64,000 nucleotides of DNA. Origin: Botryllus schlosseri. Its lineage: Eukaryota. The first letter of the stretch is position 1. Each line of letters starts with the position of its first letter. The notes under the pieces were generated by a model, which worked only from the letters and a program-made list of their open reading frames with translations, did not search any database and was not told where the DNA came from. Positions 1 through 64,000 of the stretch are shown piece by piece. A program made the position numbers and the translations under genes. The stretch is taken from contig CM119371.1 of assembly GCA_051294905.1 (NCBI GenBank), positions 8,744,001 to 8,808,000 on the forward strand. Direction: 5' to 3'.

Positions 1-440
1 CCATCATCATCATCATCATTGGTTTATTAGCAATTTTATCAGTTCAATACACCACAAAAAATGCGATACAATGAAAAGACAGGAAGATGTCGAAGCGACA
101 AGGAGTAGTCTATGGAATCGGACACCCACCTTGGCCTAGGCGATGTAAAGAGGAGGCATGCACACTGAATGAAAGTAAAGAAGATAGTATAGAAAAAGAA
201 AGCGACAAGAAATAGGGCGGCATGTCATGGGAAGCGAGATCGATAGGTCAGTCGTGGTCCGGTAATCTTGAGGATGGACTGTATTTATTTAGTAGCAATT
301 GCTTGTATTTCGACTTGAATGTGGACATGCTCGTCGACTGTTGGATGGCCGGCGGGATACTGTTCCACACATCACGTCCGGCATATTTGATAGAGCGATG
401 ATCTTTTCGGTCGATCATATGATATTTGGACGACGTGGAC
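1..440 (-). mobile_element. 3' end of a 5'-truncated L2/CR1-type LINE
   Basis: The minus-strand ORF ends in SIKYAGRDVWNSIPPAIQQSTSMSTFKSKYKQLLL, typical of a CR1/L2 ORF2 C-terminus. It is followed on the minus strand by AATAAA and an (ATG)n tail (plus-strand catcatcat at 2-19). Confidence 0.7.
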
Positions 441-454
441 GCGCATGGCCGTAA

Positions 455-1053
455 ACCTCGCGGCTCTCCCGATATCGAAAAATCAAAAATACATGAAAAA
501 ATCACATATTGGCGTGGTCAGTGAGTGGTCATAATGGTCAGTTTCAGATAAATACCGAATCGGACCACTACCGTCCAGTTTATTACATGAAACAACGAGT
601 AATACTTTCTCTTGTCATATCCAACCATTTTCAGGCATTGTAAACCAGTTTATGACTCATATTTCGGCATAAACTTGTACTTGAACTTGACCATGTTCTT
701 GAAAATCATCGAAGCGTGACCAAAATTAACAAACCCCCTCAGAAACCTCCCCAAAACATGGTTTGATGTTTGAAACGATGAAAACTTGCACGGAGTACCG
801 TACAAGTTGAGTGATGATGTTCTTTCAGAATTTTCGACAAAATTTCCCACTCGGAATATATCTGGAAATTTCAGGTGATAACCAGTTTTTTCGGGTTTTC
901 GTATTTTTTTTCTTTGCGAACTAAAATTTTTGAGTAAGGTATCAAATGAATCGGAAAAATCAATTACTCGATGCCTGCGGCGTGTCAACACGGAGAAATC
1001 GGTCACAGAGACATGTCATATCAGATATGATACACCCCCTTCAAAAGGGTTAA
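455..1053. mobile_element. possible non-autonomous piggyBac-like DNA transposon remnant
   Basis: The right end reads ...CAAAAGGG|TTAA (1047-1053). The left end is not clearly preserved and there is no coding similarity. Confidence 0.35.
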
Positions 1054-1539
1054 AGCTTTCAATAGCTAAACATCACATAAAGTGAAACGTAATTGACCTA
1101 ATTCGGATTTTGGATTGGCAATACGAGCAAGTTTATTGCTGCAGTTGGAAAAACAGATTCGCGAGTGTGTTAGATAGATTCGTTCTTTGTATGTGTAGAA
1201 GTATCTATATTTATAATATTTACATATTTAAAGATAAAATGGTTATAATGCTGTCAGCAGTGTGTGTCCTGGAGTTAAACCAAAAGTACAATCAGCAAAT
1301 CTAGGAAAAGATTGCAGCTCACATAGTCAAATTTACATCCAGTTCTAAGAATATGGACAACCGACTTTCGCCCCTAATTTTGACAATGAGAACGATCAGC
1401 TTATAAACTCTGGTCAATGTTTTTGACGCGTGTACGTCATCATTGAATCAATATTTGGTTTGTCTCAAATTTACAAATACCTACACATTATTTCCCCGTT
1501 GTCGGATACTATATAATCAAATACCAATATTGAATTTTG

Positions 1540-1628
1540 GCTTAGTATCCCAATTTTATATACTATGGCCCGCGCATGAAATCAAATGTTGCATGCGGCC
1601 CGCGAGCCTAAAAGTTTGCCCACCCCTG
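1540..1628. mobile_element. right end of Charlie/Buster-like hAT MITE inserted in a tRNA-Pro(CGG) relic
   Basis: GCGGCCCGCG subterminal motifs and terminus AAGTTTGCCCACCCCTG, followed by GTCTAAGG and the rest of a tRNA-Pro. A paralog is at 50929-51001. Confidence 0.7.
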
Positions 1629-1710
1629 GTCTAAGGGTATGGTTCCCGCTTCGGGTGCGAGAGGTCTCTTTTGAAAAAGACACTGGTCAAACTGACTGCA
1701 TGGTTTAGAT

Positions 1711-2091
1711 ATGTGGTTCCCAACTTTTTTCGATTAATTTCTCCCTTATCAATCTCGACATAAATTTTCTCCCCTCCCCATATTTGCGATTACGGAAAAG
1801 GAGGCATATAATCGGGAAAATTATTTACCTAGGAGGCGAATTTACTGACAAAGGCAATTTTTCCGAGATGGTAGGTGCTCGGAAAACCGGTTGCCGCGTC
1901 TACTTTCCAATGAGTTGACCTTTTTTCGCGTCGTATTCAGAATAAGCCGTCTTCACTTGCATGTTTTGACCGTCTTAATCAAATATATCTCAACGGACGT
2001 TCTAATATTTTCACTCCCATCGCTTACCAGTCGCCCCCTTTGGTATTTTCGTTTCCTCGTGGGCCGATATCGCCCATGTTGGGAACCACTG
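1711..2091. mobile_element. hAT-type MITE, family A, 381 bp
   Basis: Termini (AT)GTGGTTCCCAAC...GTTGGGAACCACTG with a perfect 8-bp TSD GTTTAGAT (1703-1710, 2092-2099). The empty site is visible in the sister repeat at ~2592. Confidence 0.85.
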
Positions 2092-2447
2092 GTTTAGATA
2101 ATTTCCGTCAACCTTCAGCCTTAAGGTACGGTTCATGGTTCACGATTCAGGTTCGCGTGCTGCTCCAAGATTCGAATTGCTGACCAGCGCTAACGTTTAA
2201 TAGCATGACTAATTCTGGAAGTGGACGGATTTCGAAATCAACGTCTTGTTAGTTGGATGAATCAGTTTCATTACCGGTGTGTTCCACCTGTCGAGGGGTG
2301 CGATTCTTGCTCTGGGTGCGTGGGACCAACCTTTCCAATCCCGGAACAGCCCACATTTCGCATACCACCCCAATTTTTGTGTCGACTATTTTCAAACAGC
2401 ATATGGTGGCTGAGGTAACGGTATCAACTGCGGCACTGTCACTTGTC

Positions 2448-2518
2448 GGCTCGTTGGTGTGGGGGTATGATTCTCGCTTAAGGTGCGAGGGGTCCCAGTT
2501 CAAATACCGGACAAGCCC
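2448..2518 (+). pseudogene. tRNA-Pro pseudogene (anticodon reads AAG instead of AGG)
   Basis: GGCTCGTTGGTGTGGGGGTATGATTCTCGCTTAAGGTGCGAGGGGTCCCAGTTCAAATACCGGACAAGCCC is a near full-length metazoan tRNA-Pro with several stem and A-box mutations. Confidence 0.8.
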
Positions 2519-3870
2519 CTGCTTTGAACTCCGTGCCTAATTTTCGCAAGAACCCTTTTTGAAAAAGAGCACTGGTAAAGCTGACTGCATGGTTTAGATT
2601 AATTCCCTCAACGGTGTTTTTTAGAATTAGGTATGGTTCACTCTTTTGGTTCGCATGATAGTCCAAGATTCAAATTGCTGACTAACGCTAACGTTCAATT
2701 GCATGACTAATTCTTAGGGCAGACCTATTTAAAAATCAACGTTCTGTCAGTGAGGTGAATCAATTTCACAGCCGGTGTGCCCCACCTATCGAGCGGTGTG
2801 ATTCTCGCTTTGGGTGCGTGAGATCCACATTTTAAATGCCGGAACATTCCTCGGTTGGCATAACGCCACCAATTATTTTAGTAAAAAATAGAATGCACTT
2901 CAGCCCGAGTTTAATGTACACCGTTTTCAACGTCATACGACATACGTCCCTGCTGACATACTTGATCACTTCAGCACTAGCTTCCAGTTAATATATAATA
3001 TAAATTATTTTCGTTGCTGTTTGCAGTAGGTTGTCGTAACAGGGGACAAAAGCCACCGGTTTCCCTCTCATTTTCTACTTGTACATTGTGACTCCATATG
3101 TGCCACTCCGTCCCATCAAAGTCGAAGGAAAACGTAAGGTAGCCTCCGTATAATCTGATAATATGAATATATTTTTGAGCGAATAACATAACAAATAGAA
3201 CCAAATTTTCACTAGTTCTACAATATTCCCAATAGCTCTGTGGCTCACCTCAAAATGCTCCTGTGGCCCACCAGTGCGCCATGGCCCACCCTTTGAGAAC
3301 CCCTGATCTATCACAATGATTTGTTTATGTAGCCACAATGGTGCGAAGGAAGAGACAGCCTATTAGTTGCAACAGCTTCGAACATCTTGGTGGTTGTATA
3401 TAATTTAAATGATGTTTCGTATAAATACTTTGATGATCTCGTTAAAAATGATCATTCCTTATGGGTAAAAGCTGAAGGAGCCACAACATATTCATGGGCT
3501 GAAACAGAAAATAAGTTTTATATATTGCCTTTGGGTCTGTTTTTGTAACTTTTGCCTGAAACTACCAAGGAAATGTAACATATTATCAAACTGAAACGTA
3601 ACAATGCTATACTTTCGTTTTAATTGTTGGCAACACTAAATATCCGTTCACATTTACTAAGAAGTTGTCGAGGTGGATACTGCGAAACGTACTCAGAGAA
3701 GGCAGGATGGAACTTATCGGCATTCCTGCTCTGCGAACGGCTGGTATTGTTCATGAGCCTAAAGGCCACGTACCGATATAATACAGCCTTTACTTGAAGA
3801 AAAGCAATAGAGAAAAGAATACGCGGAACCGATTGTTTCCCGAAAAAGAAAACTGTGGCCGAATTGTAGT

Positions 3871-4264
3871 TGTCACGGTGGCTTTCAGCCCGTATTCTTC
3901 GGTTCGTTACACATGACTACCTCACAGAACGAGGCCAGGCATCGAGCGCACGTGGTCATTCTTTTGTCTGAGAACGTCGCACAGTTAACAGGGTGTTCAT
4001 ATTGCTCTTGCATTCTAATTGACATTATTGTAATTTCTCAGAGTATTGCCAGCGTATATTTTAAGGGTGTGTTATTGGACCAGACTGATTGACCTTGATT
4101 CTACAATACATCGTGACGGGGATATCATTGTGTCTGTAGTCTGGACTTATAGCAGTCAGTTGAAGATACTCGAAATCCGTCATTACTCGCACCGGTACTC
4201 TAGTCCGGCTCAAACTGAGCCGTTTCAATCCTGTGAACAATTGCTTTCGCAGTCCCACGGGACA
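3871..4264 (+). repeat. 5' LTR
   Basis: Direct repeat of 11219-11612. Only two differences seen (4051 A vs 11399 G; 4175 A vs 11523 G). Confidence 0.97.
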
Positions 4265-4301
4265 TAAAAGTTAAAAAATACGAGAGCTGACTGACATCGA
4301 T

Positions 4302-5963
4302 ATGGATACAACACTGCTAGCTGCTAGTCATCTGTTTTTGAGCAAGCAGTATATCGACCAAGTCCTCGAAAACTTCAGCGCCGCTTTCCTGAAAGTAGAG
4401 CGTGCTTTCCTTTCCTCTATCGAGAATGCTTCGCCCATCGAACACGTTGTCAAGTGCAGAGATGAACTAGAAGAACTCTGTGCTCAAGTCGCCACCGACT
4501 TGGACCGATTGATCGTAGGAGTTGAACAGGATCACGCCCTTCGAGATTCGATACCGCAAATAGAAAAGCTGTTAGTAACAGCTTCACGCGCACAGGTCAA
4601 TGCACGTCGCGCCTACCAATCCTACCAAGAAGGAAGCATGAACACTTCCTCCGAAGTCACCATCGACTACATTAATACCCAAACTTCGAAGAAACCATCA
4701 AGTCTTCATTCCGTCACGCCGTCCAGAACGTCAGCAACAGTCCGAAACGCTAGGCTGGCACTTGAAAGGATTAAACTGAGACAAGAACAGAGAAGAGCTA
4801 CAATCGATGCCGAATTTGAAGGTAGATTTGAGGTTCTCGAAGCCACCTCGAACTTGGAAGCCGCCGAGGAAGAAGCATCAATTGCCGGTTCTGTCGGATC
4901 ACGAGAGTCGATTATTTCCGACACTGAAAACATTGCTGTGAGTACTGAACCTTTGAATTTATCTGCAACTCACGCATCGTGGTTCGTTCCCTGGGGAACG
5001 CCAGCGTCTGCAACGGGCAGTAGCACTGGGCAGAGACTCGTTAACGAGCCGGCGGTAACCCAATCATTGACAACCAACCATCAGCCAACCGCACAAGCAA
5101 GTAGGGTAGAAGTCGCGCATGCTCTAATTCAAAACCCTAATCGTAACTGTCGTCCGTCCGTCAGTTTCGCAGCGGATACCTATAGTTACCAGTCTAGGGA
5201 GGTAGGTCCGCATTCCCAGCCTGTTCGTTCGCGTAGTCTAGATGCCGAGCCGGCCACTCCTTCATATCCTCGAAGCACTCCTCAGTGGCAGGGTGAACGG
5301 TTGGTCAATGAACATATCTCTTATCCTCGTAATACGCTCGCCGATATTCATCGTCGTCAAAACGATTTCATGCCTACTGCGCAAAATGATCTCATTCATC
5401 GTCCTCGCGGCCACTCCGCCGATATTCGTAATGTGCCGAATGCGCACACCGATCTTCGTTCTCGCAGTCAATCTGCCGATATTCGTTACATGCCGAACGC
5501 GCACACCTATGTTCGTTCTCATTTTCGCGGTCAATCAGCCGATATCCGTTACGTGCCAAATGTGCACACCGAGCTCAGTCCTCGTTCTCGCGGTCAACCC
5601 GCCGATATTCGTAACGTGCCGAACGCGCACACCGATCTTAGTTCTCATTTTCGCGGTCAACCCGCCGATATTCGTAATGTGCCGAACGCGCACACCGATC
5701 TTCGTTCTCATTTTCGCGGTCAACCCGCCGATATTCGTAATGTGCCGAACGCGCACACCGATCTTAGTTCTCATTCTCGCAACCGATTAGTGACTAGTTA
5801 CCGCCGCCCGGACGGTTTTTCGTTTTCCGAGCACGACGATTCTATTCCCCGGTATCGAGAGCAAGGAGATTTCGCGCTTTCTGGCTATAGTAATCCCGTG
5901 CATAACCGCAGTGTATCACTCCTGGCCCCTATCAACCGCGCGATTACGGTCCTTCCGTCCTAG
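4302..5963 (+). CDS. BEL/Pao Gag N-terminal part (coiled-coil region plus 21-aa tandem repeats)
   Basis: A 553-aa ORF starting 37 nt after the 5' LTR, with a helical E/R/A-rich segment. It overlaps the -1 frame of the downstream polyprotein at 5906-5963. Confidence 0.8.
   Translation: MDTTLLAASHLFLSKQYIDQVLENFSAAFLKVERAFLSSIENASPIEHVVKCRDELEELCAQVATDLDRLIVGVEQDHALRDSIPQIEKLLVTASRAQVNARRAYQSYQEGSMNTSSEVTIDYINTQTSKKPSSLHSVTPSRTSATVRNARLALERIKLRQEQRRATIDAEFEGRFEVLEATSNLEAAEEEASIAGSVGSRESIISDTENIAVSTEPLNLSATHASWFVPWGTPASATGSSTGQRLVNEPAVTQSLTTNHQPTAQASRVEVAHALIQNPNRNCRPSVSFAADTYSYQSREVGPHSQPVRSRSLDAEPATPSYPRSTPQWQGERLVNEHISYPRNTLADIHRRQNDFMPTAQNDLIHRPRGHSADIRNVPNAHTDLRSRSQSADIRYMPNAHTYVRSHFRGQSADIRYVPNVHTELSPRSRGQPADIRNVPNAHTDLSSHFRGQPADIRNVPNAHTDLRSHFRGQPADIRNVPNAHTDLSSHSRNRLVTSYRRPDGFSFSEHDDSIPRYREQGDFALSGYSNPVHNRSVSLLAPINRAITVLPS
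5406..5780 (+). repeat. coding minisatellite: 6 copies of a 63-bp (21-aa) unit RGQPADIRNVPNAHTDLxSHF (first unit 57 bp)
   Basis: Units start at 5406, 5463, 5526, 5589, 5652 and 5715. Confidence 0.95.
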
Positions 5964-8900
5964 TGACACCGGATAGCCCGGCGAACTATAATAACGATCC
6001 CTATCTTGCCTCGGTGAATTCCATGTTAGGCTCCATGAAGCGTAGCATGGACCTCAATACTGTTACAATTGCCAGTTTCGATGGCGACCCGCGAGATTAT
6101 TACCGGTTCATGAACGAATTCGATAGTGCCTTTGAACCCGTAAATGCCAATCCTAGTGAAAGACATGACGCCCGAACCAAGCTTAACAAGCTGATATCGT
6201 ACTGTACGGGCGACGCTAAATCCGCACTTGCTGGCTGCAGTGCTAATCGGTATGGCGAGGACGCATACTTACATGCCCGTAACGTCCTACATGATAGCTT
6301 TGGCCGAGACTCCTACGTTATTGACGCTTTCATTGATGAATTGACGCATAGTGGTGATGTTAACCCTAATGATAATCGTGAACTGGCTGCAGCATATGAT
6401 CAGCTTCGGTCGGCAAATCACATCCTCTCGCAACTTGGCGCAATGGCTCAAGTAAATGCACCGGCAGTCTCTGACGCAATAATGAAGCGTTTTCCACGCC
6501 ACTTCATACAAAAATTCTCGAGCAAGTATGAAGAAAAGATGGAAAACGGGTACGAGCCGCAGTTTGAAGATTTTGTTGCCTTTGTTGGTAGACAAGCTGG
6601 TACGTCAAGAACTCGACTTGGAAAATTCGTGTCGAGCATGCCGTTCGCCAGAGCTACCAAGTTTCCACCTCGAAAGACGCAAGTGAATGCAACGTCCGTC
6701 GATCGTCCCGTCGCTGTCTCCAACGAACCAAGACCACGCTCTGCACGTACGAAGCCAACGCCTCGCTGTCACCTCTGCGACGACTCGCACCCGCTCTACC
6801 AATGCGACCTCTTCCACCAGAAGACTCCAGCCGAACGCAAGAAGTTTGTAGAAGAAAAGCCGGTCTGTGTCAACTGCCTGGGCTACGGGCACGAAGCCCC
6901 TGCGTGCAAATCAGATCGTAAGTGCTACGTCAGCGGCTGCGGAGCGTCGCATCACACCCTACTTCATGGGGGCTTTCAAAATAAAATAACCGCAGATGTC
7001 AACACGATGTCGTCTTGGCTAAACGGGAAAGTAAATCCTGTGCGGTTATCTGTTGTACCGGTTATAATCACCTCCCCCGATTCAAATGTTAGAGTGGTCA
7101 CCAACGCATTCCTAGATCCAGGCTGTGGCCATGTTCTGTGCACACACCGGTTGCGTAAAAAATTAAATATGCAGGGTGACCGTATGGTTTGCGAAACGTC
7201 GACTGCAGGTGGCGTTTTCGAAGGGGAGGTAGAAGTGATTTCTCTTACTGTGCAAGCCCTTGATCAAAGCACAGTTATCGATATAAAAAATGTGCTCGCG
7301 ACTTCTCATTTTCCCGATGTGCAAAATCATACGCCAAATGTTGATACTATTTCTGAATGCGATCACCTCAGTCACATTAACATACCGGTCGCCAATACGA
7401 ATGATGTCGACCTCGTCCTAGGAAAAGATTTCCAAATGCAATACCCAAATACAGAAATCATTAAGCCCCAGAATGGTCTGCCTGGTGCCGAGCTCTCGGT
7501 TTTCGGTTGGTCCCTTGCTGGCGCCGACCGCACCCTTATCAAATCTGGCTTTCAGCCCAATAGTGTGAATTTTATCGATATGAATTTCGTGCATGCTGAG
7601 AATACCATTTTTAACCGATTTGATTCGCCAACGTTGCCAATTTGCTCTAGTTGTAACGCTGATTTTTCGGACGTTTGGGTTGATCCCTATGAATCGCAAA
7701 ATTCGATCGAAGACGAACAAGCGCTGTCGACTATGAAAGAAACCGCGCACATATTGAACGGCCGTTTCCGAGTCGGTCTTCCATGGAGAACGAAAGAAGT
7801 GAAGCTGCCATATAATCGTGGAGCTGCCGAGAAATCACTCGAAAACCAACGCTCGAAATTCCAGAAAGATCCTGAGTTCTTCCGCAAATATAAAGAAAAA
7901 ATCGACGAATACCTGTCTCGAGGCTATGCACAGGTAGTCCCGCCCGACCTACTTCCTGCATCCGAAAGGACTTTCTATCTCATCCATTTCCATACTCGAC
8001 AACAGAAGATGCGAATTGTATTTGACGCTAGCCGCAAATTCTCGGGCATCAGTTTGAACAGCCAACTGCTCAGCGGGCCTGACGTCAACTCTTCTCTAAT
8101 TGGAGTACTATGCCGTTTTCGTATGGGCAGGTACGCTTGGGTTGCCGATCTCGCCCAGATGTTCTCGAGAATTCAGACCTATCCGGAAGACTCTGATAGC
8201 CTACGCTTCCTCTGGTTTGAAGACAGCAGACTAGATGGAAAAGCGATCGATTATCAGATGACGTCTCATGTCTTCGGAAGCACGTCTTCACCATGCATTG
8301 CTCAGTTCTGTCTTCGTCAGATCGTTCTTTTGAACGGCACCAGTGCCGACAAGCCTACGCTTGACTGTATCTTGCGTAACACATATGTCGACGACATACT
8401 TCATTCCTCAGACGACCTTGGAACTGCGATCAAAGTCATCGAAGAGCTGCGAACGCTTTTCGCTCACTACGGTTTCAACCTTACTAAATTTGCTAGCGGC
8501 AGGACCGAGATCATGTCGCGGATTCCCGAAGACGCCCGTGCTGCCAACCTGGTGGATCTCGACTTCACGAACTCCGGTAAAGAAAGTACGTTGGGAGTTA
8601 TCTGGAACATGAATGAGGACTCACTTTGCGCCCGTACTAACATCAAACCTAAGCCTTTTACTCGAAGAGGCATCGCCAGCCAGATCGCTCAGATCTACAC
8701 TCCTTTCGGATATTCAAGCCCGTTCCTGTTACCGGCAAGACTGCTCCTGCAGGAAATATCTCGTAACGACCTGGATTGGGACACACCGATTGACGATAGT
8801 TTCAAAGCAAAATGGAAAAAATGGGTCGACTCACTCCCAGAACTCGAAAAACTATCATTTCCGAGATGCTACAAGCCGCCTGGTTTCTCGCCAGTGAATA

Positions 8901-10963
8901 TTCAGCTCCATGCATTTGCTGATGCCAGCACACATGGTTATTCTGCCTGTTGTTACTTCCGTTTTGAGGATCCTGATGGACAGGTTCACGTCTCTTTCGT
9001 CAGAGGAATCTCCAGAGTCGTGCCAAAGAATGCCCCAAGCATTTCCAGACTAGAAGTCACGGCTGCTGTAACCTGCACCAAACTTGCCAGAGACGTTATC
9101 AAAGATGTCGACTACAAGATCGACTCCGTCCACTACTGGACCGACAGTACCGCTGTACTCCAAAGCATTCGGAGTACTTCAGCTCGTTTCAACACCTTCG
9201 TACATCAAAGACTGCTTAAGATTCGCGCTCTGTCTTGTAACGACCAATGGTGCCACATCGACTCGGCAAATAACCCGGCTGATATTGGATCGCGTGGGCT
9301 GATGCCTCAGCAGTGGCAACGCGCAAAAATGTGGTTCGAAGGTCCCGACTTCCTACGCCAGTCCTTCGAATCGAGGTCTAGACATGAAAATGCACACCAA
9401 CCCGACACGCTAACGGAACCAGTGTTTTCGACTGACGTGTCGCCGACAGAAGTGTCGTTCAGGGACTACTTGCGCAGTTTCTCATCATTCACAAGTCTCG
9501 TTTGCTCGACCGCTTGGATTCTTCGGCTCCGTTCTATGCTGCGCTGGAAGATAAAAGGCTCTCCAACGGATCCGCTCCTCGAACCACGCTCTGGTTTCCT
9601 CACCGTTGAGGAGCTTGAGGAAGCGACAAGGGAAGTTGTCAGACTCGTCCAAGCCGAGTCATTTCCCGGTGCTGTCGAATCGCTTCGTGACAACGCGCGC
9701 GCCGACCATGTTCTCGTTAACAAAAAGCATGTTCCCAATTCATTGGCAAAGTTGATACCTTATGTATCTGATGGCGTCATGCGTGTCGAGGGTCGTCTGA
9801 ACCGCTCACAGCTACCCGATGACGCAAAAAATCCCATGATTTTACCGTCTAGTCACCATGTTACTCAATCGATTATTCGTCAATACCATGTGGCTAATGG
9901 TCATTGTGGCACCCTACAAGTTCTGTCCCTACTCCGTGAAAAATTTTGGGTCATGAAAGGACAAACTTCCATTCGCAAAGTCCTAAATAAATGTGTGTTC
10001 TGCCAATGCCGCCGGGCTAACCTAGGCTCCCAATACATGGCGGACCTCCCGCGTTACCGTCTTACACCACACAAGACTGTCTTCCATTATACAATGGTTG
10101 ACTATTTTGGTCCTTTGACCTGCAAACGTACTGAGCTTAAACGCTATGGTTGCGTATTTACCTGTTTATGTACTCGAGCCGTCCATTTGGAAGTAGTAGA
10201 TTCACTTGAAACTTCAGCCTTTTTGATGGCATTCTTCAAGTTCTGTGATATTCGGAATAGGCCCTCACACATGTTCAGTGATAATGGCACGACTTTCGTA
10301 GGTGCTCAAAAAGAGCTAGCTAAGGCGCTGGGAAATTTAAACTCTAAACAGGTTACCTCCTCCCTAGCAGACAGGGGTATCCAATGGCATTTCTCGCCCA
10401 GTCTTGCACCGCATTTCAATGGATGTGTTGAACGTGTCGTTGCTTTGTGTAAACGTACTCTGTGCGCTCTCAATAATGGTGCGGCCTTTCAGGATAATAC
10501 TTTATCTGCGTTGTTTTATGGAGTCGCTCGCATTTTGAACGATAGGCCCCTGACGCCCATTTCGGACGACCCAAATGACTTGCCGTGTCTGACTCCTAAC
10601 TCTATCATTCTGGGGAGTCTTGACACTTCTGTCCCGACTAATAAGTTCTGTAAAGCTGATGATTATGCAAAAAATTGGCGCTATGTCCAGCGTAAACTCG
10701 ATCTCTTTTGGGAGAGGTGGTTGAAAGAGTACCTACCCTTGCTGCAATCTCGTTCGAAGTGGCTCGATAAAACGCCCAATTTCAAAGTAGGGGATATCGT
10801 TCTGATGTCTGATTCCTCTGCACCCCGTGGTAAATGGCCGAAAGCCATAGTTGAACAAACATTTCCGGATGACCACGGGTTGGTTCGAAAAGTTACTGTG
10901 CGTACTCCCACTGGTACTTATAGTCGCGACATCCGCAAGTTGTGTCGTCTTGAGCTTGAATGA
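5963..10963 (+). CDS. BEL/Pao Gag(C-terminal)-Pol polyprotein: DUF1759-like capsid region, three Zn knuckles, aspartic protease, reverse transcriptase, RNase H, integrase
   Basis: FDGDPRDY; CHLCDDSHPLYQC, CVNCLGYGHEAPAC and CYVSGCGASHHTLLH; FLDPGC; ADLAQMF...YVDD; LHAFADAS...RLE...WTDS...NPAD; H-x4-H...CVFC; VDYFGP...SDNGT...VER. Confidence 0.95.
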   Translation: MTPDSPANYNNDPYLASVNSMLGSMKRSMDLNTVTIASFDGDPRDYYRFMNEFDSAFEPVNANPSERHDARTKLNKLISYCTGDAKSALAGCSANRYGEDAYLHARNVLHDSFGRDSYVIDAFIDELTHSGDVNPNDNRELAAAYDQLRSANHILSQLGAMAQVNAPAVSDAIMKRFPRHFIQKFSSKYEEKMENGYEPQFEDFVAFVGRQAGTSRTRLGKFVSSMPFARATKFPPRKTQVNATSVDRPVAVSNEPRPRSARTKPTPRCHLCDDSHPLYQCDLFHQKTPAERKKFVEEKPVCVNCLGYGHEAPACKSDRKCYVSGCGASHHTLLHGGFQNKITADVNTMSSWLNGKVNPVRLSVVPVIITSPDSNVRVVTNAFLDPGCGHVLCTHRLRKKLNMQGDRMVCETSTAGGVFEGEVEVISLTVQALDQSTVIDIKNVLATSHFPDVQNHTPNVDTISECDHLSHINIPVANTNDVDLVLGKDFQMQYPNTEIIKPQNGLPGAELSVFGWSLAGADRTLIKSGFQPNSVNFIDMNFVHAENTIFNRFDSPTLPICSSCNADFSDVWVDPYESQNSIEDEQALSTMKETAHILNGRFRVGLPWRTKEVKLPYNRGAAEKSLENQRSKFQKDPEFFRKYKEKIDEYLSRGYAQVVPPDLLPASERTFYLIHFHTRQQKMRIVFDASRKFSGISLNSQLLSGPDVNSSLIGVLCRFRMGRYAWVADLAQMFSRIQTYPEDSDSLRFLWFEDSRLDGKAIDYQMTSHVFGSTSSPCIAQFCLRQIVLLNGTSADKPTLDCILRNTYVDDILHSSDDLGTAIKVIEELRTLFAHYGFNLTKFASGRTEIMSRIPEDARAANLVDLDFTNSGKESTLGVIWNMNEDSLCARTNIKPKPFTRRGIASQIAQIYTPFGYSSPFLLPARLLLQEISRNDLDWDTPIDDSFKAKWKKWVDSLPELEKLSFPRCYKPPGFSPVNIQLHAFADASTHGYSACCYFRFEDPDGQVHVSFVRGISRVVPKNAPSISRLEVTAAVTCTKLARDVIKDVDYKIDSVHYWTDSTAVLQSIRSTSARFNTFVHQRLLKIRALSCNDQWCHIDSANNPADIGSRGLMPQQWQRAKMWFEGPDFLRQSFESRSRHENAHQPDTLTEPVFSTDVSPTEVSFRDYLRSFSSFTSLVCSTAWILRLRSMLRWKIKGSPTDPLLEPRSGFLTVEELEEATREVVRLVQAESFPGAVESLRDNARADHVLVNKKHVPNSLAKLIPYVSDGVMRVEGRLNRSQLPDDAKNPMILPSSHHVTQSIIRQYHVANGHCGTLQVLSLLREKFWVMKGQTSIRKVLNKCVFCQCRRANLGSQYMADLPRYRLTPHKTVFHYTMVDYFGPLTCKRTELKRYGCVFTCLCTRAVHLEVVDSLETSAFLMAFFKFCDIRNRPSHMFSDNGTTFVGAQKELAKALGNLNSKQVTSSLADRGIQWHFSPSLAPHFNGCVERVVALCKRTLCALNNGAAFQDNTLSALFYGVARILNDRPLTPISDDPNDLPCLTPNSIILGSLDTSVPTNKFCKADDYAKNWRYVQRKLDLFWERWLKEYLPLLQSRSKWLDKTPNFKVGDIVLMSDSSAPRGKWPKAIVEQTFPDDHGLVRKVTVRTPTGTYSRDIRKLCRLELE

Positions 10964-11218
10964 TTTTGATCTCTTTTATTGCATGCTCTTTGTATCTTGC
11001 CAATTTCGCACCTCACTTGCCAATGTTGTGCATTTTTTTTTGTACATTGACTTCGCTTACTGGCACTGTGTCAGCGTTCTGTACAATTGCTTTTGTTTTA
11101 CATGTTTTCTTCACTCCCCCATTGTCTTCATAAGCTGAAAACCACCATTCCTTAATTTTTTTTTTGTGGCTCACCGATAACCGCATTTGGCAATTATGTT
11201 TCGTCACAGGGGCGGCTA

Positions 11219-11612
11219 TGTCACGGTGGCTTTCAGCCCGTATTCTTCGGTTCGTTACACATGACTACCTCACAGAACGAGGCCAGGCATCGAGCGCACG
11301 TGGTCATTCTTTTGTCTGAGAACGTCGCACAGTTAACAGGGTGTTCATATTGCTCTTGCATTCTAATTGACATTATTGTAATTTCTCAGAGTATTGCCGG
11401 CGTATATTTTAAGGGTGTGTTATTGGACCAGACTGATTGACCTTGATTCTACAATACATCGTGACGGGGATATCATTGTGTCTGTAGTCTGGACTTATAG
11501 CAGTCAGTTGAAGATACTCGAAGTCCGTCATTACTCGCACCGGTACTCTAGTCCGGCTCAAACTGAGCCGTTTCAATCCTGTGAACAATTGCTTTCGCAG
11601 TCCCACGGGACA
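11219..11612 (+). repeat. 3' LTR
   Basis: Direct repeat of 3871-4264. Confidence 0.97.
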
Positions 11613-12559
11613 GTAGTTATGAGACGAAGTCATTCACCGATAAGGACGAAGTTGGCGCTAAAACGAGGAATTTGACCAAGAATAACGTATTCTGTCTGGA
11701 GAAACGCAAGATACCGAAACATGCCAGCGGTTTAACGTTCGTCGGACACGATAGTTGCGAGGGGAATAAACGAATTCAACTTCAAATTTCAGTGAGAAGC
11801 CATGTTGTGCAAAAGATTCCCGGAGCACCGAAGATGACATCCTTGCTGCCAGGAAAATGGTCCTGTTCGCGTACGAACATGAAAAGTGGATAAACGTATC
11901 GCTTCATGAGGCGACCGTCCAAACTACCCAGAGCGAGAATTGTAAAGTCCCAACGTTCAAACCATCTTCGTTAACGTCTGAATCCAAACGATTGATTGCC
12001 ACGGATAAGCTTCGCGTGGTGAAAAAAGCGATTTCTCACGGGTTACATGTCCACCGCGAAAGTATTTGAATCCACAATAAAGCATTAGGCGTTGTCGAAA
12101 ATTCAACTAAATAAGGGTAAAACAATGCCTACCATGGAGTGCAAAGAAATAGGATCGATGGAAATCAATGTCATTCACGCCTCATCGCTTCCTCCAGTGC
12201 CACGAAACTGGTACTTCAGGTTATTTAGATTGCGATCGAGATCGTCAAGAGTTACAAACATTAAAGCTCTGGTCAAAATATCTCGGATTGTCACGAAATC
12301 ATTGGGCAAAAATCTTGTGAAAGATGATTTGACTTTTGATCTTCGCAATCGTGATGACGAGGCGATCAGGCGTATTGAACATGTGTTCGATTTATGAAAA
12401 TCTCAAACTTTGAATGCAAAGTGGGTAGCAGGCAGCAGCCCGTTCGAACGGAGATACATCAGTTTGTTATTGTGTAGAATATATTTTGTCATGTCACTAC
12501 TAAGTGAAAACTGCATCCGTCTACGCGTGTTCCTAGACGACGATGCCTTCCCTGTCAAT

Positions 12560-15438
12560 CAGACATCGGGTAATCGTGATTAGTAATCGTAATCGATTAC
12601 GACGATTACAGCATTTTCGAGTAATCGTAATCGCAATCAATTACATTCGAAAATATTCTAAAGTAATCGTAATCGAATATGTCAAATATCTAATCGATTT
12701 CTTGATGAAAGAACGATTACTTTTTATTTGTATCAGGATTGACATGACGCAGACAATGAACATTCGTGAACACGGAAGAGTGCGATATATTGTTCCAGGT
12801 TATTAATAGCAGAAACGTCGGATTTTCAAGCACCACAGTTCATTATTACGTCAGAAGTATTAGCTTTGCTCTTCATCGCGTAATTAATCCCCTCATAGAA
12901 TAAATATTCATGTAGGCCTACATTGTACATTGTACCTGTAGTAAAGCGATTATAAGAACCACCGACATGCGATGTATCACATTATCAATACACTCCATAC
13001 GCCACTACCGGCAACAGGATTCAACACTCCGACTAGTTTCAAATGGTATAGTACATGTATTGGTGCTTGGTTTTGCTTATAGTTAAACGCAGTTTTGACG
13101 TTGCTGCTTGACGTATAGTAGGACTATGTACGTACACCGGACAAAGATTTGAAATTTTTTACTCGTCAGATGAAACATTTACAATCTTCACACCGAAGCA
13201 TTAAAAATAAACGGCTGCTGATATAAATCACAACCCAGGTGTCATTTGCCGTTACTCGCAATATCTGTATTATGTGGAATGTAGGCAATAGGCATGCGCA
13301 TACTATGCACATTGTTCAACTGCAAGAATCATTATTTTATATTAACTTTATCTCACTCATACAGCCCTACTTAAAACTGGCACCAATCGTTATTCGGCAA
13401 TTCTTCACTTATCATTTGGATCTGCCCAGGACCGCAACTGCCGCACCCCAAACCACAATTGGGGGGGGGGGGCGACTCGTAGGGGGGTCCAAGCTATTTC
13501 GCAAATTAGCATAAATTGCGCAGTTTTTGGTCATTTTTGTTGCCAAATATAGGGGCTTTTGGGTACACTCCCCCCCCCCTCCCCCGTCAAGAAAAATATG
13601 CATGATTTAGACAAATGGGCATTTCGGCGTCGGCCATTACCGCGCCACAACGCACAAATACATACAGTTTTAGGCCATATGTAACATGCGACTCCAATAA
13701 GTGTGCCAGAACTATCGGCTGCGAGAAAATCTGGGCCGAATAGGACTGCCCTTATGCTGACCAAAAACTTCGATATACATACATAGGTCTATATGTTTAA
13801 TTGTCCATAGGCGCCTAAATGGCTGGCGCCGAATGTTCATGTCCTGGCAAACTGAACCCCTCAAGACAAATGCCTACCCGCAAGGAAAGTTTAATTGCCA
13901 GTAAAGAAATACTAATTTGAAATCGTATGTGTGTTTTAGTTTAGTACGTTTGGGTGATTTCAACTTGTTTTATCGTAGCAGACAGGAGGTCGCGAAACAA
14001 CGTCATGTAATGAAGCTACTATACCGCCCGAATATGCTTAGTTGTTATTTACGGACACCACAGTTACCAAGACACCACATTCAGCTCTACCAGGAAATCT
14101 GATTACGGGAGCAGGGAGGATACAAAATCGATAGCAACATATATGCAATTCCCGATCATAATGACCGATTCAATCATGAATTGATAAAAATTTTCGCGCC
14201 AGGCGCGGTTAGGCGAAGTAACGCTTCTCACTGAACAGTGCAAATGCCGTTGATAAGTCGCGGCAAACACGACTAACCTGATGGGGGGATCTGGGGACGC
14301 ACCTCTCCACAATTTTGGTTTACCACCCTATGGGGGGGGGGCAACACCAACGTTTGGGGGGCGCCTGGCGAAGTGCTGTTACCGCCCTGGATCTGCCGCT
14401 TATAGAACATGCTTGAATACAACATACAGCAACAGCGCATGTACTGTTGTAGCTAGAATAAGGACCGAAACAGCTCTTTGTCAGTCCCCCAATTGGTGAT
14501 TGCATATAGAAATATTCATTCTTTGTAATCTATCCGCCCACGTGGTCAGATTTACCGGTAACGCTAACGAAGGTTGTGCCTTCGAAAACTAAGGGCACGT
14601 AATTTTCGTGAGATGCACACGCAAATTGTCATTTCTTCACGGGACACGCAATTTTCCTCTTTCGGTGCCCGGGTGTCACTTGTACTGCGGGTGGCAGATT
14701 AGGACGTCAGGAGTATTCGTCGCAGCCACTCAACGCAGCTATGGACAATGGAAACATATACAATATACATAGAAAGATTCGGCAAAGCTCTTTCTTCGGT
14801 AGCACACTTCACGGTTTTGTATGTTAGCCGAAACGGCATGGCATTTTGGTGTATCATGGCGCTGCAATAATCGGCACCGAGATGCATATTTCTATAAATT
14901 GTGCAGATGTGTATATCTTTTTTGTTTAGAGGCGGGGTATGCATATTAAAATAAAGATATGTATACAGCGACATTAATTGTGGAACGCGAAGGAAATATT
15001 CACGCTAATTAAATCTCTTAAAAACACAACAATGTATGTTTATTTAAGAACTAATTCTAGGCTTCCTTCGAACTCGACCCCCACCCAATTCAGGGGTTTG
15101 GGATGCGGGAGTTACTGGTAGAATGCAATTCGTTGGGTATGAGAATCCGTCAGCTATGAAGTTGGACATAAAAACAAGTAAATGACGCCACACTTGAAAA
15201 AATATCGTTATCTCACGATGCGTTTCCATCACAATCGATATATTGTCCTCCGATGTGTCTTCAAGGATGAGTTTTAAGAAGTAAAATGAATGTAATCGTG
15301 AGTAATCGTGATTACTTTTCCAAGGTAGTCGTAATCGACTACTCCCGGATTTCGCTGTAATCGTAATCGTAATCGCGTGATTCCGAAGTAATCGTAATCG
15401 CAATCGATAACATTGGTGAAGTAATCACCCCATGTCTG
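12560..15438. mobile_element. non-autonomous hAT-like DNA transposon with GTAATC subterminal arrays
   Basis: Termini CAGACATCGGGT.../...ACCCCATGTCTG, 8-bp TSD CTGTCAAT/GTGTCAAT, and dense GTAATC/GATTAC repeats at both ends. A related fragment is at ~41540-42150. Confidence 0.75.
13427..14389. mobile_element. nested non-autonomous DNA transposon
   Basis: Perfect 8-bp TSD GATCTGCC (13419-13426, 14390-14397), CAGG...CCCTG termini and subterminal G-runs. Internal sequence recurs at ~36630-37170. Confidence 0.75.
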
Positions 15439-16587
15439 GTGTCAATCAGTACACGGACAATTTTAACATGAACTGTATATATTTTGTACCGTTCAAAGTG
15501 CATTGCATTGGATATTATCTGAACTATATTTATTGAGTGAAAGTGTTTTTTATTATATTGTTTGCCTTTATTGTGATTTATTTAAATGGTATTTCGTATG
15601 AAATCACCTCAATTTGGTAAGTTCCTGTTTTCCGTTTTATTTTATCGCATTTCAATAAAATGTCCAGTTTAATGCTGTGGATATCCGAACATTTATTAGC
15701 TTCCATAGTTACGGTGACATAATAGACAGATGTTAGTAGACGGGTAGAGTTTCAAGTTGTTCAATAACTGGCAGGAAACGGTGAATCAATACCTGCAGTT
15801 GCACGCACGGACACAACGAATGTTAGGATATATTGCGGAATCTGCACCCAAAGCTAACCATCAATGACAATTCGATTGGGGTACGTATGGAAGATCAGTT
15901 TTCTAAACATCAATCCGGCATTTAAAATTGAAAATAAACCCGTACGTACACGTCGATGAAGTATTTCCGATAACAGGGCAAACTATTCCCTGGAATTCCA
16001 TACCATACAATCTTGTGATATTTGTCTTTTTTTGTATATTGCATTATCGAGAGAATGGTAATATCCAAGGTATTGTCTGTGGTCCATGAATTCGCAGTCA
16101 AATGTTATTTCGTGTTGCGAAGTAAATATTGTAGGTATTAGATTCGCCCCCCAAACGTAGGCCTACCGGGAACAACTTTCCCTCGTGATGAGAAGAGAAC
16201 GATTAAAAATTGGTATTTATTTATATATCATTTTTCTCTGCCGTTCGCACCTGTACTTTGGAGATCAGATTACAAAGCTAATATACTATATTAAAATGAA
16301 AACTCAAGTGACATTTGGCGCGAAGAAAATTTCAAGAATGATTCAAACCTCTTATTAGTTAGGGAGTAAATTCGTAAATTTAATTTGCATATTGACGGCC
16401 ACCGACACATCCTAATTGAGTTAAGGGTCTTCGGCCGTAAAATTTTCATTCTACTGCCACAGATTGGCCACCCCTCGACTAAGAAATTGATATTGGGGTT
16501 AGCTAGACACGGTAATCGCTGGAAAACTATCTCCTCGTAAAGCTTGGTCTTTTGGGGAGCCCAAAGTCGATTTTTAAGCGTCTAGGT

Positions 16588-17255
16588 CAGTGGTTCTCAA
16601 CCGGGGGTCCGTGAAGCATTTTCAGGTAGTCCGCGAAACCTTTTTGTTATATGATTGATAGCCTAATTTGTAATTTGTTGCAATTAGGGTAAGCGCGAGA
16701 CAGTGTCACGTCATAATTGCTAAGAATTTAGAACTCACATCTTTAGAATGGTCGTCTGAGATACAATATCCTACAGTTCAAACTCATTTTAATTGCCAAA
16801 TTGCCAATAGCCTATCGATACAAACATACTGGTCATTAGACACATTTTGTTGGGGTCGTTTGAAATATATATTTCTGTTTTTTCCTCTGATCTGTCCCAG
16901 TGAAGGGATTGAAGCCTCGCCACGAAATCCATATTCTCCTGTGATTTACATAACAACTATTACAGAATAACTTCAAGATTAGAGGCTAGATAGAAATGAC
17001 CAGGCTGGACGTCATATGTTCAATAAAAACTTTGTTTCTCAATTCTGGTGCCATATAAGTTGCGATCACAGCAAATGGTGTCGTCGGAAGCGTTACACGT
17101 TGATATTACATTCGTCAGTACCTATTTTCTTGGAAGCCACCAGTTAATATTTTCACAAGGTAGATGACGATAATTGAGCTAATTTTGAACGAAAACTCGA
17201 GGCGGTCCGTGGGGTCCGTGATAGTCCAAAAGGGGTCCGCAAGGAGAAAAAGGAT
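16588..17255. mobile_element. Buster/Charlie-like MITE, right end decayed
   Basis: Left end GTCTAGGT|CAGTGGTTCTCAACCGGGGGTCCG; GGGGTCCG subterminal repeats at ~17200-17240. Confidence 0.6.
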
Positions 17256-17914
17256 GTAATACATAACTTCTGAGTATTCAGGAAGCTGTCGGAAGTTGTA
17301 AAAAAAGCGGCAAAAGTTGCTAACATATGCCTTAGTTATTATTCTAATTAATTCGCTATATTGTAGACGAGTCGTTCCTTGGACAATATGCCACCATATG
17401 GGGGGGGGGTCGCTTGCGAGAGACAGAGTGGCGTAACTGTAACTGTGTCGACGCTCTGTCACTCATGGTCAAATAACTGACTAGGATTATGATATAATCA
17501 ATGAATGTCAACAGAAGGCAGTTTACTGCTTGACTGATCTCAGGTTATTGCTACAATATAGCTTGATTTTAAAATGTGCCAACAATTGTAATGCACAAGT
17601 AGATATTAGATTTTCCTGAGTTTGGCTTTACCGGGATGCTCTAACTTGTGAGGGAGTAATAGGGCAGGGGAAAGGAATGGAGTAGGGCCGTAACTGCTGC
17701 ACTAAAACGAACAATGAACAGCAATACTATACAAGGTCGCCGAAAATTACGTCGCAAATCAACATGAAGTAAAGTATTTGTAATTAAATTTGTTCAACTT
17801 GGAAATCTCGCAAAATGGTATATGCTATTATGATTTAGTTTTCATTCAAAATTAGAGTAGGAGTGTCGCGACGCCAAAGATATGTAAAGTCCGCGGAATT
17901 CATTGTGTTATAGT

Positions 17915-18794
17915 TAGGGCAATTTTTTTTTGACCTAAAAAACGGAAGATTTTGACCTAAAAAATTTAAATTTTGACGTTTTTTGACCTAAAAAAACTGA
18001 AATTTGACTAAATTTTGACCTCACGTATGCAAATTAGGTGTTTTCGCACATAATGTTAAAATTGTACTACTTATCTTCATTTCTGGTTGGAACTGTCTGT
18101 CCTTACAAAGTAGATTGGCCTGAAAAAACGTTTTTGGCTCAAAAACTGACAGATTTTTACATGAAAAACTAGTATTTTAACGAAATCTGGCCCTATGAAG
18201 AATACCTGTAGTTACATTACGTATTCTGGTGGAAATAATTAAAATTTGTTGTAGTACAACGAAAAATCCTTTTCTACATTCTCGGGTAGAAAGTGTCTGT
18301 CCTTACTACGTAGCTTGCCAAGAACGGAGAAAGAACGTTCATCAGCAGCATTTGTTGGCTGGCAACACTCAAGTTGTGTGCACACTGCTGGTGACAAACC
18401 GTGTTGCTTCATTCTGACAATGTTGTCTATATCACTATTTTTCAGCTTGCGCTTCTTGATATAAGAACCATGCAATGTCCAAGCAGTCTTGCTTCAGCTA
18501 GGATATTGCGGTACGTTGACCATAAAACCATGTCACTATTTGTTTCATTTGACCATTTATGATTCACAATGAGCAGACGATGGTCCGTTTACAACGGTAG
18601 GCCTATAAAGTAGGCTACAAGCTGTAAAATATCAAATGATAAGTTCACCGACAGCGCAAAATCTACGATACAAACGAAATGCAGAGGTCAAAAAATGTTT
18701 GACTTTGTAAACAATTTTGACAAATTTTGACCTAACGCTACAATTTTGACCTAATTTTGACTTTTTTTGACATGTCAAAAAAAAAATTGCCCTA
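17915..18794 (-). mobile_element. internally deleted hAT transposon retaining the transposase C-terminal dimerisation motif
   Basis: TIRs TAGGGCAATTTTTTTT/AAAAAAAATTGCCCTA, perfect TSD GTTATAGT, TTTTGAC subterminal repeats, and minus-strand CQPTNAADERSFSVLGKLRSKDRHFLPENVEK. An inverted partial copy is at ~63520-63700. Confidence 0.85.
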
Positions 18795-20112
18795 GTTATA
18801 GTCAACAAACAATTGTTACCTTGTTTCATAGCGAGGGAATGTGGATTGGTCGCATAGCAAGAATTGAGAAACTGATATGTGCTTACGGTATCCATCTCAT
18901 ACATCACAATATTGACAAAAAACGTTTACGTATATGCCAGCCATCTGTAATGATTAACGCGCATCATCAATTATATGCTCACCCTATGGTACGATTTCTC
19001 TAACATTTTGTTTCTTCGGAAAGATCCAACTTACGCGGTTATTAGGAGTGCGCCCGGACAAGATATAGTTATGGAGATAGAGGTGGTGTCCTGCATGTTG
19101 TGTTTGGAGCCCGATATCAGATCAACAGTATTTAAACTGGCCTGGCATCACAAATTTTGATAATTCTTGATTCCGCTAGGTTGAAAAGTTCCAGCAACTG
19201 GAACATAGATAGAAACCATTGACGCGCATAGTATTGTACGAAAAAGTCTCGCAATAGAAATAACATAAAGGAGAAATCCAACCATACTGTGTCGGTGGTC
19301 ATTTTAGTAGATAATCGTATTTCACAGAACTGTGTAGCGTAGGCCTAATTGTCTTCAATTTCTCCAAGTCACATATGCTGTAGAAACGTAACATAGGCTG
19401 CGAACACTAAAAATGCGTTATTACGATCTGCGAGGTTTGGATAACAAGATGTCAATAAAAAATCAAATTTGGATCGCGTTTAAAAAAGTATACATTGAAC
19501 CAAATCAGTGGTTCTCAAACTTTTTTAGACACCCCTCCCCTTTATGATAGTAAAAAAATTCATGCCGCCCTTATTGTCATATCACAAAATGTAACCAGAA
19601 TGCTAGCAATCCCATTGGATAGTTTGACGGCATGGGCGGTTATTACTGTTGAGGAGACAATTCTCAAATATGAAATTCAGACTATACGCAAAGCAATATC
19701 TATGAATTGTAGGTAAATCGCGCGGACAGCAAAAATATATTTCAGTTGGCCACAGCTTCGCACATCTTGAGATGCTTTCGCCACCCCACATCTCATATAT
19801 GTGAGCAATGAAGTTTTATAGAACATTGCCCTAAAAAAGTAATGAGGAGTCTTACAAAAGAGCGAGGTGTTTAAACTCTGTCTATGACACAGTATACGCA
19901 ATTATATGACAGTTCCGCAGTGGTAAAGCATTTGATATCAGAAATCTGCGATAACATCTGTTCGATTTTTTCAAACCGGTCTGTTTTTTTAGTTATGACT
20001 TTATTATCGTATATTACTTCTCTTTTCAAGCTCCTGAATCATTTATTTGAGTATATAACTCACTAACAAATGCATAATTGTACACCTGCTGTCACTTGTA
20101 ATCAACGCAACC

Positions 20113-20188
20113 ATGGCTCAGGGAGGTCATGATATACCATTGGTCGATGAAAATGTCAGCTCTTCACAATTGCGTCTCGATCTGCCGA
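20113..20188 (+). CDS. NLR (NACHT-LRR) gene, putative coding exon 1 (MAQGGHDIPLVDENVSSSQLRLDLP)
   Basis: ACCATGG start context and donor GA|GTAAGT. Phase 1 matches the next exon. Confidence 0.6.
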
Positions 20189-21184
20189 GTAAGTGATACC
20201 AGTATCTGATAGGCGTAATTTTTTCAAGGATATAATTCAAATATTAACTAGAAATGTAAACTTATTTATTTATCCGGCGCCTCGTGAACCACCTCATGAA
20301 CCTTTTCATAAATCTTATGAACATTTTACTTAAAAAATATCGAATATTACAGTGGTTCCAATTTTATTCGTCCCGTCGACGCCGTCGTCCGATATCTGAA
20401 CACCCCCTGAAAAAGATTCCCTGATACTGAAAAAGATCTTATCTCTTGCGCAAGCACGTGTTGTCTGACAGCCGCAGCTTTTAAGCTCTACGACATAAAT
20501 GCTCAAACTATTTTGGAGACGGACCACATTTACTAAATTTAATATGTATATCAAAATAAAATAAGTCGTCACTTTCTGCTGTAGAAACATTGCGCTTAAT
20601 TTGACGATGATATTTTCCAGGTCGGGTAGCTGTTGACTAAAATTAAATCATCAAGTTCGCTTGCGACGACTTTGAGTTGAAAAGACTTTTTGGATTGCAT
20701 TGATCATGGCATCTTAGAAACAGTGCTTACCACGAAAAAGGTCAATGCTTTCATTAGCTGTTCCGTTGTAATAGATTTTCCATGAATTTCCCTATTTATC
20801 AGAAATTTCGTCGAAGCTATATGCCGTAGGCTAGACAAAATTGACTTGTGTTCGCGCATTCAGCACACAGGAGCTTTGGTTTCAAATAATTAAGGGGGGA
20901 GTTGTACTTAAGGGGAAGATTCAAATACTATTTGAGCACATTTGTACCTAAAATCAGCCAATAAGAACACGCATGGGGAAGATCTTCTTCCTTACTTTAC
21001 CTTTCTGCCGAAAAATGAAAAATTGGCTGAGTCCAGGTGCTCCTTCCTTTACAATTCTAAAGCAAGACCCCTACATCTTGCAAAAATGTCCCTGACGTAG
21101 GGGATTATCCTCCAGTTGGCAACAATGCATTGTGACGACAGCTTATATTACTTGAATACAAATCAATGTTTTCTCGTACTCCAG

Positions 21185-21322
21185 AATCTGCATCACTGGC
21201 TGAAGGAGAATTTGTTTATCAGAATTTCACAAACAGCCCTGTTAACGTCGTGGCGGGAAATCTAACCCAGAAGTTCTATCAGACAACGAATGTCCACAAT
21301 GAAGCAAGTCCACCCAGTCAAG
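21185..21322 (+). CDS. NLR gene, putative exon 2 (N/Q/T/V-rich, amyloid-motif-like)
   Basis: Acceptor TTCTCGTACTCCAG|, donor AG|GTGAGT, 138 nt phase 1-1, open frame SASLAEGEFVYQNFTNSPVNVVAGNLTQKFYQTTNVHNEASPPSQ. Confidence 0.7.
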
Positions 21323-22807
21323 GTGAGTTTGCTTCGTATAGTACCGTGATTTTATTATTATAGGTAAAAACATTGGCATGAGTGGCGCTTATCACAACTA
21401 AAGGCTTTTTGCGCCACGGACAGAAACAAGTTGAACGCTACAGAATGTTCATAATATATAACGGAACCTAGTGATTGGATAACATAATAGGATTCCAAAA
21501 ATGTTGGAGGAACTACAATGACTCCTTTAATGCGATGTTACGTTGAACCAACGTGGTCATTCCCGTAATGCAAATCCTTCCGACCTTCCTTTCTGCGTGT
21601 GAAAATGTCCGGACGATAATTTGAGAGAATGTGGAAATATGAAATCACTGTTTAAAATATGTGATTGAATTCTAGTAATGAAACCACTTCCAATATTTAT
21701 AAAGTATCACCGCAATTGCGACAAAATGTTATTGTGATTTTATTCAAAACGGAATATATCTTACTGAGTGAGTATGCTAGTCGAGATAATTTTCACTCTG
21801 GACACATATAAAACAGATATCTTATATATGATTTGTCAACTATATATAAATGGATATGGAGATGAAATGTGCGGTGAAGATTGATATATTCGGCAGTTAC
21901 GCCTTAGTAATATTTGTTCAGTGACGACGTCACGGAAAATCAACACATGATCTTATTCGAATGCCGTAAATCTTGTCCTACTGTTCATATTGCTGATATT
22001 ATCATTCGTCATGCTTGCTTTAGTACTTATAAATCATCACAAAACATACATAAACCATGCCGCCAACGTCCTAGTGTTTATTTGTGACAAATTAATCATG
22101 TTTTTTCTGTTAGTGCCTGAATTTCCTCTTATTGGAATTCGCGAGAGGACATTACATGGCAAATCTATGCAACACGGCGCTTCTTTGCGGTTTCGCATGT
22201 CATTTGTTAATCTTTATTCGCGTTGGTATTTTAGCAATCATTTGTAATTAGGCCTTATACGATAGGCTGTTCCTGTAGCTACATAAAGCATTGGCGCACC
22301 ACTGACTTTTGATTATTTACGTTGTCGCAAAATCAATTTAAATCTTGATTACCTACGTTCTTACGTTAAGTTCCCTACGTTATCACGTTGGGCTGCATGT
22401 TGCTGTTGCTGTTTTACGCGTACGCTGTCTTCATTTGGTTGTAGGTTGCGGTTGTACGAGTAACCTTTTTTAATTCGGATTGGGCTCGAACGTATTATGA
22501 AACTCGTGGGAGACGTACATGAACTACAACGATTAGCGTCAGCAGATAACCCATTGGACAGGCTTCGTCTATTCTTATATTCGGCGGTAAAACAATCCGA
22601 CTGCCGTAGAAACAATTTGTAATAAAAGAACTGCAATTTAGAATTACTTGATGATAAACTACAATGAATTCGCCGATGGAAGATTTTTTTCGAATGTTCA
22701 TCCTAAATGAAACAGACGGTAGCGACAATTGCACCATCAACTTCCATCATTTTGGGGATTAAGAGTAATTTCGTTTTGTCGATTCAGTTTTCCTATAAAC
22801 TCCATAT

Positions 22808-23652
22808 CAGTGGTTCTCAACCTTTTTGTCTTCGCGGACTCCTTTCGGACCGTCACGGATCCTGCGGACATCCACGAAGTTTTAGTTAAAATTTAGCTCT
22901 ATTATCGTGTAATCGTCATCTGTCTCGTGCAAATGATAACTGTGGGCTTAGTGATAAACCGCAACAAAATGACTTTTCTTGAAAATAAGATCATGCTATT
23001 TATGTAGAAATTGGATTGACTTCCATTATTTCAAAGCGAATTCTGCAACTGCATTTCTTCAAATACGTGGTCGTGTCTTGAAAATCCGCTCCTTCGATTT
23101 GATATGAACGAGTGCTGGAAATCCATTCCAGAAATGTAAGTGGTGGCGAATGTAATGATAACGCGTAACGCTTCCGACGACACACTTAGGTATGATCGCA
23201 ACAAATACGGCACCAAAATTGGCAAACAATTTTTGTAATGCACATGTAACGTCAAATCTGGTCATTCTATCTAGCAGATCATCTTGAAGTTATTATGGAT
23301 AAGATGGTTATGTAATTCACTGGAGAAAACGGATTTTTGTAAAAGATTCGAAGTCACCGTGATTGATCTTGATCATCCAACTATTTTTCACAATCCTCAA
23401 CCAAACATCTCTAAACAGTTTGTATCAGTAGACTATTGAACATTTAGCAATTAGAATGATTGTACACAGTACGATATTTCATCTCGGATGGTCATTCTGT
23501 TGATATGAGCGCTGGAGTTTTACCTGTAACGAAACGAAACTGCCTCGTGATTTTCCGAATTCAAAAAAAAAATACAAATTAGGTTGTCAACTATTTTGTG
23601 GCTTCGCGGAACCCCTGAAACTGCTTCGCGGACTCCTGGTTGAGAACCAATG
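22808..23652. mobile_element. Buster/Charlie-like MITE in NLR intron 2
   Basis: CAGTGGTTCTCAACC...GGTTGAGAACCAATG with TSD CTCCATAT/CTCTATAT. Confidence 0.8.
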
Positions 23653-23681
23653 CTCTATATGCCCTATTCTATAGTCTACAA

Positions 23682-25874
23682 CAGAGGTTCCCAACTTTTT
23701 TCACCTCATTATGCCCTTACTAATCTCGACACAAATCTTCGGCCCCCATATTTTTGGATCCGAAAAAAAGACATATAATCGGGGAGCTTTATTCACCTAA
23801 CTCTGATCGCTGGTGAAAATACTAAAAGAAGCCATTTTCCGAGGTGGTAGGTGCTCGGAAAATCGGTTTCCGGGTCCACTATCCGTTGAGTGGACCTTTT
23901 TTTGCATCATATGCATAATACGCCATCTTCATTTGTATTTTTGACCATGTTAATTATAAATATATTTCACTGGATGTTCCAAAAATGAATATGATATGGT
24001 GAATGTGCATGATGTTTGCCGGTCAAAAATGATTGATATCGGACAATTTTGTTAAAAATCGTTAAAATATCGCTAAATACCTTTCAAAATTCGCTAAATT
24101 TATCGCTAGTCGCTGGTTCGATATTTTTTGTCGCTAAACCGTATGAAAAATCACTAGATCTAGCGATAAAATCGCTTATTGGCTACACTGGGTTATCACT
24201 GTACTATTCCGTATCAAATAATAGCATTATTAGCTTTCCCGCACAGTATTCGGTCTTGCTGGCTCATGCAGAAACAGCTCAAATTTGATTATGATGTAAT
24301 AACCGCGGTAATTTCGTTGAGAAGAAACGTTCGCAGCCAACGCATTGATAACACTGGTCAACACACATTTTAGGCAGACAAAGTAGGGGTGGTTTTGGGG
24401 TTCTGAAGAGGACTGATTCCGAATATGACCTTAGTTATTTTTCAAATTGGCTCTATTTTTTACCATAATCCATGGGGTTATTTTGACTAAAATATCATAT
24501 TTTCGCTGTATGGGCTGGATAACAAATCGGCTCAGTGTTACTATAAAGTTTAGAAATTCAATTTACTTGTTATTTTGACACGCTGAAGACTGTTTTAAAT
24601 CAAAATACATCAATAGAATTATATCTCGGGATATTAGATTTATCATAATTGGAGACTTTCACGAATATCGTGTACATGAATAAACTTCAATCATGTATAT
24701 AACTATTTACCAAAATACTCAAATAACGTTGCATTAACTGAATCAATTTTATGTCAACCACCTATTTTAAATTCAAAATTATCAATTGAGGTATAACATT
24801 ATTGACTTAGCTTAAAGCAAAATTATTTCTTGTACTATTTTCGTTTGTAAGCAATTTAGGGCAGTTTCTCGAAAGTCTCCAGCAATAGTCTGCAATAATA
24901 TGTTCGTCGCAACTGCAGTGATATCTTTCTTTTGTTGTTTTGATGTATTGGTGGAACCATTTCCCTTTCTATTACCTCTAATCAACGATATTATCAGAAA
25001 ATATATCAAGATGACTGAACAGGAAACGAGGTTTATTGCTCATGTTTGCTCCAAGGTTTCCATATGCAGATACCAATTCTCGAACCAACTGTTTGTAGTT
25101 GGGTGTTTAGTGAACTTCCAAAATGTTTTATTTACTACATCCGAGAAGGGATTCCATGCAGTGAGCACTTTTCTTAATATGAAATAGTAATCCTTAGTCC
25201 GTATTCGAATTTGAGATCCATCAAAGATTCAAGATTTAAATATCTCGTTTGATATGGATACTAGGTATACCCACTTAAAACTATCCATTTACTAGTGAAA
25301 AGGGATGAGACAAATATTAGTATTTTTGTTAAGCTTTCCAGGGACAAACTGGATAGCTTTATACTCCTCTTTTATCTTGGTAGAATGACCAAGTGGTACA
25401 GGAGAAAATATATTTCCATTGTACTGAAGTACAATTTTTAGGCTTGACAAACTGCGTTTTAACAAACAAAGTTCTCGCACCAGGTCATGCTAATATTGAT
25501 GGAAACACTGAGAACGACATGGGTGTTCATTGTTCATCATGGTCAATTATCTATTTATGCGAAGTATAAAAGTAGAAAAATCTAAGATTCCCTTCCTACC
25601 AAGTGAAATATTCAAGGATAAACACAGTGACTTTAAGCATTTTTAGGGGTATAAATATCTTCTTTGTAGAGCAAATCTGGCAAAACTAAGGTGATTTTCG
25701 TAATCATCAACCTTGAAAACTCCAGAAAGAAATAGCTCCTAGATGTTCTTGAACCTAGCAGTAAACCAAGTACTTAATTAAGGATATTAGACGCCCTCTT
25801 TGTCATTTTCGCCCACTGTTTCTCAAAATCACCCCCTGGGAAGGGGAAGATATCGCCCACATTGGGAACCACTG
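23682..25874. mobile_element. family-A hAT MITE expanded by nested insertions
   Basis: CAGAGGTTCCCAAC...ATTGGGAACCACTG with TSD GTCTACAA/GTCTACAG. The first ~300 bp match 1711-2000. Confidence 0.75.
24352..25763 (-). mobile_element. decayed Chapaev3-type (CMC superfamily) DNA transposon
   Basis: Terminus TAA|CACTGGTCAACAC. Minus-strand transposase remnants SLKIVLQYNGNIFSPVPLGHSTKIKEEY and PNYKQLVRELVSAYGNLGANMSNKPRFLFSHLDIF resemble Chapaev3 transposase motifs. Stops and frameshifts are present. Confidence 0.75.
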
Positions 25875-26492
25875 GTCTACAGCGATTAGGGCAGGTAATA
25901 TTTAATTGTGATTTCATTCTGAACATTTCGGTCTGCGCGTATTTCTTTGGATATTGACGAGTTATATGATTTCAGCTATTAAGGCACTCACCGTAACAAG
26001 ATATTCCTCTTAGTTTGCAGGGCGTGTAATTTCATAGCTCGAACATGTTTTCGCTCGCCTACCTGATTAGAATCTTCGGAAATTAGAGTGAACTCGAATC
26101 CGAGCAATCGAATGTTTCTACGATGCGTTGATGGAAACATATATCCATCGCTAAAGGGACACTGCGTTCCGGATATGATGTGGTCTCAAATTAAAGATAA
26201 AAGCAAAGATAACTATGTGGCTAGAGAAAAAGAAATAAAGGGATAGGCTGTTATTATACTTCTACCGTATGGTATCAATACGCATAGTTTGGTGAATTTT
26301 AATTTGTAATGCCCATCCAGTCGCATCTCCATCCCTCTTCCCGGGCCTGAAACTCAAACTGGTGGTTTTATGCCAAGGGCAACGGTATTATGAAATACAT
26401 CCAGCGAGAGTTGAAACATGATTGCGGGACCTGAGATGTAGCTACTTGATGGGGATGATATGAATTAACTCATGTAAATATCTGAATTGCAG

Positions 26493-27938
26493 CAGAATAT
26501 TCGGCGCTGATAAAAATCGTCAACGAAAATACGTTGGAAAAGACTCCCGATAATATCCTTGAATATTTCATGACCGAGGGTTTGTTCCTACCGGACTTCC
26601 AAGTTAACCCGCGCATGAGAAAAGTCGAAGCTGAAGATTACTTCAAAGGAAAATATGAGGATGTCGATGACATGAAGATAACTGTCAGGAAGCGGTCTTT
26701 GTTGTGCATGAAACGAAAGAAGGTCCTGAAAAATCAACTGAGAAAAGAAACAGCATTGCACAGACATGAATTTCATCCTGAGAATGCTCTGACATTAGAT
26801 CAGGTTTTCATGTCAATTGCTGGAAATAGTAATTCGGCCCACCGAATCGGCATTGTCGCGTCAGCAGGATCAGGCAAAACCACTCTCGTTCGCAGATTAG
26901 CGAGAAAATGCCTCGATGTAGCCGCCCGAACGCACGATGTCTCCCATGAAGTTGGACTCAAAATGATTCATTTCATTGAATTGAAAACCATACAGTACAC
27001 TAGTTCTGTGACACCATCAAAATTTCTTTTCGGTGGACTTTTCAAAAGTGAGGCAGATGAGATAAATGCTTACCATTGGTTGCAGAATAATCAGACAGAA
27101 GCAATTTTATATTTCGACGGTCTAGATCAGACTACATGGAAGATAGATCACAATAAAAATTACAATAAAATTAATCCCTTCTCCGAAGCTGACGCAGCAA
27201 CGATCATGAATAACATTCTCTCGGGCAATCTGCTTCCCCATACGAGAACCGTCTTCTCTTCACGCGAATTTATCGTATCAGAGTTACCGGCGGATGCAAG
27301 ACCTAGTGATATCATTACCCTCTCAGGAATGACACTGGATGACGCACAGAAGCTTTTTGTCTTTTTAATTGGAAAGGATGGCGCTGAAGCTTGGAATAAA
27401 ATTAGTATTATCTCACCTGGGCTACTGAACGTACTGTCTGTTCCGGTGTTTTTGATTTTAACCGCAATTTTATTTAAAAGAGATCCGAAAATACCACCTC
27501 CTACTACAGTTACTGAACTATATCAAAGAATCATTGCTGCTCTTGGAGGAGTCGAAAATGTCCGACAGCGGGACAAAATCCGCGAAATTGTAAAAAAACT
27601 GAAAGTGATGGCTTATCGGGGAATGAAAAAAGGACGAGTAGTATTTTACCAAGAGGATATGCGAAAGTTCGGTGTGTCTATAGAAGAAACTCAGGACTTG
27701 ATAATGAAGGTTCCCGGTAGCAAACTACTCAATCGACATTTATTAGAGGGTGACTTTAACTTCTTCTTCTGTCATCAAAGCATCCAAGAGTTCCTCGCGG
27801 CAAGCTTTATAGCTCATATGAACACTCGAAAATTTTCACAATTCAACGAAAAACATCTCCACGAGAAACGATGGTCGGTCGTTCGCATATTCGTTTCTGG
27901 GCTCGTTTACGACAAATCGGAAGACAATCTCCCTAAAG
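26493..27938 (+). CDS. NLR gene exon 3: NACHT NTPase plus helical/winged-helix domains
   Basis: Walker A GIVASAGSGKTT, Walker B AILYFDGLDQ, sensor-1 VFSSR, VPVF (GxP position) and winged-helix FFFCHQSIQEFLAA. Acceptor TTGCAGCAG, donor AAG|GTAAGT. Confidence 0.92.
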
Positions 27939-28591
27939 GTAAGTTGAAAATTGCAACGTCACTGCGGGCGTGCAAATGACCAAAGTCGGCAAACACCTTG
28001 AATACCAAAAAACAAACAAACCGACTTGAACGTTTGTTAGCGTACAACTAATCGCGCATAGGATAGCCTACATCTACAGCTAACAGAAATAAAACAAACG
28101 TTCCACTCCTCTGACGTAAGCGAGACGACTGGTCAAAGTGACCAATACTTCCAAGCCGTCAATGGCAGTTTGTAATAATCATATCCAAATTCGCAAGAGA
28201 CCTATCAATACCTCAATCCTCTCAACATGCATATATAAGAGAGGAGTAGCTAACAATGTATTTACGCTCGGGTGATCACAACAAAATTCTTGCAGTAGTT
28301 GAGCACATAAAATAGCATCGGCGGGATGATCAAGCGGGCGCTTAAATCAAAAGATATAGTCGAGCTAGTACTACGCGGACTGCACTGAAATGATCAAGTA
28401 TGATGAAGTTTGCATAACCGGTACTCGGTAACAATTGGAGACTGGTGGCGGGAGAACCCAACATCGTTCATGTGAGCTCCGAATAGGAGTTCAATTACTC
28501 AGTTCTAACCCTGCACAGCCCATGCAACGTAAATTTTTCTATCGCTGCGTTAACGATAAAGCAACAGACAATACTGCTAATTACATGACAG

Positions 28592-28890
28592 TGTCAAATC
28601 AAGCAAGGAAACAAGAAATTCTCGCTCGGTCGTTTCGTTCGATACTCGAAAAGAATGATGAAAACTGCATGGAGCTATATACAGCAATTTATGAAACAGA
28701 CGACGACGATCTCATAAAAAATATTTCCTTAATCAATGCTTCTTTTGTCTCATTGAGTCGCGATGAAGCTCATATAGTTGGATCGCTCACAGCAAAGATT
28801 GAAAGCCTTGATTCTCTGGATTTAGAGTACTGCAGTATTGACGATGACTGTATGGGGATAATCGCAAGATGTCTGAATGATCGTATTAAA
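28592..28890 (+). CDS. NLR gene exon 4: HD2 end and first LRR (LDSLDLEYCSIDDDCMGIIARCL)
   Basis: Acceptor CTAATTACATGACAG|, donor AAA|GTGAGT, phase 1 to 0, with an RI-like LRR pattern LxxLxLxxCxIxD. Confidence 0.82.
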
Positions 28891-29493
28891 GTGAGTCACA
28901 GTTTATTAAGTCATTGGTATTGCAGGAAAACTACATAGCGTGATATTTTAGATTTATAGAATCCATATCCGATGCGTTTTTCAAGGCGAGGCCTTGTAAC
29001 TTTTGTCATTGAATATTATTAAATCGTCACAGAACAGATTGTGATGAAGCAATATGAAACAGGGGACTCCAAACTCAATTGTGCCGACCAATTCGGGTTT
29101 TAGAGTGTGAACGAAACCGTTTTGCTCATTGACTGATATAGGACGAACTATATTCAAGAGAAATGGTCACATATCTCGAAATATATTAAATTACCAAAAA
29201 AAAACACCACATAGGTATTTCATGATTCGCTTGAGAAATATTGATAAGTATCGTATACTCTCGTATTCGCATGGATATATGTGTGCGTAGTTCTAAAATC
29301 TAAAACTACCCATGCATTATTGTTACATATTCGAATGTATGCTGGGTTATGAAATACAGTTATCCCGTCGGAGCGGCAACAGCACCGTCCTCGTTGGTGG
29401 TCTCCTGTGTCTACGAAATGGGCTGTCGCGTGCTACGTCAGAGTATTATATGTGTGGTAGTCAGGTTCGTTGAAAGAAAGATATACACACTAC

Positions 29494-30731
29494 CAGAGGT
29501 GGTAAAAGTAGGCAAGAAGGCTACTCAAGTAGAAGTAGAAGTAGCGAAGCAAAAATCTACTCAAGTACGACTAGAAGTACTCTTTCTAAAAGCAACCTAA
29601 AACTAATTGAGCTGGAAGTAAAATTTTCTGGCCTAAAATCTACTCAAGTAAGTAATTAGTTTTGACAACGGTCATAATACGTTCGCATGAGCTGTCAAAA
29701 GCTGCAAATTGAGCTATAAGGAAGGTGTAGAGAGCTTGATTCATATTGATGCTTCAAATGAGGTATCCAATTTTTGAGAGCATAAGCATTCCTCCGCATC
29801 ATCGGATGCAAAAGATATCGCTATGGACCCTAATGTTTGTTTACCCGAACACCTCGTTTTTAAGAACCTCATGGAGCGGCGACCTCACCCATATTATAAG
29901 AAGAGCAATACCAAGAAGCTGTATCGGTGCGAGATTGGTATACGCTAATCAAAAATGTAACGGGTCGTAAAAATGCCATACCATAGTGTAATTTTATTTT
30001 CAGAAAATAGAGGAATTGCTACACTTGCTTTTAAACTCCATCATGTAAGTTCTCCAGATCGAGACAAAGGAACTGAAACTATAATGATACTGCAAACTAA
30101 AAGAGAAATTCAAAAACTACTTCTAAAAAGCGGAAAATGTGTTACGTGATTCTTGTCTAGATAGCTACAGCAGTGGTCTGCTAAAACAGGTCTCATGCTC
30201 AAAAAGTCAGAGAACACTTTTGCAGATTATGACACGCCATGCTGGGCTGCTAGATTACGATATAATTGGTAAATGCTGGATTGTGAAACTGCTAGTTTCA
30301 AACGTTATGAAAGGCCATATTTACTGTGATGAACTGTTTCATATCGGCGACATGCGGTGTAAATGAAGGGAGCCACGCTACCGCCACCTAAATTATAGCC
30401 TATTCATAAATACTTTCATGTAAACATACTTGTCACTCCATATCTACTTTGCGCGAGGCGCGATGAAAATTCTGGACTTTACTTAATTTTAATGAAAATT
30501 AAATGCTGGTACAGCCCCAAAATTCCTCTGTATCTCTTTCAAATCGAAGGATTAAACTACTTCTACTTATTAAACTGAAAATAACAAAAAGTAAGTAAGT
30601 AGGTTACAAAATATTACGAATTTGAAGCAGAAGTAGCGGAAATGAGATTTAACTGATTAAGTACTACAAGTAGTGCAAAACTACTTGAGTACTTCGAAAA
30701 AGTAGAAGTACTTCATTACTGACCACCTCTG
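29494..30731. mobile_element. Tol2-like (hAT Ac-group) non-autonomous element
   Basis: Termini CAGAGGTGGTAAAAGTA.../...TACTGACCACCTCTG, perfect TSD CACACTAC, and AAGTA subterminal repeats as in Tol2. Confidence 0.85.
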
Positions 30732-30978
30732 CACACTACACAGGGAAGTACGCAAAGCAACCTTCCGGAGTCAGATTACACATCAAGAACATGACTTCAA
30801 CATTTCGCTTTGCGCCGTATAATCGAAATTCATGTTCAATTTGAATTTCGAAAAGATTTTAAATAACGTTGATAAATTTACGTCATATCGCTTGGTGATA
30901 TTTGAAACTATGTTAATTTTGTTGGCGGTTGAGATCCCTGATATCGTGAACTATTGGATATCGCATCGTAATATAGTC

Positions 30979-32030
30979 AACCGGTTCTCCCCAACCAAGG
31001 GGCGATAAAATTTCAAAAGTATTTGGCGGCCAATGAGCCTTCAAAAATGAGAGTCACGCCAAAATGAAATTACGAATAAATTGTGCTGTTAGTTTTCAAA
31101 GGTACCTTTTTCCAGATTATACCACTAATTTTAAAATTAAAAATTTGAAAACATTCGGGTGTACTTGAACCCGGCATCTCATTGTATCTACCACCTTTTC
31201 ATTGCGGCATCGCCATCCGAGGTCGATTGTAAACCTGTATGACCATACTTTGTCTTTTGAGAAATTGAAAAATCCCTTAGATGCCCTCACCGCCCACGTC
31301 GACCGAGACTGACAATCGATGCATCAGTGTATTCGATTGGTTATCAGGTTACTTGTAAGCTTTTCATGGATGTCCTACATGCGTTTTTTTTGCTGACATA
31401 CGAAACACTTCATCACATAAAGTTCAAAGTATATCAATGAACCATATCTGACGTCATTGTTCGGGATATAGTGTAGTGGTGACGATAAGCTTCTACCATC
31501 CAGGCGGCTAAGGGTTCGATTCCGCGTCGGAGGTTATTCTGGGATCCTCTTCCCCCGCGTCGCGGTGTTCTTACGACGATAAAAAAAGTCCAGAAAAATA
31601 CCCGATAAAATAGCGCACTCAAAAGGAATGGAAAGGGCAAGAAAGGGCCACGGAATAGAGCTTTACATCTCAACAGGAACTGCGAAATCGGGCACTAGGC
31701 CGAGGCTGATGCTAGTTTAAGATACCGCTAATGCCACTGTAGCCGGCCGTTCGGCATCCTCAAATCTGTTCATTACGTGCATTGTGTCTTCTAACATTGT
31801 ACATTGTGTTGTGTTCAGATTAAAATAAAAATGACGATTATTGATTGATTATTGATATCATAACACAGCAAATATCAAAGTGGCGCAGTTTTGAACCAGT
31901 ATAAAGTTTAATCGTAATATTTCGTCACTTAACAGATAAGCGGTTGCGTTTTGCTATAGAGATATAAAATTGTAATTTAGATATTGAACGGGAAGGGATG
32001 TTACCACGGACCGGCGGCTGAGAACCACTG
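30979..32030. mobile_element. Buster/Charlie-like MITE containing a SINE
   Basis: Right end GGCTGAGAACCACTG, TSD ATATAGTC/ATATAGGC, degenerate left end AACCGGTTCTC. Confidence 0.6.
31462..31856 (+). mobile_element. tRNA-derived SINE
   Basis: Pol III A-box TAGTGTAGTGG (31469) and B-box GGTTCGATTCC (31513), a non-tRNA body, and a (TTGA/TTA)n-like tail. Confidence 0.7.
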
Positions 32031-32177
32031 ATATAGGCTGCATCGAAGAATATTTAACAGCAATATGGATAATTTCCGGCTTAGTGACTTTGTCTCACGA
32101 CGTGGACAATTTTATTTCAGAATGGCTTTCATGCTCAGTTTTCCTCCCTATTTTCTAAATTATTCCAATCCTTTCAG

Positions 32178-32282
32178 GTGAAGGAAGTGGATTTGCGTAA
32201 TAACACTTTCTCGGCAACAGCACTACGTTCTCTTCTTGGAGATGGTCGGATTGAATCACTATCCGGAAAGGTGGAATGGGAC
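32178..32282 (+). CDS. NLR gene exon 5: LRR (VKEVDLRNNTFSATALRSLL...)
   Basis: Acceptor CCTTTCAG|, donor GAC|GTAAGT, 105 nt phase 0-0, LxxLxLxxNxF pattern. Confidence 0.78.
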
Positions 32283-32934
32283 GTAAGTAAGATTCCCTGA
32301 TTTATTTGTATACAAACTAGAAGTAATATACCGATTTTGATCGACGATGTCGTTAAATAACGCTGAAACCGTTCTGTCTGCTACTATATTTCCATCAATG
32401 ATCCATTTTCGCCTTCATGTATTGCCGATGCCTTGGGATCTATGTCGTCATTGCATCTGGGAGATTTCGTCAAGATATTTGATCGATGATCACAAACATA
32501 ACATCTCAACAACATTTAGATTGTCTGGATAACTGCAGGGGGGTCTTATTTTAATTTGAAGAATGAAGAAGATGTCATCAAGATATGCGACAACGCTGAA
32601 GGATATTTTGACAAAAAGGTTGATTATCAAAATTTTCAGAATGACTTTTATCGTATATGCAGCATGGTGGTAACATAGCCAGCTATCTAATTAGATTCGA
32701 TGTCATGGCTGCAGTTGCAGGAATTATCTGGATCCATATGACGAAACAATCAAGGATATTCCTCTCAAATTTTTGTAATTTGTTTTCATGGAAATAATGA
32801 CATAGATATTGATATTTCAATAAATGTGAATTTTAAGCAAAGAAGAGTCATATTATATAATTTCTATCAACGCGGCTGATCTACAACTGATCTATTACTT
32901 AACCAACATTCACTCAGCATGTTATGGCTTCACC

Positions 32935-33425
32935 TAGAGTTGTATTTAAAACAAAAAAAAAAACAATTTAAAACAAGCATGCTTAAAACATGGCCCTTGT
33001 TTCAAGCTTGATTTTTTTGATTTTCGAGCCATTACGTCACAAATCGTTAATTGCGACCTGGCATTGGATCGGCATTGAAAATTGAAAATATATGGTAAAT
33101 ATGACTTCTTCGACAAAAGGGATTCCGAACACTGTCACGAACAGACTAAAACTATCTTTAACAAAGACTGTACTAGCTATAACTGTTGAGCCGAAGACGA
33201 TTTCGTGGGTTTCAGCCATGCCACAATGCATACCTCTTCTATATCGGGTGCAAATCGTCCGTAGGCTCCTACTGCATATTTTTCGAAAGTAGGTAAATAA
33301 TTATGGCATACTTATACAACGTTTTTATTTTTTTACTTTTTTTTAAACGACATTTGTTTAAAACACTGCTTACAACATGTTTTAAACAAAGTTTTTGAAA
33401 GCATGACTTTTTGAATGCAGCCCTA
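32935..33425. mobile_element. degenerate hAT-like MITE with TTTAAAACA subterminal repeats
   Basis: TAGAGTTGTATTTAAAA.../...TTTTTGAATGCAGCCCTA with imperfect TSD GCTTCACC/CCGTCACC. A related end is at ~57235. Confidence 0.5.
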
Positions 33426-34118
33426 CCGTCACCATTGTTCTGTGGACGATATTATAAAATTCTGGTGAAAAGCATGTATTATGATACATTCCGCAGTTAC
33501 TTATACAAGAACAATGCGCTCAGAGGTGATGGGGATCGAGAATACAGATCAGTCAAATGGTAATGTTAGCCGACATGCCATGCCCATGCTGACCTATCGC
33601 ATAAATTACTTGTGGGATTTAAAAACAAGAGATTCTTAAGAACTAGTTATTCTACAAAATTAATACCATGCAGATCCTATACGTCGATAAAATCACAATA
33701 CAAGATATTAGAATTGATTAATATGTCCAAGTCATGTGATACAACCTTTCACTTCCAGAATTCATTAAGTAAAACTGCTGCGGTCGGGCATAATGCAAAA
33801 ACTACTCGTCACGTCGGAGTAAAATCGTTTTTTGCCTTCTGTAGTAAACCTCATTGCTAATTTAAAATTCAAACAGCTAACAGTTGCCCTCAATTCTAGT
33901 TTGATCTCCTCTATACCTGTGTATTCTCTGATCAAAAGTCAGGAAATATTTGGAACATTGACAACCAATAGGTATGCTTTTAAATATGTGGGTTTCAGTA
34001 AGTGATGCGTCGTTGGATAGTCGTAGCAATTATTTGAACCTATATCAGAGGGTATGCTGCCTTATTAATTTTACGTATGGTAGTTGATGACGCAACAAAA
34101 TACATTCTCTTTCCACAG

Positions 34119-34274
34119 ACGTCAACTCTGGCAGTAGAACAGATTCCTTCCCTCACAACTGTCATATTTTGTGGGAGACTTTTCGATGCAGAATATATCA
34201 AATTGAATGAACAACAACATCTTTTTGTCAAGCAGGATGATTTGATTCAGATCAACGACGTGAACTTGAAAAGG
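34119..34274 (+). CDS. NLR gene putative exon 6 (degenerate LRR region)
   Basis: Strong acceptor TTCTCTTTCCACAG|, donor AGG|GTAAGT, 156 nt open, phase 0-0. Confidence 0.68.
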
Positions 34275-37260
34275 GTAAGTTACTGATATGTTGCTTCAAT
34301 ATATGTGGTTTAGGTTTTTCTAAACTTAAGCGTGAGATGTAAATGGTTGGCAGATTTAACTATCCCATTTTCGTTAAATTTCAATCATACCCTATCTGCG
34401 AATGGATAATTGTTCTGTCATGTAATTTTAGAATCCATAACACGAATATGCAACACAACGTAATCGTGTGTGCATCTGAATTACAATTAGTGCAAATATA
34501 GTTATGAGTATTATCGATATTACCAATAGGGTAACATACCATTCCTTGAAATAGTCCGCGCCAGATCACAATAATATAGGACGATAGAAACTAAGCAAAT
34601 AAGTTGTTTATTGCGTTCAATTAAATTCAGATAAATGAGCATTGAGCAATGAACGCGCAACGAATAATTCATCGACACGAGTTAATTTTTAACCCCTTCC
34701 TACAAATCGCAATGCCTCAATGACGTGTCAAATATATTTAGAGTATTGATCTTTGAGTTTTTGCGTTGTTGCATCGTCGCGTTGATATAATTCGGCTGAT
34801 CTCGTTGACATAGGAGCCGGACGTTGATTTTCCATAGGTATGCGGCTTGCATGACGTCACAAACAGTGACTTCATAATGCGGTAGAATTGAGAAGTAGAC
34901 TGTGCAAATCCCTAATAATTAGTATTAGAGCGACTCGAAAGCGTTTGAAATCATCAATTACCTAGTAGCTTGTATATGGTGACTATCAACCAAATAGGTA
35001 CTCGGCCAAGAATAGAAGGGACTTGAAAAAAGAAGGTTTGAAAATTTCGCAAATTTACCAATGTAGCATCCTTCTTTTCAAGGTTCAGTATATGTGTAAA
35101 TGCCTGTAATAAAAGTATCAGATCAGTTTTCTTGTGTTGATGAACTTACCTATAAGATGTATATATGCCCGTAAAAGCTCGACATTAGCACGTATACTAC
35201 AACTAGAAGGAGACATGTACACCTGACATTACCAGCGTGATGCCTTAGCCTACTACCAACACGCGCGTGCACAGCAAATTACAAACCAGCAGTAGATGTT
35301 ATGCTGATTTGCCTTACAAATCAATACACATCTCAGCGGAAGATTACGATCGCGACATGTTTCCCGCTGTGCAGTGCACTTTTTATTGTCAATAATTGAA
35401 AGCAGTTCTTGACGACAGTCGAGTGCATGTAGAAATCGACATCTTTATTATCGAGGTCACGGCGTTTTAGTCTCACACCGCTTCTTCTAATTACTCACGT
35501 AGATAAATATGTTACTAATTTGCTAACATAAGCAGCATCATGTAAACGAAAGTAATGTGCGCAATATTTATAAATCACAGAATTCATAAGCTAGTTTAGG
35601 CCGATAGATGTCTAAGAAATTGTGCCTAGCCTGTGCACATTGCAGTACACCCAAAAAAATTACCAGGTAAACTTGTAATACTCAGAATACCTGTGTCATC
35701 GCATATATGCTTGTGGTTATACATGAAAATAGTCTTTGACATATAGTCGTATTATTTTACGATTGAAATCATCATATGCAGTAACGCGCAGTGTCCAACT
35801 ATAGTTAGTATATGAACGAATGACGAATCATTGTTCTCATGCAGTTAAATCCGTCACGCTTTGTGACGTGCAGTCCGGTTGTTCAATTTTACATGCATAC
35901 CTATAGGCGACCCAACTGACATTGTCATGAGCTCAATGGTAACTATGATATGGACCAGGGGCGGCTCGTGACAATATCGGGTGGTGGGACAAGGGGGCGC
36001 ACGATTTTGATTGTCTAAATGGCGTCACATTAATGTATTCCGATGCGAATATGTGACTTCGTGGTGGTCACACACAGTTTGTATGGGGTATAGACATTAG
36101 CTATGGTTAACAAGGCTTCGAAAGGAAATATGAAGTACAGTAGTTCATACCTGCATATTTCAACGTTTGTATCAGTAGTCCTATTACGCGCGGCGTGATT
36201 TCATAGTTGCAAAATGTTCAATGTTCATTGAAATCTGGTATACCCAGAGTGACAGGGTTGCTGAAGGCGGAAAAGTGTCTGTTTTGATCAGCAGTTTTGT
36301 GTTTATGACCTGGTATGAACTCTGGTAGCATCGTTCTGTGTTCTCGAATATAACCTACTTCAAAGATTATGATATTATCTTTTCAACAAAACGTCACTCA
36401 ATGCTGTAGCATTATTCATTTCGTTATTACGTAGGGAATGTTGACCAGGCTGTTCAGAATTTCGGTAGGCGTGTTAGCCGACGGCGATGCCGGCTTATCA
36501 CGGCTGACTGAACACGGCCGACGGCCGAGTAATTTTTTAGAAATTCATGCAGCTTTTTAAGAATTTTTCGCGCTGCGCGCGATTCAATAATGTCATATAT
36601 CTTGGTTTTGGGGTACCCGTCACCCAACAAAAACACGCATGATTTATGGAAATGGGAGGCTTCGGTGTCGATCATTACTGCGCCACGACGCACCCATACA
36701 CGTGAAGTTAGAGGCCATATAACATGCGACTCCGAGAAGTGTGCCAGAACGATCCGCAGCGAGAAGGCCTTGGCAGAAAAGGAATGCCCTTGTGCTGACA
36801 GGAAGTCAATATAACAACGATTCCGACCGAAGATGTTTAATTATTATTTAGGGGTCCTACCTTTTCCAATACACCACACCCAGCTCTACCGGTAAATCTG
36901 ATTACGCGAGCAGAAAGATGATAAAATATTGATAGCGATATATATGCAATTCCCGACCATATTGACCGATTCAAATATGAGTTATATAAATTTATCGCGC
37001 TTCACGCGTTTCGGCGAAATACGGTGACTCACCAAACAGTAGCCTACATGAAATAAGGTAGAGCTGATATGTAGCGACAAAGGGCACACTGGCTGAGGGG
37101 GTCTGCGGTTTGGTTTATCACCCTATGGGGCCAAAGACCATTTTTTGGGGGGCTGACGAAGTGCTGTTTTTAGTTTCCCAATATTTGGGGGGCGATGATC
37201 GGTGTGGAGCTTCAAAAGGGGGCGATGAGCCGAAAAAGGTTGGGAACCATTGGTCTATAG

Positions 37261-38102
37261 CAGGGGTCTCCAACACGCGGCCCGCGGGCCGCATGCGGCC
37301 CACGAGGTCATATTTTGCGGCCCGCGACTTGATTTGAGATTTCGGAAGAAAGCTAAGAAAACATTTTGCAAATGCTGAAATTGACCTGCAATGGCCGAAA
37401 TACTGCCAAGACCGAGAAGCTTAGAAAACGGCTTAGAGCAGTGGTTCTGAAACTGTGGGGCGCGTCCCCTTGTGGGGGCGTGAAAGCATCTGAAGGGGGC
37501 GCGGAGCTGCAGTCAACTGAAAAATTTTTCGCGCTGGGCGCGATTTACCTCGACTTCATACTTATAGTTATTGCTCTGTGTACACTGTACAGTCCTGAAT
37601 TTATATTGTAGAATTCTCTAATCAACATTCAAAACCATCCATGCCATTAAACTATCCGTTCGGATTGCTAGCTTTATGGATGCATTTTGTGATGTGACAA
37701 TAAGTTTTCTGTATCATAAAGCTGGACATGTCTAAAAATGTTTCAGAACCACAGGCTTCGGGCTTCTTCACAAGATCAAGCTTTACGTGGAGATGGTCTT
37801 CCATCTAGTAACGTATCTCGCTAGCCCCAAAAAGCGTTTCAAGGTATCGCGCACAGCTCAGAGTTCAAAATAAAATGAAATTGATGACGGTGATATTCTG
37901 TTCTATTTTCATTCCTTTAATAAAATGTTACTTCTTTTGTGATCACTATGACCATCGCCTATGTTAGGTAGTACAGCGTTGTACTGGCATAGAGTTTTAA
38001 AACGTGGTTGCCTACTTTATATCGATATTGAATTCATGCGGCCCGCGGCCGCTACGAAATTTGAAAAGTGGCCCGCGACCCGTTTTGAGTTGGCGACCCC
38101 TG
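37261..38102. mobile_element. Charlie/Buster-like hAT MITE
   Basis: CAGGGGTCTCCAAC...GTTGGCGACCCCTG, GCGGCCCGCG motifs, perfect TSD GTCTATAG. Confidence 0.85.
37439..37754. mobile_element. MITE nested inside the 37261-38102 element
   Basis: CAGTGGTTCTGAAAC...GTTTCAGAACCACAG, TSD GCTTAGAG/GCTTCGGG. Confidence 0.7.
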
Positions 38103-40874
38103 GTCTATAGTATTCATAGAGTCTGATACATATATTTGTCATTTTAGTTTCAAATATATCGGTGGATCAATGTCTTTCCATATAGTGCCGTGGGACATGC
38201 GTTCTCCTACACAGCCTGTGAAATAGCCGTATATCGATGTGTAAATTTACACATGAAGTTGGCTGACGTATTTGTAGCGCTTGACTCATCTATTTCAGGC
38301 CAACCGTCTCGGGTAAAATCGTTGGTATTCAACAGATATTCATAGCTTTCCCTACAAACAAAAATGAAGCCTCTACGACATAATCAAATAAAGATATGGC
38401 CAGATGAAGTTGATCGATTGCACATACGCAATCCGATTTCAAAAGGTTTAAGACTTACTATGCCAAATCTCGGTATGGAACATCATCAAAATCAATGGAT
38501 ACCAATACCCGCTTTTGAGTAAAATCTGTTGCGATTCATAACGGATCAGCAAACAGTTAACTTTGAAAACGAAATTACCACCTTAAACTTTAGGTATAGC
38601 AACCCTCAAACTTGGAGCAGTGTTACATACGATACCAGCATCACGACATAACATAGCAAATTTCAATAATTATCATGTTGCGAAACACCGTCGAAATTGA
38701 CTTATACCAGAAAAGGTCTACCCGACGCACAGGACGGTAACAGAGTTCAGGTATATTTACCATGGTTACATCACACTGGCAAGGCTTGCTCGGTAATTTG
38801 ATGAATGGGAAAGAGTAGTTCACTGTTTCTTTATTGTGAGCGGCTTTGAGAGAACAGGCAGTGAAAGCTTGTTATGAGCGCTACCGGGTCAAGCCCCGGC
38901 TAGCAATTTACAAAGCGAAACACAGAAGATAATTCGATTTTCGTAGAGAATTCGCTATATATGGGCAATGGGCATCTACAAGCGAAAACACAAAAAGAAC
39001 GCGATTTCCGCCGTGATTTCGCTATATATTGATTGCTGATCGTCTATAAATGGTAAATCCTTGTTATTGAACATAATTTTAGGTGGCGCAATGCCCCAGT
39101 TGCCCTATAGGACGAGCCGCCACTGATATTGAAGGACTGTAGATATACGTATAAAATATCGTATGCCTCGAGAAAGCATTATTGTCCTGACACTGCATTC
39201 AAATTCACCATCATTTTCCATGTGGAGTATCTTTGAACTTCATCAGAATCAATATCTAATTCATGCCAGACTTGCATTCGCTATGCGTTCTCAAATGTTG
39301 CGGACTCATCCTCCGCAGACGTCAAGATACAGTTGGAAGATTCCAGATAATTTTTCTGGTACCACATTAGTGAGATAACAAATGATGCCGCGCAAACTGG
39401 ATCTATATGTCTAGATTGTCGTGTGGATTGGTTGACTTCCGTAACCGTGAAGTTTGATGTACACTATACAGTGCTGGCAAACAAGCTTCACATGAAGACA
39501 ACAAAACGAAACTTTGCATGTAAAGTTTTCTTTGTCGACTAAATGTAAATATTTGTAAGTGACAACGAATAATCAAACCTAGAAAGTAGATGTTAAGCAC
39601 AATATACGGTGTATGAGAATTGTGGTGTGTTTCGTGAATTAGTAATTAAAAACCTGTGATTTGATATTTGGAATATTCAATTTTAAGAATTATTGTGAAT
39701 TTTAATTCTGAATTAGTATAATGAAGCATCTCATATTTGCAGTCCGCATGCTCTTCAAAACATTGCATATCAACAGCTGTACAGAACAATTCTTTTAAGA
39801 TCTTTTATTGACTTACGGGTCGGAAGAAACGTGTACGGATTTCTAACGGATAACTATTTATTGTAAATATAGGAGAGAATATTTTCAATGGATGATTATC
39901 ATTACGATTACGTCATATTGCATCATGAAACCAATATTACGTTCAGATAAGCAAGATTTTGCTTGATTGCACAGAACAACAAGTCATCGATTGGTCGCTG
40001 ATTGAGACTTCCTTGACAATGTATCAGGTCGGATTCTTCATGTCGATTTTAGAAACCTTTTAAAATATATGCGAATTAGCATATCATATTATTCGCCATT
40101 ACACTGGATAACTTCTCCAGCCTTTATGTTAATTTTTTCGGAAATGTCCTCGTCGCAACGATTATAGTAATATACTTTTCTTATTTAAGATTGTCCTCCT
40201 TGATATTGCTGTTAATGGTCAGGCTTCCACCGACGATTTACACAAAGTTTTGAAGCGCAGGAGGAAAATTGCTGTTTTGGGCGATGTACATGTGATGTTC
40301 TTTATTGAGAAAGTGAATGACTTGAGAAGGATTATGGAAGTTTGTCAGTTGATAAAGGTAGCATTTTAACATCTGATAATATCTTAATATGATGAATGTG
40401 CATCTCCTATCTATCCACCGCATCTTTCTCATTCAATTCTACCGCACATAGTGAGTCCTACTCATTAATTGACTTATTGTCGCTGTCCGACCTCTATATC
40501 TTTCGCAGTTGCTGAATTCGTGAGTTCTAGCAATCTTAAGTACTTCGCAACAAATAATGGCCAGTGTTGCAAATGAAAGTAATGCTGATGATCGTAATTT
40601 GTAATCGTTTTTGTATGCCGCATGTAAACATTTACATTAGCCCACCTAATAGACGGGGTTTATAACGAGGGTTCACGGACTCATCAATGGTCCGTCAACT
40701 AGTTTTATGGGTCCCTGAATAGGTAATGACTCATTACTGAACGACAAATCCAGATTATCATTTTTGAATGACGTCGTGAGTTGGACTGTGACTACCTTGT
40801 TTAGTCATTAGTTCCGTTATTTTAGGCCTGCAATAGACTAAATAGAGTTGAGGTTAATGTGATGACCTTCATGT

Positions 40875-41342
40875 CAGGGTTTTAACCAAGTCACAAGGCT
40901 TCCGAGTCACTACTGAATGTCAATTTTATTGTTTTGACTCGAGTCAAGTCGAGTCATTTTCCATTCACCACCGAATCAAATCCGAGTTTGAGTCAGTGAG
41001 TGGAGGGTCGATTCCGAGTCATAGTGTTGTGACTCAAGTCCAGTCCAGGACATTGTGTTAGCTGCTCAGTTTTGCGTTGAATCCGGTCCAACAAATTTTT
41101 GTAACTATGCTCGGGTGATATGAAATGGCTCATTTTCATAATTTCGTAATTTTGCGCAATCGTAGCAGTTTCTGGCCGTATTGTTCAAGTATCAGTACTG
41201 ATAGACGAAACAACAATAATGCTATGACTTAAGTATTCTTTGAAGTTATAGTGGAAAGTCTGTGTTTTCCGCTCTAGTCTCGCATCAACACACAAAATGA
41301 CTTGAGTCGAGTAAAGTCATGAATCCAGTCATTACAACCCTG
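40875..41342. mobile_element. hAT-like MITE with GAGTC subterminal arrays
   Basis: CAGGGTTTTAAC.../...TTACAACCCTG with many GAGTC/GACTC motifs. A similar motif cluster is at 48050-48190. Confidence 0.6.
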
Positions 41343-42218
41343 TTTCCAGTAATTGGCTTTGGGAATATTTGGGGTACGTAAAACTTCTTACAATACCGGA
41401 AGGATTCCGTGATAAAAATATTAGGAAACCCTGTCTTAGAAGGGGGATTATATTCAGCAATCCCCGACATTCAAATCGCTAAATAAATATTTACTAATGA
41501 CGTATGGTGAAAGTATTTCGAATGTGGCTGGTAAGCGAGAAGTATATGCACACCGGACAAAGATTTAGAATTTTGTAATCGTTGAATTCAACATGACGAT
41601 GTCCACATCAAATCACTAGAAACCAACAGCAGTTGCTACATATCATTTTCAAGCTATTCCGGCGTACTCGAAATGGCAGCTCGCAATATATGTAGGTGGG
41701 TTAAATTAATATATACTTGTGTTCCACTACGATATGATCTAGTAGTATGGAAGAATTGCAGTTACACGTAGTTTAATGTTTACGCGATCTTATACTCCAA
41801 TGGTCATGCTTGCAATGGGCACAAAATTTTATCTTGCAATTCAATACTCAAAATAAGCATCCGTTAACTATCATCAGCTTATTCACGATGTAGGCATGTT
41901 TGTTGGTAGAATGAAAATCGTCGGGGGCGAAAAATCGTCCTCTATAAAGTTGTGCAATTAAACTAGATATATCATATGAGGCAGTCTCATCGCAATCGTT
42001 ACAACGTCTTCCAATGGGCTTCCGGCTCAAGTTCAATGTAGCAAAATAATTCTCATCTTGAATAGTCGTGACTACTTTTTTTCTGTAATCGTAATCGCTA
42101 TCGATTTCTTGGCAATTTGTCTGAATTTTAATCGTAGTTCACAAGTAATTGAAATTGATTGCGCAGATCCTTGATGTCTGGTATAAGTAGTATAAATATT
42201 AATTTTCTCTCACCGCAG

Positions 42219-42414
42219 ATCGACTGTATCAGATGCATATTCAACGTGGAATGTCATGCATCTGTCGATGAGCTTTCAGCTGTCATCAAAGATTCTAATT
42301 TGAAAAAACTGACATTGATATACCGGGACGAAGCGGATATCTTAACTGGAAAGGAGTTGTCGAGAGTGCAGAAGATTGCAAATGAACTTGGTACGGAGTT
42401 GGAACTCTTAGAAT
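42219..42414 (+). CDS. NLR gene putative exon 7 (degenerate LRR, SNLKKLTL)
   Basis: Acceptor TTTTCTCTCACCGCAG|, donor AAT|GTGAGT, 196 nt open, phase 0 to 1. Confidence 0.68.
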
Positions 42415-43700
42415 GTGAGTCTTTATTGGTTACAGCTTATTTAGATAAGTTATAATAGGTACATTACTTTTGAACAATATCAGACAACAAATCGAGACGA
42501 AGCAAAATTGGGTTGTATGAAATGCTCATTTCATGCAGCTGGCATAATTCGTCACATGCAGTCAAGCAATCCGCACTTGCAACGTTAATAACGTAACTAC
42601 AAGCTGTTTCCTATTGATAAATCGATGGCATATCGTTGTCCGCACAGTTGGTTTATCACGTATGGCATTGTGGAAATTAGTTTTAATTCTATGTCCTCTA
42701 CCGGATACGATTAATCAGTGTACAAAATTCAGACATGTTTTCATGTAGCCTACTTAAGAGTGTGGACTTGGGTTTAGCGAAATTAGAAATAAGAATTGTT
42801 CATGTATTGCAAGAATTCGTGATCCATCCTTGTCCATAATTCCTTTTTTCTGAACCCCCGTAAACTCTCATAACAAAAGTAGAAAATTCAACACATCATA
42901 TGGCTTTTTTTTAACATTTGGTGACCATTATGATCGGTTATAGGGGTTTAATTGCTAACACGAGTTCATGAATGACAAAAGATAAAATAGAATAAAAATG
43001 TCAATTATCAAGATATGTCCAATCTAATTGAAGCGGAAGTATAATATGAAATGTCTGGAATGTGCTTAAATAGTTTCAAAACGAAAATTTGGTCGCGACG
43101 TTGCATACTTTTAGCATTAATATGAGATGTTTACTTGCAAAACTGCAATATATATGTATTCGGGTTTAATGCTAAATCACTAGTGGGCTTTTAGTTTTAC
43201 GTGGTACATACTATTTCTCTCGGTTCCCCATGACGATCTCACTGAAAGCAATTGCCAAAATATAATCTGCAACTACCAGCTGCTTTACAAAATCCAAATT
43301 TTGAAAAGTTGTTTGTTTTGCCGAATAAATGTTCGATTAGGAGTATAACTAGTGTAAAAGTGTAACGACGTGGGAAGTGATGCCGCCAGTAGGCTAAACC
43401 TGGCTGAGTACTCTGAATAGTAAAAATACTTCATTAATCACGACCTCGGCTTGTTTATGACGCTATGTTATACAGCATCCTACTTATTGTATTGGCCGTA
43501 ATATATAAAATTTTACTTTGAAATTGTGTCATGATCAGAATGCGCATCCCTGATCTCCGAGTTCATGTAAATTGTATATTCATCGAGTAAAAATATATTA
43601 GTGTTTCTCAAACTTTTTCGACTCATTGTCACCTTATCATGCTCGACACATGTTATCCCCGATTAGAAGTTAAAAGTCATCAATAACGAGACACTTTACT

Positions 43701-43850
43701 TTCTCGTAGTACTGAAGTAGATTTTTCAAAACTTATTTTTCTTACGAGCTACGTTCACTTCCTCGTAATTCTAAAGTAAATTTGTCAAATGTAATTTCTC
43801 TTATGAGCGACGTTTGCCTTCTCGTAGTACTAAAGTAGATTTGTCTACTA
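43701..43850. repeat. minisatellite, about 2.5 copies of a ~59-bp unit
   Basis: TTCTCGTAGTACTnAAGTAGATTT recurs at ~43701, ~43760 and ~43819. Confidence 0.7.
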
Positions 43851-44927
43851 AGCTATATTACCCAACTAGTCTTGTTTGTATTCTGTTACTATGCCAACAG
43901 TTTGTAGTTGCCAAAATGATAATTGTGTGTGCGTAGTATTTTGACGAAGCCTTTAAATTTTCTAGAAAGGGACCCAAATCTGAGCCGGACGCATCCAAAT
44001 GATGCATTTCTAGTATTAATATGCTGCGTTTTCACAGGCAACAAGTATATAGCGAAAATGTACACAATTACTACTACCCAACTCTGTTCTATGGAATATG
44101 ATTAATATCGAAACGGTCATCGGTACAGTCAGGTTGATGTCACTGAAAGTTCTTTGTAGTATTTCAAATGCAGGGCGTTCTATATCATGCTAATCAATGG
44201 TTTCCTTATTTATTTAGTCACAAACTTTGCAGGAAAGTTTCAAGATTACAGACCGCTGCATGATTAAAATTAGCGATTGGTTTTACAGTAGTAAGCACTA
44301 AACAGTGAGCAACGATGTGTGCTTTGGTCATGCCAACAGGGCTTTGTTCTGTTGGGCGACGGAATCATATGCCAAGCTAGTGGGAAAACGGTATCGTGAT
44401 ATCGGTTGTTCAACTTGGGCTTTTCAGACAGTAACTCTTTCTTCCTTGCTCCATCCTGCCCGACAGTCTTCCTATTACGCACGCCATTTAGAGCGTTCCA
44501 GAGAAATAAAATATGAGGCATCTTTTACTATGACACAGTGACATACCGACATGTGTATTGCTGCTTTTTTATGGTCAATATTACTCATAAATGTCCACGA
44601 AAAGAAATTTCAAGATCGTATCAGTGCGGTGTGACGCAGAATTCCCAGATTCAATCCTTTCTATTGTCTGCCCTTTATCGAATTCAATCATAAAACTTGA
44701 ATTATATTGAGCGGGCTAAGAAAACAAACAGTTATTTAAATATAACTCACCAATTGTTCCAACACGTTCCGATACCGTTCGCCTACTTGCGTTAACTAAA
44801 TCACCATGATTCGTATCATACGCTTAATTCATAATATTTGCTTCAATGTTTGGTCACATTTCCTGTAATCCGTACACAATACACCGATGAGTATATTTTA
44901 TACATCATAAATTATATTTCATTTTAG

Positions 44928-45001
44928 TTTTGGGAGGAAGTGTCGATGCCTGGGAGCAACTCGATGACGGATTTGTCAGCAGGTACCTAGATTCATTATA
45001 A
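44928..45001 (+). CDS. NLR gene putative terminal coding exon (FLGGSVDAWEQLDDGFVSRYLDSL*)
   Basis: Acceptor TTTCATTTTAG|; phase 1 matches exon 7. TAA at 44999-45001, an AT-rich downstream region, and AATAAA near 46306. Confidence 0.5.
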
Positions 45002-47700
45002 TGATTGGTATTACTAGGTAGATTGTTTTTGACCTGGAAAACGGAAAAAAAATCCAAAGTTTGACAATATTTGGCATTAAAACTCGTTGCAAACTTAGAT
45101 GTTTCGAGGACCCTCCGAAATTGCTAAATGGTCCCCCGATGGAAGTCGATTTTGCATTGACACGGTGCAATGACGTACAGGCACACGGTCGATTTCCTGC
45201 TCCAATTTCGTTGTCCACATCCTGTGAAGACGTGTTTGATTATTGAGAATATTCGTGTTTCAGAGAGTTGAGGAGAAACAAGAAATGCAATAACGCTGAT
45301 CCATTACAAGAGTGAAAAATCTTTCATCATCTAAGTTGAGATGTGGCCGGCAAAATACCTCTTCATTTTAAAAATTTGAGCTGGATATTGGGCGGACGAT
45401 GGATGGTGCGGTGATGGATTCGACGAAACTATGGTCGCTTCTTCCGTGGATGACTATTGTATGGCGTATATTACCGATGTAATCGATTTCAATGGAAATC
45501 GTGTTTCCCCTGTATAGAGTGTCAGCCATCATCATGTATGATATTTTGTTTTCGTACGAATTTATTGGGAAGCGATAACGGAGCTGCGAGATTTAAAAAT
45601 GGATATAATTACAACGAGTTCTGTCATATCGTATATTTCGTAGTATCCACCTGGGTACGGTTTGTAAATATTGTAGTCAAAAATGTCTGATCATATTCCT
45701 GCTTGAATTATTCTGTCGAATCAGCAGTCTCTGTCCAACTCTAATTAATGGTATCAACCGACTCTCACACACGCCATCATGTATATTCACGATTTTACAT
45801 CACTATGATAGTAGAATTGAGTTATATATGTATAAATATGAAAATATCAGATATTTGTTTGTGCTGATTTAATGCTCATAGCTTTCATGTAATTGAATAA
45901 TTGCATTGTACAGATATGACATGTATATAGAGAATATCATGACAATCTTAGATGTATAGTGTTGGGTATCTACTTATTTGTATGATGGATTATGATGATA
46001 AAAAAACATAGATATATGAAAATACATCAAAAATTTAAAAAATATACATTTATAAAATATAAAAGTTTCGATAAACATAAATGTAGTAAGCGTATGAATT
46101 TCAACGAAATCAATCAATCATGTATCATTATATAAATCAGGCAAACCTTCTTTGTGATAATATGCGATATGTATCAACATGTCAATGTATACCTAGCTCA
46201 ACTGATGTAGTACAATGTGGAATATGTATCATACTATTTCTATTACTTTCACTACCAATTAGGTTTCATGTCATTTGGTGTAATTTCAACTTGTTATTTT
46301 ACACGAATAAATATCAATTTATACATCTTCTTCCTCTTTCTTGGTGAAGCTGAATTGTTATGCCCGTAATTAGCTCGCTGCTGCCTCTTAGTAAGCTTGT
46401 GTATTAAATTGGCATGCAAATATCATGGTTCGTGATGACATGAAATATGAAAATCCATCGATATAGGGGCAATATCCTAATACATAACAATTTGAATTTC
46501 TGAAAAATGGACAAATTAGGAATGTGATTTATTATTCGTTCTTTATTGAAATATAATCATTCATAAATTGTTTTGACACTCCGTAGACCAGTGGTTCGCA
46601 ACCTTTTGTCTCGGAGCAGCCATTATATTCTCAGCGTACGCCATGCAGTCGTGTGAAAATACTCAAGTATTCTACTTTCAGCGAACATTTTAAAGCAGGC
46701 GCACATACTTCTATAGATGCTCTATCGGCTATTTTGGCATTGATCGATATCTATTGCGAGTATTGATCGAAACAAACAGCAATTGCAGATAATTACTATT
46801 TCGCAGTAAGATATTCGGGATCCACTATCAGTGTAACTCAAGATATATATATTTTTTGAGACGGACAAGCCGCATGATTTCAAGTTATTTTGCCGAAATT
46901 TATCCGATTTCTGTGCTTTGATGTTGTTCATGAACTGTATCTTCATGTAGCCTAATAACATGTTTTGATCCTTGAATTGAAATAAAATGAATTTACCTAT
47001 CTAGCTATCCGTTTTCGTTGTGTTCTGAGAATATGAGTATATGTTATTTAATCCTTCGGTATTTAGTGCGTAGTAGGTTTCACAGGTGGCGCATCGATGA
47101 GAGAAAGCATGTGTCAGGACAAAATTCGTTTCAAGTCGTTGGAAATTTGGAAATATATCAAATACCATATATCAATTGATCATTGAAACCGCTGCCTGAA
47201 TAGCATTGATATCAGCATTTTCCTTTTCAAATTCAACACCTAAGAACGACAAATACGGCAAATTGTAATGTATGATTATTGTAAAATTTAAACCATACTA
47301 AAATTCCTAGTAATTGTGTATTGGTCTCATCACCGCTCACTGACATCGCCACCAAATTGAATTCATGGTATTTTAAAAGTGATTAGGTGGAACTTGACAA
47401 CCAAGAATGCCCGCAAGTGGAGCTTTACACCACCGTCTTTTCCGTAAATTATATAAGTAAGAGAGATTGAATGTGTGCAAGATATGCCAATTGATAATGC
47501 TGCTGAACTCAAACCGTGCAGTTAAAGTAAGTAAACATAATTTCTAACACACAAAAGAAATCCTGTTCAGTCTCTGAAAAGTCCAGCCAGATATTATATC
47601 GACAGCCTGACATCGCCGTTTTCAAATTCTGGCGTGGACGGGTCATAGAATCTATTGGTATGAAACCGGAGGATAATGCTAAAGTATTTCAGTAGATGGG

Positions 47701-47960
47701 AGGGTGTCTGAAAAAAAGAGGTTCTCGAATACGCTAACAAACGAGCAAACATACAGCTCGTGTTGTATATTGGCGATCTTTATACTATACGAGCTTCCAG
47801 AGGAGAATTAGTCGGGTATAAACTTTAGTATGTCAGGGTGGTTTCAGAGAAAGGGTTTTCAAATACGCTAGCAAACGAGCATACATACAGCTCGTGTCGT
47901 GTATTGGCTGTTTTAATACTATAGGAGCATCGAGAGGAGAATTAGTCGGATATCAACTTT
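47701..47960. repeat. tandem duplication, 2 copies of a ~134-bp unit
   Basis: AATACGCTAnCAAACGAGCAnACATACAGCTCGTGT...GAGGAGAATTAGTCGG occurs twice. Confidence 0.8.
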
Positions 47961-48555
47961 ATTATACGCGGCGTATTTATCATCCGTATTTACTATCGAT
48001 TGTGATGAAGTCAAAATTAACGACGTCGAAATGCAAGTGTCGACAATTTAGGTGTTGGGATCAAGTCACTACCTTCGAGTCACGAGTCATCTCGAGTCAT
48101 TGCACATTTTGACTCGAGTCAAGTCACTCGTTTTTTGGATGCGACTCGAGTCAAGTCGAGTCACGAGTCAAGTCACAATTCAAGTCAAATTGAATTTTCG
48201 AAGTATCGGCGACGATTCAAAGTCATTACATTTTGCTAGCTGTGTGAAAGAAAGAATAATTCGTCATTTATCTTGCATCAAATTACTTATATAAAGTTTA
48301 ATATGCATGCAAGAAGGCGTCCATCACGCACACGTAGAACCGCAAATAAAATACGCGACTAACTGTATAGCTATGCTACAGTCTGTAATTATATAGGCCA
48401 ATAGGATCGAATACGAAGCCACCAGAAGTTGTAACAAATTGATACGGATTTATATCATACAAGAGGGTTGATAAAGGCGATCACTGCGCAATGTTAGCAC
48501 TGAGCCATCAAAGAAACATAGATACGTTAATTGCTATTGTATTCTTCTTCTACTG

Positions 48556-48703
<148 letters not shown>

Positions 48704-50911
48704 GACAACGTAGCCTGTGATCAATTAGTTTGCATAGCGCAGCCAGTGTATTCTTTGTGGTGACGTAATAAAATGAGTGATACTCGAATACTCGATTCGA
48801 CTCGTAACACGCGATTCAGGATCGAATCACTCAGGTACTCTATTTTGCCCAGCCCTAGCTATTAATTGCGGCCGTAACATCAATTTTGATTTTTCAAATG
48901 TGGGGGAGATGTGGTACCGATAAGACACTGGGGCCGAAAATACTTGAAAAATTATCCGTGATAACCCCCTGATTTCAATACGCGACTTTGTCTACAATAG
49001 CATGCTGGCAAAATCTTTCCTCACATGCAAAAAACTTCGCCCTGCGTGAGCTATGGGGTCTGTGACAAATGAATTACTTTAGGGAGTGCAAAGTAAATTT
49101 GGATCGACATATACATTTTTCTATATCACCGTCCCGACTAACTATAATTTCTGATGTGAATTATGGGGTGATGTGAATTATGGGGTTTGTATCAGGGTAA
49201 GTATTGGCACATATTTTTGAATCAATACTATCCTCGAGTTGACTATTTTCAATTCAATTACAATAGTAATAGGGCGCGGGGCCTATGGTACCATAGCCAA
49301 ATAGCCGGGGCCTTGGCCAAGATTACCGCGGTAAAGCTTGCCAGTAGATTGCTTCATGGAGCTGATTGACATTCTTCTTGCTCCGAACGGTTGTCCACTT
49401 CGGTCACTTCACCTACAAATACACACAACGATAACACAGATTCCGAACGGCGATAGCCGGGGCAGCACAAACCTGCTGAGGGAGTTTGTTAGTAAAATGC
49501 CGACATCGACGGAAGCTAATATATAGTCAGCCAGACGAAATTGGTTGATGATTACGTGACGATCAATTAGACGCTGATTACTGCATGAGACAGTCTGTGT
49601 TTTGCGACGGCAATGATTCAATTAGACTCAACCTTGTCCTTTCTTAACCAAAGTATCGCTTACCAGTGCACATACATTGGTGGCCAACTGATATTAACGA
49701 TACAACGACGTGATAACTGAATTCCGAATGGAATATCAATTGTAATTTTTTCGTTTCAACTCTGCAGTTAGGTGAAATAACATATCTTCAAAGCGTTACG
49801 CTGTATCGAATAATTATTATGGTTAGAGGAAATATGACTTTTAATTGTAAAGTTACTGTAAATTTTACACATGGACCCAACAAATTCGAGTTTAAATCCA
49901 CTTACATCACCGTTCTATGTACGGGTGCGGAGAGGCGCAGCGATGCATCGACACCATCCCGTGCCAATTGATCCACGGTCGTTCTGGGTGGCACCACACA
50001 TTTGTCGCAAAATTCCTATACTGTGCCAACACAGAGCTTTACCTCTTTTCGTACATTTTAACGATCAGCAAAAGCCGTTAACTACTTCGGAAATGGTATG
50101 AAAAAATATCCTTACCCGGGGTTGATAGCTGACACAGAAGGAGACAGTTTATGATTAAGTTCATCTTATCATGAACCGATCCAAGTTAAAATAAATACGT
50201 TAGGGATGGTGCGAACCCCTTATAGGTTCTCGTTCGTCTGAGCACCAACTTTTATAGAAGCTCCGCTGTATACACGTACATCAACACGAACACCTAACCA
50301 TTTTGCCTTCACAGTAATATTTCACAGACAAATTTCGTAATCGAAAAATCACAAATCACAAATAGATAATTGATCACAACACATGGGGTATGAAACTGGG
50401 GCCCGTGAAAGGGCAATGTCGAAATACAACACCAAGAAATTACAAAATCAGGTTATCCACTTTGGTTAACTTTTTAAAGTTATTACCAAGCTTATTATAG
50501 GTAGGCCTATAGTATATCCTAAATTGAGTGGAGCATGATGTGATGACCCTTTTTTACGAATCGGGTAGCTTTCTAAACATTACACTGCCGATTCACCTCG
50601 AATTAAAACAATTCTCTGAATTTTGAACGCTGATATAGGTCAGCACCTTTGCCCACACCTACCTATGACGCATTTGTAATGTCGAATACTAAATAAAAAC
50701 ACCCCAAAGATCCGAGAAAAATGGCAAATAAGCCCCGGATTGAAAATCACTGATCCAGGTCAAGGTAAGATATTCTCGTTTCGGGTGAGAGGTACCGGTT
50801 TCTGATCCTGGAATAACGCTAACCTTGAATAACGTGGCAATTTCCGCAACCGTCTTTCAATCATATTTGTTACTGACTTGAATTTCTTTCACTGTCAGCA
50901 AGTACCGTGTC

Positions 50912-51041
50912 GCCTCGTTGGTCTAGGGCCGGGTGGGGCAAACTACGCATGGACTCAAATGTTGCATGCGGCCCGCGAGCCTAAAAGTTTGCCTACACCT
51001 GGTCTAGGGGTATGGTTCCCGCTTCGGTTGCGAGAGGTCCC
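50912..51041 (+). pseudogene. tRNA-Pro(CGG) pseudogene split by a 73-bp hAT MITE (50929-51001) and 3'-truncated
   Basis: GCCTCGTTG-GTCTAGGG|CCGGGTGGGGCAAAC...GTTTGCCTACACCTG|GTCTAGGG-GTATGGTTCCCGCTTCGGTTGCGAGAGGTCCC. Confidence 0.8.
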
Positions 51042-51084
51042 TTTTGTAAAAAAACAATGGTCAAACTGACTGTATGGTTTAGAT

Positions 51085-51456
51085 CTGTGGTTCCCAACCT
51101 TTTTCGACTAATCTATCCCTTATCCACTTCGACATAAATTTCATCACCTCCCCATATTTGCGGATACGAAAAAGAGGGCATATAATCGGGAAAATTATTG
51201 ACTTAAGTGTGATAGCTGGCAATTTTGCCAAAGTGGTAGGTGCTCGGAAAACCGGTTGTCGCGTCTACTTCTCATTGAGTTGACCTTTTTTCGCGACGTA
51301 TGCAGAATAAGCCGTCTTCGGGTGCATGTTTTGACCGTGTCAATTAAATATATATCAATGGACGTTCTAATATTTTCAGCCCCATCGCCTACCAGTCGCT
51401 CCCTTTGGTATTTTCGTTCCCTTGTGTGGCGATATCGTCCATGTTGGAAACCACTG
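51085..51456. mobile_element. family-A hAT MITE (paralog of 1711-2091, same flanks)
   Basis: GTTTAGAT|CTGTGGTTCCCAACC...GTTGGAAACCACTG|GTTAGAC; aligns end to end with 1711-2091. Confidence 0.85.
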
Positions 51457-51731
51457 GTTAGACCATTTCCTTCAGCCTTAAGGTATGGTTCATGGTTCAC
51501 GATTCAGGTTCGCGTGCTGCTCCAAGATTCAAATTGCTGACCAGCGCTAACGTTTATTAGCATGACTATTTCTGGCGCTGGGCTGATTTCAAAATCAACG
51601 TCTTGTTAGTTGGGAGAATCAGTTTCATTGCAGGTGTGTCCAACCTATCGCGGGGTCTGATGCTCGCTTTGGGTGCGTGAGATCCCCATTTTAAATGCCG
51701 GAGCATTCCTCGTTTCACATAACGCCACCGG

Positions 51732-52113
51732 GGAAGCGAGTGGCGCAGTTGGTTAAACACTGCAGTCACGACACCAATGGTTACTGGTTCGAGTCTCGGC
51801 TCTGCCATGTTTCTATGTGTCGGAGGTTTATCTGGGCTCCTCATCGCCGATCCCGCTGTATATACAGCGCCTTGAAAAGCCCAGAGAAAGAGAGAGCCGA
51901 ACTCCCGAAAGATGGCATCAAAAGACTAAGTTGCGGGCGCATGAAAATCGAGAGAGACTGATGGTGGAAGAGCGCGTGCACGGAAGTCGTCCGTAATCTG
52001 ACGAAAAAGACCGTAAAAGACCGTCGAAATTACTGAAATTGATGTACTGGGCGCAAATGACCTTTTAGGCGATAAGCGCCAAAGTTGTGCGAATAAAACA
52101 AACAAACAAACAA
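51732..52113 (+). mobile_element. tRNA-derived SINE with (AAAC)n tail
   Basis: A-box TGGCGCAGTTGG (51741), B-box GGTTCGAGTC (51786), tail AATAAAACAAACAAACAAAC, and 15-bp TSD ACATAACGCCACCGG (51717-51731, 52114-52128). Confidence 0.88.
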
Positions 52114-52205
52114 ACATAACGCCACCGGTTATTTTCGTTTCGACTATCTTCAAATGGCATATGGTAACTGAGGTGACCTTATACACTGCAGCACAGCACT
52201 TTTTC

Positions 52206-53374
52206 GGCTCGTTGGTCTAGGGCAGGGGTCGGCAACCTTTTGGTAGTCACCGGCCAAATTTCGAGTGTGCAACTTTCTCGCGGGCCGGAATTTGTCGTAA
52301 TACTATATTTTATGCTCACTTCGGTATATCATCCTACATTGCTGCAATCTCAATCATACCAATAACAAAACACATTTATTTACACTTCAACAACGCAGAA
52401 TAAATGTGACAATTGACCCAGCTTTATTTGTGAAAGGTTTTCAACTTCTGGTAATAATTCAGATGAAGCAAGAATCAAACCATATATAAAATGGGCGTCC
52501 GGAATAGTGATCTTAGTTTGCTCTTCGTGAATTTCACTGTTGATAACTATTGTCAACATGCGTGCGTGCTACCAAAAATCGATGCAATTTATTTTGCATT
52601 GTTGGTCAAGCTGGGATAAAGAGCAATTTCAGGAATGTACTCTTTGTAAACTCATGCAGCGATATGCTCTTTGTATGAAATTGGTCATTCAATTCAACTG
52701 CATCGCATTTCAAAACGGCCCATTTGTAAATTTTCAGGCAATGGTATTGGCGTCCACATTGAACGGAATACTGAATAGTCGGAATTTATTTTGTAGAGAA
52801 GGAATTTAGGAAAAGCGGGTGAATATTCAGTAATCAAATTTCGTATCACAGTTACAAATGTAGTGTTTGTACTAGGTTTTCTTTCATCCAGAATAGGAAC
52901 GTGAGCATAATTTCTTTGTATTGTTGACATTCTCGGGGTCGCAGATTTGTTTCGAATGCGCCTCAACATCTCATGTATTCAGCTGTTTTCCCCCGAAGTT
53001 GCAAATCCAATTTGTTTAGATGAGACGTTAAATGTACAAAGAAAGCAAGATTAGATAACCATTTTCGATTACAAGATCTGTCTGCTCTACAGACAATCTC
53101 CATCTCTTACTTCAACCACCTTCGTTTTATGGCGTAACAGTAGATTAATACGATCTAGGCTACTTATATCGTAGCAATACCGCATTCTTCCCAAGCAGTG
53201 CTGCACTATAGATTGAAACTCATTATGAAACGGCGGGCCGTATTCTTGTGATAACTAATTATAATGTCGCGGGCCGGATCCGGCCCGCGGGCCGTAGGTT
53301 GCCGACCCTTGGTCTAGGTGTATGATTCTCGCTTAGGATGCGAGAGGTACCGGGTTCAAATCCCGGAGGAGCCC
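52206..53374 (+). pseudogene. tRNA-Pro(AGG) gene split by a hAT insertion
   Basis: 5' part GGCTCGTTGGTCTAGGG (52206-52222); 3' part GTCTAGGTGTATGATTCTCGCTTAGGATGCGAGAGGTACCGGGTTCAAATCCCGGAGGAGCCC (53312-53374). Confidence 0.88.
52223..53311 (-). mobile_element. deletion derivative of a Buster/Charlie-group hAT transposon
   Basis: TIRs CAGGGGTCGGCAACC/GGTTGCCGACCCTTG, TSD GTCTAGGG/GTCTAGGT. Minus-strand remnants LPENLQM and IASIFGSTHAC*Q*LSTVKFTKSKLRS resemble the C-terminus of GTF2IRD2/Buster-type transposases. Confidence 0.88.
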
Positions 53375-54474
53375 TCGTTTTGCACAAAGTGCCTTGTTTT
53401 AGTGACGACCCATTCCATTCACCGACATCATTACGCAATTCACGGACGCAGGACGTCTCTACTTTTTTCGGGCTATCAGGAATTCATTCGTTACTTCATG
53501 AATTTTGTCAATAATAACGGTACTTGCATGGTTTGCTATTGCTTTCACATCCGTCCTTCGCATTATAGGGATAATAAAAGTAGTGACATAAAAAAATTCC
53601 GGGCACGACACAATTAAACCATGCTCAATTGTTCATACCGCATGGTCAATACGATGCCTGAGTTTCTTGGGTTAGAAGTTTGTATATCTTACTCTGTTGA
53701 AGCATGTTCATATTTTGTTATTCTCAGGAAAGATTGTCGCTATAATTATATATCATATTGGTGTCAATCACACATTGGGCTACCTAACAAAACTACAAGA
53801 CAAGGCACTCGACTCCCGATTTGCATTTCTTCATGGGGTATATTATCCTGTTTTGAGGGTCCATTTTGTACCGCGTGACTCACATCGCAGGGTCACAACT
53901 ATTCGGCGCCAGCAGCTATCACCATCGAAGGTTTTGACCAAAGTGCGGAAGCCACGTTTTTTTGCCCTCCAATCTCTCGATCTCGACATCGCACTTTACG
54001 GATTCACGCATGCGCCGAAACTTCATACGTCTTGGCGTGTCCAGTGGTGGGATTTATTGCAAGCGCCGGAATTTTGGTGACTAATAGTCTTGCATCAACA
54101 GGATGCACGGCAAACCCTTTGACTCAAGCAGGTAATTGTCCGAATGACGGGACTTTTCACTGCATTTTTAACCTTCCTGAGCGTTTAGTCAGAATAAACT
54201 GGTTGCTGGGTTGCAAGGCGTCTGGATTAATCGGATTCCACTGTATTCCCTTTCCTCTGTAACAGTGTGCTGTTATATATCGCGTATACTATTCATTATT
54301 ACGCCACAACAAAATATCTCTTGATTTCAAATACCATTAACCGCATTGACGAACGCTCCCTCCTCGTTGGAGATGAATCTGTAGAATGAATTAGGAAATA
54401 TAATAAATATATTGCGTGTCGGGAAAACATTGGTTGTTAAATATCATTATAAATAATTTAGTATGTGCTTGCCA

Positions 54475-55350
54475 TAGGGTTACCCTATGTTCGGAGTCTG
54501 TAAATACGACCCTCTTTCAAAATTTTCAGACTTACAATACCGGAGTCGAATCCGGAAAATTGGTAACTTTATTCCGAGTCTGAAGTTGGTTGATTAAAAA
54601 TAAAACAGGTCATCCATCCGACTCGACTCCCGAAATAACCAACAGAAAATCCCACAAAAAGTGGGTGACTATTAAAAAGGCATCTTTCTGTTAAAACTCC
54701 CGAAAGATTCCACGCCAGACCGATACTTGAGTACTGATTTCTTATATCTCAGTCGATTTCTCACATACATTTGACCCAATTTTTTAAAAAAGAGGATATT
54801 TTGACGTTCTACGAGGAGACCTTCAAATAAGTAAAAAGAGATGACATATCGTATTCAAAGAGAACGTATGGTAACCCTAGCTTACCACGAATACGAGAAA
54901 ACGACTGATAAAACAACGGGGGTTGATGTCCTCTTAAACCATTGTATTTATCCAAGTCGCATTTTCACATACATTTAACCAAAATTTTAAAAAGAGGATA
55001 TTTGGGCGTCCTCCGAGTGGACGTTCAAAAAAATTCAAAAAGAGGACAAATTCTCTTAGACGAGGACGTATGGTAACCTTAGCTTACCATGAATAACAGA
55101 AAACGAATGGCAAAACAAAGGGGGTTGATCTCCACTCAAACCAATGTATTTATCTCAGTCAAATTTTCATACATTTACCCAAAATTAAAAAAAAAGTATA
55201 TCTGGCGTCTTCGGAGGAGACTTTAAAAAAAGGCAAAGAATAGGAAAAAGTCTCCTAAAAGGGGACGTATGGTAACCCTAGCTTGCCATGAATAAGAGAA
55301 AACGATTGGTAAAGCAACGGTGGCTGATCTCCACTAAAAAAAATGTATCT
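54475..55350. repeat. hAT-like MITE (TAGGGTTACC...GGTAACCCTA) whose right end plus flank is tandemly triplicated (~200-bp unit)
   Basis: Left TSD GCTTGCCA (54467-54474). Right termini at 54879, 55081 and 55280 are each followed by GCTT(A/G)CCA. Confidence 0.8.
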
Positions 55351-56391
55351 ATGAACATGCTCCGATAAAATAAACCCGACAGACTCAACACTTTGTGGCA
55401 TAATTACGGACAATCTCTCCTCTACATGAAGTCCGTATGTTAGCAACCAAACCTATGCTAATAGTTGATTCAAAACCATCGTTCGAAACCGTCGTCGGTG
55501 AAGTTTTGTACAGCTACCAAATGCTGGCAACTAATTCCGGAAACTACATTTTTTTCATCAAAAATTTTATTAGAACGATAAAAACGGCATAGAAAATTGT
55601 TTCACTATAAAGTCGAAACAGTCAAATAAAAAATTGAAGGAAAATAAAATCCTCAATATAGTGACAAATTACACATGGGCTCTTAGAGATAACTCAACAA
55701 CATCGTAAAAAATCAGTGATTGCTCAATCCGGCCTGGATTCCATTCGTCTCGCATATTAGACAAAAATATACCACACATTTCCAAATATCTTTGTGCAAA
55801 AATTAGGGTTGTGATTGGTGGAGTGACACACGTTACAATTACCCACTATCGGCAAATGTGGTTCGATTTGAAATATTCTTTCAAGTAGCATTCGCTTCCT
55901 ATTTTGATGAAACGGCTTTCACAGACTCTGGTAGCTGTTGCGACAGCTGAATCCGGCGCGCCCAGTACCGATCGGATATTTTTACTGGTCGACATCAATA
56001 ACCAAATAAATAATATTCACAAAAAAGAGTACACATATTCTAGGAATTTTTTCAGACGTTACGATTCCCTGCAATCCACCCACAAAATAGACTCTTACTC
56101 ATGGCCACGACACACGTATAGCACCTGACTATGGTGGTTGTCTTCAACATCCCAAGGAATAGCTTTAATGTTCCAGCGAGCAATTCTTTTGCCAGAAAAT
56201 TGGAAGAGTCAACTGATTTCAACTTCAAACTCCCAATGTCGGATTTCATGTATGTGTCGACCCGAAATGACGGAAACTTTTTTCGTCAGTTCGATCGTGG
56301 TTATGTGCAATGGTGACCAACCAGGAAACGCCCCGCGAGAACACGGGAGTACCAGAGATTAGCAAATTTGCGAAACCGCAGCCGTTCCAAG

Positions 56392-56723
56392 TCAATGTTT
56401 ATCTGGATTACGCGGGATGGCGGGAAAAAGTCTATGCAACATACTGACGTCACGGGTGCTTCCTTGTCGTCTCCGATTGTATTCGGCGTGATCGTCCATA
56501 ATTCCTCTTAAGAATGATGTAGAATCCTCTGATGTGTGAGCTGGAGCGACAGTAAACATGTCGTCCACGCTTGAAGTTGCCGTATTGGGCAGCCTCGTGC
56601 CGTCGAATTTGAGGACTAGATTGATAAATTCGGGTTGCTGTACAACGTCGATGTCATCTGTTGCAATCATTCGTGCCAAATCATTTCCGATGTTATTTCC
56701 GAAATGACGTCCTTCATGCAGCA
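56392..56723 (-). CDS. candidate terminal exon of an unidentified minus-strand gene
   Basis: About 110 open codons of protein-like composition after the minus-strand acceptor CTCCTATTTTTAG|. No recognisable domain. Confidence 0.35.
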
Positions 56724-57944
56724 CTAAAAATAGGAGCACGTGGTAGCTGTACCGCACTCCTGTAATATCAGAATATTTGGAGAACACATTAGTTAAATGT
56801 AAATATTTCACAAGGATTGACTCATGTTCTGAGTTATATTCAAATCGTGCAAAAAGAGGAATCGGTAATGGTAGGCTTTAGGTTGATCTTACCCACGTAC
56901 ATTTGCAACACATAAACAACAAGTTTAACTGCTTTTCGCACTACAAGATAGCAATGCCAAAAGGAAGGTACGGCTCACCTATGGAATAAAGCTGTTGCAA
57001 GGATTTTCAATCTGGTGGGCCATGACTTTTTTCTCTCTATTTTTCTAGTAGTTACGCTATGTTGCCAAGAAACCGCGCTGTGAATTGGCGAGTGCGCGCA
57101 TACTCGTGAAAAATTAGAGGAAACCTTGCTTACAGGTGCATCTTTTCGGGGACGTAGAGGTATTCGGAAAGTGATAGCATTCCCGACACATTCGACATAG
57201 CGTATATTATTCCTATTGTCGTAGTATATACGTTACGGTTGCATTTAAAACAAACGTGTTTAAAACAAGGCCCTTGTTAAAACATGTTCTTTGTTTTTAA
57301 GCCATGTCGTCCATGTCGTCATCATGTCGTAAGCCATGATGTCATAGTGGATTAACATCCACAATCGAAAATATAGGCTCCTTTGACGAAATAGGCTTCG
57401 TAACCCTGTAATGTGCGGACCAAGAATATCTTTAACCAGGACTACATCGTCATGCAGCTATGTACTGTCAGCGGTCATCATCATCAGAATATTCTTTCCG
57501 TACCCATGATCGATATCCACGTACTGGAGCTGTTGAACCGACTATTTTGAGGGTTCCAACCATCCCATATCGTCAGGGCATGGTATGGTATGGTATGAAA
57601 TGGAAGTGGAATCTTCCATACTCCATACCTGCCCAATCGTTCCATACCATATTTGACAGTTTTCCATACCGTAGCAACATTCTTCCATACCCTATTTGAT
57701 ACTTTTTCCATACTTTCGCAACTTGCCCAACCTCTCAAGTGATATTCTATTTTTGAAGTGTGGGAATGTTCCGGCGTTTTATTCTAATTATTTTGGATGA
57801 AATTACCCATTTAAACAGCTCCGAGGGACCAAAGATATCCCCATTTTCTTTCTGTCGTTAGCGATGCAGGAACGCATAATATATACACACGGGATTATTT
57901 GGAAATCAAAATAGAATACCACTGCATCTAAATCTAGTGTGCTA

Positions 57945-58837
57945 TAGGGATGGTGTGAACCTCTGAAAGGTTCAGGTTCGTGTGAACGCGAACCTTTTCG
58001 AAAGGTTCTGTGTGAACGCTAACGTGAACCTCATGACGTCACGTGACGTCATATTGCTAATTACAACCCTACATTTCAGTGACGTGATAGCCTATTTTAA
58101 TGTACACGATATCTAGCGACGACTCGGGCACATAATGCCACCGTTAAAGTACTTATTGAATGTATCAAATGTATTAAGTGGGGCAATCCAATGATATAAT
58201 AATCCAATAAAATCAATATCTTTCGTCGCTTTGCCAATAATTTCGACGAGTACTGGAAGGGAATATATGCTTACGCCTTGGCGGTCTAGGCCAGACAGGA
58301 CAATGTACTTGGCGTCGAGTATTGCGATGTTGATATTGAGCAAAGTGTAAAACGGGGTTCTATATACTTGCTACCGATATTACCCCATTAACAAGTTATA
58401 CAGCAGTAGTCAACAACCCAATCACTCGTCTACTAGATTTTTTACATCAGAGAGTCACTAAATATTCACAAACTGAAAGCTGGATATTTCGAGCAAACTT
58501 TTGTAACAAAGCAAGTAAAAGTTTTGAAATTTTCAGTCAGGGATATCTAGATAGATAGATAGATATCTAGATAGATAGTTTCTAGATATCCCTGTTTTCA
58601 GTGTGCATACCCGTTTAGTGTTGATTTTTCTATGCTGTAAGCGCCAATAATAGAGTTGCCTGCAGTTGAAATGCAATAAATTTCAACCAATGATGTTATA
58701 ATGAAGTGAAAATTGCAATATATGAAAAAGGTTCACAGTGCAGAACCTACCAAGGTTCGTTTGTGAACGTGAACCTTTAAATTTGTGAGGTTCACACACA
58801 GAACGCGAACGTGAACCTCAAGCTCACACCATCCCTA
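57945..58837. mobile_element. hAT-like MITE (TAGGGATGGTGTGA TIRs, GAACC/GAACG repeats), copy 1
   Basis: TIRs present; partial TSD GTGCTA; inverted homolog of 61035-61884. Confidence 0.8.
58538..58594. mobile_element. 57-bp minimal TIR element nested in the MITE
   Basis: 14-bp TIRs CAGGGATATCTAGA/TCTAGATATCCCTG around (TAGA)n, perfect TSD TTTTCAGT. Confidence 0.8.
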
Positions 58838-59826
58838 GTGCTAACGCACTGCTAGCAGTAACATCTACAAAACTACATAAAACAAACATATCGTCAAATT
58901 ATAAGATAGGTTCCCAACCTTTATACACTTTAAAATTGTTCCTCCAATAAAATTTGATAAGACTTTCTTTTGTAAGGACCCGCTAGTGGTGAAAGTTTTT
59001 TTGAAACTTTAAAATTATTATGGATTTTCGTTGATAATCCTCGGATTATCCAGCAATTGAGGATAATCCGAGAAATATTAACGGAAAATTCCATAAACTC
59101 CGCTTCTACTAGTTGGAATTGAGTCAAATTTGTTTTGCATCGTCTCTGAAGACAGCTCAACAATCACATGGGGTTGACAGAAAAATTTGAATTTTTTTTT
59201 TGAATTTTCCTGTTTAAATTTTAAAAAATTAATTGGATCTGCGGAGCCCTATACTTGTTAGAATTGAACCAAATTTGGTGTGAAGCGATTTTCAAGGTAA
59301 CCTGACAATTTGATAACTGAACGACTGGAATCCAGAAAAATAAGTTATTTTTGAACGGCCCTAATGTACATATATGTCTAATTCAAGATACAATTGGCGT
59401 ATTTGGTGCATAATAAGTTATGTCTTGTAGCAGGTCACATTGCCCTGTGATCAGTATACACGTATTGACCACGTTCCAGTGAATATCATGGAATAACCAT
59501 CACTATAGGGATGACTATCGAACTATCGACACCCCTACTATATAGGAAGTTGCCGGAATTCTAACGCAGGGTGCCCTATGAGACTTTCTAAAGGACTCAA
59601 CCGATTTTTTTTTTGAAGATGGACTGAGAAGGAGCTATAGATGACAATGATTGCGAGTTGATGAAGATGTAGCGGAACGACCACTGACACGTTTAGCATT
59701 TTAGAATGCATTCATAATTTGGAAACAGAATTGAATTAAATCGATGTTACCATTTGTCCGTTTCGACTGGAGCAGGTCTCCGTGAACGGCGCTCATATCC
59801 GACGGCCCTCCAACAGGCAAGCTTAC

Positions 59827-59873
59827 ACCTTTCTCGCCGGTTCGGTCACGTGTTGATCCATCCGACAGTTTGA
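59827..59873 (-). CDS. candidate internal exon (VKLSDGSTRDRTGEKG) of unidentified minus-strand gene
   Basis: Acceptor TTCTTTCCTTCTCTAG|, donor |GTAAGC, phase-compatible with 60400-60495. Confidence 0.45.
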
Positions 59874-60399
59874 CTAGAGAAGGAAAGAACCAGCAAGTAT
59901 CACCTTTTATCAACTTAAAAGTTGCGGATTGCTGAGCGCGGGAACTTCTCATTTTTGGGGTCATTTGGTCTCTTAGTAGCAACTTTGAATGGATTCCTCA
60001 AATGAATTAGCTAGACAAAGACCCAGACGGAAAGGTCGACCATAACGAAAAAACCATACTTTATGCTATATTGTCAAAACTACGCCACACGGGTCACGAA
60101 CCCAAGCTTAGAATTTCACAGCTATAAGAGGGATATGCAGGAAGGCTAAATGCAGTACTTGGGCATGGGCATATCATATCGTGTTGCTATGGATTGTATT
60201 GAGCTTACTTTTCGGAAAGGGTTATATACATTTCGAGATATCAGGCCCATATGGACTATAAAGACCATAAACATCTGAATGACTGGTCTCGTGATGAGCC
60301 GAGTAACTTGGAAGGAATCAACCATGGTATACTGACGAACAATTAAATTACCTTTTATTAGGTTTCATCTATAACTCAATTCGATTTTTAATATCTTAC

Positions 60400-60495
60400 C
60401 GTCATCGCTAGCTGGAATAATGGAGGAACCGGTACCGTAGCTCTGTCCTGTATATCCACGGTAACGCTTGTCGGGATATTGTTTCTTGTAGCTAC
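60400..60495 (-). CDS. candidate internal exon (SYKKQYPDKRYRGYTGQSYGTGSSIIPASDD) of unidentified minus-strand gene
   Basis: CAG| acceptor, ACG|GTAAG donor, 96 nt open, phase 1-1. Confidence 0.5.
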
Positions 60496-61034
60496 CTGAC
60501 ATTACTTAGGCTCCGGATGGATTGCAAAGTTCGATCGATACTATATCTTATTCAATATGATAAAAACAATAGCTTCGCCTTGACTTATTAAAATATGTAT
60601 CCTGCTAATAGATATAGCGATGACACAATTTAGAACGCACGATAACCAGAGCACTACAAACCTATTATAAAATAGTTCAAAAGTTTTCTGACACGCGACA
60701 AAGCCAAAGTTGTTATCGGAGTGCTGACATCGATGCCAGCAAAGGTACAGTCAACTAGGCAGAAAAGGTTTGATAATTATGAGAGGAGCAATCAACCACT
60801 GATTACTACACGTGACCGTTGGTATTTGTTGTTGACGTGTAGTGCTCTTCGACCTTTTTTAAAGTTTTATAAACCCTTGACGATGCTCTGACAAGCTTAT
60901 GCACCCCTACCACGTTCACTCGATCGCGCCATGTAGATATGAAAATTAATATGCCCATAATTCACAACGATGTTGGACAGCTAATTCGATCGAGACGAAA
61001 TGACCGCTAGCTGTTGTAACAGCGAACTAGTTAG

Positions 61035-61884
61035 TAGGGATGGTGTGAACGTGAGGTTCACGTTCGCGTTCTGTGTCTGAACCTCGGAAATTTTGAGGTT
61101 CGCGTTCACAACAGAACCTTGGTAGTTTCTGCACTGTGAACCTTTTTCATATATATTACAATTTTCACTTCATTATAACTGATTAGGTTATATCCAGCTT
61201 TCCGTTTGTGAATATTTAGTGACTATCTGCTATGAGCTTGACCGGCAATCACACAACATCAATAGCGAAATACACTACATGTAGATAGCGAATGATGCTT
61301 ATTCAATTGATATCATTTTCTTATGTAAAAATCTAGCTAGCTTACGTGGTCAGTCTTCATATGTTTACTGTATCCTAAAAACGACATCCGTGCGATTGGG
61401 GTGTTGGCTATTGTTGTATAACTTGTTAGTGGGGTAATAGCGGTAGCAAGTATAGAAACCCGTTTTTACACTCTGCTCAATATCCGTGTAGCAATACTCA
61501 GACGCCGAATACATTTTCCGGTCTGGCCTGGACCGTTAAGCCGTAAGCTTATATTCCCTGGCAAGTCCTCGTCCAAATTGTCGGCAAAGCGACGGAAGAT
61601 ATTGATTTATGGGAATATTATATCATTTGATTGCCTCAGTTGATACATTTAGCGACGATTAAAATGTCAGTATGTACTTCAGCATTGTGCCATTATGTGG
61701 CCCGAGTCGTCGCTATGTATCGTGTACATTAATATAGGCTATCACTTCATTCAAATATAGGGCTGGAATTAGCAATATGACGTCACGTGACGTCATGAGG
61801 TTCACGTTCGCGTTCACACATAACCTTTCAAAAAGGTTCGCGTTCACACGAACCTGAACCTTTCAGAGGTTCACACCATCCCTA
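61035..61884. mobile_element. hAT-like MITE copy 2, inverted relative to 57945-58837
   Basis: TIRs TAGGGATGGTGTGAAC/GTTCACACCATCCCTA, perfect TSD CTAGTTAG. Confidence 0.88.
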
Positions 61885-61945
61885 CTAGTTAGAGATATGC
61901 GTCCCAAATGACTGATATACAAACATATCATATATTATCACTTAC

Positions 61946-61982
61946 CATGGCACTTGGACGGATTGCTCACAGCGTTGTGAAC
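61946..61982 (-). CDS. candidate internal exon (VHNAVSNPSKCH) of unidentified minus-strand gene
   Basis: TAG| acceptor, strong donor ATG|GTAAGT, ends in phase 1 matching 60495. Confidence 0.4.
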
Positions 61983-64000
61983 CTAATCGCGATCGCCTTT
62001 AATGTCCAATCAGACAGGAAAAAATATTTTACTGAGCAAAGAAACGTTTATGACGGGGATTATTCTAGCAGAATCATGTCGGTGCATATTGCATATAGCC
62101 GTTGAAGCTGAATCCACCGATTACGGCTCATCCTGCTCATACCGTGTAGTCTCAAGGTCAGGGATCCACATATAATAAAATTGACCAATCCGGATTTATG
62201 TCAGCAGAAAGAGTTTCTATATAATCTCAAAATTTCTTATTAATATATGCCGCTATTTGTCTATGTGTTGTCTTCCGTGTAATAATGTATATTATTTTAT
62301 CAGCTGTATTGCAAATTTAGAGGTTTCGCAGATCCCTTGAAAATGCTAAGCGGACCTCTAGGTGTCTGCGGATCGCCGGTTGAGAACCACTTCTTAAATA
62401 GGTCAACACGACCTTCGACCACGACGGCGAACGCTCTACAAAAAAAGGCACCCGCGTATAGTAAGCCGATATCAATAAATAGATTAGTCCGGAGTTCACC
62501 GGAAATGAACATGAACAGTTTCACATGGATATTTGACGTCAAGTTTATTCATTACGCATATGCCCTGGAATGATGGCTACATAAGTAATCAATATGCAGC
62601 CGGAAATAGCGAAGAGGTTGTGCATCCCTGTTTTAGAGTGATGACGACGGCCAAAAGTGGCATCTAAAAACTTTACGTACAATGTCTTACTAAAACGAAT
62701 CCATCGATATTATATCGTTATATGTTCATGCAAATGCATAAAAAGAGCATACTCGTGGGTGTTTTGGGGGAATGTTCACATGTGTCTTGAAGTGTTCATG
62801 CATTAGGTTTTCCATGTCGTCTTATTATATACATACGCTCATTACGTAGATGATGTCACATCCGCTTAGTGGAAATATTTCAATAATATGACGAGTGACG
62901 ACCCTTCGAGTCATATTACATCATTGGATATCCTCGCTTGCATTTAAGTTTTGTGCATAGGATACTTCCAATATGAGTTGACTGCTATAGTAAGAAATTA
63001 TGCGTATTATATTTTATATAGGTAATGCTTCGTATCGCTGTACATAAGGATGTTCAGCTACACCTATTAGAAGATATAGATTAGAATATATACGAAGGTA
63101 CGACTTGATCATTAGTAAAAATGCGACGAAATTTAGATTCTTTATTATAGAGTATATGGCTACGACACCAAACGGACACACTGATCATCACCTGGAACTG
63201 CAAGAAACAGGACATCTCAGCGGACAAGGTAAAATCGATAACGCATGCTCAGCACGCAGTGTTTTCAATAGTTGATTTACTCACTCTGCGACACATCTGC
63301 GACACGAAACAGTAGATGACGCAATTCGCAATGCAGTAAATTCGGTTGCCACGGAACGTTCCTGGAGCTCAACAATTATATTCCTCAGAGTTGTTTAGTT
63401 TCGTGGCAGAAGTAAATAAAAAGAGGTCTCGATTTTTTTCATATAATTGTTCTGGTCTTTACATATCTGAAATAAATATATTTTAGATATGCTGAATTAG
63501 CTATATCCTGAGTCAAAATCCTTTCTTAGGCCAAACTACTTCACAAGGACAGACAGTTCCAGCCAGAAATGAAAATAAGTAGTAAAATTTTAACTAATGT
63601 GCGAAAACACCTAATTTGCATACGTGAGATCAAGATTTGGTCAAAATTAGGCTTTTTTTAACTCAAAATCTTCCGTTTTTAGGTTAAAAAATCGCCTTGT
63701 TATTATAAATTCTAAAATATTTACGATGAATTGCGCTATCACCGGTAAGACATGACCGGACCGTGCCTCACTTGTGCCATACCCCTCCTTTCACGTTTGA
63801 TTTTCGAACAATAAATAGGCATCAAATTGCCTGATTTTAGTAGAAAAATGTTTAAAATATACTGGATAGGTGAGGCACTGTCTCACCCACCTCTCGTGCT
63901 ACACCAAAACGCATTAAGTAAAAAAAAACGTGTAAAAAGTTGATTCCTACTTTACTGTTGTATATGTCTACGTCTGTTAATTGTCTTAAGCTTCGAAATA

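What the first reader, a model, noticed from the sequence alone, without database searches (positions are those of the whole stretch)
21185..21322. Animal NLR with no death domain but an exon-encoded RHIM/amyloid-signalling-like N-terminal motif
Seen: the reconstructed NACHT-LRR protein has only ~70 aa before the NACHT exon, with no room for a CARD, PYD, DD, DED or TIR. A separate symmetrical (phase 1-1) 138-nt exon encodes FVYQNFTNSPVNVVAGNLTQKFYQTTNVHN, rich in N/Q/T/V/aromatics with a central G and flanked by S/P-rich linkers. Established: fungal and bacterial NLRs signal through short N-terminal amyloid motifs (HET-s-related, PP, BASS) that template a partner effector. Metazoan RHIMs (RIPK1, RIPK3, ZBP1, TRIF) have the pattern hydrophobic-x-N-S-x-x-(V/I)Q(V/I)G-x-x-N. 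Inference: F-T-N-S-P-V-N-V-V-A-G-N resembles these with a non-canonical core (VVAG, one residue longer). This may be an amyloid-signalling NLR system in an invertebrate, with the motif on a shuffleable exon. The partner effector is not visible in this window.
Basis: partly seen in the sequence, partly recalled or inferred. Interest (0 to 1): 0.8.

Follow-up and report, generated by a model that had tools for sequence, protein, structure and literature searches.

The report
Conserved N-terminal motif exon of NLRs
A small exon encodes a short, strand-like motif at the very start of well over a hundred paralogous NACHT immune-receptor genes that lack a death-fold domain; it resembles amyloid signalling motifs in position and style, but it is not a RHIM and no partner protein was found.

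Summary
The exon is real at 21185-21322. It has an AG acceptor and a GTGAGT donor, is phase 1-1, and joins in frame to a 76-nt ATG exon (20113-20188) and to the NACHT exon (26493-27938). It is not a one-off. The genome holds about 150 open copies with the consensus SATLAEGENVNQxFxNSSVNVVAGDQ.

At least 62 of 88 strong copies lie 0.7-25 kb upstream of a NACHT exon on the same strand. One of 88 lies downstream of one. A conserved 76-nt MAEGG exon 1 precedes the motif exon in 11 of 13 loci inspected. Pooled dN/dS is 0.43 for the core and 0.61 for the tail. No Death or CARD exon accompanies the family.

So this is the standard N-terminal end of a large, death-fold-less NLR family. The RHIM reading fails its tests: the Pfam RHIM profile hits 0 of 25 copies, the genome has no RHIM above cut-off, and the G-phi-Q-phi-G core is absent. 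Amyloid-type signalling stays plausible (about 0.35) but unproven. No non-NLR carrier was found and AlphaFold shows no structure. RHIM-NACHT proteins in amphioxus (Kajava 2014) already set a precedent for the idea.

The parts
20113..20188 (+). Exon 1: ATG plus 25 codons (MAQGGHDIPLVDENVSSSQLRLDLP). It is 76 nt, with a GTAAGT donor in phase 1.
   Evidence: Read from the sequence. An equivalent 76-nt 'MAEGG(Q/R)D...' exon with a phase-1 GTAAGT or GTGAGT donor lies 245-1350 nt upstream of the motif exon in 11 of 13 paralogous loci inspected.
21185..21322 (+). Motif exon: 138 nt, phase 1-1. It encodes SASLAEGEFVYQNFTNSPVNVVAGNLTQKFYQTTNVHNEASPPSQ.
   Evidence: AG acceptor and GTGAGT donor. Own-genome searches find 115 and 147 open copies. 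Alignment A1 of 25 copies. Pooled dN/dS 0.51.
21196..21264 (+). Conserved core of the motif (LAEGEFVYQNFTNSPVNVVAGNL). The family consensus is LAEGENVNQxFxNSSVNVVAGDQ. This copy departs from it at four positions (F for N, Y for N, N for D, L for Q).
   Evidence: In A1, A2 and L4 are invariant, and A5, G7, E8, F14 and G24 are conserved in at least 90% of copies. Core dN/dS is 0.43 against 0.61 for the tail.
26493..27938 (+). NACHT exon. It has a phase-1 acceptor and a phase-1 donor (GTAAGT at 27939). It comprises about 115 conserved pre-P-loop residues, then NACHT, then a NOD2-type winged helix.
   Evidence: Splice sites read. Pfam: NACHT E 2.2e-13, NOD2_WH E 1e-5. The same genome holds 104 scored paralogous NACHT exons out of 215 candidates.
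26495..26866 (+). Pre-NACHT region of unassigned fold (consensus SALIxxVNxNTxQKTxDxILEDF...PDFQVNPQMRKV...DYFKGNYE...). It ends at the P-loop GSGKT.
   Evidence: Conserved in 18 paralogues (A2), though some copies delete the middle third. No Pfam family covers it. The AlphaFold model has mean pLDDT 48.
28592..28890 (+). Next coding exon after the NACHT exon (boundaries inferred). It contains one LRR-like stretch (SLDSLDLEYCSIDDDCMGIIARCLN).
   Evidence: The acceptor ag| at 28590-91 and the GT at 28891 were read. Residues 52-153 of this ORF are conserved about 2 kb downstream of the NACHT exon in two paralogues (E 1e-30 and 1e-31). No LRR Pfam hit.

Best explanation
The exon encodes the standard N-terminal signalling end of a very large family of NACHT receptors (more than 200 loci) that carry no death-fold domain. 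The protein would start with a 25-residue acidic, S/P-rich leader. Next comes a core of about 27 residues built of short strand-like segments with alternating V/I/F and N/Q and a near-invariant glycine (ENVNQxF - NSS - VNVVAG - DQINVVYN). A variable S/P-rich linker then leads into the NACHT module.

My preferred mechanism is as follows. When the NACHT modules oligomerise, they bring many copies of this otherwise unstructured motif together. The motifs then assemble through beta-strand stacking into a homotypic, RHIM-like or amyloid-like nucleus. That nucleus passes the signal to an as yet unidentified protein carrying the same or a compatible motif.

Shown: the exon structure from the sequence, the family-wide linkage to NACHT exons, sequence constraint, and the absence of Death and CARD exons.

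Inferred: inclusion of the exon in the mRNA, the beta assembly, and the existence of a partner.

The motif works like a RHIM or a fungal/bacterial amyloid signalling motif in position and style, but it is not a member of the RHIM family.
For: - Canonical splice sites and in-frame phase 1 joins for exons 1, 2 and 3.
- All 115 and 147 matches have no internal stop.
- 60 of 88 strong copies have a same-strand NACHT exon within 25 kb downstream, against 1 of 88 upstream, and this used a NACHT list cut at 104 of 215 candidates. Two of three further 'orphans' fetched also have a NACHT exon, 2.5 and 6.7 kb downstream.
- A conserved 76-nt ATG exon lies just upstream in 11 of 13 loci, so the motif sits at about residues 27-55 of the protein.
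- Constraint. Pooled dN/dS is 0.51 for the exon and 0.43 for the core. At 75-85% exon identity, 6 of the 8 flanking-intron comparisons no longer align.
- A copy from elsewhere (P0015) keeps the core but is at most 48% identical to anything in this genome, so the motif is not confined to this assembly.
- No death fold. No death-fold family (Death, CARD, DED, PYRIN, TIR) among 110 upstream or intronic ORFs, whose only Pfam hits at E <= 0.01 were two unrelated sub-threshold ones, AHD and Casc1_C. A Death hit lies within 50 kb of 1 of 89 motif copies. None of the 5 CARD hits in the genome is near a motif copy.
- AlphaFold models the motif as non-globular: no secondary structure, mean pLDDT 61. This is what a motif that folds only on assembly would give.
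- Tandem, splice-competent duplicates occur at one locus inspected, as with multi-RHIM proteins.
Against: - No test of amyloid or homotypic binding could be run.
- No non-NLR carrier of the motif turned up in about 150 genomic copies or among 1.84 billion representative proteins. There, 13 of 16 hits are short single-exon ORF calls and 3 are bacterial repeat proteins that match by chance.
- The RHIM profile and core are not matched, and no other Pfam amyloid-motif family is matched either.
- The best-conserved stretch includes the acidic LAEGE, which is unusual for an amyloid core.
- The difference in constraint between core and tail is modest and rests on 12 pairs.
- Close paralogues are about as alike in their introns as in the exon, so part of the conservation reflects recent duplication.
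- The exon is symmetrical, so it could be skipped without breaking the frame.
Confidence: 0.35

Rival explanations
1. The motif is a short docking peptide, not an amyloid. It binds as one or two added beta strands to a folded domain of a common adaptor, an E3 ligase or a SUMO/ubiquitin-like module. All family members would thereby feed into one downstream pathway.
For: - The motif is short, unstructured as a monomer, family-wide and N-terminal.
- V-x-V-V flanked by acidic residues resembles SUMO-interaction-type strands (resemblance recalled, not tested).
- No second protein with the same motif was found, which suits a peptide-domain interaction better than a motif-motif one.
Against: About 27 residues are conserved, which is more than a typical linear docking motif needs. 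The N/Q ladder-like alternation and the invariant G are not explained. No candidate partner domain was identified.
Confidence: 0.3
2. The N-terminal tail acts in cis. It would be an autoinhibitory or stability element (a lid on the NACHT module, or a degron) rather than the output end of the receptor.
For: It is directly followed by a conserved pre-NACHT region of unknown fold that it could contact. No partner was found.
Against: NLR N-termini in all well-studied groups are output modules (established knowledge). The variable-length S/P linker between motif and NACHT suits a tethered, exposed motif. No structural support: both AlphaFold models are of low confidence.
Confidence: 0.15
3. The peptide has no specific function. 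It would be a leader or linker whose similarity among copies only reflects the recent origin of the gene family.
For: Pairs of copies above 88% exon identity are about equally alike in the flanking introns. Pooled dN/dS of 0.51 is only moderate constraint.
Against: The frame is open in all 115 and 147 copies. The core persists in copies whose NACHT exons are only 53-57% identical. It also persists in a sequence not encoded by this genome. At 75-85% exon identity most flanking-intron comparisons no longer align (6 of 8).
Confidence: 0.1
4. In this gene, or generally, the exon is not part of the mature mRNA. It would be skipped, alternative, or a relic.
For: The exon is symmetrical, so exon 1 can join the NACHT exon directly in frame. 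Relic copies exist. One tandem copy has lost its donor. Several copies have neither an exon 1 nor a NACHT exon nearby. The window's copy departs from the consensus at four core positions.
Against: Intact AG and GT sites and an open frame here and in most copies. The order exon 1, motif exon, NACHT exon is conserved. Purifying selection acts on the coding frame.
Confidence: 0.1

Closest known systems
RHIM (RIP homotypic interaction motif; Pfam PF12721), including the RHIM-NACHT-repeat proteins reported in Branchiostoma floridae (Kajava et al. 2014, PMC4262963; passages read)
   Same: A short, non-globular motif rich in N, Q, V, I and G, flanked by disordered regions. It sits where a death-fold domain would normally sit on an invertebrate NACHT protein and is sometimes present in tandem copies. 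There is a local likeness: N-[SC]-x-[VI]-N-[VI]-V-A-G-D here against N-[SC]-x-G-[VI]-Q-[VI]-G-D in RIP kinases (the RIP kinase pattern is recalled, not taken from a call).
   Different: It fails the RHIM profile (0 of 25 copies at E <= 10; no genomic hit on a motif exon). It lacks the G-phi-Q-phi-G core: the first G is missing, N replaces Q, and two residues are inserted before the G. It has an extra conserved acidic LAEGE segment. Figure 1 of Kajava et al., with the divergent amphioxus RHIMs, is not held, so a direct comparison with those was not possible.
NLR-associated amyloid signalling motifs of fungi and multicellular bacteria (HRAM/HET-s, sigma, PP, BASS families)
   Same: The position at the extreme N-terminus of a NACHT-type NLR, a length of 20-40 residues, conserved G and N/Q with alternating hydrophobic residues, and a disordered linker to the NOD module.
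   Different: The defining second half is missing: no effector protein carrying the same motif was found, whether adjacent or elsewhere. The host is an animal and the motif lies on its own exon. The family has well over 100 receptors sharing one motif type, rather than one receptor paired with one effector. No sequence match to any Pfam amyloid-motif family.
[quoted passage not shown] 81 of 126 bona fide NLRs in the sponge Dysidea avara (PMC12909245; abstract and passages read)
   Same: A large, clustered, lineage-specific expansion of NACHT receptors with no Death or CARD domain at the N-terminus.
   Different: The passages returned by my term search of that paper describe NLRX as mainly lacking an identified N-terminal domain. 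The word 'motif' does not occur in its main text, and its supplementary tables were not opened. Here the N-terminus carries a conserved motif on a dedicated exon. That genome is a different one (575 Mb, 15 chromosomes).
MADA motif of plant CC-NLRs (Adachi et al. 2019; seen only as a reference-list entry in PMC7889193, otherwise recalled)
   Same: A short N-terminal motif shared across many NLR paralogues that serves as the output end.
   Different: MADA is part of an alpha helix of a folded coiled-coil domain that forms a membrane funnel. The present motif is strand-like and non-globular, and there is no sequence relation.

Membership tests
RHIM (Pfam PF12721) | Match to the RHIM profile at or above the curated cut-off (20 bits) | tested here: not met
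   hmmscan of 25 motif copies against all of Pfam-A at E <= 10 gave RHIM in 0 of 25. A six-frame search of the whole genome with PF12721 gave 3 hits, the best at 17.7 bits. None lies on a motif exon and all sit in stop-rich, non-coding-looking sequence.
RHIM (Pfam PF12721) | Central G-phi-Q-phi-G / (I/V)-Q-(I/V)-G core | tested here: not met
   The core definition comes from a passage in PMC7885112. The family consensus here is S-S-V-N-V-V-A-G-D-Q. The first G is absent, N stands in place of Q, and two residues precede the G.
RHIM (Pfam PF12721) | Forms homo- or hetero-amyloid with other RHIMs | not testable with these tools
The motif profile matches no solved RHIM chain or any other PDB chain at E <= 10.
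NLR-associated amyloid signalling motifs (fungal/bacterial type) | Short motif at the extreme N-terminus of an NLR, followed by a linker and the NOD module | tested here: met
   Exon 1 (25 aa), then the motif exon, then the NACHT exon, in frame. The same order holds in paralogues. The linker is variable in length and S/P-rich.
NLR-associated amyloid signalling motifs (fungal/bacterial type) | The same motif on a separate effector protein (templating partner) | tested here: inconclusive
   None was found. All genomic copies lie in short exon-sized frames. Eight 'orphan' loci were inspected: two have a NACHT exon further downstream, and six show no other domain within 9-18 kb. A neighbouring NHL-repeat gene on contig C8 has its own ATG and a phase-2 first acceptor. 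The search of 1.84 billion representatives found no long protein carrying the motif. No annotated proteome of this organism was available and divergent motifs could be missed.
NLR-associated amyloid signalling motifs (fungal/bacterial type) | Amyloid or prion behaviour of the motif | not testable with these tools
   The AlphaFold monomer model shows no secondary structure (mean pLDDT 61), which neither supports nor refutes it.
Animal NLR (NACHT-LRR) | NACHT NTPase with P-loop and a NOD2-type winged helix | tested here: met
   Pfam NACHT E 2.2e-13 (50.8 bits, cut-off 26.7). NOD2_WH scores 26.0 bits (cut-off 23.1). GSGKT is present. The nearest ESM Atlas clusters are all NACHT families.
Animal NLR (NACHT-LRR) | C-terminal leucine-rich repeats | tested here: inconclusive
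   No LRR family in 0 of 73 downstream + strand ORFs at E <= 0.1. Two LRR-like stretches are seen by eye. Short LRR exons are hard for Pfam to score one at a time.
Death-fold NLRs (NLRD / NLRC) | N-terminal Death, CARD, DED or Pyrin domain | tested here: not met
   No death-fold family (Death, CARD, DED, PYRIN, TIR) among 110 + strand ORFs of at least 35 aa between 11000 and 26490; the only Pfam hits at E <= 0.01 were two unrelated sub-threshold ones, AHD and Casc1_C. A Death hit lies within 50 kb of 1 of 89 motif copies. None of the 5 genomic CARD hits is near a motif copy. The 115-residue pre-NACHT region gave no confident fold, so a very divergent helical domain there is not excluded.

The most novel reading that the evidence does not exclude
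This is a second, RHIM-independent family of amyloid (prion-like) signalling motifs in animals. It would serve as the common output module of a receptor family of more than 100 members, and it is carried on a symmetrical exon that can be duplicated or shuffled. If so, NLR-to-effector amyloid templating, so far shown in fungi and predicted in multicellular bacteria, would also operate in an invertebrate immune repertoire.
Probability: 0.25. Interest if true: 0.85.

Novelty: new variant of a known kind. Interest (0 to 1): 0.55.

Why it matters
Large invertebrate NLR expansions are mostly filed as 'NLRX', meaning no recognisable N-terminal domain. That leaves open how they signal. Here the N-terminus is not empty: it carries a conserved, dedicated motif exon.

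[quoted passage not shown] This motif is a concrete, easily synthesised candidate for testing that question.

If instead it is an ordinary docking peptide, it still marks a single handle by which well over a hundred receptors could be connected to one downstream pathway. It could also serve as a bait to find that pathway.

Tried and rejected
- RNA evidence. No indexed RNA holder of the stretch was listed. Expression and splicing therefore remain untested.
- Complex prediction of four motif copies.
- Word-index protein searches. The motif profile against longer proteins gave only two short single-exon ORFs. The NACHT exon against longer proteins gave nothing at 1e-10, because candidates were crowded out. 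At similar lengths it gave 13 unnamed NACHT ORFs. None gave a full-length architecture or an organism name.
- ESM Atlas on the motif. The best score was 0.79, below the level of a lead.
- Earlier findings of this scan. Nothing for this genome or sequence.
- Motif-NHL fusion on contig C8, considered and rejected. Four motif exons are each followed 4-8 kb downstream by a closely related NHL-repeat gene. However, the NHL gene has its own in-frame ATG and a phase-2 first acceptor that cannot take the phase-1 motif exon directly. No exon 1 lies upstream. The four loci are recent segmental duplicates, so they count as one event.
- Pre-NACHT region as a hidden death fold. There is no Pfam hit, the model is of low confidence, and the middle third is deleted in some paralogues. 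This is not supported but not excluded.
- Organism identity. No mitochondrial COX1 is in the assembly. The nearest Atlas cluster is cnidarian, which is only a hint.
- Literature. Searching the motif strings in full text gave no relevant paper.
- Profile-profile comparison with RHIM, PP or BASS3 alignments. Not run, because it would have needed sequences that no tool gave me.

Full report
**The observation.** The stretch 21185-21322 on the + strand is bounded by ctccag| and |gtgagt. In frame 21187 it reads SASLAEGEFVYQNFTNSPVNVVAGNLTQKFYQTTNVHNEASPPSQ. It is 138 nt long and phase 1 at both ends. About 1 kb upstream, a 76-nt exon opens with ATG at 20113 (MAQGGHDIPLVDENVSSSQLRLDLP) and ends at a phase-1 GTAAGT donor. 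About 5 kb downstream, the long open frame 26486-27979 has a cag| acceptor, so the exon starts at 26493 in phase 1. It ends at a phase-1 GTAAGT donor at 27939. Exons 1, 2 and 3 therefore join in frame, and so do exons 1 and 3 if the symmetrical exon 2 is skipped. The long exon holds a NACHT domain (Pfam E 2.2e-13) and a NOD2-type winged helix.

Three caveats apply.
- I could not see RNA.
- The 71 residues before the NACHT exon indeed leave no room for a death fold. However, the NACHT exon itself begins with about 115 conserved residues of unassigned fold before the P-loop.
- LRRs were not confirmed by Pfam in 73 downstream ORFs. One further coding exon after the NACHT exon is conserved in paralogues.

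**The exon is one of about 150.** Searching the window's own 495-Mb genome with the 45-residue peptide gave 115 matches, none with an internal stop. A copy closer to the family consensus gave 147. Aligning 25 copies gives the consensus SATLAEGENVNQxFxNSSVNVVAGxQxNxVYNxTxxEGEAxPxSQ. A2 and L4 are invariant, and A5, G7, E8, F14 and G24 are conserved in at least 90% of copies. Length variation is confined to the part after the G-D-Q. The window's copy is an atypical member: F and Y replace two N, and N-L replaces D-Q.

**It belongs to NACHT genes.** The NACHT exon has at least 215 candidate paralogues. Of these, 104 were scored and all had E < 1e-117. Among 88 strong motif copies, 60 have a same-strand NACHT exon 0.7-23 kb downstream, and 1 has one upstream. 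Of the 104 NACHT exons, 56 have a motif exon upstream.

Because the NACHT list was cut short, I fetched DNA downstream of three further 'orphans'. Two have a NACHT exon, 2.5 and 6.7 kb downstream. The true fraction is therefore higher than 60 of 88.

In 11 of 13 loci inspected, a 76-nt exon starting MAEGG(Q/R)D with a phase-1 GTAAGT or GTGAGT donor lies 245-1350 nt upstream of the motif exon. The motif is thus the second exon and sits at about residues 27-55 of the protein throughout the family.

**It is under constraint, moderately.** I took twelve disjoint nearest-neighbour pairs.
- Very recent pairs are as alike in their introns as in the exon.
- At 75-85% exon identity, 6 of the 8 flanking-intron comparisons no longer align.
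- Pooled Nei-Gojobori estimates give dN/dS 0.51 for the exon, 0.43 for residues 1-27 and 0.61 for the rest.

It is not met, but the margin is modest.

An exhaustive HMMER search of 1.84 billion representative proteins with the motif profile found 16 hits at E <= 0.001. Thirteen are short ORF calls that contain the motif between intron-like flanks. Three are bacterial repeat proteins that match by chance. One of the thirteen (P0015) is at most 48% identical to anything in this genome. The motif therefore exists beyond this assembly, with LAEG[ED]...N[CS]xVxxVAGDQI retained.

**No death fold goes with it.**
- No death-fold family was found in 110 + strand ORFs between 11 kb and the NACHT exon. 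The only Pfam hits at E <= 0.01 were two unrelated sub-threshold ones, AHD and Casc1_C.
- Of 111 Death-domain hits in the genome, one lies within 50 kb of any of 89 motif copies.
- The genome has only 5 CARD hits, none near a motif copy.
- The pre-NACHT region is conserved in 18 paralogues, but some delete its middle third. AlphaFold gives it no confident fold (mean pLDDT 48). A hidden, very divergent helical domain is not excluded, but nothing supports one.

**Is it a RHIM? No, by every test I could run.**
- hmmscan of 25 copies against all of Pfam-A at E <= 10 finds no RHIM, HET-s, sigma or other amyloid-motif family. Only four unrelated families appear, each in a single copy.
- The Pfam RHIM model run over the six-frame genome gives three sub-threshold hits in non-coding-looking sequence, none on a motif exon.
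- The motif profile matches no PDB chain at E <= 10.
- The core shared by RHIM and the fungal PP motif is given as G-phi-Q-phi-G (PMC7885112, passage read). Here the corresponding stretch is S-V-N-V-V-A-G.

A local likeness to RIP kinase RHIMs remains: N-[SC]-x-...-V-x-V-..-G-D. That pattern is recalled from memory and is a lead only. I could not compare with the divergent amphioxus RHIMs of Kajava et al., because their Figure 1 is not held.

**Does it work like an amyloid signalling motif?** In favour:
- the position at the extreme N-terminus of a NACHT receptor;
- the length;
- the alternation of V/I/F with N/Q;
- the near-invariant glycine;
- the disordered, length-variable flanks;
- a non-globular AlphaFold model (no secondary structure, mean pLDDT 61);
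- tandem duplication of the exon. Four same-strand pairs within 6 kb occur among the 88 strong copies. One pair with a weaker copy was inspected, and both of its copies keep AG/GT sites in phase 1-1. In another pair the second copy has lost its donor.

Against:
- The defining second half of such systems, the same motif on an effector, was not found. All genomic copies lie in exon-sized frames.
- Six orphan loci show no other domain within 9-18 kb.
- The one suggestive case does not hold up. Four motif exons on contig C8 are each followed by an NHL-repeat gene. But that gene has its own ATG and a phase-2 first acceptor. No exon 1 precedes the motif exon there. The four loci are one recent segmental duplication.
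- The conserved acidic LAEGE is also unusual for an amyloid core.

**Verdict on mechanism.** What is firm: this is the conserved, exon-encoded N-terminal end of a very large death-fold-less NACHT family. It is almost certainly the family's interaction or output module. I favour clustering-induced beta-strand assembly of a RHIM-like or amyloid-like kind at about 0.35. A non-amyloid docking peptide follows at about 0.30. A cis-regulatory tail, a functionless leader and a non-included exon share the rest.

**Comparison and novelty.** The concept is not new. Kajava et al. 2014 (PMC4262963, passages read) described RHIM motifs occupying the place of death-fold domains in Branchiostoma proteins, including a RHIM-NACHT-repeat architecture, with subsets in other invertebrates. 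Fungal and bacterial NLRs with N-terminal amyloid motifs are well documented (listings and passages).

What appears new is this particular motif family. My full-text search for its strings found nothing relevant, and Pfam, PDB and the ESM Atlas do not know it. Its scale also appears new: well over a hundred receptors share one motif on a dedicated symmetrical exon.

Surveys of invertebrate NLRs file such genes as 'NLRX'. In the Dysidea avara paper, the passages returned by my term search describe these as mainly lacking an identified N-terminal domain, and the word 'motif' does not occur in its main text; its supplementary tables were not opened (PMC12909245, abstract and passages).

[quoted passage not shown] This motif is a testable candidate answer. 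I rate it a new variant of a known kind, of moderate to good interest. The interest depends on experiments that are simple to do.

**Organism.** It was not established. It is an animal by its NLR type. The nearest ESM Atlas cluster to the NACHT exon is cnidarian. No mitochondrial COX1 is present in the assembly.

Noticed in passing
window 4275-10963 (+): Two long open frames (562 aa and 1685 aa). The 1685-aa frame contains zinc-knuckle-like Cys/His clusters by eye, and the pair looks like an intact LTR retrotransposon; this was read by eye and not scanned against Pfam. It lies upstream of the NLR gene and the region has higher G+C (0.48-0.50).
   Followed up: no
G000 genome-wide, e.g. C4:20656892(+)/20667428(-), C5:25440527(-)/25450416(+), C12:17220158(-)/17243607(+): Death-domain exons of about 100 aa with identical scores occur as opposite-strand pairs 5-25 kb apart at many loci. 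There are 33 such pairs among 111 hits. The pattern suggests a repeated unit, possibly a mobile element or inverted duplication, that carries a Death-domain ORF at both ends.
   Followed up: partly
G000:C8:3861738-3881737 (L039/L040) and three sister loci at C8:3.92, 3.97 and 4.01 Mb: Four tandem segmental duplicates (85-90% nucleotide identity). Each holds an orphan copy of the NLR motif exon, with no exon 1 and no NACHT exon within 18 kb. Each also holds, 4-8 kb downstream, a compact NHL-repeat gene with introns of about 50 nt and its own ATG. The NHL family is itself very large (210 candidates).
   Followed up: yes
G000:C14:48766-49317 (+): CARD (E 2.3e-6) and Death (E 4.7e-8) hits lie next to each other in one 204-aa open frame. 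This looks like a CARD-Death adaptor of the RAIDD type (the name is recalled). The genome has only 5 CARD hits in all.
   Followed up: no
window 18177-18302 (-) and 29474-29656 (+); L039:3754-4017 and 4047-4334: Short repeated elements recur in the introns of the NLR gene and in unrelated loci. Their translated signatures are ...STRECRK..VVLQQILIIST.IR.VTTGILH... and ...SRSRSSEAKIYSSTTRSTLSKSNLK... They are probably dispersed non-autonomous repeats.
   Followed up: no
G000:C16:1194845, 1220946, 1825349, 1931697 and C5:1397787 (NACHT exons closest to the window's, 68-71% identical): No motif exon upstream of these five closest paralogues appears in the lists. One of them has a weak Death hit 26 kb upstream on the same strand (C16:1959124, E 1.2e-4). 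Their N-termini may differ from the rest of the family.
   Followed up: no
P0008, P0012, P0016: Bacterial or other long repeat proteins with recurring '...T(V/I)NVVAGDDIIN...' or 'NSTVNLAAGENITC' segments match the motif profile at E 2e-8 to 3e-4. I take this to be chance convergence of strand-like repeats, not homology.
   Followed up: partly
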